Part shown: piece by piece, positions 1 to 64,000 of the stretch
How positions within the stretch are numbered: position 1 is the stretch's first letter
Layout of the letters: each line of letters begins with the position of its first letter
From: an uncultured cyanobacterium
GTDB lineage: Bacteria > Cyanobacteriota > Cyanobacteriia > PCC-9006 > JAAUQQ01
DNA length: 64,000 nucleotides
Direction of reading: 5' to 3'
Assembly (NCBI GenBank): GCA_963718615.1
Contig: OY970368.1
Location: 2,272,001 to 2,336,000 of the forward strand
Program-made: the position numbers and the translations under genes
The notes under the pieces: model-generated
The model's input: only the letters and a program-made list of their open reading frames with translations
Databases searched by the model: none
What the model was told of the DNA's origin: nothing

Positions 1-1
1 C

Positions 2-835
2 GGTCGCGTCAAGATTACCGGCACCACGGCGGGAGGAAAACCCTATGAACAGACCCTAGCTGTGGACTTTGCGGAGCGGGAGAACCCGGCGATCGCCCAA
101 CTCTGGGGCCGAGCTCGGATCAAAGACCTGATGAATGGTCTCTACGGTAATGAAACCACCGAAGGCGTCGAAGCCGTTACCCAAACAGCCCTAGACTACC
201 GGTTGCTGTCGCAATATACGGCCTTTGTGGCAGTGAGCGAAGAAGTGCGTGTGGATCCCGATGGCACCCGCCGCACGGTCCAGGTGCCGGTGGAACTGCC
301 CGAAGGCGTCAGCTATGAAGGCATTTTTGGCAAAGACGCAGCCGAAAGCGCTAACTTGGCTGGAGCAATGCCCGCATCAGCCCGATTGATGGCTCCAGCC
401 CCGTCTTCCATGGCGATGCCGCGTCAGGCCAGTGGAGGACGTCGGAATAGTTCCCCGGTGACGATGGCGAAACCCCAAATCCTCCCTGGGGCCATGGATC
501 AGGCAATGGATCAGGAAACGGTATCAGCGGAGATGTCAACGAGCCTGTCTGCGCCTAAAATTCAGGTGATTCGGTCGGAGAATCTGGATGCAGCGGCGAT
601 CGCCTCCTTAGAACAGCACCTCGCCACGTTAACGCTGCCAGCGAATCCAGCCGGGGAACTGACCTTTGAACTCCGCCTTCGCCGAGGTCGAGTTCAGCTG
701 GTGGCCTTGGATGCCGCCGCTTCGACAATGACGGATCAAGCCCTAATTGATGCCCTGCGCCAAGCCTTGCAGCAATGGCAACCAGAGCCCGGTTTGTCGG
801 GGACGGTGAAGGTGACGTTGCAAGTGCAATCTTAG
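2..835 (+). CDS. VIT/VWA-domain protein, C-terminal part (5' partial; after-VIT-type C-terminal domain)
   Basis: Frame is open from the window start. IAQLWGRARIKDLM...ALDYRLLSQYTAFVAV...VQVPVELPEGV is the usual post-VWA region of VIT-VWA proteins. Confidence 0.75.
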   Translation, partial: GRVKITGTTAGGKPYEQTLAVDFAERENPAIAQLWGRARIKDLMNGLYGNETTEGVEAVTQTALDYRLLSQYTAFVAVSEEVRVDPDGTRRTVQVPVELPEGVSYEGIFGKDAAESANLAGAMPASARLMAPAPSSMAMPRQASGGRRNSSPVTMAKPQILPGAMDQAMDQETVSAEMSTSLSAPKIQVIRSENLDAAAIASLEQHLATLTLPANPAGELTFELRLRRGRVQLVALDAAASTMTDQALIDALRQALQQWQPEPGLSGTVKVTLQVQS

Positions 836-882
836 GAGCAGGCTTAAGGTCAATCTTAAGGGCAGGTCTAAGACAAAATCAT

Positions 883-1018
883 GGGCCTGCTTTCACCTCT
901 ACCCCGGCGTCTGACATTCTCTATCCCGACAGCCATGGCAAATCCATGGCCGATAACACGAAGCAATATCGCTGGATTGTCATGCTGAAGGAAAATCTGG
1001 AGATTTTCTTAGCGATCG
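883..1018 (+). pseudogene. Uma2 (DUF820) family endonuclease, N-terminal remnant
   Basis: Translates as ILYPDSHGKSMADNTKQYRWIVMLKENLEI, which resembles the YPDSDGKPMADNTxQFRWIV start of a cyanobacterial Uma2 subfamily. Similarity ends at GCGATCGTAGGGCGATCGC. Confidence 0.65.
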
Positions 1019-1227
1019 TAGGGCGATCGCTCTTGCACCCATGACGACGACCACCTAGCGACGACCACCTAGGGTTCAAATTATTGAGGCGTTGAAAGAG
1101 TGGGGATTGAAGTTGACTTGGGGGACGCTACCTGAGTTAGGTGTTCAGAAAAAACGTGTGATTATGCGGAGGTCGTTCGATGGCTGACTGGGGGGCGGGC
1201 TTTGGGGCGATGCTTGATATTGTTGCT

Positions 1228-2341
1228 TCAAAGGTCACGCTCGCGTTCTTTGGGTTTCAAATAGCCCTCTACCAACAAATCCGTACCGATCGCCCGCCAT
1301 TCCACCCGCTCTAACAGCAGAGCCTCAGCCATCTTCGTTAACCCCAGTTCCCCCACAGGAGAGAGGCCAGAACCACCAATGATTTTAGGGGCAATAAACG
1401 CCAGGACTTTTTGAATGGCACCCGAGGCGATCGCCGCCGCCGCCAACGTTCCCCCACATTCCCACAGCACCGACAAAGCCCCTCGCTCGTAGAGATTTTC
1501 CATGACCGTCTGGGGGGTTAAGCAATCCGTTAAAACCACTTCCACCCCCTTGGATTCGAGATAGCTCCAGAAGGAGGCGATCGCAATCCCGCTCTGTAAA
1601 CACCACCGTCGGAGCCTCAGCCCTGTCCCACAAATGCGCCTCCTTGGGCAAGTTCAAGGTCCGGCTCATTACCACCCGCAGCGGGCCGTGGTCCGCTTCG
1701 CCATGGCTGGTTAAGCGGGGATTGTCGTGGCGAACCGTATTGCCCCCGACGACCACCGCATCGCAGCCGATCCGTAGATGATGGACCCACTGTCGAGCCG
1801 CCGGTTGGGTGATCCAGGCGCTGTTGCCGGTACTGGTTGCGATTTTGCCATCGAGGGTCATGGCGTATTTCAAAATGCCAAAGGGTTGCTGATGCACAAT
1901 GCGATGGACAAAGGCTTCGTTGAGCTTTTGGCAGGCCGCCGCTTCAACGCCCACCACCACTTCAATGCCCGCCTCTTGCAGCCGCCGAATACCGCCCCCC
2001 GCCACTAAGGGATTGGGATCGACCATACCGACCACCACCTTTGCCACCCCCGCCTTGATCAAGGCTTCCGAACAGGGCGGGGTGCGTCCATAGTGATTGC
2101 AAGGTTCCAGACTGACATAGGCCGTTGCGCCCTGGGCTGCCGCTCCCGCCTCGCGCAGGGCGAAGACTTCCGCATGGGGCTGGCCTGCACCAGGGTGAAA
2201 GCCTTCGCCAATAATTTCGCCTCCTTTGACAATGACAGCGCCCACCATGGGATTAGGGGCGGTTTGTCCCAAGGCGCGGCGGGCCAACTCTAGGCAGCGC
2301 TGCATCATTTGGACATCGATGGGGTCAAAGGAGGCTGTCAT
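1228..2341 (-). pseudogene. ribD: RibD riboflavin deaminase/reductase, split by a one-base frameshift near 1576-1580 (real or sequencing error)
   Basis: PNPMVG, HAE, SLEPCNHYGRTPPC and KYAMTLDGKIAT lie in ORF 1385..2341. The reductase end (VLWECGGTLA, AFIAPKIIGG, DLLVEGY) continues in ORF 1228..1545. Confidence 0.9.
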
Positions 2342-2427
2342 GAAAAGCTGTCAGGGAAAGTGGATCAGTTTGTTTAATATATATTGACAATAGCGTGATC
2401 CCCGATTAAATCTCCTTGACCTGGTCT

Positions 2428-2910
2428 ATGGCTCTCTATTTTTATGCCGCGAGCGATCGCCCCTACGGCTGTTTCTCTAATTTCTCACTTCACGGCTTTC
2501 AATTAGATGGCCATTGGTGGCCCACCTGCGAACATTATTATCAGGCACACAAGCATTGGGGAACCGCTCAGTTTGACCAGGTGCGTCAGGCGGAGACCCC
2601 AGCGGAGGCAAAACTGCGGGGCCGCGACCCGGATTGTCCCTGTCGAGCGGATTGGGATCAGGTTAAGGATGAAGTCATGGAACGGGCCGTGCTGGAAAAG
2701 TTTAAGATGCATCCGGAGATTCGGCAGCAGTTGCTTGAGACGGGAGATGAGCTGCTGGTGGAAAATTCGCCTGTGGACTACTACTGGGGCTGTGGGGAGG
2801 ATGGCAGTGGCAAAAATCGCTTGGGGGAAATTTTGATGGCGGTGCGATCGCATCTGCGCCAAACCAAAGCGGATCAAGATGATCTAAGTCCAGAAACCTT
2901 CGGTGGGTAA
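2428..2910 (+). CDS. NADAR family (YbiA/RibX, COG3236-like) N-glycosidase
   Basis: YGCFSNF, WPTCEHYYQAHK, DWDQVK, LVENSPVDYYWGCG...GKNRLGEILMAVR. Divergent from ribD, consistent with the known riboflavin link of this family. Confidence 0.9.
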   Translation: MALYFYAASDRPYGCFSNFSLHGFQLDGHWWPTCEHYYQAHKHWGTAQFDQVRQAETPAEAKLRGRDPDCPCRADWDQVKDEVMERAVLEKFKMHPEIRQQLLETGDELLVENSPVDYYWGCGEDGSGKNRLGEILMAVRSHLRQTKADQDDLSPETFGG

Positions 2911-3387
2911 AGCCGTCAAAGCAGCCTCGCAGGCCCGCAGCATCCGCCGCCCCACAGCATAACTCAACCGCGCTTCGGCTTCTGGAGCCGTGCACCAGCA
3001 AAAATCGGAAATTTCAGCTTCCTGAATGGTCACGGGAGGCGCTTCTCCCTGGGCACAGGGTTGCACTTGGCCGACGAAATATAAAACGCGTTTTTCCACC
3101 CAGAGATCGCGCTTTTTCTTCTTAAATCGATAGTTCTCGACAAATTTGAGCTCCGGAAAGACCCGGCTCGCCGATAGTCCCGTTTCTTCGTGAAACTCCC
3201 GTGCTGCTGCCTCTAGCGCCGATTCTCCGCGCTCTCGATGTCCCTTGGGAAAGCCCCAATGTCCTTTTCTATGGCAAATGAGCAGATATTGGCGCGGCTG
3301 GGGGGCAATGGGAAGACGGGGAGGGGCGATCGCTGGCCCAAAGGGTCCTAACACGGGAATTATGCCAAAGGCTTCATCTTGGAGCAT
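2884..3387 (-). CDS. NUDIX hydrolase (Ap4A hydrolase-like)
   Basis: GHWGFPKGH and Nudix box GESALEAAAREFHEETG. Confidence 0.85.
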   Translation of the reverse strand: MLQDEAFGIIPVLGPFGPAIAPPRLPIAPQPRQYLLICHRKGHWGFPKGHRERGESALEAAAREFHEETGLSASRVFPELKFVENYRFKKKKRDLWVEKRVLYFVGQVQPCAQGEAPPVTIQEAEISDFCWCTAPEAEARLSYAVGRRMLRACEAALTALPTEGFWT

Positions 3388-3460
3388 TGGATTAGAGGCA
3401 AAAAAGCGGGTAAGGCCATTTTAGAACTTGGCAAACCCGCTCGTCACAGCTAGTTGCAGT

Positions 3461-3505
3461 CGGTTTAATTACAGCCGGTTTAATTACAGCTAGTTTAATT
3501 ACAGT
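3461..3505. repeat. Three 15-bp tandem units spanning the hpsA stop codon
   Basis: CGGTTTAATTACAGC twice, then TAGTTTAATTACAGT. Confidence 0.85.
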
Positions 3506-6500
3506 CCGCTGCGTCTGGATCGACTTTGTTGTTACTCCCTTCGGGGGTTGCGCAGCGAAGATTGAGAATATAAGGATCTTCGACCGGCAGTTCGCGATAA
3601 AACTCACTGCGCAAATCACTACGGGTGATAAACCGCTCGGAAATAGGGCCAGCAGGGGCATATTGTAAGGCCACATCGTAGCCCCAAAACCGATTGGGTG
3701 GGCCATAGTAACTGATCAACTCATTGTTCGCATCTGGAGGAAGACCCGGTTCCCAGGAGTCTTTGTCAAAGGGTCCAGTGGCGTAGGAGCTAAAGTTAAG
3801 CTGCATCAGAGAACCGGAGATAAACAGTTTTTTCCAGCCCTCCACAAAACGAGGGAAGTTGTGCAGCCCACCAAAGGACTGACCACCGCGCGAAGGGACA
3901 ATGCCGCTGACGATGACGGCGTTGATATAGGTTTCGTCTGGTGTACCGCCACTGGAGCTGGTACCGTTAATGCCTTTGTAGGTGCGATTGCTTCCGCCTA
4001 AAAGACTGGCTTCGCGGCCATATTCGATTTCTTTACGAGTTCCGCTACAGGCATTACCGGAGCCTGTCAAGCTTCCGTTGGACTCAACACAATAAACTGG
4101 AAACCCGCGCTGAGAAATTTTGATGGGACTACTGTAGGTTTCACTCGAAGAGGCAACGCCGTTTTCTCGAACCCAAGGGAGGTTAGTGTCGTTGCCATGG
4201 CTGAGACCTGCGAAGGAGCCAGGGCTGTTGTCTCGAATCCCTCGGGCGATGGTGCCTTCGGTAAAGCTAGCGGAGAGCAGCGTGACCGCATCGGCAATAA
4301 TCTCAGCGGGACGCCAGCGATCGTTGCGGCTGGCAAAGTCGGTGTTGAGAGTTTTGCGATCGTAGAAGTTATCCCAGTTTTCGGCGGAGAGGGTTTCGGT
4401 GAATTCCTCTTGGGTATGCCAGTTAAATTCGTTATTGTCGGCCTGTAAATAAACGGGATTATCGGAAACAAAGGAGAATCCTCGCAGTTCGGGGGCGGTG
4501 CTGGTACCACTCACCGTTGTGCTGCCGTTGACGCGACGGAGATCTTGGCCGTTGCGCAGTCGAAACCCGAAGGGACGCCGATCAGGATCGGCATAAAAAT
4601 CAACGGCTTTAGGACTAATGCCGGTACGAGGATTGACAGGGGGATCGGTGGGTTCAGCCCCTACTGCATTCATGATGTAATTGGCAACAGTTGCATCCTT
4701 GGGATTATTGACGAACTTGAGCCATTTGCTCAGCCAAGTACTGTAGCTATCGCTGGTCTGTCTGGGTCTGGCAATGCCGTCTTCGCGGATGGCATCTTCA
4801 CGAAATGCATAAACCATCGCGCCAGCACGGGTAGGATCGTTAGAGGCGGTGAGGTCCGGTAAAGGAAGCCAATAATCTGTGGTGGCTCCGCTCGGATTGG
4901 CAATACGGTTGATGCCGGTAATGCTGGTCCGCCGCATTAGGTCGAGGTCTAGATCCAAAGCGCGGACAGCCATCATTTCACGGCCATTGAAGAAGCCTTT
5001 ATCGAGGAAGGCGGGGTAGAGATTGGTGCCTTGGACGGTAATTTGATTGATTCTTCCGGTGGCGGTGGCGGTGACGGGGGTTTTCCAGCTTGCTGTCGTG
5101 GTCCGAGGAGCCATGCCTAGCGCATTGGCTAAGGCGGTCACACCATCCTCTGTGCCGTTTTCAATGCCATTGTTATCTGTATCGCCTAGTGGTCTAAAGG
5201 TGGTATTTTGGCAAGTCCCAGCGGCATTGGGATAGCAGTTGATTCCCCGTTTATTGGCTCGGTCAAATAGATAGGGATGATTGGTTGCGCTGACATAGGG
5301 TTCACTACTGGGCTGTGGAATGGCGGACGCCCCTGCGGCTTGGGCTGTCGTTGAGATTTGACCGTCGGGGGCATGTTCGGTGAGCGGAAAGAGATAATAG
5401 AGTGAGGGGTACTTGGGTGGTGAAGTTGAAGGGCAGAGTGCCATTGCTAGGCCAACTTCTGCTTTTTCGGAAAGGCCAAAACTACTAGGATCACATCCTA
5501 TACCCTCATAGATAACTAAAGATTCAGCAATTCCTGTAATGACATTTCCGAGTCCAGGACCATCATTCAGATCGTAAAGACCGTTCCCCCAATCATAACC
5601 CGTACCATTGCCAGGAATGCCTTTATCTTTTACGAATCCAAGAGCTCGATCACGACGAATTTGATAGGCCCTAATCATAAGTTCTAACTTATCAGCATGA
5701 TTGTTTTGCCCATCGGATCTTAGAGCCTTTACCCAATCTTCTGGTGTGAACTGAGCATAGTATTTACGGTAGTTTTGTAGATCGTTAATGTTGCTAACGG
5801 TATAAGGATTTTGACTAGGACAACCATTAGATCCATTAAAGCTTGTACATCGGTTGTCAGAATTATTCCCAATTTCTGCATTTCCGTTGTTTGCTTTTCC
5901 ATCCATGAGTTTAAAAAGCTGTTCTCCAACGGCTTGTAAACTTGGGCCACTTCCATTGATGGCAGCCTGATACATTTCTTCTTGATTTTGCAAATTGTAG
6001 GCTAAAGCCCCAAGGGTGCAAGTTGCCGTATGTAAGGTGCTCTTATCCGCAGGGCTCAAAGCATCGTATTCATCGATTTCACCACCATCGAGCGAATCAT
6101 TTTCTAAATAGGTCATAATTCGTCGTAAATTAGAGAAATCGCCCCAAGCCGTCAACTGAGGATAGGGATGAACTACCCCTTTGGCATCTGCCTCTGCGAA
6201 ATGGGCAAACTTGTAAGCGGCATTATCTTTGCTTGCCGCAACGGTATCCTGCTGAGATGGGAAACCACCGGCTGGATCTCCTGCAAACCGAGCAAGGTTC
6301 GTCAACGCTCGTCGCAAAGAACTATCAGTATTGTTTATGGCTGTTGCAAAAGCTGCTTCCGGATCAGCACTGCTGGAAAACGGTGCGGAAAACTCAATTC
6401 CATTGGTGCCTTTTCCTGTAAGAAAATTCGTATCAATGCGAGAAGCAACACCAGGCAGTTCGTCGAATTGACGACTCTGGGTGCGGCTATTGTCAGTACC

Positions 6501-8462
6501 AGTATGAGCCGTGGAGGCCAGACAGGCAACCGGATAATCACCCCCATCATTAAGATAGTGGTAAACGGCAGTGGTTTGCACTGCGGCTAAATTGTCTCGC
6601 AGCGATCGCCATTGGCGTTGTTCATGGAAGCGATCGTTATCGTCGTTAGTCGTATCATCAAATACACTGTTTTGTGCTGCATTCGCAGGCGGTGGATTGA
6701 GCGGGTCATCAGCCCCTTTCCAACCATTGGCATTGCCCAGTTCCAAACGCTGACTGACAATGAGGCGAACGCCTTGAGCTTTAGCCCGCCGTTCCCAATA
6801 GCCATCGTAACCATATTCAGTTTCGCTGTTGGCAGAGGCTTCATTGCGGATCAATTCTGTGGAATTACTATAGGCTGAGGTGATGCGATCGCCCGTCCGA
6901 TAAACATCTAGCGTTCCATCCGCATTTTGATCCTCATCCGCATCGGCTATACCGTCATTATCTGTATCTTCATTCATGACAAACGATGAAGTATATTCAG
7001 CCTTCGGTCCCCAGCGATCATCTGCTCGATAGGTATCATCCACAAAGGGTTTGTTTTGGGGATCGTTATAAACGCGATGGTCCTTGGCGAGGGGGCGATT
7101 TTCCCAGTTGCTATCCCGCGCACTGTGATTATAGGGATCGCTAGAGTCACGAGAACGATTGCGATCTTCGGTAAATAAGAGAATGGGATCAACAGCAATC
7201 TCTCCCGGTTTAATGTTGGTTCCTGTTACCGAATCAATTTCTCGAGTTAAGCTAATCGTCTGGGGGAAGAGCTTGCCTGGAGAAGGAGAGGGTAAACTCT
7301 CCGAAAATCGATGCACCACGGACGAGTTTGTACTAGTGGCATTTCGCTTCATGGAGCCCGTAATAATTTGCCCTTCAAAAGGAGATCGAGGGGTTTCGCC
7401 TGCCACCGAAATCTCAGAGGCATCACGGGTATAAACGCAGGATGCTGGAGATGAAATCAAATACAAATTTAAACTGCCGCCTTCATGGGTGGGCATGAAG
7501 TTAGACTCGGTATGCATCGCACCATTCCAGCGAAAAGCCGGTCCGGGAAAGACTTCTAGATCATAGCGAAACCACGCGCCCCATTTATTGCCCATATTGG
7601 CTTGGCGATCCTGTTGCATTTCGAGGGTCGCAGCAATGCCTGTGGTGTTATTTTTAGCAAATGCGTTGACCTGAAGGGCTTTTCGTAGCGTTGAAGAGTT
7701 GATCGGTTGCCAACCGGCACGGGGAGAGAGGGCCAGGTTATTGCAATTGGGATTAGCAGCGCCTCCGGCTAAGTTAATGGGGCCATTGCGAACGACTTGA
7801 GCTGTGGCTTTTATGGCATCGTCTTCGCCAAAAGAAATGAGATTTCCTTGAGCATCTCTTGTGTTCGCTTGAGTCAGAATAGAATAGGCAACGGTCACTT
7901 CTTTACCGTCGGTGCCTGTATTAGGATCGCCATCCACATTAAATTGAAATTCCCAGGCATTATCAATCGTGTTGGCATTTCCATCTAGGTCCAGACGGGT
8001 TTCGTCGGGGAGCGTGTAGTTGCCGTCATTGCGCAATGCCTGTACGAGGTCACTGTCGGAGGGCAGGGGAGGAAGTGGCTCTTTTTTGAATAAAAATTCG
8101 AGTTTGGCATTGGCCCGATCCATGGCAGGCGTTGCAGCATTGTAGAGCATGCGTTGCTGACGGTTGCCAATGACTTCCTGGGTACGATTTCCGGTGCGGA
8201 AAATTAAGATTCCCAGCACCATCGACAGCATGAGCAAGAGCAATATGGTTGTAGGCAGGATAAAACCTGCGGTTTGCCCAGCCGATCGTGAAGTCGATTG
8301 GCTCAAAAGCGAACTCCGCCAAAGCCAAAATAGGTCTTTAACCGTCAGAGTTTGATGAAACTGATGAAGTCTGGCTTGAAGCGTTTGAAAAGCGCCAAAG
8401 CGGTCTCTATTCACGGATCTACCTACGCATACAAGGGCCAATCTTGGTAGATGACCTTGCAC
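3495..8462 (-). CDS. hpsA: Hormogonium polysaccharide / pilus-associated large protein HpsA
   Basis: 1655 aa. Pilin-like GFILPTTILLLL segment, YNAATPAMDRANAKLEFLF, GNKWGAWFRYDLE, DGYWERRA, GGLHNFPRF and YYGPPNRFWGYDVALQ are typical of HpsA. Confidence 0.85.
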   Translation of the reverse strand: MQGHLPRLALVCVGRSVNRDRFGAFQTLQARLHQFHQTLTVKDLFWLWRSSLLSQSTSRSAGQTAGFILPTTILLLLMLSMVLGILIFRTGNRTQEVIGNRQQRMLYNAATPAMDRANAKLEFLFKKEPLPPLPSDSDLVQALRNDGNYTLPDETRLDLDGNANTIDNAWEFQFNVDGDPNTGTDGKEVTVAYSILTQANTRDAQGNLISFGEDDAIKATAQVVRNGPINLAGGAANPNCNNLALSPRAGWQPINSSTLRKALQVNAFAKNNTTGIAATLEMQQDRQANMGNKWGAWFRYDLEVFPGPAFRWNGAMHTESNFMPTHEGGSLNLYLISSPASCVYTRDASEISVAGETPRSPFEGQIITGSMKRNATSTNSSVVHRFSESLPSPSPGKLFPQTISLTREIDSVTGTNIKPGEIAVDPILLFTEDRNRSRDSSDPYNHSARDSNWENRPLAKDHRVYNDPQNKPFVDDTYRADDRWGPKAEYTSSFVMNEDTDNDGIADADEDQNADGTLDVYRTGDRITSAYSNSTELIRNEASANSETEYGYDGYWERRAKAQGVRLIVSQRLELGNANGWKGADDPLNPPPANAAQNSVFDDTTNDDNDRFHEQRQWRSLRDNLAAVQTTAVYHYLNDGGDYPVACLASTAHTGTDNSRTQSRQFDELPGVASRIDTNFLTGKGTNGIEFSAPFSSSADPEAAFATAINNTDSSLRRALTNLARFAGDPAGGFPSQQDTVAASKDNAAYKFAHFAEADAKGVVHPYPQLTAWGDFSNLRRIMTYLENDSLDGGEIDEYDALSPADKSTLHTATCTLGALAYNLQNQEEMYQAAINGSGPSLQAVGEQLFKLMDGKANNGNAEIGNNSDNRCTSFNGSNGCPSQNPYTVSNINDLQNYRKYYAQFTPEDWVKALRSDGQNNHADKLELMIRAYQIRRDRALGFVKDKGIPGNGTGYDWGNGLYDLNDGPGLGNVITGIAESLVIYEGIGCDPSSFGLSEKAEVGLAMALCPSTSPPKYPSLYYLFPLTEHAPDGQISTTAQAAGASAIPQPSSEPYVSATNHPYLFDRANKRGINCYPNAAGTCQNTTFRPLGDTDNNGIENGTEDGVTALANALGMAPRTTTASWKTPVTATATGRINQITVQGTNLYPAFLDKGFFNGREMMAVRALDLDLDLMRRTSITGINRIANPSGATTDYWLPLPDLTASNDPTRAGAMVYAFREDAIREDGIARPRQTSDSYSTWLSKWLKFVNNPKDATVANYIMNAVGAEPTDPPVNPRTGISPKAVDFYADPDRRPFGFRLRNGQDLRRVNGSTTVSGTSTAPELRGFSFVSDNPVYLQADNNEFNWHTQEEFTETLSAENWDNFYDRKTLNTDFASRNDRWRPAEIIADAVTLLSASFTEGTIARGIRDNSPGSFAGLSHGNDTNLPWVRENGVASSSETYSSPIKISQRGFPVYCVESNGSLTGSGNACSGTRKEIEYGREASLLGGSNRTYKGINGTSSSGGTPDETYINAVIVSGIVPSRGGQSFGGLHNFPRFVEGWKKLFISGSLMQLNFSSYATGPFDKDSWEPGLPPDANNELISYYGPPNRFWGYDVALQYAPAGPISERFITRSDLRSEFYRELPVEDPYILNLRCATPEGSNNKVDPDAADCN

Positions 8463-8810
8463 CGACTCAGAGGTAGATGATCCTGCAACCCTCGGGACTC
8501 TCGATCAGACTAAACGTCAAGCTTTTCGTCAGGCTTTCAGAATTGAATCAAGCTTGACTGAAGTTTGACTGCAACTGGAATGGAAAAAGAGTCCATCTGG
8601 ATACAGCTTTCCCTCGACCGTGGGAGAGAAAACAACCGATTTAATTTTTCTCGAAAATTACTCGGAAATGGCTCGGAAATCGCTTGAAAATGATGTGATA
8701 CCTCCGGTCTAGGCATCAGACCCGCCCAACCTTTAAAGAATCTGCTAGAGTGAGAAGAAAGTGTAAACTGTGGTTATCATTCCAGCCGTTTTCAGCATGA
8801 GGAGCGCCTG

Positions 8811-9179
8811 ATGGACTTTGGCACAACCATTCGCGATCGCCGTCGACAGGAGGGCCTGAGCCAGGAATCGCTGGCTCAACAGGTGGGCATTTCGCGCAAT
8901 TATTTGTCTCAAATTGAGCGGGGTCGGGCGACCAATTTGTCCTGGCAGCTTCGACAAAAACTGACGGCATTGCTGGGGATTCAAGAAGAAACACCGACAA
9001 CGACGGCGGTTGACTGGAGTGCCTTGCCGGAGGGGTTAGAAGCCTTTGCCAAGCGGGTCAACCTGCCTGCGGATGATGTTTTAATGTTGGCGCGGCTCAG
9101 ATATCGGGGCAAGCAGCCCACGACCGCTGAAAAATGGGAACTGCTTTATAATGTGATTAAAGTGACGGTGGATGTTTGA
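8811..9179 (+). CDS. XRE-family HTH repressor with DdrO/CapH-like C-terminal domain
   Basis: HTH LSQESLAQQVGISRNYLSQIERG. C-terminal LPEGL...MLARLRYRGKQP...W..LY resembles the DdrO/CapH oligomerisation and cleavage domain. Confidence 0.8.
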   Translation: MDFGTTIRDRRRQEGLSQESLAQQVGISRNYLSQIERGRATNLSWQLRQKLTALLGIQEETPTTTAVDWSALPEGLEAFAKRVNLPADDVLMLARLRYRGKQPTTAEKWELLYNVIKVTVDV

Positions 9180-9181
9180 CC

Positions 9182-10042
9182 ATGGGGTATCAGCATCCGG
9201 GTCAGGCTTTTTTGAGCCAGTTTGGGGCACTCCGAAGCGGTGCCGAAATTGCGGCCTATGGTGAGTTTTTGCGCAGTGCTGCGGGACTATCCAGTGACCC
9301 TCCCATTGATCTAGAAAAAATTTATGCGCGTTTTGAAATGCCTTTGCCTCGGCCAGCGCCTCTGACGGATCAGCAAGGAATTTTGCTGGATGGCGATCGC
9401 GGCCTAGTCTTGATCAAAGCCGATGACCCTCGGGTGCGCCAACGCTTTACCGAAGGGCATGAGCTGATGGAGCTGTTGTTTGAGGCCCAGGTGCAATCGG
9501 GGGCGGCTTGGCAGGTGACGGGCGACCCAAAGGAAAAATGGTGCGATCGCGGTGCCGCATCACTCTTAATGCCTCGGGAGTCCTTCGCGCCCCGACTCAA
9601 AAATTTGGGCTGTTCGATCGCCACGGCTAAAAAATTAGCGGCAGCCTATCAAACCTCCTTGCTGGCAACGTTGATGCGGATGATGCAGGTGGCGGAGGGG
9701 GTCCATTGTCTGCGGGTTTGGCGGTTGGGCTGGGCGGATATGGCTGCAACGACCGGACGAGAGCCGCCGCAGTTGTGGTCTTGGTGGCAGACGGCGACGG
9801 CGGGTTGGACTGCTTCACCCCTGGGATGCGTTTGGCATCAACCCTCGCCCCTCCCGGCACAATCGGTGATTGGCTTGGCCCATGCGCTGGATCAGTTTTT
9901 GACGGGCACGGAAGATTGGGGGAGCATGACTTCCCAGGGGGGCGATCGCCCCCAGCGCTGTGCCATTGAGGCTTTACCCCTCACCCTTGGCCATCGTCGA
10001 GCGGTGGTATCGCTGTTCCATCAATTGGAGACTGGCGAATAA
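9182..10042 (+). CDS. ImmA/IrrE (CapP-like) metallopeptidase with variant HExxE motif
   Basis: RQRFTEGHELME, then EKWCDRGAASLLMP, an HTH-like segment and a GAF-like C-terminus. Starts 2 nt after the XRE stop. Confidence 0.75.
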   Translation: MGYQHPGQAFLSQFGALRSGAEIAAYGEFLRSAAGLSSDPPIDLEKIYARFEMPLPRPAPLTDQQGILLDGDRGLVLIKADDPRVRQRFTEGHELMELLFEAQVQSGAAWQVTGDPKEKWCDRGAASLLMPRESFAPRLKNLGCSIATAKKLAAAYQTSLLATLMRMMQVAEGVHCLRVWRLGWADMAATTGREPPQLWSWWQTATAGWTASPLGCVWHQPSPLPAQSVIGLAHALDQFLTGTEDWGSMTSQGGDRPQRCAIEALPLTLGHRRAVVSLFHQLETGE

Positions 10043-10082
10043 CTGAAGGCTGAGAATCACTCACGGCTGGGGAATCCATCGT

Positions 10083-11462
10083 CTAAATCCAAGTCGTCAG
10101 CCACATCCGCAGCTTCAATCCCGTTTCAGTCAGGGGCAGTCCCAGATAAACGGGCATCCAGAAGAGAAAGGCGATCGCCACCATCCCCAAAAGCCCCAGG
10201 CCGACCCTCGGCCAACGGTCGCACCAAAAGGCTAACCCTAAGGCCCCAAAACAAGTCGCCCCCAGATGGTGATACATAAACGTACAGCGACTCACGAAGG
10301 CCCAGGGCAGCCAGTTTGCGCTGTAGTTGAGCAGGATGTAAGTGGCGATCGCCAGTTGTCCTTGACTGAGCAGGAGGGGAGCAGCCTTACATTGCGCTTC
10401 GATCTGCTGGCGGTCTTGCTGCTCTAGTCGCCAAAGCCAGCGTTGCCAGAGGCTCCAGATGAGGGTACCGAGGAGGAGGGCGATCGCCAAGGTCGACAGC
10501 CACCAAAGCAGCGGATTGCCCATGGCATGGACATCAAACCGCCAAACCCCATCCGTCGACTTACGAAAAAAGTAGGCGATGGGACGGAGCATCAATGGCC
10601 AACTCCACCAGGGAGAACAGTAGGGATGGACGGTTTTGCTATTTCCCCCCATTCCCTCATGAAACCCCAGCATTTGCTCATGGACTTTGATCAAACCCAC
10701 ATCGGTGTTGAACCGCAGATGGGGCAACCAGAGAATCCCGTAAACGATTGCTGGCATGAGCCAGAGCGCAATCAGCCCTTGCCAGAGGACCAGAGATGGC
10801 CGTCGGGCTTTGAGCTGAAACCAGAGCCAAGCCCCAATCCAGCCCAATCCAGGGACAAACCAATAGCCCAACCCATTCCATTTGACGGAGATACAGGCCC
10901 CGAAGCTGAGCCCAGCATTCATCAGCCAATGCCATCGTTCTGGAACGGGTGCGCGCAGGGCCTTGAGGACGCACCATTGACCCAGCAAACCCAAGGTCAC
11001 GAGATACACATGCAGTAGGGCAAACCGGGATTCCACCAGCAGAAACCCATCCGCCGCAATCAGAGCCCCCGCGATCAGGCCCAAACTGCGGCGACCGCTG
11101 AGCTGCCGTCCAATCCCAGCTACGAGGAGCGGAATCCAGGCCCCTACAAACCCATTCAGCCAGCGATAGCTAAGGGGCGAGAGCGAAACGCCCGCTGCTT
11201 CATTGCGGGGCTGGGCTCCAACAAAGATCAGGTTTTCACCCAGCCAAGTCCCTGCGGCAATGAGATATTTTCCCAGGGGCGGATGGGCGTCAAAAATCGG
11301 TTTTTGGGTCAGGTAGGCGTAGCCATATTTGACGTAGTAGATTTCGTCAAACACCAGTTCATTGAGGCGATCGAGCCGCCAGAGCCGCAGTACCAGAGAA
11401 ACACAGAACAACGCACCCAAACCCCAGGCGTACCAGTGACGGGAGAAAGCGTGAAGACGCAT
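10083..11462 (-). CDS. Phospholipid-carrier-dependent glycosyltransferase (protein O-mannosyltransferase family)
   Basis: VFDEIYY, FDAHPPLGKYLIA, ESRFALL, VKWNG, HPYCSPWWSWP, GNPLLWW and many TM segments. Confidence 0.9.
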   Translation of the reverse strand: MRLHAFSRHWYAWGLGALFCVSLVLRLWRLDRLNELVFDEIYYVKYGYAYLTQKPIFDAHPPLGKYLIAAGTWLGENLIFVGAQPRNEAAGVSLSPLSYRWLNGFVGAWIPLLVAGIGRQLSGRRSLGLIAGALIAADGFLLVESRFALLHVYLVTLGLLGQWCVLKALRAPVPERWHWLMNAGLSFGACISVKWNGLGYWFVPGLGWIGAWLWFQLKARRPSLVLWQGLIALWLMPAIVYGILWLPHLRFNTDVGLIKVHEQMLGFHEGMGGNSKTVHPYCSPWWSWPLMLRPIAYFFRKSTDGVWRFDVHAMGNPLLWWLSTLAIALLLGTLIWSLWQRWLWRLEQQDRQQIEAQCKAAPLLLSQGQLAIATYILLNYSANWLPWAFVSRCTFMYHHLGATCFGALGLAFWCDRWPRVGLGLLGMVAIAFLFWMPVYLGLPLTETGLKLRMWLTTWI

Positions 11463-11575
11463 AGCGGGACAGCCCAGAACCAATACGGATATATAGACAC
11501 AGAGAAGAGAATAGATCGGGATTGGGTGATTCAGATATGAGACGATCAAGCCTGTGGTTGTTCTAGGGTGATTGG

Positions 11576-12466
11576 GTGCTGACAGGAAAAGGGTTGAGCG
11601 GTTTGAAGTTAGCTTGCTTGTTGGGGCTAAGCTTCTGGTTAACGAGCTGTGCGCTGCTCCAGGATCTGGGCAGTTTGCGGTTGATGACGAGCCCCCATCT
11701 GATGCTGGGCAATCCTAGTGATGCCAGGACACGTTTGGGCCAACCCAATAACTATTTGATCCTCAAGCCTCAATTTGCGGTGTCCTATAATCGCGATCGC
11801 GGTATTCCCAATTGGGCCAGTTGGCAGCTCAACGCCAGTTGGCTCGGTCCGATCGAGCGTCAAAATAATTTTCGCGCTGACCCCAGTTTGCCGGAGGATT
11901 GGCCGCAGATTACGTCCCAGGATTATCGCGATCGCCGCTACGATCGGGGCCATTTGGTGCCTTCGGGCGATCGCACCGCCTCCGTGGCAGACAATGCCGC
12001 AACCTTTGTCTTTACCAACATCGTGCCCCAGGTACCGGGCAATAATCGGGGACCTTGGAGTGAGCTGGAGCAGTATTGCCGTCAGTTGGTGGGGCAGGGC
12101 CAGGAGTTGTATATTATCGCGGGAAGTTTGGGTCAACAGGGACGGATTGGCAGTGCCAAGGTGACGGTACCCAGCAGCGTTTGGAAGGTGATTGTGGTGA
12201 TGCCAGAACCAGGGCTATCGGCGGCGGATGTGACGGCTGCAACGCGGGTGATTGCCGTCAATATTCCCAATACGCCTTCGGTTGGCAGTCAGTCTTGGCG
12301 TCGGTTTGTGACGACGGTGGATGAAATTGAGGACTTGACGGGGTACGAGTTGCTGTCCAATGTCAATCAGGGGGTGCAGCGTGTGATTGAGGGGCAGAAG
12401 GATTTGCGATCGCTCCAGTCAATGCGGTTGGATGGGGATGGGGGAGGGCGATCGCGATTAAACTAA
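11576..12466 (+). CDS. DNA/RNA non-specific endonuclease (NucA-like), probable lipoprotein
   Basis: LGNPS, YDRGHLVPSGDR, ATFVFTNIVPQ, NRGPWSELE. Lipobox-like LTSC. Confidence 0.9.
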   Translation: MLTGKGLSGLKLACLLGLSFWLTSCALLQDLGSLRLMTSPHLMLGNPSDARTRLGQPNNYLILKPQFAVSYNRDRGIPNWASWQLNASWLGPIERQNNFRADPSLPEDWPQITSQDYRDRRYDRGHLVPSGDRTASVADNAATFVFTNIVPQVPGNNRGPWSELEQYCRQLVGQGQELYIIAGSLGQQGRIGSAKVTVPSSVWKVIVVMPEPGLSAADVTAATRVIAVNIPNTPSVGSQSWRRFVTTVDEIEDLTGYELLSNVNQGVQRVIEGQKDLRSLQSMRLDGDGGGRSRLN

Positions 12467-12544
12467 AAGAATCTCGAAAAGAATCTCGAAAAGAACCCCG
12501 AAAAGAGCCTCAAACGTCCCAATCAGCCACCCCCATCAGCCCTC

Positions 12545-13105
12545 ATGGTTTCTGTTGTTGCGTCTCCGCTCACCCTCGCAGAATATTTGGCCCGTCCTGA
12601 AAGCTGTGGCCGCTACGAATTGATTGACGGAGCCCTTGTCCCCAAAATGTCCCCTAAGCGATTTCATTCTCGGACTCAGCGCGCCTTTCTCTACCTGCTG
12701 GATGGGTGGGGAGAGGACCTCGGAGAAGTGGGTGTGGAATGGTCTGTGATTTTGGAGAAGGATGGGCAAGCCTGGGTGCCAGTGCCTGATCTGCTGTTTG
12801 TGTTTAACGAACGCTTGCCAGCGGATTTGGGGGATGAAGCTTGTTCGGTGGCCCCCGATTTGGTGATTGAGATTATTTCACCGGGGCAAACCTTTGGTGA
12901 AATGGCTGAAAAAGCAGTGGATTATGTATCAGCAGGGGTCGCGCGAGTTTGGATGGTGGATTCCCAGGCGCAGACCATTACGGTGTTTGCTGCCAACGCG
13001 ATGCCGGTGACCTATCGGGGCGATCGCCTACTCTCAGATGGACAATTTCCAGGGTTGGAATTGACTGCTGCACAAGTGTTTCAGCGAGCCGGGTTAGCGT
13101 CTTGA
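12545..13105 (+). CDS. Uma2 family endonuclease
   Basis: YELIDG, MSPKRFH, VPDLLFV, APDLVIEIISP, EKAVDYVSAGV..VWMVD. Confidence 0.9.
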   Translation: MVSVVASPLTLAEYLARPESCGRYELIDGALVPKMSPKRFHSRTQRAFLYLLDGWGEDLGEVGVEWSVILEKDGQAWVPVPDLLFVFNERLPADLGDEACSVAPDLVIEIISPGQTFGEMAEKAVDYVSAGVARVWMVDSQAQTITVFAANAMPVTYRGDRLLSDGQFPGLELTAAQVFQRAGLAS

Positions 13106-14073
13106 GTTCGGCAAAACCAAAACTCTTAATCACCGGGGCCAGCGGTTTTCTCGGTACTTGGCTAGCAGACCTCGCCCTAGCGAACTGGCAGGTCTATGGC
13201 ACCCATCGGCATCCCCTTGGGGCCGATTTGGGGGCCGGTCTCCCCGGATTAACTTGGATGCAAGCGGATTTAGCCGATGCTGAGGCCGTGGCTGAGCTGT
13301 TGGATCGCCTGCAGCCCGATGGGATCGCCCACCTCGCCGCCCAAGCCAACACCACGATCTGTCAACAGGACCCCGAGGGCACCTACGGCATTAATGTGCG
13401 GATTCCGGAGGCGATCGCCCGTGAATGTCGCGATCGCCAAATTCCCCTCCTGTTTACCTCCACGGGCATGGTGTTTGGGGGCGATCGCCCTCCCTATGCC
13501 GAAACCGATCCGGTCAACCCCCTCAATGTCTACGCCCAGCAAAAGGTGGAAGCAGAGCAGCGGGTGTTGGCGGTTTATCCCCAGGCGATCGTCGCGCGCC
13601 TGCCGCTAATGTTCAGCTTGACCCCATCTCGCCTCGGCACCGTGGCCCCGCGCAATTTCATGGCCAACCTTGATGAGGCCCTGCGTCAGAGACAACCGGT
13701 GCAGTTGTTTACGGATGAAATTCGTTCTCCGGTGAGTGCGGCGGTGGCGGCGGCGGGATTGCGGCTGGCGCTGGATTGGGCCAGGACGGGACGTCATCGG
13801 GGGTTAGTGCATTTGGGGGGGCGATCGCCTGTGTCTCGCTATGACCTCGGGGTGTTGTTGGCCCAAGTGCGGGGCTATGCCACCGACGTAATCCAGCCCT
13901 GTCGCCAATCTGAGGTGATCCTGCCTGCTCTTCGGCCCCAGAACGTGACGCTCGATAGCACGTTAGCCTTTTCCCTCGGTTATGATCCACCGGAGCTCCT
14001 GGATCAATTGCAGGCTCCATCGGTTAGGTTCTCAAGCGATCAGGCCGATCAGAGAGGGCTGGGTCTTTCCTGA
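13102..14073 (+). CDS. Extended SDR / RmlD-like NAD(P)-dependent oxidoreductase
   Basis: LLITGASGFLG, HLAA, PVNPLNVYAQQK, LFTDEIRSPV. The TTG start overlaps the Uma2 stop. Confidence 0.85.
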   Translation: MSSAKPKLLITGASGFLGTWLADLALANWQVYGTHRHPLGADLGAGLPGLTWMQADLADAEAVAELLDRLQPDGIAHLAAQANTTICQQDPEGTYGINVRIPEAIARECRDRQIPLLFTSTGMVFGGDRPPYAETDPVNPLNVYAQQKVEAEQRVLAVYPQAIVARLPLMFSLTPSRLGTVAPRNFMANLDEALRQRQPVQLFTDEIRSPVSAAVAAAGLRLALDWARTGRHRGLVHLGGRSPVSRYDLGVLLAQVRGYATDVIQPCRQSEVILPALRPQNVTLDSTLAFSLGYDPPELLDQLQAPSVRFSSDQADQRGLGLS

Positions 14074-14174
14074 GCCAAAACTGGACGGGCCAGGGCATAC
14101 TAAAGAGCAATTATCGCGACTCTTTACTCTGTTATTGCTGTTCTGTTATTGCTGTATCGCTGAACATAATTTCT

Positions 14175-14819
14175 ATGCTAACCGCCCAACTCCCTGAATC
14201 CTTGCAAACTCTCCTTCAGGAGCAGCCTAAATTTCACGCGATTTATCACGATACCAAGCTGATTGAGGCGGATTGCTGCAACTGGGCGATCGACACCCCG
14301 ATCCTAGAATGGATTAGCAAGCATGTGAAACCAGAGTTCAAAACCTTAGAAACCGGCTGTGGCTATTCTTCCGTTGCCTTTATCGTGGCCGGGGCGGAGC
14401 ATACCGTGCTGTCGCCGATCGCCGCCGAACACGAAGCCATCCAGCGCTGGTGCGCCACCCAGGGGATCGACCTGGGCCGGGTGACGTTCCTGGCTCAAGC
14501 CTCCCAGGATGTAGTTCACAGCATGGCCCCAACGCCCCTGGATGTGGTCTTGATCGATGGCAACCATGCCTTCCCGACGCCCTTTATCGACTGGTATTAC
14601 ACCGCTGAACGGGTGCGAGAGGGGGGATATGTATTGGTGGATGATACGCAGATTATTACCGGTAAAATTCTCAAAGACTTCCTCGCCATGGAAGCTGGAC
14701 GGTGGGCCTTGGCCGCAGAGTTTGGCAAAACTGCGGTGTTTCAACGGGTAACGTCGGAATCCGTGACGCGGGGGTTTTGGTGGGGCAAACAACCCTACTG
14801 TCAAGAAATTCAGGAATAA
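14175..14819 (+). CDS. Class I SAM-dependent methyltransferase (Methyltransf_24-like)
   Basis: TLETGCGYSS, DVVLIDGNH, GGYVLVDD. Confidence 0.8.
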   Translation: MLTAQLPESLQTLLQEQPKFHAIYHDTKLIEADCCNWAIDTPILEWISKHVKPEFKTLETGCGYSSVAFIVAGAEHTVLSPIAAEHEAIQRWCATQGIDLGRVTFLAQASQDVVHSMAPTPLDVVLIDGNHAFPTPFIDWYYTAERVREGGYVLVDDTQIITGKILKDFLAMEAGRWALAAEFGKTAVFQRVTSESVTRGFWWGKQPYCQEIQE

Positions 14820-14822
14820 ACT

Positions 14823-15887
14823 GTGGATAATCCCGTTGCTCGTTCCGCCCAAACCCAGGCTCGGAAAGCTGATCACATTCGCATTTGTTTGCAAGATGAC
14901 ATCGAATGTCAAACCATTACCACGGGATTTGAGCAATATCGGTTTCAGCATTGTTGTTTACCGGATGTGGATTTTCAGGCCATCGATCTGGCGACGACGT
15001 TTTTGGGCAAACCCCTCGGGGCACCGCTGCTGATTTCCTCCATGACCGGGGGAACGGAACAGGCGCGGCAAATCAACTACGCTTTGGCGGAGGTGGCGCA
15101 AACCTATGGCTTGGCTATGGGGGTGGGATCACAGCGGGTGGCGGTGGAAAATCCGGCGTTGATGAAGACGTTTGATGTGCGGGCGATCGCCCCAGATATT
15201 TTCCTCTGCGCCAATCTCGGGGCGGTGCAGCTTAACTATCGCTATGGGGTTGATGAATGTCGGCGGCTGGTGGATGACCTAGAGGCCGATGCGCTGATTT
15301 TGCATCTCAACCCGCTCCAGGAGTGTATTCAGCCTCGGGGAGATACGAATTTTAAGGGGTTGGCGCGGCACATCGAAATGCTGTGTCAACAACTGCCGAT
15401 CCCCGTGGTGGCGAAGGAAGTGGGCAACGGTATTTCTGGGCCGATGGCGCGGCGGTTGCTGGACTTGGGGATCAGCGCCATTGACGTGGCCGGGGCGGGG
15501 GGGACTTCCTGGGCCAAGGTGGAAAGCGAGCGGGCGGATAATGAACTCCAGCGGCAACTCGGGCTGACCTTTGCAGATTGGGGGATTCCCACGGCGGATT
15601 GTTTGGTGCAGGTGCGGCAGCTTGCCCCAGCGGTGCCGCTGATTGCCTCCGGGGGGATTCGAGATGGGGTGGAGGGGGCGAAGGCGATCGCCCTCGGTGC
15701 CGATCTGGTGGGGATGGCCAGACCGTTTTTACAAGCGGCCTGCGATTCTCCCCTGGCCCTCCAAGAAAAAGTCGAGCTGCTGTTCGCAGAGCTTAAAACG
15801 GTGTTGTTTTGCACCAACCATGCCACACCGGCTGAATTGAAGCAGACAAAAGCCCTTGGGCGAATTGGACCCCATTGGAACGCCTAA
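14823..15887 (+). CDS. fni: Type 2 isopentenyl-diphosphate delta-isomerase
   Basis: [50 protein letters not shown]. Confidence 0.95.
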
Positions 15888-15989
15888 ATGTCAGGAAAAC
15901 TAGATATGAAATTCTTCTTAAAAGGGGATGACATCGACTTTCTTGGCTAAGAATAGTAGAAGAATTGATTGCTCAGGCGGGGGGCTACG

Positions 15990-16583
15990 ATGGCGTATGT
16001 GTGTGAACTGGGTGCGGGTCAAAAGGTGTATTTGGACAATCAAGGTCCTCAAACCTTGCTGACCGTGAGTACCAGTACCCCTGGCCAGCAGCAGCAGGCC
16101 AGCAGCATGTTTCAAACCGGCGCTTGGACGGTTCCTCCTGTGGCGTTTGTGGCGGGACGGGGCGTCCTGCTGAAGGTTACGACGGCCCAGGGTGAAGCGT
16201 TTATTCAAGTCCAGGGCAATAGCACAAGCTTGATGGTGGGGTCGCCCAATACTGCGAGTTTGGAGGGATTAGCACTGCAATCCGTGGCGACGATGCCAGG
16301 GATGCAGCCGATGCAGCCCATGGAACCGATGCAGCCGATGCAACCCATGCAGCCCATGCAGCCCATGGACATGGGCAATATGCAGATGAATCTGAATCCC
16401 ATGGAAATGCGCATGGGCAATATGCAGATGCGCATGGGAGATTCGGCTCGGCCTGCGGCGGCGAATGAAGTTGCCGATGCATCTCCAGCTAGCGGAAAGA
16501 CTCGGAAATTCTGTAGCCAGTGCGGTAGCCAGATTGAAGCGACGGATCGGTTTTGTAGTAGCTGTGGACATCAGCTGCAATAA
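15990..16583 (+). CDS. Zinc-ribbon protein with Met-rich PMQ repeat linker
   Basis: C-terminal FCSQCG...FCSSCGHQL. Tandem 9-bp units encode (PMQ/PME)n at about 16299-16370. Confidence 0.8.
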
Positions 16584-16585
16584 GT

Positions 16586-19051
16586 TTGGGCAAGAATTTA
16601 GGCTGCAATCAATCAAGGGTGCAAGATCGAGTGACACAATTTGATTTAAAGACTCCAACGGTAACTTCGGTGGCTGGGGTGACCACAGCGGAGGTGGCAA
16701 CAACTGAGGTGACAACAACTGAGTCGACCTTGTCTGCATGGGAATCCGCGCTTTCCAGCTCTTTGCTGGATGCCTTAGGCCATCGCATTGACCAACAGCT
16801 CCAAGCTCAGCAAGTGGGTCTCATGATGGGGGGGGAACCGACGTTTGTGGCGCGGGATCAGCTGCATTTGGCTCAGTGGCAAACGGTTGCCCTGGGGCCA
16901 GAGAAGCGATCGCTTGCAGAACGGTTGCTGTGGGAACTGTGCGATCGCCTCCAGATTCCCCATGCCCTACGCCACAGCGGCATTGGCAAACAATATCCCG
17001 GAGAAGGGGAGCCGCGCTGGTCCTTGGGCTGTTACTGGCGGCAGGATGGTCAGCCCCTCTGGCGAGATACCCGCTGGTTGGCGAAACCCTCTGGTTCAGC
17101 GCCGGAGCCGGAAATAACAGAAAACCAGGTCCAATCCGATTTGTCGCGTCTGTTTATGGAGGCCTTGGTGCAGTCCCTCGGGATCGCTCCCCAGCGGATT
17201 ATTGCGGCCTACGAGGCGGAGGCGGAAACGCCAACGGGCTATGTCTTGCCGCTCTTAGCGGTCGTTCCTCCATCACAGGCCATTGATTCTGCCTGCTGGG
17301 CAAGCTGTTCCTGGACCTTTGCGCCAGCCTATCGACCTCAGCCGGAAACTGCCGACCCGTTCACGGGGGTAGTTCTGTTGGCAACAACGGGGCCTGTGGG
17401 GCTGCGCTTGCCGCTGCACGGACTGCCTGAGGTTGAGACATGGGTGGATGAAGTGGATGCGGCGTTAACGGCGGCACCGATCGCCAGCGCCCCCACCCCG
17501 GTTGCACTCCCCGATAACAGCATTCGCATTGCCCTGGCGGTGGAACTGCGGGCGGATGAGCTCTGTGTCTTTTTGCCGCCCCTGAGTTCCGCCCGAGGGT
17601 TTGTGGATTTGCTGGCCCAGGTGGAGGCGATCGCCACTCGTCTCCAAGTTCCCGTTCGGATTGAGGGCTATGTCCCCCCTCGCAGCAGCGGCATTGAGGG
17701 CTTTCAAATTACGCCGGATCCGGGGGTGATCGAAGTTAATATTCACCCTGCGGCCACTTGGGCTGAGCTGAGCCAGATCAGCAACGCGCTCTACGGGGCG
17801 GCGACGGCCTGCGGTCTCATGGCCTACAAATATGCCAACGATGGTCGTTTAATTCCCACGGGCGGTGGCTCGCATATTACCCTAGGTGGGGTCTCAACCC
17901 AGACAAGTCCGCTGTTGCGTCGCCCGGATTTGCTGCGCAGTTTTATCAGCTACTGGCAAAATCATCCCAGCTTGAGCTATCTGTTTGCAGGGTTGTTTGT
18001 CGGACCCACGAGCCAAGCTCCCCGTGTGGATGAAGCCCGCCATGAAACCCTCTATGAACTAGAGATTGCCTTTCAAGCGATTCAATCTCATCAATCCTTA
18101 GAACCAGCGGTGCTCGATCGCCTCCTGGGTAATTTGTTGATTGATGTAACCGGAAATACCCATCGAGCGGCCTTTTGTATCGACAAGCTGTTCCCGGTGA
18201 ACAATCCGCGCTTGCAATTGGGATTGCTGGAATTTCGCTTTTTTGCTATGCCGCCGCTGGCCTGGATGCAGTTGTTAGAGCTACTACTAATTCGAGCCTT
18301 TGTCGCTTGGTTTTGGCAACATCCCTACACCCAGACCCTCCAGCGCTGGGGCACAACCCTGCACGATCGCTTCTTTTTACCCTACTACATTGCCCAGGAC
18401 TTCCAAGGGGTTTTAGCCGATTTACGCAGCGCCGGATATGACTTTGACTGGACCTGGTTTGAACCGCTGCTGGACTTTCGCTTTCCCCTCTATGGGTGCT
18501 TGGAGATCCCCCTCGACTCCGGCCCCCCCTTATCGCTGGAATTGCGCCATGCCCTAGAAATTTGGCCGGTGCTGGGGGAAGACGCTAGCACTGGCAATAC
18601 ATCTCGTGCGGTTGATTCTTCCATGGAGCGGCTCCAGGTGATGCTGCGGGGCGGTTCGTCCGAGCATCAGGTGCTGTGTAATGGCCAATGTGTCCCCCTG
18701 GTTCCCGTTGAGAATGCGCAAGTTGAGAATGCGCAAGCCTGGGTGGGTGGAGTGAGGTTTCGGGCACGACGTTTGGGCTCTATGCTCAATCCCTTTGTGG
18801 ATCCCCATGCTCCGCTGCGGTTCGAAGTAGTTGATCGTTCAACCCAGACGGTTTTAGGGGTTTGCTTTTACCATGCCGATGGGCCGAGCGGAGAGCCCTA
18901 TTGGACGATTCCCCAGGATGAAGCTGAGGCGCGATCGCGACGTCAAGCTTCTTTTCACACAGGAGAAATCACAGAATTATTTCGCTCTATTCCTCCCCTC
19001 AAACAGCATTCAGAGTATCCTTTATCCTTGGATTTGCGCTGGCAAGATTGA
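16586..19051 (+). CDS. DUF2126 (transglutaminase-associated putative amidoligase) protein
   Basis: MGGEPTFV, GKQYPGE..PRW, ITPDPGVIEVNIHP, TGGGSHITLGG, WQNHPSLSYLF, GPTSQAPRVDE, GNTHRA, EYPLSLDLR. Start codon uncertain. Confidence 0.85.
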   Translation: MGKNLGCNQSRVQDRVTQFDLKTPTVTSVAGVTTAEVATTEVTTTESTLSAWESALSSSLLDALGHRIDQQLQAQQVGLMMGGEPTFVARDQLHLAQWQTVALGPEKRSLAERLLWELCDRLQIPHALRHSGIGKQYPGEGEPRWSLGCYWRQDGQPLWRDTRWLAKPSGSAPEPEITENQVQSDLSRLFMEALVQSLGIAPQRIIAAYEAEAETPTGYVLPLLAVVPPSQAIDSACWASCSWTFAPAYRPQPETADPFTGVVLLATTGPVGLRLPLHGLPEVETWVDEVDAALTAAPIASAPTPVALPDNSIRIALAVELRADELCVFLPPLSSARGFVDLLAQVEAIATRLQVPVRIEGYVPPRSSGIEGFQITPDPGVIEVNIHPAATWAELSQISNALYGAATACGLMAYKYANDGRLIPTGGGSHITLGGVSTQTSPLLRRPDLLRSFISYWQNHPSLSYLFAGLFVGPTSQAPRVDEARHETLYELEIAFQAIQSHQSLEPAVLDRLLGNLLIDVTGNTHRAAFCIDKLFPVNNPRLQLGLLEFRFFAMPPLAWMQLLELLLIRAFVAWFWQHPYTQTLQRWGTTLHDRFFLPYYIAQDFQGVLADLRSAGYDFDWTWFEPLLDFRFPLYGCLEIPLDSGPPLSLELRHALEIWPVLGEDASTGNTSRAVDSSMERLQVMLRGGSSEHQVLCNGQCVPLVPVENAQVENAQAWVGGVRFRARRLGSMLNPFVDPHAPLRFEVVDRSTQTVLGVCFYHADGPSGEPYWTIPQDEAEARSRRQASFHTGEITELFRSIPPLKQHSEYPLSLDLRWQD

Positions 19052-19122
19052 GAAAGCTCATCGCTAATGACCCAAGGGCTAGTGACTTCATATATCCTGC
19101 ATTGCAGATTATAGTCAGGAGA

Positions 19123-20430
19123 TTATAGCCAGGTGCGTCCTTCTTGGATACCATATTCGATATAGTGACGGGTTGCTGCACCGAGATCGTTACCAAAAAC
19201 AGCCCGTAAATCGGCATATCTATTGAGATAGGCTGTTGCATCAAAGGTCTGTGTCGCTCGTCCTTCCGATGCCCCATAGTAAACATAGTGTTGGGTTACC
19301 GCTGTCAAGTTGTACCCGAAAAATTGGATTAAATCTGGATTGGAGGCTAAGTATCGTCCTTCATCAAAGTGATCTAAGCTACGTCCTTCTGCATGGCCAA
19401 ATTGAATGTAGTGCTGTGTTGCAGCTAGGAGATTGCTACCAAATACAGCTCGTAAATCAGCATGGGAGGCGAGGTAACTGAGTTCATCAAAGCTGTCACG
19501 CGATCGCCCTTCAAACAAACCATAGTTGTTGTAGTGTTGCGTGAATGCTGTGGGGTTAAAACCAAATACTTGGATCAGATCTGGATGGGAGGCACCGTAC
19601 TGAAAGGGATCGATAGGACCCACCACTTGAGAGCCTGGATCCAATGCTAAATCCACCTTGACATTTTGGTTGCCAATGGTCACTGATTTTTGAACACTTT
19701 GACTTAAGCTAGGACTGGAAAATGTTATGGTATAAGAGCCTGCTCCTAAGGCAAGTTGATAGCCACCTGATGCGAAAGTTTGGGTCGTAAAATGCTGCCC
19801 ATCGGAACGAACTGCATCCACAACAACTTGATTGAGTCCTTCCCCTACGGAATAGAAATCGTCGTCTAAAACCGAATCATAAAACGCAACCCCTGTGAGA
19901 AAAACAGCACTGCCAGAAACTGCGTAGTTTTGAGTGGTCATCAGGGCATTGTATGTTACCCCATTACTGCTAAAAAGCCCTTGAACTGCTCCAATTCCAA
20001 TTTCCCGAAAGTTGTCAGCTAAAATATTTTTACGATGCTCAGGGCTGAGAAAAAGCCCTTGGTTCGCTGCTGTAATCGTAGCTGTGAGGTTGAGCGCACC
20101 TGTGCTGCCTTCCCAAGCCAAGTTTTCGCCGGACCCCCAAACTCCTGTAAACGAGTATCCCGCTTGTTGCATACGAGTTGTCGCATTGCTTCCCCCAGTA
20201 CCGGTATGAGAAAAGACATCATTGTCGAGCATCCACTGGCTGTGACTCCGTGCAGAAGCCATTAAGTGAACATTAAATGCCAACGGTTGCTTTGCGGTAC
20301 TAGAAAGAGTCCCGGCACTCAACCCTTGATTGAGACTGATGCCGTAACGGCTAGCTTCTGCACTCGGATTGGCTCGCGCTCGATTCACCAGTTCTAGTAG
20401 ATATTGCTCTTGGGAGGTGGGCTGAACCAT
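19123..20430 (-). CDS. CAP/SCP-domain protein with four C-terminal ~41-aa repeats
   Basis: EQYLLELVNRAR, HSQWM, FSHTG, GENLA, SPEHRKNIL, EIGIG. Repeats FDxxxYLASxxDL...HY..YG..EGR. Confidence 0.85.
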   Translation of the reverse strand: MVQPTSQEQYLLELVNRARANPSAEASRYGISLNQGLSAGTLSSTAKQPLAFNVHLMASARSHSQWMLDNDVFSHTGTGGSNATTRMQQAGYSFTGVWGSGENLAWEGSTGALNLTATITAANQGLFLSPEHRKNILADNFREIGIGAVQGLFSSNGVTYNALMTTQNYAVSGSAVFLTGVAFYDSVLDDDFYSVGEGLNQVVVDAVRSDGQHFTTQTFASGGYQLALGAGSYTITFSSPSLSQSVQKSVTIGNQNVKVDLALDPGSQVVGPIDPFQYGASHPDLIQVFGFNPTAFTQHYNNYGLFEGRSRDSFDELSYLASHADLRAVFGSNLLAATQHYIQFGHAEGRSLDHFDEGRYLASNPDLIQFFGYNLTAVTQHYVYYGASEGRATQTFDATAYLNRYADLRAVFGNDLGAATRHYIEYGIQEGRTWL

Positions 20431-20592
20431 GGGATTCTTTCCTGCGGTGCTAAGCTAGCAGTCGGCGGTTGTCGTCAATTATTGGCTACACCTGACACCA
20501 TCTCGATTCCGCATAGTCGCTAGACTTGCATTGAACCCATTGGTGTAAAACCATTGGCTGCAAAACAGCTCAATAGGATTCTGTCGATCTTT

Positions 20593-21846
20593 ATGGTTAC
20601 GCCTCTTTCTCTGGTCCAACCCCTACAAGTGAATGGCGATCGCCTCAATCAAAGCCTGGATGAGCTGGCCACCTTTGGCCACCAGGAAGATGGTACCGTG
20701 CGTCGTCTGGCCTTCACCCCCGAGGATGTAGCGGCCCGCGATCGCCTGCGCATCTGGATGGAAGCGGCGGACATGACGGTGCGAGTCGATGCAGCGGGTA
20801 ATCTGATTGGTACCTATGCCGGAACGGATGCTGATGCACCTGCCTTGGCGACAGGGTCCCATTTGGATACGGTTCTTTCCGGGGGGCGTTACGACGGAGC
20901 CCTCGGCGTGATGGCCGGTTTGGAGGTGGTGCGGACGCTGCGAGATCAAGGACTCCGCCTCCATCATCCCTTGGAAGTCATTGTCTTTGCCGATGAAGAA
21001 CGCACCATGGTGGGTTCCAAGGCCATGGCCGGAAGCGCTCCGTCTCGCCCGGAAGACTATCAGACGTTTGAAAATATTCCGATTCAAACAGGGCTGGCTC
21101 AGTTAGGGGGAGATTGGGATGCCCTAGCAACTGCCCGTCGAAACCATCGCTCGATCACCTGTTTTCTAGAGTTACATGTAGAACAGGGTGGCGTTTTAGA
21201 AGCGATCGATCGCCAGATCGGCGTGGTGGAAGGGGTCGTGGGTCAGCAGCGTCATCGGATCTCGATCACCGGACAAGCCAATCATGCCGGGACTACGCCC
21301 ATGCATATGCGGCGCGACGCCCTGACAACGGCGGCTCAGCTGATCTTGGCGATCGAAGATATGGCCAAGCATTTTCCAGGGGAGCCCGTGGCGACAGTCG
21401 GCAATTTGCAGGTTTGGCCTGGGGCGGCCAATATCGTACCGGGGCAGGTGGAGATGACCTTGGATATGCGCGATTTATCCCAGGGAGTCATTGATCACAT
21501 GCTGGCCCATTTGCGGCGAAAAATTGAAACCATTGCCGTAGCAACCCGGACCCGCATCCGCATGGAAACCCAGTTGGTTGTGGATCCGACGCTGGCGGCA
21601 GCGGTGGTTCAAGCTTTGATTGTGGAAAGCTGCGAAGCGCTAGGACTAACCTACACCCATTTACCCAGCCGTGCGAGTCATGATGCTCAAGAGATCGGTC
21701 GGTTTACAGATATGGGTATGATTTTTGTTCCCAGTGCGGAGGGCATCAGCCATTCTGGCGCGGAATACACGTCACCGGAGCAATGTATTCAAGGGGCCAA
21801 TGTGTTGCTACAGACGTTGATCAAGTTAGATAAGTTCTATCAGTGA
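20593..21846 (+). CDS. Zn-dependent amidohydrolase (allantoate / N-carbamoyl-amino-acid hydrolase, M20 family)
   Basis: GSHLDTV, GRYDGALGV, DEE, ELHVEQG, NHAGTTPM, SHDA, GISHS. Confidence 0.9.
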   Translation: MVTPLSLVQPLQVNGDRLNQSLDELATFGHQEDGTVRRLAFTPEDVAARDRLRIWMEAADMTVRVDAAGNLIGTYAGTDADAPALATGSHLDTVLSGGRYDGALGVMAGLEVVRTLRDQGLRLHHPLEVIVFADEERTMVGSKAMAGSAPSRPEDYQTFENIPIQTGLAQLGGDWDALATARRNHRSITCFLELHVEQGGVLEAIDRQIGVVEGVVGQQRHRISITGQANHAGTTPMHMRRDALTTAAQLILAIEDMAKHFPGEPVATVGNLQVWPGAANIVPGQVEMTLDMRDLSQGVIDHMLAHLRRKIETIAVATRTRIRMETQLVVDPTLAAAVVQALIVESCEALGLTYTHLPSRASHDAQEIGRFTDMGMIFVPSAEGISHSGAEYTSPEQCIQGANVLLQTLIKLDKFYQ

Positions 21847-21875
21847 GGCTTATCGTTGTTTTTTGAGGTAACCCT

Positions 21876-22277
21876 ATGACTAAAATACGCTTTTTTATCT
21901 GTGGTTCTGCGCTTCGCGGTCAACCGGATCATGAGAATTTACAAGGGGCTGAGTTCGTGACGGCGGCGCAAACCAAGCCCCTATATCGTCTGCATGCCGT
22001 TAAGGCTGGCTGGCATCCGGGGATCTATGCGGTGGAATCCGATGGGATTTCAATTCCGGGTGAAGTCTACGAAATGACGGTGGAACAATACCAGCATCTG
22101 TTGGCCAATGAACCGCCGGACATGTATGAAGGTAAGGTGATTCTGACCACAGATGAAGCGGTTTCTGCGATGCTCTATCCCCGTGAGCTAATCGAACAAG
22201 CCGGATGGCCTGACATCTCTCACCATGGCGGATGGGCTGCCTATAAAGCGGCTCAGTCTGAAGACGAAGATTCATAA
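21876..22277 (+). CDS. Gamma-glutamylcyclotransferase-fold protein (allophanate hydrolase C-terminal-like)
   Basis: FFICGSALRGQP, TKPLYRLHAV, SIPGEVYE, EPP, DISHHGGWAAY. Confidence 0.75.
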   Translation: MTKIRFFICGSALRGQPDHENLQGAEFVTAAQTKPLYRLHAVKAGWHPGIYAVESDGISIPGEVYEMTVEQYQHLLANEPPDMYEGKVILTTDEAVSAMLYPRELIEQAGWPDISHHGGWAAYKAAQSEDEDS

Positions 22278-22294
22278 CGATTTTCCAGATGGGA

Positions 22295-22326
22295 TGGACT
22301 CTCCAGTCGGCAGGAGAGTCTACACT
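22295..22326 (+). promoter_or_regulatory. MerR/CueR-type promoter-operator of the Cu-ATPase
   Basis: -35 TGGACT, 20-bp spacer, -10 TACACT. Perfect dyad GACTCTCC-N8-GGAGAGTC (22297-22320) between the boxes. Confidence 0.7.
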
Positions 22327-22382
22327 GCCTTAGGTATCGTTGCCTTGACAGGGGCAGCATTGAACCGGGAAGTGATCTGGCG

Positions 22383-24698
22383 ATGTCCTCAGCTACTTTA
22401 AGACTCAAAGGCATGAGTTGTGCCTCCTGTGCGAATAGCATCCAAACTGCGATCCAGCGGGTGCCGGGGGTCACCCTGGCCCAGGTTAACTTTGCGGCGG
22501 AACAGGCGAGTGTGGAGTATCAAGCCCAGGTGACGACCCTGGCGGAGATCCAGCAGGCTGTGGCCGCTGCGGGGTATGAAGCTATGCCCATGGAGAGGCT
22601 AAGCCCTCAAGCCGGAGATGGGGCAGACTCGCGACAGGGCCGAGCGGATCTGCGGGCTCAGCGGGCTTTGCTGCAAAAGGTGATGGTGAGCGGTGCGGTG
22701 GGCGTTGTGCTCGTGCTCGGTACCCTGCCGATGATGCTGGGCAGAACGATTCCCGGTTGGCCCCTGGTGTTGCATCATCCTTGGCTCCAGTGGGGGTTGG
22801 CTACGCCGGTCTTGTTTTGGTGTGGTCAGTCGTTTTATGTCGGGGCCTGGAAAGCCCTCCTGCACCGCTCTGCCAATATGAATACGCTGGTTGCCTTGGG
22901 GACGGGAGCGGCCTATCTCTATTCGGTGTTTGTCACGGTGTTTCCAGGGGTGTTGGTGTCTGCGGGGCTGGCGGCGGAGGTCTATTACGAAGCGGCGGTG
23001 GTGATTATTGCGCTGCTGCTCCTGGGCCGTTATTTCGAAAATCGGGCGCGGAGGCAAACTTCAGATGCAATTCGCCAGCTTATGGGGTTGCAGGCGAAGA
23101 CGGCCCGAGTGGTTCGCCAGGGCCTAGAAGTGGATTTGCCCCTCCAGGCGGTGGTGGTTGGTGATGTGATTGTTGTGCGTCCGGGGGAGAAGATTCCTGT
23201 GGATGGTGAGATAGTTGAAGGGGCTTCTACGGTGGATGAGTCGATGGTGACGGGAGAGCCGATGCCGGTGACGAAGGCCGTGGGTGAGGAAGTGATTGGG
23301 GCAACCCTGAATAAAACCGGTAGCTTCAAATTTAGGGCTTCCCGTGTCGGGAAAGATACGCTACTGGCTCAGATCGTCCAGCTAGTGCAGGATGCCCAGG
23401 GCTCAAAAGCGCCGATTCAGAAGTTGGCGGATCAGGTGACGGGTTGGTTTGTGCCGGTGGTGATGGCGATCGCCCTCCTCACCTTCCTGCTCTGGTTGAC
23501 AATTACGGGTAATATCACCTTAGCCCTGCTGACAACGGTCAGTGTGCTGATCATTGCTTGTCCCTGTGCTCTTGGTCTTGCAACGCCCACATCTATCATG
23601 GTGGGGACTGGCAAAGGGGCGGAAAACGGCATCTTGATTAAAGGGGCCGAAAGCCTAGAGCGGGCTCACCGGGTTCAAGTCGTGGTTGTGGATAAAACCG
23701 GAACCCTGACCCAAGGGAAACCCACGGTGACAAACTACCGAGCCCTGGTGGATGCTCCCGACAATCTGTTGACCTTGGCTGCTGCGGTGGAGCGCTACTC
23801 TGAGCATCCTTTGGCGGAGGCGGTGGTGCAATATGCGGAAGGTCAAGCCATGACTCAGGCTGCGACTCAGGCCGGTCTTCCTGGGGTGGAATCGTTTGAG
23901 GCGGTTACGGGATACGGCGTGGAGGGCTACGTTAACGGTCGGCTCGTTCAAATCGGCACTGAACGCTGGATGCAAAACCTAGGTGTTGATACCCAAGCTC
24001 TCCAGTCCCTGCGTCAGCAGTGGGAGACTGAGGCTAAAACCACTGCCTGGATTGCCGTGGAGGGGCAGGTTGAGGGGTTGCTAGGGATTGCGGATGCCCT
24101 GAAGGATTCTGCGGTTCGGGCTGTGGGTTTGTTGCAGCGTATGGGGTTAGAGGTGGTGATGCTGACGGGGGACAATCGGCAAACCGCAGAGGCCATTGCC
24201 AAGGCCGTTGGCATTGACCGGGTGCTCGCCGAGGTGCGCCCTGAAGAAAAGGCTGCCCAAATCCGGCGACTCCAGGCCCAGGGGAAATCGGTGGCGATGG
24301 TGGGGGATGGCATCAACGATGCTCCGGCGTTGGCCCAGGCGGATGTGGGGATTGCTATTGGCACGGGGACGGATGTGGCGATCGCCGCCAGCGATATCAC
24401 GCTCATGGCTGGTGATCTCCAGGGTATTGCCACTGCTATTCAGCTCAGCCAAGCGACCATTGCCAATATCCGCCAAAACCTGTTCTTTGCTTTCATCTAC
24501 AACATTGTCGGTATTCCCATCGCCGCAGGTCTTCTCTATCCCCTCTGGGGGGTGTTGCTCAATCCGATGATTGCTGGGGCTGCCATGGCCTTTAGCTCGG
24601 TGTCGGTGGTGACTAATGCCCTGCGGTTGAGGAATTTTCGGCCTCAGGATCTTTCTCAGGATCTTTCTCAGGATCTTTCGCGGCTGGGCACCCGCTAG
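22383..24698 (+). CDS. Copper-translocating P1B-1 ATPase (PacS/CopA-like)
   Basis: GMSCASC metal-binding domain, [27 protein letters not shown] and MAFSS Cu(I) signature residues. Confidence 0.95.
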
Positions 24699-24914
24699 TT
24701 GAGGGTTAAATTCGGGAATAATGCGGAGGGTAGATTCTCGGAGGATTAAAGCCAAAATTGATCAAAAGTTTGAAAAATTTTGGAAATTTATTAGCCCTAT
24801 AGATAGGATTAGCTTGGCTGAAACCCTTGCTAAATGGGGATTTTGTCAATTTTAGAGGGTTACATAATCCCACGGACTGCCCTAGGATTGGAGAGGTCAA
24901 ATCACTGCACTCAT

Positions 24915-25433
24915 ATGACGCCCATCGACGAACAAACCCTGCCGCACGAAATTTGTTATGCCCAAGGCTCGGAGCTTGCTGCTGCGGGGCTGAAGCAAGA
25001 GTCGATCGCCTACTATGATCGGGCGATCGCGATCAAACCGGACTATCACCAGGCTTGGTATAACCGAGGTAATGCTTTGGCTGCGCTGGGGCAGTCGGAG
25101 GCGGCGATCGCGAGTTATGACGAGGCGATCTCGATTAAGCCGGATAAGCATGAGGCTTGGTATAACCGAGGGATTGAGTTGACGGCGTTGGGGCGGTATG
25201 GGGAGGCGATCGCGAGTTATGACCGGGCGATCGCGATTAAGCCGGATAAGCATGAGGCTTGGTATAACCGGGCTTGTTGCTATGGTCTCCAAGGGCAGGT
25301 TGAGCTGGCGTTGGATGATTTGGAGCGGGCTTTGGTTTTGGATAGGGTGCAGTATCGTGGGTTGGCGAAAACGGATGCGGATTTTGATGCGATTCGGGAC
25401 AATTCGCGGTTTCGGCGGTTGATGGCTTTGTAG
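24915..25433 (+). CDS. Tetratricopeptide repeat protein
   Basis: Tandem 34-aa (102-bp) units AWYNRG...EAIASYDRAIAIKPD. Terminal AWYNRACCY...DADFD. Confidence 0.85.
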   Translation: MTPIDEQTLPHEICYAQGSELAAAGLKQESIAYYDRAIAIKPDYHQAWYNRGNALAALGQSEAAIASYDEAISIKPDKHEAWYNRGIELTALGRYGEAIASYDRAIAIKPDKHEAWYNRACCYGLQGQVELALDDLERALVLDRVQYRGLAKTDADFDAIRDNSRFRRLMAL

Positions 25434-25586
25434 TTTCAATCAGCTATTTCTTGTTGGGTTGATCTTAACAATCTTCTTAGGTCATCGCTGCTTTTAAGCA
25501 GGATGTCTAACGTGTAAATTCTTAAATTTTCCGGGTTGTACAAAAAATAGATAGAAAAATTGAACTCAGTGGTTTTTTGTTGACTG

Positions 25587-27998
25587 ATGTTTAATGCTCC
25601 TATTCGTCCAGTGGCCCATACGCCTTCGGTTTCCAATTCGGGGCAATGGCATGATCTGAAAGCGCATTTGAGCGAGGTGGCGGCGGCGGCTGAGCGGTTA
25701 GCCGATAAGTTTGGTGCAGGGCGATTGGGCTATTATGCGGGGTTATGGCACGACCTGGGTAAGTACAACCCGAAGTTTCAAAGCTATTTGCAGAAATGTC
25801 ATCGAGCTTTGCAAGCAGGGCAGTCCCAGCCGAGGGAGAAGGTGCCCCATGCGATTCATGGCGCGATTTTAGCCTATGACCTCAACTGTACTTCGAGGGC
25901 GAAACTGAGCCTGTCTTTTCTGATCGCTGGTCACCATGCGGGCCTACCAAATCAGATCCGTTTGAAGTCGAACTTGAATGATCCTTCAAGGAAAGCAGAT
26001 TTTGAAATTGTCAAGCAACGGGCGATCGCCGATTTAGGCGAATTAAAGCCAAATGAAAATCTCAATCAAGTCTTTCATTCCCTGGGTTCAGATCGAATTG
26101 CAGCAGATTTATTTCTGCGACTCATTTTCTCTTGTTTAATTGATGCGGATCGCCTGGATACCGAACGATTTGCCAATCCAGAGCAATCTCAGTTGCGTCA
26201 GGCGCGAGCCAATGCCGTGACGATTGCGCAGCTTTGGCAAGTATTTGAGCAGCAACAGCAAGCATTTGTGCAATCTCCTAACCGCTCCTCTTCCCCTGTT
26301 AATGCTGTTCGGGAAGAGGTGTTTCAGCATTGCATTGGTGCGGCGAAACAGCGTCCCGGCGTTTTCCGACTCTGTGTACCGACCGGTGGTGGCAAGACGC
26401 GTAGCGGTTTAGCTTTTGCTCTCAGACATGCCCAGTTGCACGCTAAAGATCGAGTCATTTTTGCGGTGCCCTATACCAGCATTATTGAACAGACTGTGAA
26501 GGTTTACCGCGACGATATTTTTGGGGAACTGGGGCCAGACGCTGTTTTAGAACACCATAGCGCCACCCAGGTTGAGCAAAGGCTTTCTGAGGCAGAGCAA
26601 GAACAGATTGAAACCCAAGAAAATGTCGAACAGACCTCAGCCCTGGCAAAATTAGCGACACAAAATTGGGATGCAAAGCTAATTGTGACGACGACGGTTC
26701 AATTGTTTGAGAGCTTGCTGTCTCACAAACCTAAAAAATGCCGAAAATTGCACAATATTGTCAATAGCGTCATTGTTTTGGATGAAGTCCAAACGCTGCC
26801 CATTGGCTTGCTCTCACCGATCCTGTCGGTTCTAAAAGACTTAGTTAATCGCTATGGAGTCACGGTTGTACTTTGCACTGCAACTCAGCCAGCCCTGGAA
26901 GGCAGTACGCCGTACTTTCAAGACGGATTTCCCGAAGATTCAGTGCGAGATATTGTGCCCAAGGCATTGGCGATCTCCCATTTTCAAACCCTTCAACGGG
27001 TGCAGTACAACATTCCCCAACCCGATAACCCATGGACTTGGGCCAAGCTTGTCGAAGACCTTAATCCGCAGCCCTCAGCATTGGTGGTATTGAATACGCG
27101 ACGGGATGCGATCGCTCTTCTGAATGCACTGGAGGTGTCATCAGGCTACAATGCCGAGCCGATTGCTCCCAGGGTAGAAGAATCCTTGGAAAGCTCTCCG
27201 GTTCTACATCTCTCGACCTTGTTGTGTGGCAAGCATCGTCAATTGGTGCTCTCGGAGGTGCGGCGGCGGCTTCTGGCTGGGGAAGCTTGCCAGTTGATTT
27301 CGACCCAGGTGGTAGAGGCGGGCGTGGATTTGGATTTCCCGGTGGTTTATCGAGCCCTGGGGCCGCTGGATCGCATTGTTCAGGCAGCAGGGCGCTGTAA
27401 CCGTGAGGGCAAGCTTAGGAATGCCGAGGGTGAGCTGATTCCGGGGCAGGTGGTGATTTTTGAACCAGCGGAAGGCAGCAAGCCCCCGCCGGGGGAGTAT
27501 TACAAGGCGATGCAAAAGGCGCGGGAGTTTTTGCTGGCGGAGGATTTTGCAGCGGATCAACTCCATCGTCCGGAGATCTTCGAGCGGTATTTTCGAGATC
27601 TCTATGGGGTGATTGATACAAATGGCAAGGTAAAGGTGGATGGTGGAGAGACGACGATTCAGGCGCTGCGGAAGTCCTGGAGTTTTCGGGATGTGGGGGA
27701 GACCTTTAAGCTGATTAAGGATGATACACAGCCGATTGTGATTTTGTATGACGATGCGGTGGCGGAGCGGGTAGGAGCGATCGCCCATCGGGGCCTGTTC
27801 TCGGAGGATCGCGAATTTTTGCAACCCTATGTGATCAATCTCCCGAATCGAGTCTTTAATAAGTTAACCGACAGGCGGGAGGTGAAGGCGGGGCTAAATC
27901 TCTGGGTCTGGGAGGGCAACTATGATCCGATTCGTGGCTTTCCCCTGGAGAAGACTGATCAAGAAATCCAGCCTGACCCTATGTTTTTGATACAGTAG
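25587..27998 (+). CDS. cas3: CRISPR helicase/nuclease Cas3 (HD fused), type I-C
   Basis: HL, HDLGK, HH, LIDADRLDT, PTGGGKT, PYTSIIEQ, DEVQ, CTATQP, STQVVEAGVDLDF, QAAGRCNREG. Confidence 0.97.
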   Translation: MFNAPIRPVAHTPSVSNSGQWHDLKAHLSEVAAAAERLADKFGAGRLGYYAGLWHDLGKYNPKFQSYLQKCHRALQAGQSQPREKVPHAIHGAILAYDLNCTSRAKLSLSFLIAGHHAGLPNQIRLKSNLNDPSRKADFEIVKQRAIADLGELKPNENLNQVFHSLGSDRIAADLFLRLIFSCLIDADRLDTERFANPEQSQLRQARANAVTIAQLWQVFEQQQQAFVQSPNRSSSPVNAVREEVFQHCIGAAKQRPGVFRLCVPTGGGKTRSGLAFALRHAQLHAKDRVIFAVPYTSIIEQTVKVYRDDIFGELGPDAVLEHHSATQVEQRLSEAEQEQIETQENVEQTSALAKLATQNWDAKLIVTTTVQLFESLLSHKPKKCRKLHNIVNSVIVLDEVQTLPIGLLSPILSVLKDLVNRYGVTVVLCTATQPALEGSTPYFQDGFPEDSVRDIVPKALAISHFQTLQRVQYNIPQPDNPWTWAKLVEDLNPQPSALVVLNTRRDAIALLNALEVSSGYNAEPIAPRVEESLESSPVLHLSTLLCGKHRQLVLSEVRRRLLAGEACQLISTQVVEAGVDLDFPVVYRALGPLDRIVQAAGRCNREGKLRNAEGELIPGQVVIFEPAEGSKPPPGEYYKAMQKAREFLLAEDFAADQLHRPEIFERYFRDLYGVIDTNGKVKVDGGETTIQALRKSWSFRDVGETFKLIKDDTQPIVILYDDAVAERVGAIAHRGLFSEDREFLQPYVINLPNRVFNKLTDRREVKAGLNLWVWEGNYDPIRGFPLEKTDQEIQPDPMFLIQ

Positions 27999-28098
27999 CC
28001 AAACATATTGCCTGAAGTTCAGTATTTTCACGACAAAACACCCTGAAATTGCTGATTTGGGTAGAAAATATTACCGTAAGTATTAAGGATCGCACCCT

Positions 28099-28836
28099 AT
28101 GAGTGCTGAAACTCTAGCCGTGAGAGTGCAGGGGGACTTTGCCCTGTTTACTCGCCCTGAGTTTTCTGCCGAGCGTGTCAGCTACTCCGTCATGACACCC
28201 AGCGCCGCCCGAGGCATTTTGGAATCCATCTTCTGGAAGCCGGAAATGCGTTGGCGGGTGCAGAAAGTTCAGGTGCTCAAGCCCATCAAGCAGTTTTCCA
28301 TTTTGCGCAACGAGGTGAACAGTCATCAGAGCGATCGCGCTGCCAAAGCTTGGAATAGCATCGGTGATGGCTACTTTGCCGAAGACGATCGCGCCCAACG
28401 CCACAGCCTCTGCTTGCGGGATGTGGATTACGTCATTGAAGCGGCGATCGACCTCAAACCCCACGCCACAGACAATATCGCCAAATACCGCGACATGTTT
28501 CGGCGGCGGGTGCAGCGTGGTCAATGCTTCAACCAGCCCTACCTTGGGACCCGAGAATTTAGCGTGAGTCGCTTTGAACCCGCCACGGGTGAGGAAATTC
28601 CTGAGGAGTTGATCGAGCAATTGGACTTGGGCTGGATGTTGTTTGATATGGAGTTTAGTGAACAACCCAAAGGCAGCATTAGCTACTACGCCCACGATAG
28701 CAGCGGCTCCCGCGTTGCCCGAGGTGCAGCCATGCCCAAATTTTTCCACGCCCAGCTTATCAACAACGTCTTGGAAGTCCCCCAGAGCTTATACAGTCCC
28801 ATGGTTTCGCCTACTGGGACTGGAGGTCGCCGATGA
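28099..28836 (+). CDS. cas5: Type I-C Cas5c (crRNA-processing)
   Basis: GDFALFTRPE, ERVSY, TPSAARGILESIFWKP, RNEV, GQCFNQPYLGTREF. Confidence 0.97.
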   Translation: MSAETLAVRVQGDFALFTRPEFSAERVSYSVMTPSAARGILESIFWKPEMRWRVQKVQVLKPIKQFSILRNEVNSHQSDRAAKAWNSIGDGYFAEDDRAQRHSLCLRDVDYVIEAAIDLKPHATDNIAKYRDMFRRRVQRGQCFNQPYLGTREFSVSRFEPATGEEIPEELIEQLDLGWMLFDMEFSEQPKGSISYYAHDSSGSRVARGAAMPKFFHAQLINNVLEVPQSLYSPMVSPTGTGGRR

Positions 28837-30668
28837 TTTTAACAGAGTTGTATCAGCTATATCAGCGCATGGATGGTGAGCCCATGCCCGCCATGTACAA
28901 CAAGGTCAAAATTCGTTGGATGATCCCGATTAATGCCGATGGCAGTCTGCGCGGTCCGTTTTTGGACTTGAAAGGCGAAACGAACGCGGAGCAGCGCGGC
29001 AAAGAATACATCCTGCCGGATCTGGTGCGAGCGTCTGGCATCAAGCCTAAGCTGCTGGCTGACAATGGCGAGTATGTTCTGGGTCTGCAAAAAGAAGGGG
29101 CCAAGGCTGACAAAGTCTTGCAGCGCCATGAGCAGTTTCGAGCACTGGTACAACTCTGCGCGGAAGCCACTCAGGAACCCTCGGTGGAGGCGGTTTTGCG
29201 GTTCTATGGGCAGTGGAACCCTGAGGAATTTTCCCAAGAGGAGGTAGATCCTGCCGATAATTTTACCTTTGAAGTCCATGGCATTGGAGCGTGCGCTATC
29301 ATCCCTGCGAGTGCTGCTGAATCACTCGCCTCCATTCAGGATTTCTGGGCGGTCCACACCGCTAGCGCTGATAGCCCTCCCATGACCTGCCTGGTCACCG
29401 GCAAGCAAAATGTGCCCGTCGAGGCCCGACTCCCCGGCAAAATCAAAGGTGTCCCCAATGGTCAAACCGCTGGCACGTCGTTGGTCTCGGCCAATGCAGC
29501 CCCATTCAGTTCTTATGGCCTCAAAAACTCGCTGACTTCTCCTATTTCAAGAGATGCAGGTGAAGGCTTTACCAAGGCCCTCAATGGATTGCTGGCCGGT
29601 GCAAAGACTCGAATTTATCTCGGCCCGGTAGTGTATAGCTTTTGGGCGAAGGGTGACTTTGATATCGGTCTATTTAGCGAAGCTCTAGAAGAAGATCAAT
29701 CGGAAGCCTTTCGAGAGTCTTTGGCCTTTGCCCAGGATTCGCTCAATGGAGACGATGACCCGGAAGAAGTTAAAAATCTCTTTAATTCTCCCCGGTCGGG
29801 CAGTCCTCAATATGGCGTTGGTGACCAATTCTATGCACTGGGTTTGTCTGCCAGTGGCGGGCGGGCTGTGGTACGCAGTTGGATTGATGTTCCAATTGAA
29901 CAAGCCAAGCAAAATCTTGATGCTTGGTTCGAGGGACAGCGCCTGGTCAATGAATATGGGCAATACATTGACAAGCCCTATTTTCGAGTGCGGCGCTTGG
30001 TGAATAGCCTGTACCGCGATCCCGCCAAAGAGCTGGATATGCAGGGCGCAAAACTCATTGAAGTTGCGCTCAAGGGGGGTAAATTGTCCCTGGACATGCT
30101 GGCGCGGGCCGTGCGCCGAACGGCAATTGAGCATTCCATTCCCTATGCCAGAGCTGCGTTGATCAAACTCATTCTGACTACACGTCTCAAAACCCCATCC
30201 CACAATCCAATGCAAACGATGAATGAACTGAATCTTGACCCAGAATTCCAAGATCAAAGTGATACTATGGCCTACCACTGCGGGCGACTGCTAGCCCATC
30301 TGGAAAATATTCAGAAAGCAGCCTTAGGCGATATCAATACAACCTTGATCGATCGCTACTACGGCGCAGCCGCCAATACTCCTGGCAAGGTTTTTGGTGA
30401 ACTCGTCAAAGATGCTCAGGCTCACCTGCGCAAGCTGCGTGTCACAAAACCAGCCGTCCATGAGGCGCTTCAGCAAAGGCTTGAAGGTATCATGGTCAAG
30501 TTTTACTCGGCAGAACATTTCCCGACGACGCTGACGATGCAGCAGCAAAGCATTTTTTCCCTGGGCTATTACCACCAGCGGGCGGCAAACCGTAAAGAAG
30601 CGATCGATCGTAAAGCGGCCAATGCCGAAGCCAAGGCGGCAAAAGCTGCGGCAAAAGCTTCAGAGTGA
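28833..30668 (+). CDS. cas8c: Type I-C Cas8c/Csd1 large subunit
   Basis: RASGIKPKLLADNGEYVLG, CLVTG, SLVSANAAPFSSYG, AYHCGRLLA, DRYYGAA, FSLGYYHQR. ATGA overlap with cas5. Confidence 0.95.
   Translation: MILTELYQLYQRMDGEPMPAMYNKVKIRWMIPINADGSLRGPFLDLKGETNAEQRGKEYILPDLVRASGIKPKLLADNGEYVLGLQKEGAKADKVLQRHEQFRALVQLCAEATQEPSVEAVLRFYGQWNPEEFSQEEVDPADNFTFEVHGIGACAIIPASAAESLASIQDFWAVHTASADSPPMTCLVTGKQNVPVEARLPGKIKGVPNGQTAGTSLVSANAAPFSSYGLKNSLTSPISRDAGEGFTKALNGLLAGAKTRIYLGPVVYSFWAKGDFDIGLFSEALEEDQSEAFRESLAFAQDSLNGDDDPEEVKNLFNSPRSGSPQYGVGDQFYALGLSASGGRAVVRSWIDVPIEQAKQNLDAWFEGQRLVNEYGQYIDKPYFRVRRLVNSLYRDPAKELDMQGAKLIEVALKGGKLSLDMLARAVRRTAIEHSIPYARAALIKLILTTRLKTPSHNPMQTMNELNLDPEFQDQSDTMAYHCGRLLAHLENIQKAALGDINTTLIDRYYGAAANTPGKVFGELVKDAQAHLRKLRVTKPAVHEALQQRLEGIMVKFYSAEHFPTTLTMQQQSIFSLGYYHQRAANRKEAIDRKAANAEAKAAKAAAKASE
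30210..30668 (+). CDS. cas11: Putative internally translated Cas11c small subunit
   Basis: In-frame ATGs at 30210 and 30219 after a C/A-rich linker, ahead of the AYxCGRL domain. Internal Cas11 translation from cas8c is established for type I-C. Confidence 0.55.
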   Translation: MQTMNELNLDPEFQDQSDTMAYHCGRLLAHLENIQKAALGDINTTLIDRYYGAAANTPGKVFGELVKDAQAHLRKLRVTKPAVHEALQQRLEGIMVKFYSAEHFPTTLTMQQQSIFSLGYYHQRAANRKEAIDRKAANAEAKAAKAAAKASE

Positions 30669-30730
30669 TCCATCCCTTAAATACGGCCTCTTTTCCCTTC
30701 AATTCACGTCAACAAATTAGGACTTAAACC

Positions 30731-31645
30731 ATGAGCGCTCATCTTAACCCTGAAGCACGCCACGACTTTGTTTTACTGTTTGATATTCAAGATGGGAATC
30801 CTAATGGCGATCCAGATGGTGGCAATCTGCCGAGAACGGATCCAGAAACCATGGAGGGCTTGGTGACTGACGTTTGTCTCAAGCGCAAAATTCGGAATTA
30901 TGTGGATGCGATCGCAGGTGATACCGCCCCCAATTTGATCTACATCCAAAATAAAGGGATTGCCCTCAATGACATGCATACCCGAGCCTACGAAGGCTTA
31001 GGGATTAAGGCAACGGGGACGAAGCAAAAGCGTGAGGACGTTAATCAAGCACGCCAGTGGATGTGTCAAAACTTCTACGATATTCGTATGTTTGGGGCTG
31101 TGATGACTACCGGAGTAAACTGTGGCCAGGTGCGTGGCCCGATTCAATTGACATTTTCTCGCTCCCAAGACCCGATCATGCCTCTCGATGTCGCAATTAC
31201 TAGAATTGCAATTACCAAGCCGGAAGATGCTGCGGTTCAGGTTAGCGAAGAGGGTAAGGGTGAGGGGGGTAAGACGACTGAGATTGGCCGCAAAGCGCTC
31301 ATTCCCTACGGTCTCTATCGGGGTCATGGCTTTTATTCGCCCCATCTAGCAGCACAAACGGGGGTTACCGAGGCGGACTTGCAGCTCTTTTGGGATGCGC
31401 TGATCAACATGTGGGACTTTGATCGCTCCGCCAGTCGGGGACTAATGGCTCCTCGGGGTCTCTATGTGTTTAGCCATGAGTCTAAGCTGGGCAATGCCCC
31501 GGCCCACAAGCTATTTGAGCATTTGCAGATTAAGCTTAAACCAGGTGTCTCAGCCCCCAGACAGTTTAGCGATTATCAGATCACTGACCTTGAGCAAGAA
31601 ACTTGGCCCACCGGAATTAGCCTGACAATCTTGACCCAGGGATAG
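30731..31645 (+). CDS. cas7: Type I-C Cas7/Csd2
   Basis: DGNPNGDPD, PRTD, TDVCLKRKIRNY, FYDIRMFGAV, GQVRGPIQ, YGLY, DRSASRG, GNAPAHKLF. Confidence 0.97.
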   Translation: MSAHLNPEARHDFVLLFDIQDGNPNGDPDGGNLPRTDPETMEGLVTDVCLKRKIRNYVDAIAGDTAPNLIYIQNKGIALNDMHTRAYEGLGIKATGTKQKREDVNQARQWMCQNFYDIRMFGAVMTTGVNCGQVRGPIQLTFSRSQDPIMPLDVAITRIAITKPEDAAVQVSEEGKGEGGKTTEIGRKALIPYGLYRGHGFYSPHLAAQTGVTEADLQLFWDALINMWDFDRSASRGLMAPRGLYVFSHESKLGNAPAHKLFEHLQIKLKPGVSAPRQFSDYQITDLEQETWPTGISLTILTQG

Positions 31646-31692
31646 CGCTGAATGAAGTCTGTTTAATGTCTTGAATATCAACGTGTGAAAGC

Positions 31693-31923
31693 ATGACAAC
31701 ACTCACCCGCATTACTTGGAATCCTGAAATTATGGGGGGTAAGCCCTGTATCCGAGGGTTGCGCGTTACCGTCAGCACGATTCTCGGGCTGTTGGCGGTC
31801 GGTCGCACGACTGACGAAATTCTGAAGGCTTATCCTTACTTGGAACTGGATGATATCCAGGAGTCCTTAGCCTATGCCGCTTGGCGTGTTGATGAAGCAG
31901 AAGTTCCGCTTCAGATGGTATGA
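31693..31923 (+). CDS. DUF433 protein (putative antitoxin)
   Basis: RITWNPEIMGGKPCIRGLRVTV...EILKAYPYLE..DI..YAA. Confidence 0.9.
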   Translation: MTTLTRITWNPEIMGGKPCIRGLRVTVSTILGLLAVGRTTDEILKAYPYLELDDIQESLAYAAWRVDEAEVPLQMV

Positions 31924-32294
31924 AGATTCTGATTGATATGAATCTTCCTCCGAGTTGGGTGGATGCCTTTGCGCTTGAAGGGATAGAGGCGGTGCATTGG
32001 TCTTCGATTGGGGATATCAGGGCGAGCGATCGCACCCTCATGCAATGGGCTAAAGAGAATGGACATATTGTCTTTACTCACGACTTAGACTTTGGGGCAA
32101 TCTTGGCAGCGACCCAGGCGGATTCGCCCAGCGTGTTTCAGGTGAGAACTCAGGATAGTTTTCCTGAGGAAATTGGAGCAATTGTTTTTGCAGCCTTGCG
32201 ACAATTTGAAGCTGAGTTATCCGCTGGGGCATTAGTTACCATTAACCCTCAGCAGGCTAGGGCACGTATTTTACCGATTGGTCGTTCTAAATAA
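31920..32294 (+). CDS. DUF5615 PIN-like protein (putative toxin)
   Basis: MKILIDMNL, HWS, D..LMQWA, VFTHDLDFG, PSV. ATGA overlap with DUF433. Confidence 0.88.
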   Translation: MKILIDMNLPPSWVDAFALEGIEAVHWSSIGDIRASDRTLMQWAKENGHIVFTHDLDFGAILAATQADSPSVFQVRTQDSFPEEIGAIVFAALRQFEAELSAGALVTINPQQARARILPIGRSK

Positions 32295-32593
32295 TGACTT
32301 CTATGGTTGAAGTTGATGATTATCTAATGATTAGTGCCTTACAGCACTATGCCTATTGCCCGCGCCAATGTGCGCTAATTCATGTTGAAAAAACCTGGGA
32401 TGAGAACCTCTACACCATGCGGGGCAACCGCGTTCATGAGGTTGTCAATATCCCAGAGGATGAGCTGATCGATGGGGTGCGGGTGGAGCGGGCCATGCCA
32501 TTGATTGAGTCTTGTTTGCCCTATGCCTTGCAGGGGTTTCCATCATCTACCCGAAAGCATGATCTATTCGCTGTGGCTGATGACCCAGATTAA
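32294..32593 (+). pseudogene. cas4: Cas4 with large in-frame internal deletion
   Basis: N-terminal ISALQHYAYCPRQCALIH..GNRVH..ERAMPL joins directly to C-terminal IESCLP. The nuclease D/E/K motifs and the CxxC pair are missing; only 99 aa. Confidence 0.85.
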
Positions 32594-32596
32594 TCC

Positions 32597-33184
32597 GTGA
32601 AACAAATTCTCAATACGCTCTATGTTCAAACCCAGGGAACTTATCTGCGGTTGGATCATGAAACGTTGAAGTTAGAGTTCGAAAAGGAAGTCAAATTCCA
32701 GGTGCCGCTGCATCATTTGGGTGGCATTGTGACGTTTGGCAATGTGTTGGTCAGTCCATTTTTGCTGCATCGCTGTGGGGAGGATGGGCGATCGCTCGTT
32801 TGGCTGACCCAAAATGGGCGGTTTAAGGCCAGGTTGGCAGGGCCAACCACAGGCAATGTGCTGTTGCGTCGGGCGCAGCATGGGGCGGTTGGGGATATCG
32901 GGGCGGGGCTGGCGATCGCGCGCTGTATGGTGGCGGGCAAGCTGCAAAATACGCGGGCGGTGGTGATGCGAGCGGCGCGAGAAGCCAAGGTGGAAGCAGA
33001 CAGGGCTGCGCTAAGGGCGACGGCGAAGGTGTTGGCGGATGGCATTGGCAATGCCCAAATGGCGGTAGATGTGGACCAATTGAGGGGCATTGAGGGCTTT
33101 GGAGCGCGGGCCTATTTTGGTAGTTTTAGTGCGATGGTGCGTAGCAATCGGGAGGATTTTGCGATGGAGGGGCGATCGAAACGG
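32597..33184 (+). pseudogene. cas1: Cas1 (type I-C), truncated at about codon 196
   Basis: ILNTLYVQTQG, GNVLLRRAQ, GKLQN, LRGIEG, FAMEGRSKR, then out-of-frame read-through into cas2. The RPP..VNA C-terminal catalytic half is absent. Confidence 0.9.
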
Positions 33185-33441
33185 AAACGAAGGCGGGGCG
33201 ACGGCGGTTGCGGCAGGTGGCGACGATTTGCAAGGATTTTGGCCAGCGGGTGCAGATGTCGGTGTTTGAATGTCGGGTGGATGAGATGCAGTATGAGCGG
33301 TTGCAGGCCAGACTGTTGAAGACGATTGATCCGAAGCTGGATAATTTGCGGTTTTATAAGTTGCTGGGGGGGCGGGAAAAGGGGGTTGAGGCGTTTGGGA
33401 TTGATAGGTATGTGGATTTTGATGAGCCGCTGATTTTGTAG
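33178..33441 (+). pseudogene. cas2: Cas2 lacking its N-terminus
   Basis: ETETKAGRRRLRQVATICKDFGQRVQMSVFEC...DNLRFY. No start codon or YD motif upstream in this frame. Confidence 0.9.
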
Positions 33442-33641
33442 GAAGTTTTATGTTTAAGGAATTTGATGGGATCGCGAATGGGGAGTGAGGGATGTTGGGT
33501 CGGGATGTTCGCGATCGCTTGTGATGTGGGGATTTGAATCTTTCTATGTGTGAAATTTATGGGTTGTCAGGACAGGGGGATCGGGGGTCCGCGAAGAGAT
33601 GGCTTAAAAAGCTTGTGCTGTAAGGCTTTACAATGACAGCT
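33442..33641 (+). promoter_or_regulatory. CRISPR leader
   Basis: 200-bp non-coding stretch between cas2 and the first repeat. Contains an inverted pair TCGCGAA...TTCGCGA and a further CCGCGAA, reminiscent of type I-C leader motifs. Confidence 0.75.
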
Positions 33642-35182
33642 GTTGCGATCGCCTTTCGGGGCGATCGAGGATTGGAACAAAAAAGCACAGGTTGGCCTAG
33701 CAAGGCAGAAGGTTGCGATCGCCTTTCGGGGCGATCGAGGATTGGAACCCTAACTTCAAGTCTAAGTCTGATAAGCAGTCGAGTTGCGATCGCCTTTCGG
33801 GGCGATCGAGGATTGGAACCGGTAAAACGTAGGAGCAGATATAAGGCTGGGGCGTTGCGATCGCCTTTCGGGGCGATCGAGGATTGGAACCGAGAATCGT
33901 ACGAATTCGGAGCTATCAGCAGAGGTTGCGATCGCCTTTCGGGGCGATCGAGGATTGGAACCAGTATTTGAGAAGCAGGCGATAATTAAAAGACGTTGCG
34001 ATCGCCTTTCGGGGCGATCGAGGATTGGAACATAGTTTTGATTGACACCAACGACGGCAAGTCTGGTTGCGATCGCCTTTCGGGGCGATCGAGGATTGGA
34101 ACAGTTGCAAAGCAGGTTGCTGGCCAGTGTTTGGCCCAGTTGCGATCGCCTTTCGGGGCGATCGAGGATTGGAACAGGAGTGCGAGGCATGCTGAGGTCT
34201 GGCCTAAGTTGTTGCGATCGCCTTTCGGGGCGATCGAGGATTGGAACTCCCTACAAGCTACCCGCGAGGAAGACTGGCAAAGTTGCGATCGCCTTTCGGG
34301 GCGATCGAGGATTGGAACTTTGAAAGCAGGAGAGATTAATGGTTGCATGCTGGTTGCGATCGCCTTTCGGGGCGATCGAGGATTGGAACACCCAAGGGAT
34401 TGTATTTCTAATAATCTGGGCAAGTTGCGATCGCCTTTCGGGGCGATCGAGGATTGGAACTACAGCAGCGGTTGGATCAACACCAAATCCCCAGTCGTTG
34501 CGATCGCCTTTCGGGGCGATCGAGGATTGGAACCGCCAGGGCACCAGATCAACGATCGCTCAGCACTGTTGCGATCGCCTTTCGGGGCGATCGAGGATTG
34601 GAACAGCTAATCCGCTGGGCAGCCCATGGCTTGCTCAAGTTGCGATCGCCTTTCGGGGCGATCGAGGATTGGAACGGATCGTAAAAAACCTGGGCCTAAC
34701 GCCCTATGGTATCTCCCAGGTTGCGATCGCCTTTCGGGGCGATCGAGGATTGGAACTCCCCAGCGGCGCGAACGTGGGAAATGTCGTAAGGTTGCGATCG
34801 CCTTTCGGGGCGATCGAGGATTGGAACGCTCAAGGGTAAACCCATTGGCGGCATGAGATCGGTTGCGATCGCCTTTCGGGGCGATCGAGGATTGGAACCT
34901 CTCAGATCTACAGGATGCGGCGATCGCCAAGTTGCGATCGCCTTTCGGGGCGATCGAGGATTGGAACCCGATGACCCTAATCGTCGGCGAGCAATTAATG
35001 TAGGTTGCGATCGCCTTTCGGGGCGATCGAGGATTGGAACGTTCGTAATGAAACCTTTTGGGCCGTATGCATATAGTTGCGATCGCCTTTCGGGGCGATC
35101 GAGGATTGGAACAACACCTTGGCACATCTTGGGAATAGCTCAGGCGTTGCGATCGCCTTTCGGGGCGATCGAGGATTGGAAC
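33642..35182 (+). CRISPR. CRISPR array: 22 repeats (37 bp, GTTGCGATCGCCTTTCGGGGCGATCGAGGATTGGAAC) and 21 spacers
   Basis: Counted by hand; all repeats identical. Spacers are 32-36 bp except one of 44 bp. Confidence 0.99.
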
Positions 35183-35190
35183 TCTGCATA

Positions 35191-38100
35191 TTAGACCGCG
35201 ATCGCCAACTGTGAGCCCTTTTCTGTTTTTGTAATCTCAATGCGAGCTTGAAACGCTTCTTTGAATTGAGGCATATGGGTAATGGTTAAAATACAGGCAA
35301 AATCTGCCGCGATCGCATTAATAGCAGCAATGAGGCGATCGCACCCCTCCGTATCCTGGGTCCCAAACCCCTCATCCACAATCAATAACTGCAACGCCGT
35401 GCCTGATCGCTGGGCCAACAGTCGCGCCAACGCTAGCCGAATGGAAAAGTTAACCCGGAACGCTTCTCCGCCTGAATAGGTTTCATAGGGTCGGGTTCCC
35501 TTGGCGTCGGCAATGCGAATATCCAGGGTATCAATCAATTTTTCGCCAGATTTAGAGCTTGATTTCTGGCCTCGACGTTGGGCTTTCTGCGTGACAAATT
35601 GGACATGGAGTTGATTGGCGCTGAGCCTTGCCAAAATTTGATTGGCTTCCCGTTCGAGTTGAGGTAAAACATTTTCAATCATCAGCGCCTGGATGCCATT
35701 TTTACCAAAGGCTTGGGCCAATTCTTGTTGAATTTGCTGTTGATATTGACAGGTTTCGTACTGCTGTTGCTGGTCTTGAAACTGGACCGTGAGGGCTTCA
35801 AATTGCTGTTGCTGTTGTTGCAGTCGTCCCTGTTCGGCGATCGCCCGGTCTAACCGTTGACGCCGCTGCTGAATTTGGCTGTCAAGCTGGGCAATGGCCT
35901 CCCTCAAATCGGCGCTGCTCTCTAAGGCTTGGGTTGTTTGAGTGATCTGTTGGGCAATGCCGTTTAAGCTAGTTTGTGTCGTTGCTTGCTGCTGGAGGAC
36001 CAGGGCTATGCGTTCTTGCAGTAAGGGCAACTGTTGTTGGGCCTGAAGGAGTTCTTGGTAGCGGAGCTGCCAGGGTTGAGCTTCGCGCAGGGCTTGGCGG
36101 AGCTGATTGTGGGCCGTTGGGCTATAGTCCAGCGCAGTCAGTTGGGTTTGTAATTGTTGAAGCTGTTGCTGCAACTCTCCCTGTTCAAGCTGGGCCAATT
36201 GCTCTTCCAGGCTGCATCGCTGGGCTTCCCATTCAGGGCGCTGGGCTTGGAGTTGGGTCCAGCGGGTTTGAATGTGTCGCAATTCTACGTGCTTTAGCTT
36301 AGCCCAGCGCCAGCGTTCCACTTCTCCCTTGGCGAGGGCATGGTCGCGTTCGTCGTAGCCCAAATCTGCCAGGGCTTGGCTGAGCTGCTGATATTCTGTT
36401 TGCAAATCGGGTTCGTAGGTTTGGCCTTGGAGCTGGGCCGATAGCTGCTCGATCTCCTGGGTCAGGGTTTCGAGTTGATGGAGCAATTCTTGACTGGCAT
36501 TGAGTTGCTGTTTTAATTGACCTAGTCGCTGCAAAAAGCCATTGTAGGTTTTAATATCGCGCTCGATGGCACGGTATTCCTGGCGCAGGATCGCGATTTC
36601 TTTCTTGGATGTGGCAATTTGTTCAGTGACGACCCAAATGCGCTCGTTGAGGGTTTGGCGATCGCCCTCATACTGCTCCTGGGCAAAACGCCGATGGTCT
36701 TCATCGAGGGGATGATTGCAGAGGGGACAAGGGGTTTGAGGATCCTCTAGGGTGACCTCCTTGCGATTGAGCTCAGCCAACAGAGCTTCATCATCGATTA
36801 AATGTGCTTGTAAGCGTTCCAAAAAGCCCCGCCGTTCTAATCCTTTATCGCGAATTTGGGTTTGAAGTTGTTGCCGTTGTTCGAGGTATTCGACCTGCCT
36901 GCGTGTGGCTTCGTATTCTGCGTGAACTTGGGGCAGCCAAGTCTGCTTTTCATGGAAGGTTTGGTGCTGTTGCTGCAAGGTTTCAAGACGGGTTTGTAAC
37001 CGCATTTGGGCAGATTGCAGCTCGTGGGCTACGAGGGTATGCCGTTGGAGCAAGGGCGCGGCTTCGGCTTGGCGCTGGTCGAGGGTTTGCAGATGGGATC
37101 GGGCGGTTTGATAGGTTGCAAAGGCAGCTTCAATGCTGGGTGCTTTGTCAAGCAACTGTTGCAAGCTGGCTTCATCGGTTTCTAGGGCTGTGAGCTGCTG
37201 TTGCACCTGGGCCAATTGGCGGATTAGATCGCCCTGCTGTTGATCTAGGGTGATTTGTAGGGTTTGCTGTTGCTCCTGCAAGGCTCGGTATTGTTCAGCC
37301 GCTTGGGCTAAGCCCTCGTCGCGGGTTTGGAGGCTTAGCCACTGCTGATAGCCCTGCTGAATAGCTGCGGCCTCGGCCATGCGAGCGGCTAAATCGATTT
37401 GCTGTCCGTTGAGGGTTTGGGCTTCTTGAGTTAGGCGTTCTTGATCTTGCAGAAGGCGATCGCGCTGTTGCCTTTGGAACTGAAGCTCCTGTTCCCAGCC
37501 GAGGCGCTGCTGTTGTTGGGTTTGGTATTGGTCGAGACGTTGGCGATCGCGCTCCTGTTCGGCTTGCAGCGCTGCTAAGCTAGCCAGGAGTACCTGATGC
37601 TCGGTTTGAATAGCCTGCTGTTGCTGAAGTTGTGGAGCCAAGCGATCGAGATTTTGTTTGAGTAAATTGGCCTGGATGCGATAGTCCCGCGCTTGGGTCT
37701 TGGCTTTTTCGGCGAGGCGATCGTATTGGTCCAGCTTGAGTAAATCAGCGAGGACTTGTTTGCGATCGCTCGGGCGCTTAAGCATAAATTCATCGGCTCG
37801 GCCCTGACGCAAATAGGCGGAATTGACGAAGGTTTCGTAATCCAGTTTGAGGGTTGCGGTGATCAGATCCTGGGTGGCGCGCACGCCTTTGGCCGTGAGG
37901 CTGCGAAATTGCAGGCTTTGGAGGTCCTCCGGGGTTGTATGGGAAGAAGCTTGAGTCCCTGGAGCTTGAGTCCCTGGAGCTTGAGTCCCTTGAGCTTGAG
38001 CAACTTGAAACTCTAAAACCGTCGTTTGCTGACGATGGCGCGATCGCAGTACCCGATAAATTTGCTGCTGGTTTTTGAAAATGAAATCAACCCTTGCTTC

Positions 38101-38298
38101 CGCTGCGCCCTGGTGAATCACATCATCTTCTAGGGCCGCTCGACTTTCTCCCCAAAGGACCCAGGTGATGGCTTCCAAGAGAGAGGATTTACCGGCCCCA
38201 TTGGGTCCACAAATACAGGCGGTGTGCAGTCCTTGAAACGCTAAGACTGCGGTTTGATAGCTCAGAAAATTGTGAAGACTCAGCCGATAGGGAATCAC
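35191..38298 (-). CDS. sbcC: SbcC/Rad50 SMC-family ATPase
   Basis: Walker A GPNGAGKSS, LRQG, long coiled coil, CPLC zinc hook, YSGGE, VDEGFGTQD, ITH. Confidence 0.93.
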   Translation of the reverse strand: MIPYRLSLHNFLSYQTAVLAFQGLHTACICGPNGAGKSSLLEAITWVLWGESRAALEDDVIHQGAAEARVDFIFKNQQQIYRVLRSRHRQQTTVLEFQVAQAQGTQAPGTQAPGTQASSHTTPEDLQSLQFRSLTAKGVRATQDLITATLKLDYETFVNSAYLRQGRADEFMLKRPSDRKQVLADLLKLDQYDRLAEKAKTQARDYRIQANLLKQNLDRLAPQLQQQQAIQTEHQVLLASLAALQAEQERDRQRLDQYQTQQQQRLGWEQELQFQRQQRDRLLQDQERLTQEAQTLNGQQIDLAARMAEAAAIQQGYQQWLSLQTRDEGLAQAAEQYRALQEQQQTLQITLDQQQGDLIRQLAQVQQQLTALETDEASLQQLLDKAPSIEAAFATYQTARSHLQTLDQRQAEAAPLLQRHTLVAHELQSAQMRLQTRLETLQQQHQTFHEKQTWLPQVHAEYEATRRQVEYLEQRQQLQTQIRDKGLERRGFLERLQAHLIDDEALLAELNRKEVTLEDPQTPCPLCNHPLDEDHRRFAQEQYEGDRQTLNERIWVVTEQIATSKKEIAILRQEYRAIERDIKTYNGFLQRLGQLKQQLNASQELLHQLETLTQEIEQLSAQLQGQTYEPDLQTEYQQLSQALADLGYDERDHALAKGEVERWRWAKLKHVELRHIQTRWTQLQAQRPEWEAQRCSLEEQLAQLEQGELQQQLQQLQTQLTALDYSPTAHNQLRQALREAQPWQLRYQELLQAQQQLPLLQERIALVLQQQATTQTSLNGIAQQITQTTQALESSADLREAIAQLDSQIQQRRQRLDRAIAEQGRLQQQQQQFEALTVQFQDQQQQYETCQYQQQIQQELAQAFGKNGIQALMIENVLPQLEREANQILARLSANQLHVQFVTQKAQRRGQKSSSKSGEKLIDTLDIRIADAKGTRPYETYSGGEAFRVNFSIRLALARLLAQRSGTALQLLIVDEGFGTQDTEGCDRLIAAINAIAADFACILTITHMPQFKEAFQARIEITKTEKGSQLAIAV

Positions 38299-38333
38299 AA
38301 ACGCTGTACCTGTCCTAGCGAAATGCGAAAACT

Positions 38334-38347
38334 AGTACAATTTTACC
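38334..38347. promoter_or_regulatory. Possible cyanobacterial LexA box upstream of sbcC
   Basis: AGTAC-AAT-TTTACC, one mismatch to RGTAC-N3-DGTWCB, 35 bp upstream of the sbcC start. Confidence 0.35.
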
Positions 38348-38379
38348 GGCTGAGCTTCAGTTTTGCCTAGGGCTTACAC

Positions 38380-38595
38380 TCAGGTAATCACGACGATTTC
38401 CTTGAGAACTTTGTTGTCTTTGACGATCCCCAGATTTTTACCGTCTCGACTTTCTTCCTGCACCAAGCTGTAAAGCTTCAATCCGGTCCTAAGAATATCG
38501 GCCATATTTTTGCCCGAGGCTTCAGCCAAACGCTGAAGTTCTTCGTAGGCATCTGGTGTTAAATCCAGATTGAGTCGTTTTTTATGCTGAACCAT
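38380..38595 (-). CDS. Ribbon-helix-helix (CopG-like) DNA-binding protein
   Basis: KRLNLDL strand followed by helices YEELQRLA and MADILRTGLKLY. Confidence 0.75.
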   Translation of the reverse strand: MVQHKKRLNLDLTPDAYEELQRLAEASGKNMADILRTGLKLYSLVQEESRDGKNLGIVKDNKVLKEIVVIT

Positions 38596-38703
38596 AGTTC
38601 TCCCCACCCAACGATTTCACAAAATAAACTCGACCCCCATCCCGAAGGAAAATGGGTTGAGCTTTTACCACACCGAGACTCTGTTGCAGAGACTTAGGTG
38701 AGC

Positions 38704-38732
38704 AGTGTATCAACCGTCAGAAAAAGGATCAA
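38704..38732 (-). promoter_or_regulatory. Sigma70-type promoter for the RHH gene
   Basis: TTGATC-17 bp-TACACT on the minus strand. Confidence 0.55.
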
Positions 38733-38764
38733 TCTTTTTTGAGGATTATTTACCCATCTCAGGT

Positions 38765-38992
38765 TTAGAGTGCGTCCCAGATGCTGCCAATCAGTAGGCT
38801 AATACAGGCGATCGCTCCCATCCCCAACATCCATTCAATCAAGTGGTTCAGCCAAAGCCGCAGATCCCAGCCCAATTGCAAAAAGGGCAACAGGAAAAAC
38901 AGAAGAATGGCGATCGGGGCGAGAAACAGCAGTGTTTTGAAGAGCAGTCCAGCCAGGCGAAGCGCGAGGTTGTACTGAGAATGAGGCACCAT
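38765..38992 (-). CDS. Small two-TM membrane protein
   Basis: 75 aa with two hydrophobic segments. Confidence 0.5.
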   Translation of the reverse strand: MVPHSQYNLALRLAGLLFKTLLFLAPIAILLFFLLPFLQLGWDLRLWLNHLIEWMLGMGAIACISLLIGSIWDAL

Positions 38993-39278
38993 GGTCGAGT
39001 CTCCATCATCAGAGGCTATCGAGGTCGAACCTGAAGTTGAACCTGAAGTTAAACTTCGGGTCGAACCTGAATGGGATCAGGCGAAAAGCCTGTGGATATC
39101 TGATTTTCAGCGGTGTCAAGGAAAATTATGCAAGATGCCAGGAAGGGGCGGGGTAGAAAAGCTGGGCTGTAAGGTTCGCCATTCGGATCAATGAAAGGCT
39201 GAAAATCTATCCACCCTAAGCATAAAAGATACGCAAAAAATCATCAATTCTTGCATCAGATGCAGTGACCCGGTGCCG

Positions 39279-40154
39279 TCATAGATGGCGAATGGCTTGG
39301 ATCAATCCGGTGGTGGCGCGGGTGAGGAAGTCGAGGTTGAGGGTTTCGAGGCGATCGCTTCCTTGGTGATAGTGGGGGTTGCGCAGATCGGCGGTGTCGG
39401 TCACCAGGATGGCATTGTAGCCCGCATCCCAAAAGGCGGCGTGGTCGCTATCGCGGAGGCGAGGAATGGGGTGGCCTTGGTTCCAGATGGGCAGGATTTC
39501 GCAGGGCATGCCGCATTGACGGAGGTGGTGGCGACAGCGCCATAAATCGGGGATTGTCTTGAGATTGCCCACCAGGGCCAAAAAGTCGCCTCGGTTGGGA
39601 AAAAAGCGATCGAGTCCGGCGGGATAGTTCTGGGAGCCGGGGGTGGGGTCGCAATAGCCCAGCATTTCGAGGGATAGCATCAGCCGCAGCGGTTGCTGCT
39701 CTTCGGCCAGGAGCTGGGCCGTTACCTGACTGCCGAGGCGACCGTATTCTTCGGCATCGAAGGCGACTAGCCGTAGGGGGGCGCGACTGGGGCTCTGGGC
39801 AAAGACGCGGGCGAGTTCAAGCAAAACGGCGACGCCCGTGGCATTGTCGTCGGCACCGGGACTGGCGTGAACGGCGTCGTAATGGGCTCCGATCAAAATT
39901 GGAGGGGTTTTAGCCGCCGCTGCTGCCGGGAGGTCGAGGATGAGATTACAGTAGGTAGTTCCTGAAAACTCAAATGCTTCATCGGTGACCTCGCCCCATT
40001 GCTCCCATTGTTGCCGAATATAGGTTTGAACATAGAGATGGCCCAGGGGCGAAAACAGCGGGTCGCGATCGCGCGCAATCTCCTGCAAATGCAGTTCCAG
40101 ATTGGTTTTGAGCTCGGTTTCTAGATTGATGTTCGGATCGGGGGTCAGGTCCAT
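39279..40154 (-). CDS. M28 family peptidase
   Basis: IGAHYD, PGADDNATG, FDAEE, SLEM, SDH, RNPHYH. Confidence 0.9.
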   Translation of the reverse strand: MDLTPDPNINLETELKTNLELHLQEIARDRDPLFSPLGHLYVQTYIRQQWEQWGEVTDEAFEFSGTTYCNLILDLPAAAAAKTPPILIGAHYDAVHASPGADDNATGVAVLLELARVFAQSPSRAPLRLVAFDAEEYGRLGSQVTAQLLAEEQQPLRLMLSLEMLGYCDPTPGSQNYPAGLDRFFPNRGDFLALVGNLKTIPDLWRCRHHLRQCGMPCEILPIWNQGHPIPRLRDSDHAAFWDAGYNAILVTDTADLRNPHYHQGSDRLETLNLDFLTRATTGLIQAIRHL

Positions 40155-40916
40155 CTAGCGTAGCCGGGGCTGGAGTCGAAGGGCACACAATCCCAGGAGC
40201 AACACCGAAAACAACAGGCCAGCGGTGGTGATGAGGGGAATGGCCAGGTGTTTAAGGGCGATCGCCACAAAGGCCCAGACCAACACCAGTGCATAGGTGA
40301 TATCGCTATATTTCACCAGGAGACGGGTGCCGATCAGCGTGGCGATCGCCATCATCCCAGCGGTCCAAATTTCCGGCGCAATGCCCCAGTTTCCCCAGCC
40401 ACTCACCGAGAGCGCACTGGCCACATTGACAATGGTGGCGACGCTAATCCAGCCTAAATAAAGACTAAGGGGCCGATAGAGCAGCCAGCGATCGCGGGTC
40501 GTCAGGTGCTGAAGTTGACGAGGCCGATGGATGCGCAGATAAAACGCCACCAGAAACAGCAAGATCTCAACCATAGCCAAGACCGAAAGCCCAAACTGGC
40601 GGGTGAGAAAAAGATAAATCCACAAACACTGAGCCAAGCTCGCCAAAACCAAGAAATAGGTATGGGGATGGAACTTGGGATTTTGGTGTTGTGCTGGGGG
40701 CAACTGGTAGCAGCCCAGGGCAATCAGACCCAGGTAGATCAACCCCCAAATGGCAAAGGCATAGCCTGCTGGAATCATCAGCACAGGCGCAAACAGCGTA
40801 TTCGAGAGGTCTGCAACGGTTTCGCCGTTGGGAGGATAGCGATTACTGAGTCCGTTAAACAGAATGGCTCCCAAAATAGCAGCCAACGTGGCGATCGGTC
40901 TGAGCCAGGCGCGCAT
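40155..40916 (-). CDS. Tryptophan-rich sensory (TspO-like) membrane protein
   Basis: PAGYAFAIWGLIY, SLYLGWISVATIVN and several TM segments. Confidence 0.8.
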   Translation of the reverse strand: MRAWLRPIATLAAILGAILFNGLSNRYPPNGETVADLSNTLFAPVLMIPAGYAFAIWGLIYLGLIALGCYQLPPAQHQNPKFHPHTYFLVLASLAQCLWIYLFLTRQFGLSVLAMVEILLFLVAFYLRIHRPRQLQHLTTRDRWLLYRPLSLYLGWISVATIVNVASALSVSGWGNWGIAPEIWTAGMMAIATLIGTRLLVKYSDITYALVLVWAFVAIALKHLAIPLITTAGLLFSVLLLGLCALRLQPRLR

Positions 40917-40940
40917 AGAGTCCCTTGCTTGTGCTTGCGG

Positions 40941-41396
40941 TTATGACTTGGGTTTGAAGAGGCCGCCCAGACGTTGACCCACTTGTCCCAGGGCATTTCC
41001 CAGGACATTGCCTAAGGCATTACTCCCCAGACCCGTCGGACGTTGGGCGACTTGAATCTCTTCATCCTTAAATTCTTTCAGACGATAGCCATATTCCAGA
41101 CTGTCTTGGTGTTTTTTCATCATAGGAACCATGCGAAAAGCCGTTTCGAGCAGGGGCTTTTCGTTGGCATAGATGGCGCGGCTAACCAAATTGGACCGAG
41201 GCACTGTGATGGCTCCCACGGGTACCCAGTTGGGTTTTCCTTTGATTCGCAGATAAATCTCAAACTCCGGCATGCCTTGGGACTTCATTTTGTCCATGCG
41301 CTTGGCAGCAGCGGCTCGTTCTTGGGCGCGCTGGGAGACCTTGGACTGAGATTTAGACCGAGATTTGGGAGGGCCAAAACCGCGTGGATTGCTCAT
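40941..41396 (-). CDS. HHL1-like protein
   Basis: RGFG, GMPEFEIYLR, WVPVG, AIYANE..L, LEYGYRLKEF. Confidence 0.75.
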   Translation of the reverse strand: MSNPRGFGPPKSRSKSQSKVSQRAQERAAAAKRMDKMKSQGMPEFEIYLRIKGKPNWVPVGAITVPRSNLVSRAIYANEKPLLETAFRMVPMMKKHQDSLEYGYRLKEFKDEEIQVAQRPTGLGSNALGNVLGNALGQVGQRLGGLFKPKS

Positions 41397-41553
41397 GAGG
41401 ATTGTGGGTGTGATGTCAAGACGGGATAGGGTGCAAGTGAGGTTGTTAAGTTATGAGAAAAGAAAGTCATATAACTTTACATTGTACCGTATCCTCATCC
41501 TGGCAGCTCCTAAACAATCTCTAAACTCTCTCAACCCATTCCTAATCCAGTTC

Positions 41554-42582
41554 CTAAACGCTCCTCAGTCGATAGAAGTGCTGAGGGACTACCCCCAGAC
41601 GTTCACCGATGTACATATTGAGGTCTTGGGCAGTTTGCAGGATGAGGCCACCGGGGTCGACTGGGCTGGTGCAGTGGCGGGCGCGATGGCGTTGTTGGAT
41701 TAAGGGAATCACCCAATCTAGGGACTGGCTGGCGACGGTGCCAGCGCTCCAGGTGATCAAGCGATTGAACTGATGATTGCTGATCAGATCCACGGCTTTT
41801 TTGGCAAACAGGGCGGCGAGGAGGCGATCGCTCGCGGAGGGCGGATGGACCCGAAGCTGGGTGTCGAGGCAGATCTTACTCATGGTCACCTCTTCTAGGA
41901 TGCTGCACTCTGGATGGCCCGTGGCACAGAGGCGATCGCGGTAGTCAGACAATTGCCGCACCAGTTGGTTGCCAATGTGTTTCTCCCGCAGTCCTTGGCT
42001 GTTGCGCACGCCTTCCGCAATAACCACGATGGCCAGCCGACTCTGGGTGAGCCGGATTTGGGCGAGATGGTCATAAACCTGAGCGATGGTGTAGTCCTGG
42101 AGGAGAGGGGTGTTTTCGGGAATGAGGACGACATCTGCTTTGCCGGCGATGCCTCCGTGAATTGCCAGGTGACCCCCATCATCCCCCGCTACTTGAACGG
42201 TCAGAATTTCGTTGGGGTTCGCGGCGGGATATCGTAGGTTGCAAAGCTCCTGAGTAATGGCATTGATGGCGCTGTCAAAGCCGAGGGACTGGTCGGTAAA
42301 GGGCACCGTATTATCGATGGTGGCCGGGATGCCGTTCCAGCTCCAGTTGCCCATTTGGGCGAGGTCATAAATCCGGCTCAGGGTTCGACTGCCCCCGATG
42401 GCGATGACGCTATCTAGCTGCAGCTGGGCATAGGTGGCCAGGAGTTCGCCGGGATCGAGGCTGAGGCGGTGCAGTTGCCAAGGGCGTGGGGCAGCACATT
42501 GGGCGATCGCCTCAATTAGCGTTGCGATGCCGGGACAGTCTTGGCCGTCAGTGACGATACCAATCCGTTGATAGGTGTTCAT
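41554..42582 (-). CDS. Degenerate 6-phosphofructokinase-like protein
   Basis: RIGIVTDGQDCPG, AIGGSRT, GIPATIDN, SLGFDSA, ADVVLIPE, VVIAEG, DRLLA, YIGE. Several catalytic motifs are altered. Confidence 0.75.
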   Translation of the reverse strand: MNTYQRIGIVTDGQDCPGIATLIEAIAQCAAPRPWQLHRLSLDPGELLATYAQLQLDSVIAIGGSRTLSRIYDLAQMGNWSWNGIPATIDNTVPFTDQSLGFDSAINAITQELCNLRYPAANPNEILTVQVAGDDGGHLAIHGGIAGKADVVLIPENTPLLQDYTIAQVYDHLAQIRLTQSRLAIVVIAEGVRNSQGLREKHIGNQLVRQLSDYRDRLCATGHPECSILEEVTMSKICLDTQLRVHPPSASDRLLAALFAKKAVDLISNHQFNRLITWSAGTVASQSLDWVIPLIQQRHRARHCTSPVDPGGLILQTAQDLNMYIGERLGVVPQHFYRLRSV

Positions 42583-42835
42583 GGTTAAGACCACGTCGGT
42601 TGCGTGGGAATGTGCTGCTGGGCGCTTAGAGATCGCCCCAAGTGTCAACTTAGGGAAAAAGTTTGAGGAAGTTGTGAGGATCTAAAGATTTGCTAAAGAT
42701 TTTGTGGGCAGTTTGTAAGATGTGCATCGACCTACAAAACTGAACGCAAAACCGGACGATAAACTGTCACTGGTTCGCCCTAGGACCGCTGAACCCCTTG
42801 CATGCTGAAGAAGAGTACGCTTTGGAGCATGTTCT

Positions 42836-43756
42836 ATGGGCCATCTAACCCCTCAAGCCAACGATTCTATGTCCAGACACCAAGTGGGACAGGTGCAGGG
42901 GGTGGGCCAGTATCAACTCTACTATCAGTCTTGGCATCCCCAGAAAGAAGAGACCCAGGGGGAAGAGACGCCGGTCGCGACCTTGGTATTGGTCCATGGC
43001 CTAGGGAGTCACAGTAGTTTATTTATGCGATTGGTCGATTACTTGCTCGCGCAACGGTACTGTGTCTACAGCTTTGATTTACCGGGCCATGGGCGATCGT
43101 CGGGGCAGCGGGGCTTTATTCAGTCCTGGAGTGATTTTCGCGATAGCCTGCATCAATTGATGGAGCAGGTGGCGGTGAGGGAGGCTGGTCGGCCTTGCTT
43201 TTTGCTGGGACATAGTTTGGGTGGGGCGATCGCCCTGGACTATGCGCTGCGTTTTCCAGAAGAAATTCAGGGGTTGATTCTTTCGGCTCCGGCCTTGGGC
43301 ACCCAGGGAATTTCGTCGCTCAAGCTCTGGATGGGGCGGTTGCTTTCTCGCCTTTGGCCCCGGTTTAGTCTCAATACTGGTCTCAGGCGCTACTCTCCTT
43401 CCCGCGACCCCCAGGTGAACCAGGCCTATGCCACGGATCCGCTACGCCACAGCCGGGGCACGGCTCGCCTCTCGACGGAGTTTGCGCGGACGCTGGATTG
43501 GATTCATCAGCATCTTAATCATTTGGCACAACCGATTTTGATCTTGCAGGGGGGAGCTGATCCGGTGGCTCGTCTACAAAATAGTCAGACTTTCTTTGAG
43601 CGATTGTCCCAGGATGACAAAACCTGGCGGGCCTATCCTGAGGCGTATCACGAGTTGTTTAATGATTTGGATACCGAGCAGGTTTTAGCGGATGTTTTGG
43701 TCTGGCTGGCGCAACATCAAACCCCTTGTCGCTCTCGCTCTTGTCGTGTTTCGTAA
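42836..43756 (+). CDS. Alpha/beta hydrolase (lysophospholipase / monoacylglycerol lipase type)
   Basis: VHGLGSH, DLPGHGRS, GHSLGG, QGGADP, YHE. Confidence 0.9.
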   Translation: MGHLTPQANDSMSRHQVGQVQGVGQYQLYYQSWHPQKEETQGEETPVATLVLVHGLGSHSSLFMRLVDYLLAQRYCVYSFDLPGHGRSSGQRGFIQSWSDFRDSLHQLMEQVAVREAGRPCFLLGHSLGGAIALDYALRFPEEIQGLILSAPALGTQGISSLKLWMGRLLSRLWPRFSLNTGLRRYSPSRDPQVNQAYATDPLRHSRGTARLSTEFARTLDWIHQHLNHLAQPILILQGGADPVARLQNSQTFFERLSQDDKTWRAYPEAYHELFNDLDTEQVLADVLVWLAQHQTPCRSRSCRVS

Positions 43757-44110
43757 CTGTTTGTTGGGTTTCGTGGCGATCGCTCAGATTTCAGATGATG
43801 GTTTCTTAGAAACGAAGCTATGCTGAGGTCAAAGGGATTGATCCCCGATTGATTAATCCCCGATTTAAAGGCTTTTAACTGGGAATTTGAGCAAGTGTTC
43901 TCTTGGCTTTTTGATTGACCATTTAAGCCCAGTAGAATTGTGTTTATGGAGCGATGGAGGTTCATCTCCTCGGTGTGACCCATGCTAAAGTCGTTTTGCA
44001 GTCCAACTTCGGAGCTGAAGGAGAACTGTCTTGGGCATGCTTTGCCTCGCTTATTGGATAGAGCCTGTGAGCAATATCCCAATGAAAAAGCCTTTTAGGG
44101 CTGGGGAGTG

Positions 44111-44872
44111 TCAATGTATGGTTTTTCCCCCATCCACCGTCACCGCAGTGCCGTGCATAAAACTGGCCTCATCGCTGGCCAAAAACAGCGCCACCTGGGC
44201 AATTTCCTCCGGGGTCCCTAATCGTCCAGCAGGAATCTGACGAATTACGGCTGCCTGTTCTGCAACCGGGTCAGCAGCGGAATTAAACTCCCCCTCTAGC
44301 AACGGCGTCATCACAGGACCGGGGCAAATCGCATTGATGCGAATGCCCTGCTGAACCCACTCCAGTGATAGCGCCCGCGTTAGCGACAGAACCGCGCCCT
44401 TGGAAGCACAGTAAGCCGCGTATTCCGCCTGAGCCACGAGCCCCAATTCCGATGCAGTGTTAATAATGACACCGCTGCCCTGACGCACCATAATCGGAAT
44501 AGCATGCTTGCAGCCCAGGAAAATCCCTTTGACATTGACATTCATGATCTGGTCCCACTGAGCTTCGGTCATTTCCGTGGTGGGAATCAGTCGGGCAATG
44601 CCTGCGTTGTTGAACAGAACGTCAATACGGCCAAAACGGCTGACTGTTGTTGTAATAGCTTCTTGGATTTGGACCTCTTGCGTCACATCTAAGGGGAGCG
44701 CCAAGGCAACGCCCCCAGCTTGGAGGATTTGTTGTTGGGTGGCGATCGCCTCCTGCCCATTAATATCCACCCCCACCACCTTCGCCCCTTCCTGGGCAAA
44801 CCGCAGCGCCGAGGCCCGACCAATGCCAGAGCCTGCGCCGGTGATTAAACAAACTTTGTCTTTGAGCCTCAT
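44111..44872 (-). CDS. SDR family oxidoreductase
   Basis: TGAGSGIG, NNAG, YCASK, NAICPG, VDGG. Confidence 0.9.
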   Translation of the reverse strand: MRLKDKVCLITGAGSGIGRASALRFAQEGAKVVGVDINGQEAIATQQQILQAGGVALALPLDVTQEVQIQEAITTTVSRFGRIDVLFNNAGIARLIPTTEMTEAQWDQIMNVNVKGIFLGCKHAIPIMVRQGSGVIINTASELGLVAQAEYAAYCASKGAVLSLTRALSLEWVQQGIRINAICPGPVMTPLLEGEFNSAADPVAEQAAVIRQIPAGRLGTPEEIAQVALFLASDEASFMHGTAVTVDGGKTIH

Positions 44873-44986
44873 GAGGAGTAAGTAGTAGGGTGATGGGGTG
44901 ATGGGGTAAGGAAATCCTAAGCAAATGGGTTTTGCCTGGGCAAACTCGCTAGTCTTAAGAGTATTCCCCTTTTTTCGAGGTCGCTG

Positions 44987-46273
44987 ATGTCCTCCATTCT
45001 GTCCGATGCCAATCGTCGCCTTGATGATGCACTTAAGCATGTGGCCCTTTCAGAGGATGCGATTTTACGGTTGCGATCGCCCAAGGCCAGTCTCAGTGTG
45101 GCGATTCCCCTGCGGCGGGATGATGGTTCGTTGGAAATTTTTCAGGGCTATCGGGTGCGTTATGACGACACGCGGGGGCCAACCAAGGGAGGCGTGCGGT
45201 TTCATCCCAATGTATCGATTGATGAAGTGCAGTCCCTCGCCTTTTGGATGACATTTAAATGTGCGCTGCTAGATTTGCCCTATGGCGGTGCGAAGGGTGG
45301 CATTACGGTTAATCCTAAAACCCTGTCGCGGTTGGAGCTGGAGCGGTTGAGTCGGGGATATGTGGATGCGATCGCGGATTTCATCGGCCCCAATCGGGAC
45401 ATTCTTGCACCGGATGTCTATACCAACGCCATGATTATGAGTTGGATGATGGATCAATACAGCATTATTCAACGGCAGTTTTCCCCTGCGGTAGTAACGG
45501 GAAAACCCATCGCTGTGGGGGGGAGCCAAGGGCGAGATACGGCGACGGCCATGGGCGCGTTTTTTACGATTCAAACGCTGTTGCCGAAGTTTGATCGGGT
45601 GCCGAGCAAAACGCGGGTAGCAATCCAGGGGTTTGGCAATGCGGGCGGAACTTTAGCGGAGTTGCTGTTTCAATCCGGTTACCAAGTCGTTGCAGTGAGC
45701 GATTCTAGGGGCGGCATCTATGCAGAGAGGGGACTGGATATTCCCAGTGTTCGTGCCCACAAAGCAGTGACTCGAACTATGCAGGCGGTTTACTGCCAAG
45801 ATAGCGTTTGTAGCCTCATGGATGGGCATCGCAATGTGACGAATGAGGAGCTGTTGGAGCTCGATGTTGATATTCTCATTCCGGCGGCCCTAGAGAATCA
45901 AATTACGGCAGAAAATGCCACGCGAGTTAAGGCTCCGTTGATTTTTGAAGTGGCCAATGGTCCGATTACGGCTTCAGCCGATCCGATTTTGCAGGACAAG
46001 GGATGCTATGTATTCCCCGATATTTTGGTGAATGCGGGGGGCGTGACAGTGAGCTATTTTGAATGGGTGCAAAACCGCAGTGGTTTGTATTGGAGTGCAG
46101 AAGAGGTGGCGGAACAACTCAAGCGGCGAATGGTGCGGGAAACGGAGGCAGTGTGGGCGATCGCCCAGGAGCGCGGCCTCACCCCTCGAACAGCGGCCTA
46201 TGTCCATGCGCTAGAGCGATTGGGGGAAACCATTGAGGCGAAGGGAACACGGAATTATTATCAAGCGAGGTAG
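44987..46273 (+). CDS. gdhA: Glutamate dehydrogenase (Glu/Leu/Phe/Val family)
   Basis: GPTKGGVRFHP, MTFKC, GGAKGG, APDV, VTGKP, QGFGNAG, EVANGP, NAGGVTVSYFEW. Confidence 0.93.
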   Translation: MSSILSDANRRLDDALKHVALSEDAILRLRSPKASLSVAIPLRRDDGSLEIFQGYRVRYDDTRGPTKGGVRFHPNVSIDEVQSLAFWMTFKCALLDLPYGGAKGGITVNPKTLSRLELERLSRGYVDAIADFIGPNRDILAPDVYTNAMIMSWMMDQYSIIQRQFSPAVVTGKPIAVGGSQGRDTATAMGAFFTIQTLLPKFDRVPSKTRVAIQGFGNAGGTLAELLFQSGYQVVAVSDSRGGIYAERGLDIPSVRAHKAVTRTMQAVYCQDSVCSLMDGHRNVTNEELLELDVDILIPAALENQITAENATRVKAPLIFEVANGPITASADPILQDKGCYVFPDILVNAGGVTVSYFEWVQNRSGLYWSAEEVAEQLKRRMVRETEAVWAIAQERGLTPRTAAYVHALERLGETIEAKGTRNYYQAR

Positions 46274-46332
46274 GGAAAAGCTAAATAAATTAGACTGTAC
46301 TCCTATTTGGCCCGTACCCCGATTTGGAATTC

Positions 46333-47226
46333 ATGACTATGCAGTCTAGCTCTACTTTGCGTCGCCTTGCCGTAGTGCAAATGGCTATGGGCGATCGCCT
46401 CGAAGATAATGTTGTTTACGCAATTGAGCGGCTGCAGGAAGCGGCCAGCGGTGGAGCTCACATTGTTTTATTACCAGAATTATTTGAGGGACTCTACTTT
46501 CCCCAACAGGAGCGAGAAGAATCTTTTGCCTTGGCCTATTCGGTGGCGAATCATCCATTTTTGTCGAAATTTCAGGCGATCGCCGCTGAACTCAATTTAG
46601 TCATCCCCCTAAGTTTTTTTGAAAAGGCCGGTCAAGCTCACTATAACAGTCTGGCTACGATTAATACCGATGGCCAAATTTTAGGGATTTATCGCAAATC
46701 CCATATCCCTGACGGCCCCGGTTATGAAGAAAAATATTATTTCAATCCCGGCGATACCGGGTTTCAGGCTTTTCGCACGCCCCATGGCGCGATCGGTACG
46801 GGCATCTGCTGGGATCAGTGGTACCCGGAAGCTGCCCGCTGTATGGCGTTGCTCGGCGCAGATCTTCTGCTCTATCCCACAGCCATTGGCTCCGAACCCC
46901 CGGAAGCGGGCGGGATCGACACCCAGGCCCTGTGGCAGCGGGCGATGGTGGGCCATGCGGTCAGCAATGCTTGCTATGTTGCGGCTGCCAACCGCATCGG
47001 TCAGGAAGGGAATGCAACGTTTTATGGCAGTTCGTTTATTTGTGACTACCAGGGCGAGATCCTCGCCGCTGCCAATCGCACCGATGCCACGATTTTGTAT
47101 GCCGATTTAGATTTTTCTCAAGCTCAGCAGTTTCGGGCCGGGATGGGTTTTTTCCGCGATCGCCGCCCCGACCTTTACAAACCGCTGCTTACCTGGGATG
47201 GCAAAACGCCCTTGGGCTCTAGCTGA
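46333..47226 (+). CDS. aguB: N-carbamoylputrescine amidase
   Basis: PELF, YRKSHIPDGPGYEEKYYF, GICWDQWYPE, YPTAIGSEP, FFRDRRP. Confidence 0.9.
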   Translation: MTMQSSSTLRRLAVVQMAMGDRLEDNVVYAIERLQEAASGGAHIVLLPELFEGLYFPQQEREESFALAYSVANHPFLSKFQAIAAELNLVIPLSFFEKAGQAHYNSLATINTDGQILGIYRKSHIPDGPGYEEKYYFNPGDTGFQAFRTPHGAIGTGICWDQWYPEAARCMALLGADLLLYPTAIGSEPPEAGGIDTQALWQRAMVGHAVSNACYVAAANRIGQEGNATFYGSSFICDYQGEILAAANRTDATILYADLDFSQAQQFRAGMGFFRDRRPDLYKPLLTWDGKTPLGSS

Positions 47227-47255
47227 AATCCTTAGAATTCTAGAAGCCCAGAACC

Positions 47256-47619
47256 CTAGAACATATGGGCGAGGGATCGTGCCAACATCGGTCGCGCCTC
47301 AAACCCACTCGGCAACGGCAGATCACATTGTAAACAGTTGGGAGACTTGGCTCGCTCCGCAAAGCCTTGCCACTTATAGCGAACCATTGCTTTTAGCTTT
47401 GACTCTAGGCGATCGCAGTCTTCGGAGGGCATCCAAAGTAATTCTGCATCGTCTAGACTTTTCGCGATTTTGAACGGCCAGGGATCGCTCTCCAAACTCC
47501 GCTTTAAATTGACGGATTTGCCTAAATAAAGCCATTGCCGCCGCCACAAAAAGGCATAAACCCCAGAAGGTTTCGGGGAGATGATTGGGATCAAGTTTTT
47601 GCCAGTTGGATTGGGCCAT
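47256..47619 (-). pseudogene. Small GIY-YIG-like protein with a one-base frameshift
   Basis: ATG...DPNHLPET then one extra T (GAA ACC T TCT GGG GTT TAT) shifts to SGVYAF...WLYLGKSVNLKR. Confidence 0.6.
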
Positions 47620-48522
47620 GATGTAAGGATCCTCCAGAGATTGCCTTGCAGAAGTCGTTATTAATTTGTCGCCAAGTTCGTCGCCATACGCGTACATCTA
47701 AGCTTTGAGGGCAAAGCTTGTTACCAGCGTTATGCACCAGACTGCGCGCAATTTTGCTTGCGCACAAGAAACTTCGCACCCATGGTGCTGCACCCTCAGA
47801 TGGATTCGGGATTTAGGATTGCTTATCCACGCGAGCAGTCTCTGGATCCAAACCGGACACGACCGTTATCGAACCACGATCTGTGAGACCACTCAAGGAA
47901 GCGAATAAAAAGTTTAGAAAAGACGCGCCGCTGTTGACGGAGCTTCATGATTCGAGACTCGCCCGGATATTACCCCATAATTGGAACAAAATGTCAAACA
48001 CCCAGAAAGAAATGTTCCAAATATCACTCTAGCTTCGAGTGCGATACATGCCACAGGTGACATGAGTCGAGGCCGGTCCTACTAGCCGTATTCTTCCTCC
48101 AGAAAGATTTTCCGGACGATTTTAAAGACAAATTCTGCCTTCAAAAAATACGGAAAACGTTTTGGTGAAAGTCAAGGAATCATCACACATGCTTGGCGTG
48201 ACCTCTTAACCATACGGGATCATTGCCCAGATTAACCAGGGGGGCGAAATACAGGATGGGAGGGGGGCCAACCTCGGGAGGTGGAGGGATCGGACCCCTT
48301 TGGGGGCAGGCCGGGTCTGGCAGTTGTGCGGATTTGCGAATAATCAAGAACAATCACAAACAAACGACAAGAATGGGGCTTGGAGGGTTTAGCCTGCTAG
48401 GGTGACGTTGTGATCGCAACTGCTTTTGTCTTTTGGCGATCTGTCGCGATTTTGTAGTGACGTTGTGGCGAAATCGTTCTCGCTATTGTTGTCGTCGTTT
48501 GTTGCAAGGTTTGTTCGTGGTT

Positions 48523-51027
48523 ATGCGTACCGTTGTGTCTCCCTCCCAGGTTTCCTGGCAAGATCCGCCAGAGCCGATCGCTGCAATGTTGGACCAGCCG
48601 CGATCGCCCGTGGTTTCTTTTTCGCCCGATCGCCAGTGGATTTTAGAACTTTCCCTTGCACCGTTGGTGCCCTTGGTGGCGTTGACGGAACCTAAGGTGG
48701 CGATCGCAGGCATTGAAATCAACCCAATCACCCGTACATCGGCCCACGAAGGCTATTACCAGGGGATGACGCTGAGGCGTTTTCCGGCCCAGGATCAGAG
48801 TCAGGGTCAGAGCCAGGATCAGAGTCAGGATCAGGGAGAATCAGAACTACGGCGGGCGATCGCCCTGCCGTCCGAGGCGCGCATTAGTCATGTTTCTTGG
48901 TCGAGGGATAGTCGCTATATTGCTTTGACATTGACAGAGGCGGAAGGGGTTTCGCTCTGGGTGATCCCGCTGGAAACTGCGCTGGAAACGGGCGAAGCTC
49001 GACGCTTGACCGGGCCGATTCTCAATGGCATCTATGGCAGCCCGTATCGTTGGCTGCCGGGAGAGGCGGGGTTCATTGCCAAGGTCCGTCCCGAAAATCA
49101 GGGTTTCCCGCCCGAAGCGCCCCAAATTCCCCCCGGTCCTATTCTGGAGGAAAACCTAGGGCGGGTGGCTCCGGCGCGAACCTATACCAATCTTTTGGCC
49201 AGTTGCCATGACGAAGCACTGTTTGAATACTATTTTCAATCGGCCTTAGAGCAGATCGATCTAGAGGGTCACCGTAGACAGTTACGAGAACCGGAGCTTT
49301 TACTGAGTGCTCAACCCTCGCCCGATGGCGCTTGGTTATTGGTTCGGACGCTGCAACCGCCCTTTTCCTATCAGGTGCCGTTGCAACGGTTCCCGACGCA
49401 GTACTGGGTGTGCGATCGCCAAGGCCAATCCAAGACGATCATTGCCGAACTCCCCCTAGCCGATGAGATTTCCACCGATTTTGAGGCCGTGCGACCGGGT
49501 CGTCGCTGGGTGAGCTGGCGGGCGGATCATCCGGCGACGCTGTTTTGGCCCGAAGCCCTGGATGAGGGCGATGCCAAACGCCAGGTGCCCTATCGCGATG
49601 CCATTTATCAGCAGGCTGCGCCGTTTACCGCCGACCCCCAACTCCTCTGGAAAACTGAACTGCGATTTCGCGGCATCGCCTGGGGAACAGAACAGCTAGC
49701 CCTGGGCTACGAAGGCTGGTACGACAGTCGCCTTGTGCGGCAATGGTGGCTCCAGCCGGGTGCCGATTGGTCAGACCCCGTCCTGCTGGAGTCCCGCAAT
49801 TTTCAAGATGCCTATGGACATCCCGGCAATCCTCTGACTGCACCGGGTCCCTACGGCTGGTCGACTCTGATTGTGCCGTCAGACGGTCTTGGGTTTTATC
49901 TGGAAGGACGCGGAGCCTCAGCGGCGGGGATTTTTCCGTTTCTCGATCGCGTTTTGCTATCCCAATCCCAAAGCCAGAGCGAACCCCAGAAAAAACAACG
50001 GCTGTGGCAAGCGGAAGGACAGCAGTTTGAGCGTCTTCAACTCTTGCTCGATCGCGATGCGCGACAGTTTATTACCCAGCGGCAATCCCAGACTTCACCT
50101 CCCAATTATGTGTTGCGCGATCGCTTCCCTGCTCAATTTCCCGATCCCGCTCAATCCCCCACGCTGGCCCAATCTCTTTACCCCTTATCCGATCCTCAAC
50201 CCCTAACTCAATTTCACGATCCGCTGCCCTGGTATCGCCAAGTTCATAAGGATCAAATCCGCTATCAGCGCAGCGATGGTTTAGATCTGTCCGGAATGTT
50301 GTACTTACCACCGCAATACCAGCCCGAGCGCGATGGACCCTTGCCGATTTTGCTCTGGGTCTATCCTGAAGAGTACAAAAGTCGAGAAACGGCCAGCCAA
50401 GTCACCGATTCCGAATGGACCTTTAGTCGTCCCAGTGGGTCTTCGGTTCTCTTTTTATTGACCCAGGGCTATGGGGTGTTGCTGGGTCCCAGTATGCCGA
50501 TTCTGGGTGAGGCGGAAACGGAGCCCAATGATAGTTATTTAGAACAACTGGTGGACAATGCCGAAGCTGCGGTGGCGGCTTTAGTCGCTCGGGGGGTTGG
50601 GGATCGCGATCGCCTCGCCATCGGCGGTCATTCCTATGGGGCGTTTACCGCAGCTAACCTCCTGGCCCACAGCCGTCTGTTTCAAGCCGGAATCGCCCGC
50701 AGTGGAGCCTACAACCGCACGCTGACGCCCTTTGGCTTTCAGGGTGAACAACGTCATTTTTGGGAGGCAACGGAGACCTATATTAAAATCTCGCCCTTCA
50801 CCTACGCCGCCCAAATCAAGGCTCCGCTGTTATTAATTCATGGAGCCGCTGACAATAATCCTGGAACCTATCCCCTACAAAGCGAGCGACTGTATGAAGC
50901 CCTGCGAGGTTTGGGCGGGACAGTACGCTGGGTTTCGCTACCCCACGAAGGTCATGGGTATCGCTCCCGCGAGGCGATCGGTCATGTGTTGTGGGAGATG
51001 GTGCGATGGTTAGATCAGTATCTGTAG
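48523..51027 (+). CDS. S9 family peptidase (glutamyl endopeptidase-like)
   Basis: GGHSYGAF, ARSGAYNRTLTPFGFQ, IHGAADNN, EGHGY. Confidence 0.92.
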   Translation: MRTVVSPSQVSWQDPPEPIAAMLDQPRSPVVSFSPDRQWILELSLAPLVPLVALTEPKVAIAGIEINPITRTSAHEGYYQGMTLRRFPAQDQSQGQSQDQSQDQGESELRRAIALPSEARISHVSWSRDSRYIALTLTEAEGVSLWVIPLETALETGEARRLTGPILNGIYGSPYRWLPGEAGFIAKVRPENQGFPPEAPQIPPGPILEENLGRVAPARTYTNLLASCHDEALFEYYFQSALEQIDLEGHRRQLREPELLLSAQPSPDGAWLLVRTLQPPFSYQVPLQRFPTQYWVCDRQGQSKTIIAELPLADEISTDFEAVRPGRRWVSWRADHPATLFWPEALDEGDAKRQVPYRDAIYQQAAPFTADPQLLWKTELRFRGIAWGTEQLALGYEGWYDSRLVRQWWLQPGADWSDPVLLESRNFQDAYGHPGNPLTAPGPYGWSTLIVPSDGLGFYLEGRGASAAGIFPFLDRVLLSQSQSQSEPQKKQRLWQAEGQQFERLQLLLDRDARQFITQRQSQTSPPNYVLRDRFPAQFPDPAQSPTLAQSLYPLSDPQPLTQFHDPLPWYRQVHKDQIRYQRSDGLDLSGMLYLPPQYQPERDGPLPILLWVYPEEYKSRETASQVTDSEWTFSRPSGSSVLFLLTQGYGVLLGPSMPILGEAETEPNDSYLEQLVDNAEAAVAALVARGVGDRDRLAIGGHSYGAFTAANLLAHSRLFQAGIARSGAYNRTLTPFGFQGEQRHFWEATETYIKISPFTYAAQIKAPLLLIHGAADNNPGTYPLQSERLYEALRGLGGTVRWVSLPHEGHGYRSREAIGHVLWEMVRWLDQYL

Positions 51028-51062
51028 AATAGAGGCAAGTTCTTCTGCGAAATCTGCCCGCC

Positions 51063-51647
51063 ATGGCTAAGCGCAAAAATGCTAAACACAATCTGAAATG
51101 GGTCAAACACACCCTGGAACTCAGTGAGGATCATCACTGGCAATCCAAGGAGGGTTATAAGGTTTTTGTGGCCGGACGGGGTGCCGTGCGGTTTGATGTC
51201 CCCCAGGCGTGGAAGTTTGAGCCCAAGGAAAAGTCTTTCCGCTTTACCGATGGCGATCCCCCTGATGACAATTGCTGTTTAGAAGTGTCGTATAATTTGC
51301 TGCCTCGGGATGCCAATCTACGAGATTTTCCCTTGAAAGGCATCGTTAAAAAACTGCTTCAAGAGGACACGCGAGAGGCAATTGAGATTAGTGAGGTCTT
51401 CAAACTCAATCGCCAAACGGCTCAGATTTTCTGGGGGCAGATCAAGTTTATTGATCCGGAGGAAAAACGCGAAGCCTATTCTCGTATTTGTGTGGGTTTG
51501 GGGTCTGGGGTTCAGTCTTTGATTACGTTTGAGTATTGGGTTGAAGATGCGGCGCAGTTTGAACCGATTTGGCAAAATGTTTTAGATTCATTGGTTTTGG
51601 GTCTTTACATTCGAGATCCCAGAACGGGCTTGGCCTATCCCGATTAA
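51063..51647 (+). CDS. Hypothetical protein
   Basis: 194-aa ORF with typical codon usage; no family motif recognised. Confidence 0.75.
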   Translation: MAKRKNAKHNLKWVKHTLELSEDHHWQSKEGYKVFVAGRGAVRFDVPQAWKFEPKEKSFRFTDGDPPDDNCCLEVSYNLLPRDANLRDFPLKGIVKKLLQEDTREAIEISEVFKLNRQTAQIFWGQIKFIDPEEKREAYSRICVGLGSGVQSLITFEYWVEDAAQFEPIWQNVLDSLVLGLYIRDPRTGLAYPD

Positions 51648-51679
51648 GCGGCTGAAAATGCTGCTGAAGAAGCTCTTGG

Positions 51680-52600
51680 TCAAGCCGTGGTCCCCAGATC
51701 CTGGGCGAGGGCGATCGCCCCCAAGATCCCGGCCTGATTGCCTAGCTGGGGCGGCACAATGTATTGCTCGATCTGCGCTAAGACCGCTGGTACGGCGAGA
51801 TAGCTGGCGAGCATAGCCTGGGCCTGACGGTGGACCTTGGGCCAAATGGGTTGCTGTTGCATCACGCCGCCGCCGAGGATGATGCGCTGGGGAGAGAGGG
51901 TGAAGGTGAAGGTGGCGATCGCCCCCGCCAGATATTGTGCCTCTAGGTCCCAGGCCGGATGATCCGACGGCAGTTGCTCAGCAGACTGTCCCCAGCGAGC
52001 TTGCAGGGCGGTTCCGGAGGCCAGTCCTTCCAAACAGTTTTGGTGAAAGGGACAGCAGCCGGGAAAAGGATCCTGCTCGCGGCTGTGGGGCAATAAAATA
52101 TGGCCCATTTCAGGATGGAGCAATCCATGTAAGGGTTTACCGTTGACGATTGCCCCCCCGCCAATCCCCGTTCCCACGGTGAGATAGATAAACGTATCTA
52201 ATCCTTGGGCTGCACCCCAACGCTGTTCGCCGAGGGCCGCTGCATTCACGTCGGTGTCGAGGGCGATGGGGAGGGATAAATGCTTTTGCAGTTCTCCCAG
52301 CAGATTAATCTGTCGCCAGCCCGGTTTGGGGGTATCGAGCAAGTAACCATAGGTGGAAGAGCGAGGATTGAGATCCAGCGGGCCAAAGCAGCCAATGCCG
52401 AGGGCCTCTAGGGGACCCTGCTGTTGCTGAGCGGTAAAAAACGCCAGGATTTGGGCAAGGGTCTCCCCTGGACTGCGGGTGGGAATGCGGATTTCGGTCA
52501 GCCGAGGGGGGGAGGTGCTGGTAAGCGTGGGGCGATCGCCCTCTCCCACCGCACAAACGATTTTGGTGCCTCCCGCTTCGATCGCACCCCATCGCACCAT
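51680..52600 (-). CDS. ROK family sugar kinase (fructokinase-like)
   Basis: IEAGGTK, GCFGP, DTDVNAAALGE, VGTGIGGG, HPEMGH, CPFH..CLEG. Confidence 0.9.
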   Translation of the reverse strand: MVRWGAIEAGGTKIVCAVGEGDRPTLTSTSPPRLTEIRIPTRSPGETLAQILAFFTAQQQQGPLEALGIGCFGPLDLNPRSSTYGYLLDTPKPGWRQINLLGELQKHLSLPIALDTDVNAAALGEQRWGAAQGLDTFIYLTVGTGIGGGAIVNGKPLHGLLHPEMGHILLPHSREQDPFPGCCPFHQNCLEGLASGTALQARWGQSAEQLPSDHPAWDLEAQYLAGAIATFTFTLSPQRIILGGGVMQQQPIWPKVHRQAQAMLASYLAVPAVLAQIEQYIVPPQLGNQAGILGAIALAQDLGTTA

Positions 52601-52671
52601 GGCGGTTCTCCTAGTTATGGCGTTCTTCTAGTTATGATAGGGGTGATTGAGGTGAGATTAGGCCCCGAAAT

Positions 52672-53235
52672 TCATGGAATTTGGCATTGCAGGGCTTGCC
52701 AATCCCCTTGGCTCAGCCGATAGAGCACATGGCGTTCGAGCCGGTGGCCGGGGAGCAGGGGATGATCAAAGTCCTCCTGGGGGTTGTGGGTCATGCCGAG
52801 GCGCTCCATGACAGCGCGCGATCGCCAATTGTCCGGCACGGTAAACGAGACAATTTCTGTCAGGCCCAACTGCTCAAATCCGTGTTTTAAGGCACAGCGA
52901 GCGGCTTCCGTGGCATAGCCCTGCCCCCAAAACGGGCGAGCTAACCGCCAGCCCACTTCCACTGCTGGGGTAAAGTGAGCCTCAAATCCAGGAATATTTA
53001 AGCCCACAAACCCGATGAGCTGACCCGTTGCCTGTTCTTCAACGGCCCAAAACCCAAAGCCCCGACGGTTTAAGTTTTGCGCTAGGCGATCGAGCAAGGC
53101 ATCGGACTCGGCCCGAGATAAGATCGCGGGGAAATGGGCCATCACCAGGGGATCCCCATTGAGCTGTGCAAAGGGCTCGCGATCCGCTGGTCGCCAGCTC
53201 CGTAGCCGAAGTCGTTGCGTCGTAAGCGGCAGCAT
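52672..53235 (-). CDS. GNAT acetyltransferase (RimJ/RimL-like)
   Basis: TQRLRLR, VEVGWRL, WGQGYATEAA, NWRSRAVMERLGM. Confidence 0.9.
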   Translation of the reverse strand: MLPLTTQRLRLRSWRPADREPFAQLNGDPLVMAHFPAILSRAESDALLDRLAQNLNRRGFGFWAVEEQATGQLIGFVGLNIPGFEAHFTPAVEVGWRLARPFWGQGYATEAARCALKHGFEQLGLTEIVSFTVPDNWRSRAVMERLGMTHNPQEDFDHPLLPGHRLERHVLYRLSQGDWQALQCQIP

Positions 53236-53334
53236 TCAATACCCTATGGTAATATAGTGAGGGTGAAGTAGACTGTTGTTGATTATTGTTGCTGTCAGAA
53301 TTGTTGTTATCAAAATTGTCCTCCCATTATCGCT

Positions 53335-53784
53335 ATGCCGACTAAAACACCGCAAAAAAAGATTGCCAAAACCAAAACCATCACCAAAACGACCCAAACT
53401 CAAGCAGCTCCGGCGGTTTCTCTAGAAGATTGTGGGATTTCCCGACTTTCTCCTACGGCCTTGAGCTTAATGGCGGACTTTTTTAAGGTGTTGTCTGAGA
53501 CGAGCCGCTTGCAGATTGTCTGTTGCCTAAAATCAGGCTCGAAAAATGTCACGGAAATCATTGACTTAACGGGACTGGGGCAAGCCAATGTTTCCAAGCA
53601 CCTGAAAATGCTGTCCCAGGCAGGTGTTGTCAGCCGTCGTCAAGAGGGCGTCTGTGTGTACTACCAAATCGCCAACCCCTTTATTTTTGAGTTGTGCGAG
53701 TTAGTTTGTGATGCCCTCTCGATTCAGATTGATTTACAAAGCAAGCAGTTTGAAGAGTTGGGTGTCATGCGCCAAGGCCGTTAA
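53335..53784 (+). CDS. ArsR/SmtB family regulator
   Basis: FFKVLSETSRLQI, QANVSKHLKML, RRQEG..VYY. Confidence 0.9.
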   Translation: MPTKTPQKKIAKTKTITKTTQTQAAPAVSLEDCGISRLSPTALSLMADFFKVLSETSRLQIVCCLKSGSKNVTEIIDLTGLGQANVSKHLKMLSQAGVVSRRQEGVCVYYQIANPFIFELCELVCDALSIQIDLQSKQFEELGVMRQGR

Positions 53785-53803
53785 ACCGTTCAAGGGAGCA
53801 TCC

Positions 53804-54574
<771 letters not shown>

Positions 54575-54671
54575 TTACGAGTTTACAGACTGACGATTTT
54601 GCATAGCTGATCATCCATCATCCTTGGTCTTTTCTCAATGGAAATCTCAATGGAAATCTCCATGCAGATCT

Positions 54672-55217
54672 CTAGGCAGAGGCGTCGGTGGAGGAATCGA
54701 GATAGGAATCTAAAGCGGGATCGAAAGACGGATCGGGGGGATGGACCTGGAAGTGGATGATGGCGATCGCATCCAGGGGCGCTTCGTCCGGTGGTAGGGC
54801 TTGAAAGCCTTGGCGCTGATACCATTGCAGCAGCTTGGGATTGTTTTCAATATCCGGTTGATACACGGTCCCTTGGATGGACTGCACCCCCTGGGCCTTG
54901 GCCCAATCCAGCAAGGCTTGGAGTAAACCGGTACCGAGTCCCTGCTGGCGATAGTTAATCGGGCGAGGCTCATAGCCCAACCGTTCCTGGATCCAGCCCC
55001 AGATTCCCTGGCGAGGGGGCGGGCTGACGGCGTTGGCGATCCAAATATCCTTTAGCTCCCAATGGTGGCCCGTTTGGCGTTTGCACTTGACTCCCCCGAT
55101 CAGCGTTGGCGGATCCCAGAGATGCAGTTGGACTTGGTCATCCTGGGTCTCATGGGTGAGGGGATAGGCTTTCCCGCGCAGGTTGTCGAGAGAGTCGGGC
55201 AGCATCAAGCGGGTCAT
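54672..55217 (-). CDS. GNAT acetyltransferase
   Basis: YRQQGLGTGLL acetyl-CoA motif, WYQRQGF. Confidence 0.75.
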   Translation of the reverse strand: MTRLMLPDSLDNLRGKAYPLTHETQDDQVQLHLWDPPTLIGGVKCKRQTGHHWELKDIWIANAVSPPPRQGIWGWIQERLGYEPRPINYRQQGLGTGLLQALLDWAKAQGVQSIQGTVYQPDIENNPKLLQWYQRQGFQALPPDEAPLDAIAIIHFQVHPPDPSFDPALDSYLDSSTDASA

Positions 55218-55313
55218 CCCAGGTAGGTCAATGATTAATCCTCAGTAGTGTAAGGTGCCTTGGGGCTGAAACAAGCTAAAAATGAGAAGTCTTTGATTGA
55301 GAGGGAAAGATCC

Positions 55314-55973
55314 ATGAGTTGTGTCAGCAGCCATCTATTGCGTTCGCTGCCTCAGGCGATCGCCAGACTTGCGGTCGTGGGTGCGGGTTTTGGTGCGATC
55401 GCCCCCGGTTTCATTGCCGCTGCCCAAGCCGAACCCGCCTCGATATTTCGTCCCTATCTTAACGAGATCATTCGCAGCGCCCCGCCGGGCTATCCCATTC
55501 GCTTGCCCAGCCAGGTTTTGCTGGGGGCTCCAGCCCACTTTTCGTCCGATGAATTGACCGTAAAAGTCTTTGCGTCCCAAATTCCCATGAGCCTCACAGT
55601 GGGGCTGTTTGCCTGCGAGCCAGGAACGGCCACCCACCCTTGCTTGGTTGGAACGGTCACCACGGAGCGTAGCAATGATGGGCCTGCGCAAACGGAACTG
55701 TCGCGCCATCGTCTGGTGGGCGATCGCATCACCTTCCGGCCCGGTCTCGCAGGCTACTTGGTGGATGGAAGCCAGCAAACACCCAAGGCTGCGTTCTCTT
55801 CGGTCATGTGGCAGCAGGGTAATGTGATCTACACCGTCAGTTTCCCCGCTGGACAGCGCCAAAATCTCCTGGACATGTCCGCCTCCATGGCCCTGAGCGA
55901 TCCGCTACGGGTCAGCCTGCCGCGATCCATTCCCGCCAGTGTGCCGCCGTCCCAAGGCGCAGCTCAACCCTGA
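55314..55973 (+). CDS. Hypothetical exported protein
   Basis: Signal-like segment ending AAAQAEP; one Cys pair. Confidence 0.65.
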   Translation: MSCVSSHLLRSLPQAIARLAVVGAGFGAIAPGFIAAAQAEPASIFRPYLNEIIRSAPPGYPIRLPSQVLLGAPAHFSSDELTVKVFASQIPMSLTVGLFACEPGTATHPCLVGTVTTERSNDGPAQTELSRHRLVGDRITFRPGLAGYLVDGSQQTPKAAFSSVMWQQGNVIYTVSFPAGQRQNLLDMSASMALSDPLRVSLPRSIPASVPPSQGAAQP

Positions 55974-56842
55974 AACCTTTCCAACAGGGGCAAAAAGATG
56001 GTCACAAAGTAATACACCAGGGGCGCGGTAAAGACATAGCTGTCCATGCGATCGAGGATGCCGCCATGGCCTGGAATGATTTGGCCCGAGTCTTTCACCC
56101 CTGCGTCCCGTTTCATAATTGACTCTGTGAGATCACCCAGCAGGCTGGTAATGCCGATCAGCAGACCCAGGACCGCCCCGGAAAAGGGTGCGCCAGCCCA
56201 ATCCAGCAGGAGCGTCCCGGCTCCGCCCACTAAAATGCTGGCCCCAAATCCAGACAGTGCGCCCTCGACGGTTTTCTTTGGGCTAATGGTGGAGAGCTTG
56301 GTGCGGCCAATGAGTTTGCCCAAGAAATAGGCGGCAATGTCCGAGGCGGCAACGCAAGCAATCCCCAACAACAGGGCTAGGAGGCCAACGGGCAGGTGTT
56401 GGATTCCCGGCCAAGGCCAGGGCCAGTAGCCATCTAGGGGAAGATTATGGTGATCAAAGAGCCCCATGCGCCGAAGTCGCACCCAGTAACCGGGTAAAAA
56501 GCCACAGTAAAAAAGACCCAATATCGAGCTGGAGATGTCCGCGATCGAGGCCAGTTTGGGTTGGAACAACAAATAAAAACAGATGAAGGTTCCTGCGACG
56601 GCGAAGATGGGTTCCGCGAATTCTGGAGCCAAATAGGACGTGAGAATCAGCCCCTGACTCACCACTAGCGTTGTTTTCGCTGCGGGGGCAATGCCCTTGG
56701 CTCGCACCAAGCTAAAAAATTCTTGCTGACCCAAATACACCAGGGCAGCGATCGCCAGCGTAAAGTACCAACCACCTAAAAGGCCGAGTCCAAGCGCGAG
56801 GGAAATCACGATGGCCCCACTGAGGATGCGAATCCAGGGCAT
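55964..56842 (-). CDS. cdsA: Phosphatidate cytidylyltransferase
   Basis: SDIAAY, ISPKKTVEG, GDLTESIMKRDAGVKDSG, PGHGGILDRMDS. Confidence 0.95.
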   Translation of the reverse strand: MPWIRILSGAIVISLALGLGLLGGWYFTLAIAALVYLGQQEFFSLVRAKGIAPAAKTTLVVSQGLILTSYLAPEFAEPIFAVAGTFICFYLLFQPKLASIADISSSILGLFYCGFLPGYWVRLRRMGLFDHHNLPLDGYWPWPWPGIQHLPVGLLALLLGIACVAASDIAAYFLGKLIGRTKLSTISPKKTVEGALSGFGASILVGGAGTLLLDWAGAPFSGAVLGLLIGITSLLGDLTESIMKRDAGVKDSGQIIPGHGGILDRMDSYVFTAPLVYYFVTIFLPLLERFQG

Positions 56843-56957
56843 AGACCAATAAAAAAATGGCAATTTTGTAAAGCTTGCAAGATTACTTTTACACAATCTC
56901 CCGCATCGTTCATCGCCCATGCGCGATTTATTAAGATTGCTAACGTGAGTCTTAGGT

Positions 56958-57560
56958 TTATCCCAGTTTTTCTCCGCTTAGGATAAAGATCGGGTCAACT
57001 GCGCTGAAGCTTTGGCGAGCGCCCCGGCGCTCTAAGCGATTAATCGACGACTGGACAATCTCGATGTTGCGGGCTTGTAACTCCGCCAGAGATTCAGAAA
57101 TGGCGTACAGCCCCTCTAAATTCGTGGTGGTTGCGACCATGCGCCCCCCTGGGTTGAGGTGGGGCCAGGCGGCGGCGAGGGTATCCTTGAGCGGTTTTCC
57201 GCCTTCCACGATGATGCAGTCGGGTTCCGGCTGTAGTCCGGCAAGACAGTCTGGAGCGCTGCCTTCCACCACGGTGACATTTTCAACGCCAAAGAGTTGA
57301 CAGTTGCGGCGAATCAACTGGGCCACCTCCTCATCCCGTTCAACCGCGACAATCGTGCCCTGGGGACAGAGAAACCCCACTTCGATGGGAATCGTGCCAG
57401 TGCCTGCGCCAATATCCCAGAGGACGCCATCGGCCTTGAGATAGAGATGAGCCAAAATCAACACACGGATTTCGCGCTTGGTTAGGGGAATCCCCGGCAG
57501 GCGCTCAAATCGCTCGTCAGGGATACCGGGGGTGCTATAGGGCCAGTGGGGAACAGACAT
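56958..57560 (-). CDS. cbiT: Precorrin-6B C15-methyltransferase (decarboxylating)
   Basis: PGIPD..F, TKREIR, WDIGAGTG, GSAP. Confidence 0.92.
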   Translation of the reverse strand: MSVPHWPYSTPGIPDERFERLPGIPLTKREIRVLILAHLYLKADGVLWDIGAGTGTIPIEVGFLCPQGTIVAVERDEEVAQLIRRNCQLFGVENVTVVEGSAPDCLAGLQPEPDCIIVEGGKPLKDTLAAAWPHLNPGGRMVATTTNLEGLYAISESLAELQARNIEIVQSSINRLERRGARQSFSAVDPIFILSGEKLG

Positions 57561-57603
57561 TCGCGATCGCTAGCGTTTTGAGCCAGCGTTTTAATCTAGC
57601 GTT

Positions 57604-59148
57604 TCAATCTAGAGCATTATGCCGACTCGCGGGGCTTTCCGTCGCGAGGGCGATGACGTTGAGGGTTGCCAAACTTGGATCGCTACAGCCGCTCATCCAA
57701 CCGCCACTGGCTTTAATCTGCTGGAGATAGGCGATCGCCGCTGCGGTAATCCGCTCCCCCGGCAGCAGGACTGGAATACCAGGAGGATAGGGACAAACGG
57801 TTTCCGCACTCATGTGACCCAAGGTTGCCTCAAAGGGTAGAGGCATGGCGGGTTGGAAAAAGGCTTGGCGGGGCGAGAGGGCAAGGGGCGGGGCGACCGG
57901 GAGGGGAAATGCGGCAAGGGGCGGAGCCGTCTGGGGTTGAGGTGAGTCGGATCGATACAGTTCAGATTGACACAGTTCGGATTGACACCGTAAGGCTTGG
58001 CTGGCTTGGATGAGGCGATCGCAGTCCGCTGCCGTGGTACCAAGACTGAGGAGAAACGTCAGATGCCGCAGGCTAGGGAGCTCGGCAATGACGCCGTGGG
58101 TTTGGTTAAAGCGGTCATCGACATCAAAGCCCGTCAGGCCCAGGCCCGAAACATCGAGGGTGATGCGGGTGGGGTCAAGGGCGGCAAACCCCGGCTGGGG
58201 CTGAGGCAGTTCAAAGACGCGAAGACCAGGGATGGCGTGGAGGCGATCGCGGGTGGTTTTCGCCAGCGCTAGGGTTTGGCTGAGCAGGTCCGTCCCCTGC
58301 TGGGCCATCTGAGCACGGGTGGCGTCGAGGGAGGCAAGCAGTAAATAGCTGGGGCTGGTGCTCTGGATGAGTTGTAGGGCCTGGGAGAGGCGATCGCCAT
58401 CCACAAGGCTACCCCGCAGATGAACCATCGCGGCTTGGGTAAGGCCAGAGAGGACTTTGTGGGTGGACTGGATGCTCAAATCTGCGCCTTGACTGAGGGC
58501 GCTGGGGGGCAGGTCGGGATGAAAGCCAAAGTGGGGACCGTGGGCTTCATCGACGAGGAGCGGAATTTGGCGGGCGTGGCAAAGGGGGGCGATCGCCGCC
58601 AGATCCGCACAAATCCCTTCATAGGTGGGAGAAACGAGCAAAACGGCTTTGATGTCAGGGTACTGCTCCAAGGCAGTGGCCAGGGTGCTAGGGGTAATGC
58701 TACCGACTAAACCCGAGACCGCCTCTCGTTCTGGGGTGAGAAAAACAGGCACCGCCCCGCTGAGAATCAGTCCCGAGATTGCAGACCGGTGAACGGTGCG
58801 GGGCAGCAAAATTCGATCGCCGGGGCCGCAGGTGGCCAAGATCCCAGCAATCACGCCCGCCGTGGAGCCATTGACGGAAAACCAGGTGCGATCAGCCCCA
58901 AAGGTCTCAGCTGCCAGGGCTTGAGCCGATTGAATCACCCCCTCTGGCGCAAATAGATTGTCTAACCCCGGCAATTCAGGCAAATCAGCGGCAAAGACTG
59001 AATCCCCCCAGGCCCTGAGGAGCGGTGACCAGAGCGATCGCCCCTTGTGCCCCGGTGTATGAAAGGGGGCCGTTGAGCGCTGGGCCTCGGTGAGCAACTG
59101 CGTCAACAGCGGCGTGGGATCAATCTCACCAAAGTGGGGATCAGTCAA
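57604..59148 (-). CDS. Orn/Lys/Arg decarboxylase (PLP-dependent)
   Basis: FHTPGHK, VNGST, SPTYEG, VDEAHG, QSTHK, STSPSY, PYPPGIP. Confidence 0.92.
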   Translation of the reverse strand: MTDPHFGEIDPTPLLTQLLTEAQRSTAPFHTPGHKGRSLWSPLLRAWGDSVFAADLPELPGLDNLFAPEGVIQSAQALAAETFGADRTWFSVNGSTAGVIAGILATCGPGDRILLPRTVHRSAISGLILSGAVPVFLTPEREAVSGLVGSITPSTLATALEQYPDIKAVLLVSPTYEGICADLAAIAPLCHARQIPLLVDEAHGPHFGFHPDLPPSALSQGADLSIQSTHKVLSGLTQAAMVHLRGSLVDGDRLSQALQLIQSTSPSYLLLASLDATRAQMAQQGTDLLSQTLALAKTTRDRLHAIPGLRVFELPQPQPGFAALDPTRITLDVSGLGLTGFDVDDRFNQTHGVIAELPSLRHLTFLLSLGTTAADCDRLIQASQALRCQSELCQSELYRSDSPQPQTAPPLAAFPLPVAPPLALSPRQAFFQPAMPLPFEATLGHMSAETVCPYPPGIPVLLPGERITAAAIAYLQQIKASGGWMSGCSDPSLATLNVIALATESPASRHNALD

Positions 59149-59440
59149 TGGTTTCTTCTCGAAAAGTTAAGGATTGTATAGAGTTTCTTACACTATAGTG
59201 AAGAAGTGATGACAAATTGTAAGCCATACCGAAAGCGCCTAAATCGCCTTTGAATCGACGTTTGAGCCATTGATCCGGTTTAGCATGGGCCTAAAACGCG
59301 AACCAGAGTCGCAAATCTGTAGGGCTCTGAGGGTAGGAAGCGTTTCCCTCACTTGACAATGGCTTGTGGATAGTAGCTTTTGAACAATGGCTTTTGTGAC
59401 GCCAAAGGCAGGATAAATGCCAGGAGTTGAATGAGGGGAA

Positions 59441-61132
59441 ATGCAGATAAACCAGCAGTTACGGTCCTATGATCCACGGGCGATCGCTCGCTACTACCGT
59501 CATCGTCCCTGGGCTCCAATCGGACGAGCCTTGAAAGTGATTTGGTTTTTCGCAGGGCTATTGTTAGGCCTGCTATGGGACCGCTGGTTTGACCTAGAAC
59601 TCGAAAACCGTCCCGCGCGGGCGTCCCAGCTGCGCCGCATCCTCACAACCTTAGGTCCGACCTTTATCAAGGTGGGGCAGGCGCTCTCTACCCGTCCAGA
59701 TTTAATTCGACCGGATTTCCTCGAAGAGCTGATTAAGCTGCAAGACCAATTGCCGCCCTTTCCAGATGACCAAGCCTTTGCCATTATCGAGCGGGAACTG
59801 GGCATGACGGTGGGAGAAATCTATCGGGAGATTACGCCAAGCCCGGTGGCGGCGGCGAGTCTCGGTCAAGTCTATCGAGCCAAACTTTACAGTGGCGAAG
59901 AGGTCGCAGTTAAAGTCCAGCGGCCCAATTTGGTACCGACGCTGACCTTAGATCTGTATTTGATTCGCTGGGCTGCATCCCGATTTTCACCTTGGCTACC
60001 GCTTAACTTGGGTCATGATCTCACGCTGATCGTCGATGAATTTGGCATCAAGCTGTTTGAAGAAATTGACTATGTTAACGAAGGCCATAATGCTGAGCGA
60101 TTCGATCGCAATTTTGCAGCGCTCGATTATGTCAAAGTCCCGAAGATTTACTGGCGATTTACCACCAGCCGTGTCCTGACGTTGGAATGGATCAAAGGCT
60201 GTAAGCTAACCCTGTCCGAGCTACATTGCGCGGGCTTAGATGCTGACGCAACGGTGCGTGTTGGGGTGATTTCAGGACTTCAACAACTCCTAGAGTTTGG
60301 CTTTTTCCACGCTGATCCCCATCCAGGGAATCTCTTCGCCCTCTTTGCGCCGGAGTCTTCGATGGGAGCCTGTATGGCCTACATTGACTTTGGCATGATG
60401 GACCAACTGGAGGAAGAGACGAAAGAAACGCTGGTCGATGCCGTCGTGCATTTGCTCAATCAGGAATACGATGCCCTGGCCCTGGACTTTGTGCAGCTGG
60501 GATTCCTGGCACCAGAAACCGATATTTACCCCATTGTGCCGGCCTTGGAATCGGTTTTGGGCGACATTATGGGAGAGAGCGTTCAGGACTTCAATTTCAA
60601 GACCGTGACCGATCGCTTCTCAGAATTAATGTACGACTACCCCTTCCGGGTGCCCGCTAAGTTCGCCTTAATCATTCGCTCCCTCGTCACCCAGGAAGGC
60701 TTGGCCCTCAGCGTCAATCCCAATTTCAAAATCGTCGAAGTGGCCTATCCCTATATTGCTCAGCGGTTGCTGACGGGCGAATCTCCTCAACTGCGACGGC
60801 GACTGCTCGATGTGCTCTTTAAGGATGGCACCTTCCGCTGGGAGCGTCTGGAAAATCTCGTTCAGATTGCGCGCACCGATAATCAATTTGACCTGCTACC
60901 CACGGCTCAACTGGGGTTGCAGTACCTGCTCTCGGACGAAGCCAAGGACATTCGGCGACAGATCTTGCTGGCGCTGATCGAAAACGATCGCTTCCATACC
61001 GCAGAAGTTCAGCGGCTCTGGGACCTAGTCAAAGACGAATTTGAGCCCACGCGTCTGTGGAATAGTGCGGTGAATACGCTGGTTGATTTTTCTCGCGCTC
61101 GCGTCGCCGCCCTCTGGCCGGGTCAGGAGTGA
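59441..61132 (+). CDS. ABC1/AarF/UbiB atypical kinase
   Basis: LGPTFIKVGQ, AAASLGQVY, VAVKVQRP, FFHADPHPGN, IDFGM. Confidence 0.95.
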   Translation: MQINQQLRSYDPRAIARYYRHRPWAPIGRALKVIWFFAGLLLGLLWDRWFDLELENRPARASQLRRILTTLGPTFIKVGQALSTRPDLIRPDFLEELIKLQDQLPPFPDDQAFAIIERELGMTVGEIYREITPSPVAAASLGQVYRAKLYSGEEVAVKVQRPNLVPTLTLDLYLIRWAASRFSPWLPLNLGHDLTLIVDEFGIKLFEEIDYVNEGHNAERFDRNFAALDYVKVPKIYWRFTTSRVLTLEWIKGCKLTLSELHCAGLDADATVRVGVISGLQQLLEFGFFHADPHPGNLFALFAPESSMGACMAYIDFGMMDQLEEETKETLVDAVVHLLNQEYDALALDFVQLGFLAPETDIYPIVPALESVLGDIMGESVQDFNFKTVTDRFSELMYDYPFRVPAKFALIIRSLVTQEGLALSVNPNFKIVEVAYPYIAQRLLTGESPQLRRRLLDVLFKDGTFRWERLENLVQIARTDNQFDLLPTAQLGLQYLLSDEAKDIRRQILLALIENDRFHTAEVQRLWDLVKDEFEPTRLWNSAVNTLVDFSRARVAALWPGQE

Positions 61133-61218
61133 TCGCCTACTCGCCCACCAGAGTTGCTAGGGTGCAGGCCAAAAGATCGGTACAATCGTAAAGAAATGTA
61201 TCGATCGCCTGCCCTCCT

Positions 61219-61596
61219 ATGTACGGATATCCCACGCCTCACTACGTGCTTCTGGTTCTAGGTCTCTTTATTGGGATCACCTCTGGTCTTGCCTTTCAAG
61301 AGACGCTGAAGCAGCTCGTTTATCATTGGTCCCGCCAAACTGAAAACCAGGGTTATCTGCCCGATATTCTCAATCGCACCAATCTCCGATTGCCGTTTTT
61401 GGGGATTTTGATTGGGGTTTGTTTGTTTTTATCCTCCGGCGTTGAAGTCTTTGGCTTTGGCACGCTCACGGCCTACGAATTTTCCATGCCCCTAACGCTT
61501 TTGACCGGGCTGTTGGTGTGGAATCAGCTCGAGAAAATTCTCAACCTCCTACAAAAAGGCGGTTCTAAGGCGCTGGATTTAGACGAGGTGTTTTAG
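61219..61596 (+). CDS. Membrane hypothetical protein
   Basis: Three hydrophobic segments; C-terminal GGSKALDLD. Confidence 0.7.
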   Translation: MYGYPTPHYVLLVLGLFIGITSGLAFQETLKQLVYHWSRQTENQGYLPDILNRTNLRLPFLGILIGVCLFLSSGVEVFGFGTLTAYEFSMPLTLLTGLLVWNQLEKILNLLQKGGSKALDLDEVF

Positions 61597-61870
61597 ATAA
61601 GGTCTGTGGAACGGCCCGAGACCGCCTAGCCCCCTTTTGCAAAGGTCGCCAAAACAATCACCGACAGCAAGAGACCGGGGGAAAGAAACATGACCAATTG
61701 GCCCAGATCGTGAAGCGTCATCGTGCCTATCCTAAAAAACTACAAGCGAACAATCCAGCGAATAAAAAGAAAAAGGTCTTGCTTCGAGCTTAGCACCGGA
61801 TTTTAGGGGCGATCGCCCCCAATCCCATTATTTACCTTAAAATTCCTCCCGAAATTCTTCCCGTCAGCCC

Positions 61871-62353
61871 ATGCCCCCCACTGACCTTCTCAGTCTCGAC
61901 AACCTCTTTAGCCTCGCCAATGTCTATGTTCTGCCCTTCTGGGCGCTGATGATCCTATTGCCCCGCTGGCGCTGGACCCAAAAAATCATGGGCTCTCTGC
62001 TGATGTTCGTGCCCCTGGTGATGCTCTATCTCTATTTCATTGCTCACAGCATCGACGCCGAGAGCGCCGCTGCCTTGGCTAACCCGAACCTGAGCGATAT
62101 TGCCCGATTCTTTGGGGCAAAAGGGGCGGCAGCGACGGGGTGGACCCATTTCTTAGTGATGGACCTGTTTGTCGGGCGGTGGGTCTATGGGGAGGGACAG
62201 CGCACGGGCGTTTGGACGCGTCATTCCATTGCCCTCTGCCTGTTTGCGGGTCCCTTGGGCTTGCTCTCCCATATTCTGACTGCTGCGGTGTATCAGCGCT
62301 GGTTTGGGGGCGAAACCCAAGCGTTGCAGGGGGAAAAATGCGCCGAGACCTAA
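61871..62353 (+). CDS. ABA4-like (DUF4281) membrane protein
   Basis: LPFWALMILLP, GWTHFLVMDLFVGRW, LFAGPLGLLSH. Confidence 0.88.
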   Translation: MPPTDLLSLDNLFSLANVYVLPFWALMILLPRWRWTQKIMGSLLMFVPLVMLYLYFIAHSIDAESAAALANPNLSDIARFFGAKGAAATGWTHFLVMDLFVGRWVYGEGQRTGVWTRHSIALCLFAGPLGLLSHILTAAVYQRWFGGETQALQGEKCAET

Positions 62354-63150
62354 GGGCGGTGCGAATTGTCCTGGTTGAACCCGCAGGTCCCCTCAATGTG
62401 GGCTCCGTGGCGCGGGTGATGAAAAACTTTGGCCTAGGGCCGCTAGTCCTGGTTAATCCCCAATGTGATCCCCAATGTGACGAAGCGCTGATGATGGCAG
62501 TGCATGGGCGGGATGTGTTGGAACGGGCGCAGCGGGTAGACCGTTTGCCGGAGGCGTTGGTGGGGGTGCAGCGGGCGATCGCCACCACCGGCTCGGTCCA
62601 TGATCTCCCCACGCCCTTAGAGCCCCCCCGTCAAGTTCTACCCTGGCTACTGGGCTCCTCAGGGGGATCAGGCGGTGTGAACCAGGGCGAACCCTTGAGT
62701 GCAGCCTTAATCTTTGGTCGCGAAGACAGTGGCCTTACCAACCAAGAGTTGCATTATGCCCAGCGACTGCTGCAAATTCCCAGTGATGAAGTCTATCCCT
62801 CGCTGAATTTGGCCCAAGCCGTTGCCGTCTGTTGCTACGAGCTGTCCCAGGCGCTCACTGACTCCGACCCCCAATCTTCCCAATCTCCTAGGGGGTCTGC
62901 CCTGCCCCTCACCGAGCCCCCTGCGGCCCAGGAGGTGTTGGAAGGGTTTTATCAGCAGCTCGAAACCTTGCTCCTGCAAATTGGCTATTTGTATGACCAC
63001 ACGGCTACCCGCCGGATGCAACGGTTTCGCCGTTTGGGACACCGGGCGCAGCTCTCCCACCTGGAAGTACAAATGCTGCGAGGCATCCTCAGTCAGATGG
63101 AATGGGCTATCCGCCAACGGGCTTTACGCGATTTTTCGGCAAACGACTAG
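62338..63150 (+). CDS. SPOUT RNA methyltransferase (TrmJ/LasT type)
   Basis: IVLVEP, NVGSVARVMKNFG, FGREDSGLTN, YPSLNLAQAV. Confidence 0.9.
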   Translation: MRRDLRAVRIVLVEPAGPLNVGSVARVMKNFGLGPLVLVNPQCDPQCDEALMMAVHGRDVLERAQRVDRLPEALVGVQRAIATTGSVHDLPTPLEPPRQVLPWLLGSSGGSGGVNQGEPLSAALIFGREDSGLTNQELHYAQRLLQIPSDEVYPSLNLAQAVAVCCYELSQALTDSDPQSSQSPRGSALPLTEPPAAQEVLEGFYQQLETLLLQIGYLYDHTATRRMQRFRRLGHRAQLSHLEVQMLRGILSQMEWAIRQRALRDFSAND

Positions 63151-63271
63151 AGTATGATGGCCATCAGCCGGGGTTTGTTGACGGCCCCAATGAAAACCTC
63201 GGCACAATCTGATAAGAAGGGGTTAGCATACAGCCGACTTACAACGTTTTGTTTCTAGGGTACAGGTGGCT

Positions 63272-64000
63272 ATGGCCTTGGATGGGAAAAATCAGCCGGA
63301 ACGCCGAAGCACGGGCCGAGCGGGCCAACGGGGCCTTGATTCGCGTGATTCTCAAGCGCGTGACCTTCAAGCAGGTGACCCTCAAACGCTTCAGGGGAAA
63401 AAAAATACTTCTGGTCAGCGGGGCAGTCGTCGTGCTCGGCGACAAAGTGCCGCGCGGGTGCTCGCACCGCCTGAGTCCCGTTCGCTCTTTGGTAAACGAA
63501 GAGATCAATCGACCCCTCTCAACAGCCGTCGCCGTCGTCGTTTGCGATCGCCCCAGCAAACGGCTCTGACTGCGGTGTCTGAAAATCCTGTAGAGCAGCT
63601 AGCCACGGCTCGGTCTGCTACAACTCGGTCTGCCACGACTCGGTCTACCGCGACTCGATCTGCCAGCACTCGGTCTTCTAGCACTCGGTCTTCCACGGTC
63701 CCCCCAAAGGCCAGCCGCCGCCAGCGGGGGCGTCGTCGTCAGCCTGCTAGATCCCGCCCGGTGATTTCGCCACTGCTCTATGTCATGCGTTTGTTGATTG
63801 TCGGCGTGGGGATTGGGGTCATTGCGGGAACGGTGCTTTCTTCGATTGATCCGACGATCCAACAGGCGGCTCAACCTTCGACCGTGGCGATCGCCACAGC
63901 CACCGCTCAAAAGCCTACTCCGACGGGGCTCCAGCTCCGTCAGGAGTTATCTGAACTCAAAAATCGGCTGCAAGCCTTGATGGCCAATGCCCAAGGACTC
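63272..64000 (+). CDS. Membrane-anchored protein, 3' partial (probably class A beta-lactamase-like serine hydrolase)
   Basis: Frame traced by hand, open from ATG 63272 to the window end. Arg/Ser-rich N-terminus, then TM segment LLYVMRLLIVGVGIGVIAGTVL. The catalytic domain is not in the window. Confidence 0.55.
   Translation, partial: MALDGKNQPERRSTGRAGQRGLDSRDSQARDLQAGDPQTLQGKKNTSGQRGSRRARRQSAARVLAPPESRSLFGKRRDQSTPLNSRRRRRLRSPQQTALTAVSENPVEQLATARSATTRSATTRSTATRSASTRSSSTRSSTVPPKASRRQRGRRRQPARSRPVISPLLYVMRLLIVGVGIGVIAGTVLSSIDPTIQQAAQPSTVAIATATAQKPTPTGLQLRQELSELKNRLQALMANAQGL
63606..63695 (+). repeat. Degenerate 15-bp tandem repeat (TRSxx)
   Basis: About six ACTCGGTCT-containing units. Confidence 0.8.

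Follow-up and report, generated by a model that had tools for sequence, protein, structure and literature searches.

Canonical type I-C (Dvulg/Csd) loci, such as the cyanobacterial G021:C23 (L027) and L036-L038 of Moorella, share their gene order with the locus described here, and likewise have no cas6, hairpin repeats (ending in GAGGATTGGAAC or GAGGATTGAAAC), and a leader of about 170-200 nt with shared conserved boxes. According to the accessible parts of two reviews, cas genes can undergo neutral loss, and adaptation modules are shared between, or missing from, many loci (PMC7145637; PMC12669027). Type IV-A3 systems with I-E, type VI-B systems with II-C, and many type III systems combine an effector and an array with no cognate Cas1-Cas2, and in these systems the borrower shares repeat and leader features with its donor. 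Type I-C CRISPR-associated transposons, in the accessible part of their description (PMC12669027), also have an I-C effector without a working adaptation module.

We analyzed a window of 64,000 nucleotides from an uncultured cyanobacterium that contains a type I-C locus in which, in contrast to the canonical loci, cas4, cas1 and cas2 are broken by two deletions. Adaptation genes are also broken in 3/30 evaluable type I-C loci, two of which (L034 and L069) have fragmented effector genes too, unlike the locus here. L061 and L069 have likewise lost adaptation genes by deletion while the array remains, as do the effector genes in L061; L061 and L034 come from very low-coverage bins. The locus here differs from L061 and L069 in that the event can be dated as very recent by an intact, near-identical allele, and in that a long array of 21 spacers survives with perfect repeats.

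Effector genes and an inserted gene pair

The locus has the order cas3-cas5c-cas8c-cas7-cargo pair-cas4-cas1-cas2-leader-array, which is canonical for type I-C apart from the cargo pair, and is flanked by copA and a TPR gene and by sbcC, M28 peptidase and PFK genes. The initial annotation had described cas3, cas5c, cas8c and cas7 as full length, and family scans with curated models agree, placing the four genes at 25587-31645:

25587-27998, + strand: cas3 (HD nuclease and helicase), 803 aa; TIGR01596, 108 bits (cut-off 43), and TIGR01587, 107 bits (cut-off 102)
28099-28836, + strand: cas5c, 245 aa; TIGR01876, 147 bits (cut-off 85)
28833-30668, + strand: cas8c/csd1, the subtype signature gene, 611 aa; TIGR01863, 330 bits (cut-off 218.65), profile positions 1-582 of 588
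30731-31645, + strand: cas7/csd2, 304 aa; TIGR02589, 318 bits (cut-off 182), profile positions 1-281 of 284

The Cas8c signature (Cas8c/Csd1 also matches PF09709, E 2e-121), Cas5c and Cas7/Csd2 of the I-C kind, a Cas3 with both HD and helicase domains, and a hairpin repeat together place the locus in type I-C. No Cas6 was found by family scans among the ten ORFs scanned between 22383 and 33319, and we take Cas5c to be the pre-crRNA-processing Cas5 of type I-C. No conserved column deviates in cas3 (0/116, in an alignment of 29 sequences) or cas7 (0/90), and three of 47 do so in cas8c. Six of 60 deviate in Cas5c; three of these are common to the nearest relatives, L032 and L034, and the other three, at positions 43, 57 and 223, are specific to the window and are all conservative changes. 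A reading of the locus as a CRISPR-associated transposon is ruled out by the intact cas3 and by the copA/TPR and sbcC neighbors, which are not Tn7-type genes.

Two further genes are positioned between cas7 and cas4:

31693-31923, + strand: DUF433 gene, 76 aa; PF04255, E 8e-25
31920-32294, + strand: DUF5615/PIN-like gene, 124 aa; PF18480, E 5e-23, and PF18478, E 2e-6

Judged by these family matches, the two genes (31693-32294) are a toxin-antitoxin-like pair and not cas4. The start at 31693 given in the initial annotation is thus that of the DUF433 gene, and cas4 begins at 32294. The same pair is present in a relative that is 96-99% identical to the window, and a pair of this kind occupies the same slot in L039, whereas G021 has a Uma2 endonuclease gene there.

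Two deletions in the adaptation genes

Only parts of the three adaptation genes are present:

32294-32593, + strand: cas4 remnant, 99 aa; matches Pfam Cas4 (PF01930) at positions 3-40 of 160 only
32597-33184, + strand: cas1 remnant, codons 1-196 of about 343; matches TIGR03640 at positions 1-195 of 340
33181-33184, + strand: junction of the second deletion, 484 nt missing, with the 4-nt microhomology ACGG
33181-33441, + strand: cas2 remnant, residues 11-96, lacking a start of its own and the first strand; matches PF09827 at positions 11-66 of 74

Both deletions were measured by comparison with intact alleles on metagenome contigs from the relative, which is 96-99% identical across 31473-33439 and retains cas4, cas1 and cas2 whole, and also against the intact G021 locus. 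In cas4, 348 nt (116 codons, in frame) are missing between 32499 and 32500, with one shared base; positions 1-509 of X2 contig 12 correspond to 31991-32499 and positions 857-953 to 32499-32595. About residues 69-184 of the 215-aa Cas4 are lost, such that in alignment to the G021 protein the last ~30 residues come immediately after residues 1-67, and a CxxC pair that G021 and the relative's loose end both have is absent. The 484-nt deletion was sized with X3 contig 20, in which positions 1-420 correspond to 32765-33184 and positions 901-1159 to 33181-33439. Lost with it are the last ~147 cas1 codons, the intergenic spacer and the first 10 cas2 codons, which the relative retains, and cas1 codon 196 is now joined, out of frame, to codon 11 of cas2. 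X2 has loose ends at 33181 and 33184, and the loose ends encode the missing parts of Cas4, Cas1 and Cas2. A HIP1 palindrome was considered as the breakpoint and dropped, as the relative's contigs place the junction at ACGG, 5 nt downstream.

The resulting cas1 ORF (32597-33319) encodes 240 aa, running past codon 196 through 44 out-of-frame codons of cas2 DNA to a stop at 33319. It scores 228 bits with TIGR03640 (Cas1c), below the cut-off of 385, and matches PF01867 at positions 1-183 of 283 only; in a set of 5.8 billion proteins it matched only the window's own protein, with the next best 70% identical. The breakage of all three genes by two separate deletions is confirmed, as is the earlier observation that no stop or frameshift precedes either junction. 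No full-length Cas1, Cas2 or Cas4 is encoded. The lost parts are presumably the C-terminal catalytic half of Cas1, the first strand of Cas2, and the RecB-type nuclease core of Cas4 together with two of its four cluster cysteines, and because these are gone we infer that integration of new spacers by the locus's own genes is impossible.

Leader, array and spacer targets

Downstream of cas2 the leader and all 22 identical repeats are present, as first annotated:

33442-33641, + strand: leader, 200 nt, with three conserved CGCGA/TCGCG-type boxes
33642-35182, + strand: CRISPR array, 22 identical 37-nt repeats and 21 unique spacers

The three leader boxes, at about 33473-33478, 33509-33515 and 33590-33592, are invariant in all six aligned I-C leaders. 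The repeats have no mismatches, and the spacers are 32-36 nt long except for one of 44 nt. In type I-C, a hairpin on the 3' side of the repeat is followed by an 11-nt tail, which forms the 5' handle of the crRNA, and the repeat here folds into a 9-bp stem with a 4-nt loop and an 11-nt 3' tail (-15.4 kcal/mol, z -2.5), the tail being common to the repeats of G021 and Moorella. The repeat matches CRISPR-DR9 weakly (28.5 bits, below the gathering score of 45). A scan for consensus promoters and terminators gave fewer sites than in shuffled sequences (four promoter sites, against a shuffle mean of 7.9).

Searching the organism's own genome with the 21 spacers (blastn-short) gave partial matches only, the best being 22/24 nt (E 0.025). 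The whole array gave one weak match (E 0.5) among 50,697 phage records and two among 72,556 plasmids, of which one was repeat-periodic and the other had an E value of 0.4. A search of 400 genomes of the class yielded no convincing protospacer; the long matches there were arrays with related repeats and the short matches that were mapped lay on repeats or straddled repeat-spacer borders. The exact repeat had no match in metagenome contigs, in which 33 pattern matches for Cas8c included no relative, and the locus was found in none of seven same-family genomes, the species genomes including no member of the same genus.

Age of the deletions and competing explanations

The intact alleles of the relative support a recent origin of both deletions, as the initial annotation had proposed, and so does the state of the Cas1 stub. 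None of its 94 conserved columns (those at least 90% conserved among 119 homologues) deviates, for which the homologue median is two. The stub differs from the relative by nine non-synonymous and 11 synonymous codon differences, and all nine of the non-synonymous ones fall in variable columns. That adaptation was lost selectively, as had also been suggested, is not demonstrable in this way: the dead stubs show no more and no less wear than cas3 and cas7, and because of this the intact effector genes are uninformative on selection. They may be intact simply through too little time to decay. The placement of both deletions (2/2) within the ~19-25% of the locus that encodes adaptation has a p of about 0.04-0.06, before allowing for the choice of locus.

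We put a probability of about 0.6 on the locus being an interference-only I-C system with a frozen memory, which is most simply read as ordinary CRISPR erosion at its first step and not as a designed state. In this account a canonical type I-C locus would have been struck shortly before sampling by two small deletions with 1 and 4 bases of junction homology, one removing the middle of cas4 and the other the end of cas1 and the start of cas2, such that acquisition would have been lost. The remaining parts appear structurally competent: transcription driven by the leader would give a pre-crRNA for Cas5c to cleave at the repeat hairpins, the 21 fixed guides would be borne by a Cas5c-Cas8c-Cas7 complex, and DNA matching them would be degraded by Cas3.

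A possible but rather unlikely alternative is that the entire I-C system was already silent or useless, with the two deletions being the first visible lesions and the effector genes intact through shortness of time. In its favor, the dead Cas1 stub is no more worn than cas3 and cas7, which leaves the intact state of these genes uninformative on selection; effector genes are fragmented in L034 and L069; no spacer target was found in the four collections searched; and the accessible text of one report describes neutral loss of unexpressed cas clusters (PMC7145637). However, both lesions lie in adaptation genes and none in the 6.1 kb of effector genes, and no flaw is seen in the leader boxes, the repeat hairpin or any of the 22 repeat copies. 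We consider it quite improbable that acquisition loss was itself selected, for instance if an initial loss of Cas4 gave error-prone or self-directed uptake that favored a second hit, on cas1-cas2, with the interference-only I-C system then kept as a fixed-memory defense and the embedded DUF433/PIN-like pair helping as an addiction module. An artifact, in which the deletions would stem from faulty assembly or be confined to the culture that was sequenced, is a reading we regard as scarcely credible. In its favor, no contig in the four public runs compared carries the junctions of the deleted form, run X4 having 99-100% identical short contigs of which none crosses 32499 or 33181. Against it, the missing segments are unique sequence with just 1 and 4 bases shared at their borders, which offers nothing for an assembler to collapse; the genome is a single closed contig of 6.1 Mb with a completeness score of 100%; and the reading frames are clean up to the break at both junctions.

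The initial annotation had also allowed that the array might be served in trans by another Cas1-Cas2, and the whole genome was searched for other cas1, cas2 and cas4 genes. Remnants included, there are two matches to Cas1, two to Cas2 and one to Cas4, and the sole other Cas1-Cas2 pair, which is intact, lies at 5.22 Mb adjoining type III genes. A type III array of 51 repeats that lacks cas1-cas2 genes of its own has a leader akin to the one at the array next to cas1-cas2 (score 59, where shuffles average 18.8 and 0/200 reach it), and because the two leaders are clearly related, sharing in trans among the type III arrays is plausible. Sharing across types has been documented in other systems, in the accessible parts of two reports (PMC8092290; bioRxiv 10.1101/2023.06.23.546257). 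The I-C array, in contrast to the described borrowers, has an unrelated leader and a different repeat from its sole possible donor: about 17-18 of 37 repeat positions match, and the I-C leader scores 20 and 19 with the two type III leaders, which is no better than shuffled sequences do (averages of 15.4 and 16.1; scores reached by 11 and 28 of 200 shuffles). The candidate donor Cas1 is 29% identical to the Cas1c stub, and the genome has no second Cas4 that could select PAM-compatible spacers. Supply in trans thus appears unlikely from these comparisons, and we consider insertion of spacers into the I-C array by the pair at 5.22 Mb to be very improbable.

It is common for loci to lack working adaptation genes, and this one is a clean example of a familiar form of CRISPR decay, ordinary in kind and leaving existing knowledge unchanged. 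It shows CRISPR erosion at its first step and at a well-constrained date, and comparison with an intact, near-identical allele gives the size of both lesions to the base. Because the lesions are known this exactly while the leader, repeats and effector genes beside them are still perfect, the strain is a convenient natural test of how long an interference-only type I-C system stays active, and of whether a co-resident type III Cas1-Cas2 can ever serve a type I-C array.

Layout of the type I-C locus and its cargo slot

The window belongs to a closed 6.10-Mb chromosome of a cyanobacterium, as judged from the nearest relatives of its cas genes, which are cyanobacterial, and from GCGATCGC palindromes, which are common in its sequence. 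The features of the type I-C locus are as follows.

25587-27998, +, cas3
28099-28836, +, cas5c
28833-30668, +, cas8c
30731-31645, +, cas7
31693-31923, +, DUF433 gene
31920-32294, +, DUF5615/PIN-like gene
32294-32593, +, cas4 remnant, 99 codons
32597-33319, +, 240-codon open reading frame with cas1 at its start
ending at 33441, +, 3' part of cas2
between the cas2 end and the array, +, leader, 200 nt
33642-35182, +, CRISPR array, 22 repeats of 37 nt

The four effector genes are full length, as the initial annotation had them: Cas5c, Cas8c and Cas7 score well over the cut-offs of the curated type I-C models along nearly the whole model length, and both the HD and helicase parts of Cas3 are present. 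Upstream are genes for a copper ATPase and a TPR protein, and downstream is sbcC; on these flanks a transposon-borne system was ruled out. The start assigned to the feature in that annotation, 31693, is wrong, as 31693-32294 is a two-gene cargo pair.

In type I-C loci, small and unrelated cargo recurs between cas7 and cas4 (window, 31693-32294; among further fetched loci, L039 10950-11997, L027 9726-10334, L034 8197-8817, L045 10878-11531, L054 11402-12059, L059 11079-12458, L063 10936-12156, L066 11140-11979 and L042 11002-11196). The DUF433 and DUF5615/PIN-like pair is found in the window, in a close relative and in L039, there together with DUF29, and elsewhere the cargo is a Uma2 endonuclease (three loci), an RHH and PIN pair, Fic, a YhcG PDDEXK nuclease, Bro-N or DUF4258. 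This slot within the cas operon seems to be a hotspot at which toxin-antitoxin-like and nuclease genes insert.

Extent and age of the two deletions

Compared with the intact type I-C locus (L027) of the cyanobacterial genome G021, the window Cas4 matches over residues 1-67 and then jumps in frame to the final ~30 residues; the match covers residues 1-199 in Cas1 and begins at residue 9 in Cas2. Contigs of the close relative, from three public runs (X1-X3) of two studies, cover 31473-33439 at 96-99% identity with the genes whole. In X2 contig 12, the stretches matching 31991-32499 and 32499-32595 are separated by 348 bases that the window lacks; this cas4 deletion (116 codons) is in frame, with one base common to both ends. 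In X3 contig 20, 484 additional bases stand between the matches to 32765-33184 and 33181-33439; this cas1-cas2 deletion shifts the frame and has four bases (ACGG) common to both ends. The unaligned contig ends, when translated, are the pieces missing from the window: Cas4 goes on after AMP with LWSHR and resumes from RCPDCS, Cas1 goes on with PPKDPINALL past the window breakpoint, and Cas2 starts with VDVLVTYDVN. Deletion 1 is therefore internal to cas4, and deletion 2 has its ends at cas1 codon 196 and cas2 codon 11. Both the breakage of the three genes by two deletions and the junctions at 32500 and 33180 had been read correctly from the window sequence.

The profile positions kept are 1-183 of 283 for Cas1, 11-66 of 74 for Cas2, and 3-40 of 160 for Cas4, and the window lacks the Cas4 CxxC pair, which G021 and the relative's unaligned contig end both show. 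Going by the general features of these families, the metal-binding His and Asp of Cas1 presumably lay in the lost C-terminal half, and we take the lost parts to have included the first strand of Cas2 with its Asp, and the RecB motifs and two of the four cluster cysteines of Cas4. Spacer integration by this type I-C module would therefore not be possible.

The loss is recent. Between window and intact relative, 11 of 878 bases differ in the stretch holding the cargo pair and cas4, and 27 of 686 in 32499-33184. Differences in the Cas1 stub fall in 20 codons (11 synonymous, 9 non-synonymous); all nine non-synonymous ones are at alignment columns where 119 homologues vary, and at the two such columns with the stronger conservation the window carries the majority residue. 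At columns at least 90% conserved among aligned homologues the stub has no deviations (0/94; median homologue, 2), and the stubs are therefore without detectable damage gained since gene death. The relative is less similar over cas3 and cas8c (25766-30565; 38/471, 8/176, 13/175 and 15/213 bases differ) than in the stretch with the cargo pair and cas4, and its leader diverges directly after the cas2 stop at 33439. Either the effector genes and the leader may evolve faster, or a recombination boundary may lie here.

By the same test the effector genes look healthy, with deviations at 0/116 columns in Cas3, 0/90 in Cas7, 3/47 in Cas8c and 6/60 in Cas5c, three of these six being common to its nearest relatives. 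Because the certainly dead Cas1 stub looks equally so, the test cannot separate maintained genes from those not yet decayed. A bias is hinted at only by the position of both lesions in adaptation genes, which took up ~1.98 kb of an ancestral locus of 10.4 kb, or of cas coding sequence totalling 8.0 kb (p ~0.04-0.06, for a locus chosen because of such an appearance), and selectivity is therefore not taken as established. The initial annotation had the loss as recent and selective; the first part is upheld by the unworn stub and the near-identical intact relative, whereas the second is not, the dead stub being as unworn as the effectors.

The array and proposed adaptation in trans

The array is uniform and its leader present, as first described: all 22 repeats are identical, which fits a recent stop of acquisition, as arrays no longer acquiring spacers tend toward repeat substitutions (classification review PMC12669027). 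Three short boxes of CGCGA/TCGCG type (33473-33478, 33509-33515 and 33590-33592), candidate integration or host-factor sites, are invariant in six of six aligned leaders (window, G021, three Clostridia/Moorella-group loci and one proteobacterial locus). Each repeat forms a hairpin of 9 bp that leaves a tail of 11 nt, presumably the length of a crRNA handle. The stem (in the first repeat, 33642-33678, as in every other) consists of two CGATCG-containing HIP1-like palindromes. Cutting of such hairpin repeats by Cas5d (Cas5c) in type I-C is described in PMC11903412, and methylation of such HIP1-like sites in CRISPR repeats is reported in PMC6604393, a paper on a Synechocystis type I-D repeat. No two of the 21 spacers are alike. 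None targets its own chromosome, and no target was found in the phage records, plasmid records and 400 genomes of the class searched. Spacer 15 (34676-34719) is 44 nt long, the other 20 being 32-36 nt, and may reflect aberrant acquisition or a small insertion.

Service by another Cas1-Cas2 had been offered as one possibility, and cases of adaptation borrowed in trans are reported from experiments (PMC8092290 and bioRxiv 10.1101/2023.06.23.546257). Genome-wide searches returned two matches each for Cas1 and Cas2, namely the window remnant and one intact gene at 5.22 Mb, and a single Cas4 match, the window remnant itself; the I-C repeat was not found elsewhere in the genome. A k-mer scan gave three further arrays: one of 51 repeats at 2.19 Mb, adjoining Cmr-type genes without cas1-cas2, and two at 5.21-5.22 Mb (72-73 and 33 repeats), adjoining Cas10/Cmr4/Csm6-like genes and the intact cas1-cas2. 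Identity between the 5.22-Mb Cas1 and the Cas1c stub is 29%, the type III repeats have only about half of their positions in common with the I-C repeat, and the likeness of the I-C leader to the type III leaders is no better than that of shuffles (11/200 and 28/200 reach the score). As a positive control, the cas1-less type III leader (2190099-2190299) and that beside cas1-cas2 (5224420-5224620) gave a local score of 59 (shuffle mean 18.8; 0/200 reach it), which suggests that the 51-repeat array is served in trans. By these leader comparisons, sharing is therefore plausible among the type III arrays, but for the I-C array it lacks support. Spacer 43 of the 2.19-Mb array (2193474-2193510) matches its own chromosome over 37/37 nt at 2569020-2569056, within a 510-codon open frame on the + strand; spacer and frame have the same sense, and its crRNA would therefore not pair with that mRNA.

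State of the locus

Using a Cas7 bait, 38 type I-C loci were retrieved from species-representative genomes, eight of which end too early to judge. Of the 30 evaluable, 27 have full tblastn coverage of Cas4, Cas1 and Cas2. The other three are L061, lacking the N-terminal half of Cas1 with its effector genes covered, L034, with frameshifts in cas1, cas3 and cas7 (both in low-coverage bins, where errors are possible), and L069, in which cas4 is absent, cas1 truncated and frameshifted, and the effector genes also fragmented. A large protein set holds a few shortened Cas1c proteins (e.g. P0080 and P0022).

The finding holds and its limits are precise; an artefact is the least probable explanation. 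Supply in trans is scarcely more credible, given the distant Cas1 and the shuffle-level leader likeness. A locus already out of use is the main rival, and a possible if clearly less probable one. Our preferred reading (probability roughly 0.6) is that this type I-C system would retain interference alone, with its memory frozen at 21 spacers, and would be at the outset of ordinary erosion. Loci whose adaptation modules are shared or missing, and the neutral loss of cas genes, are described in PMC7145637, and the type I-C locus with broken adaptation genes is a fresh instance of an already known state.
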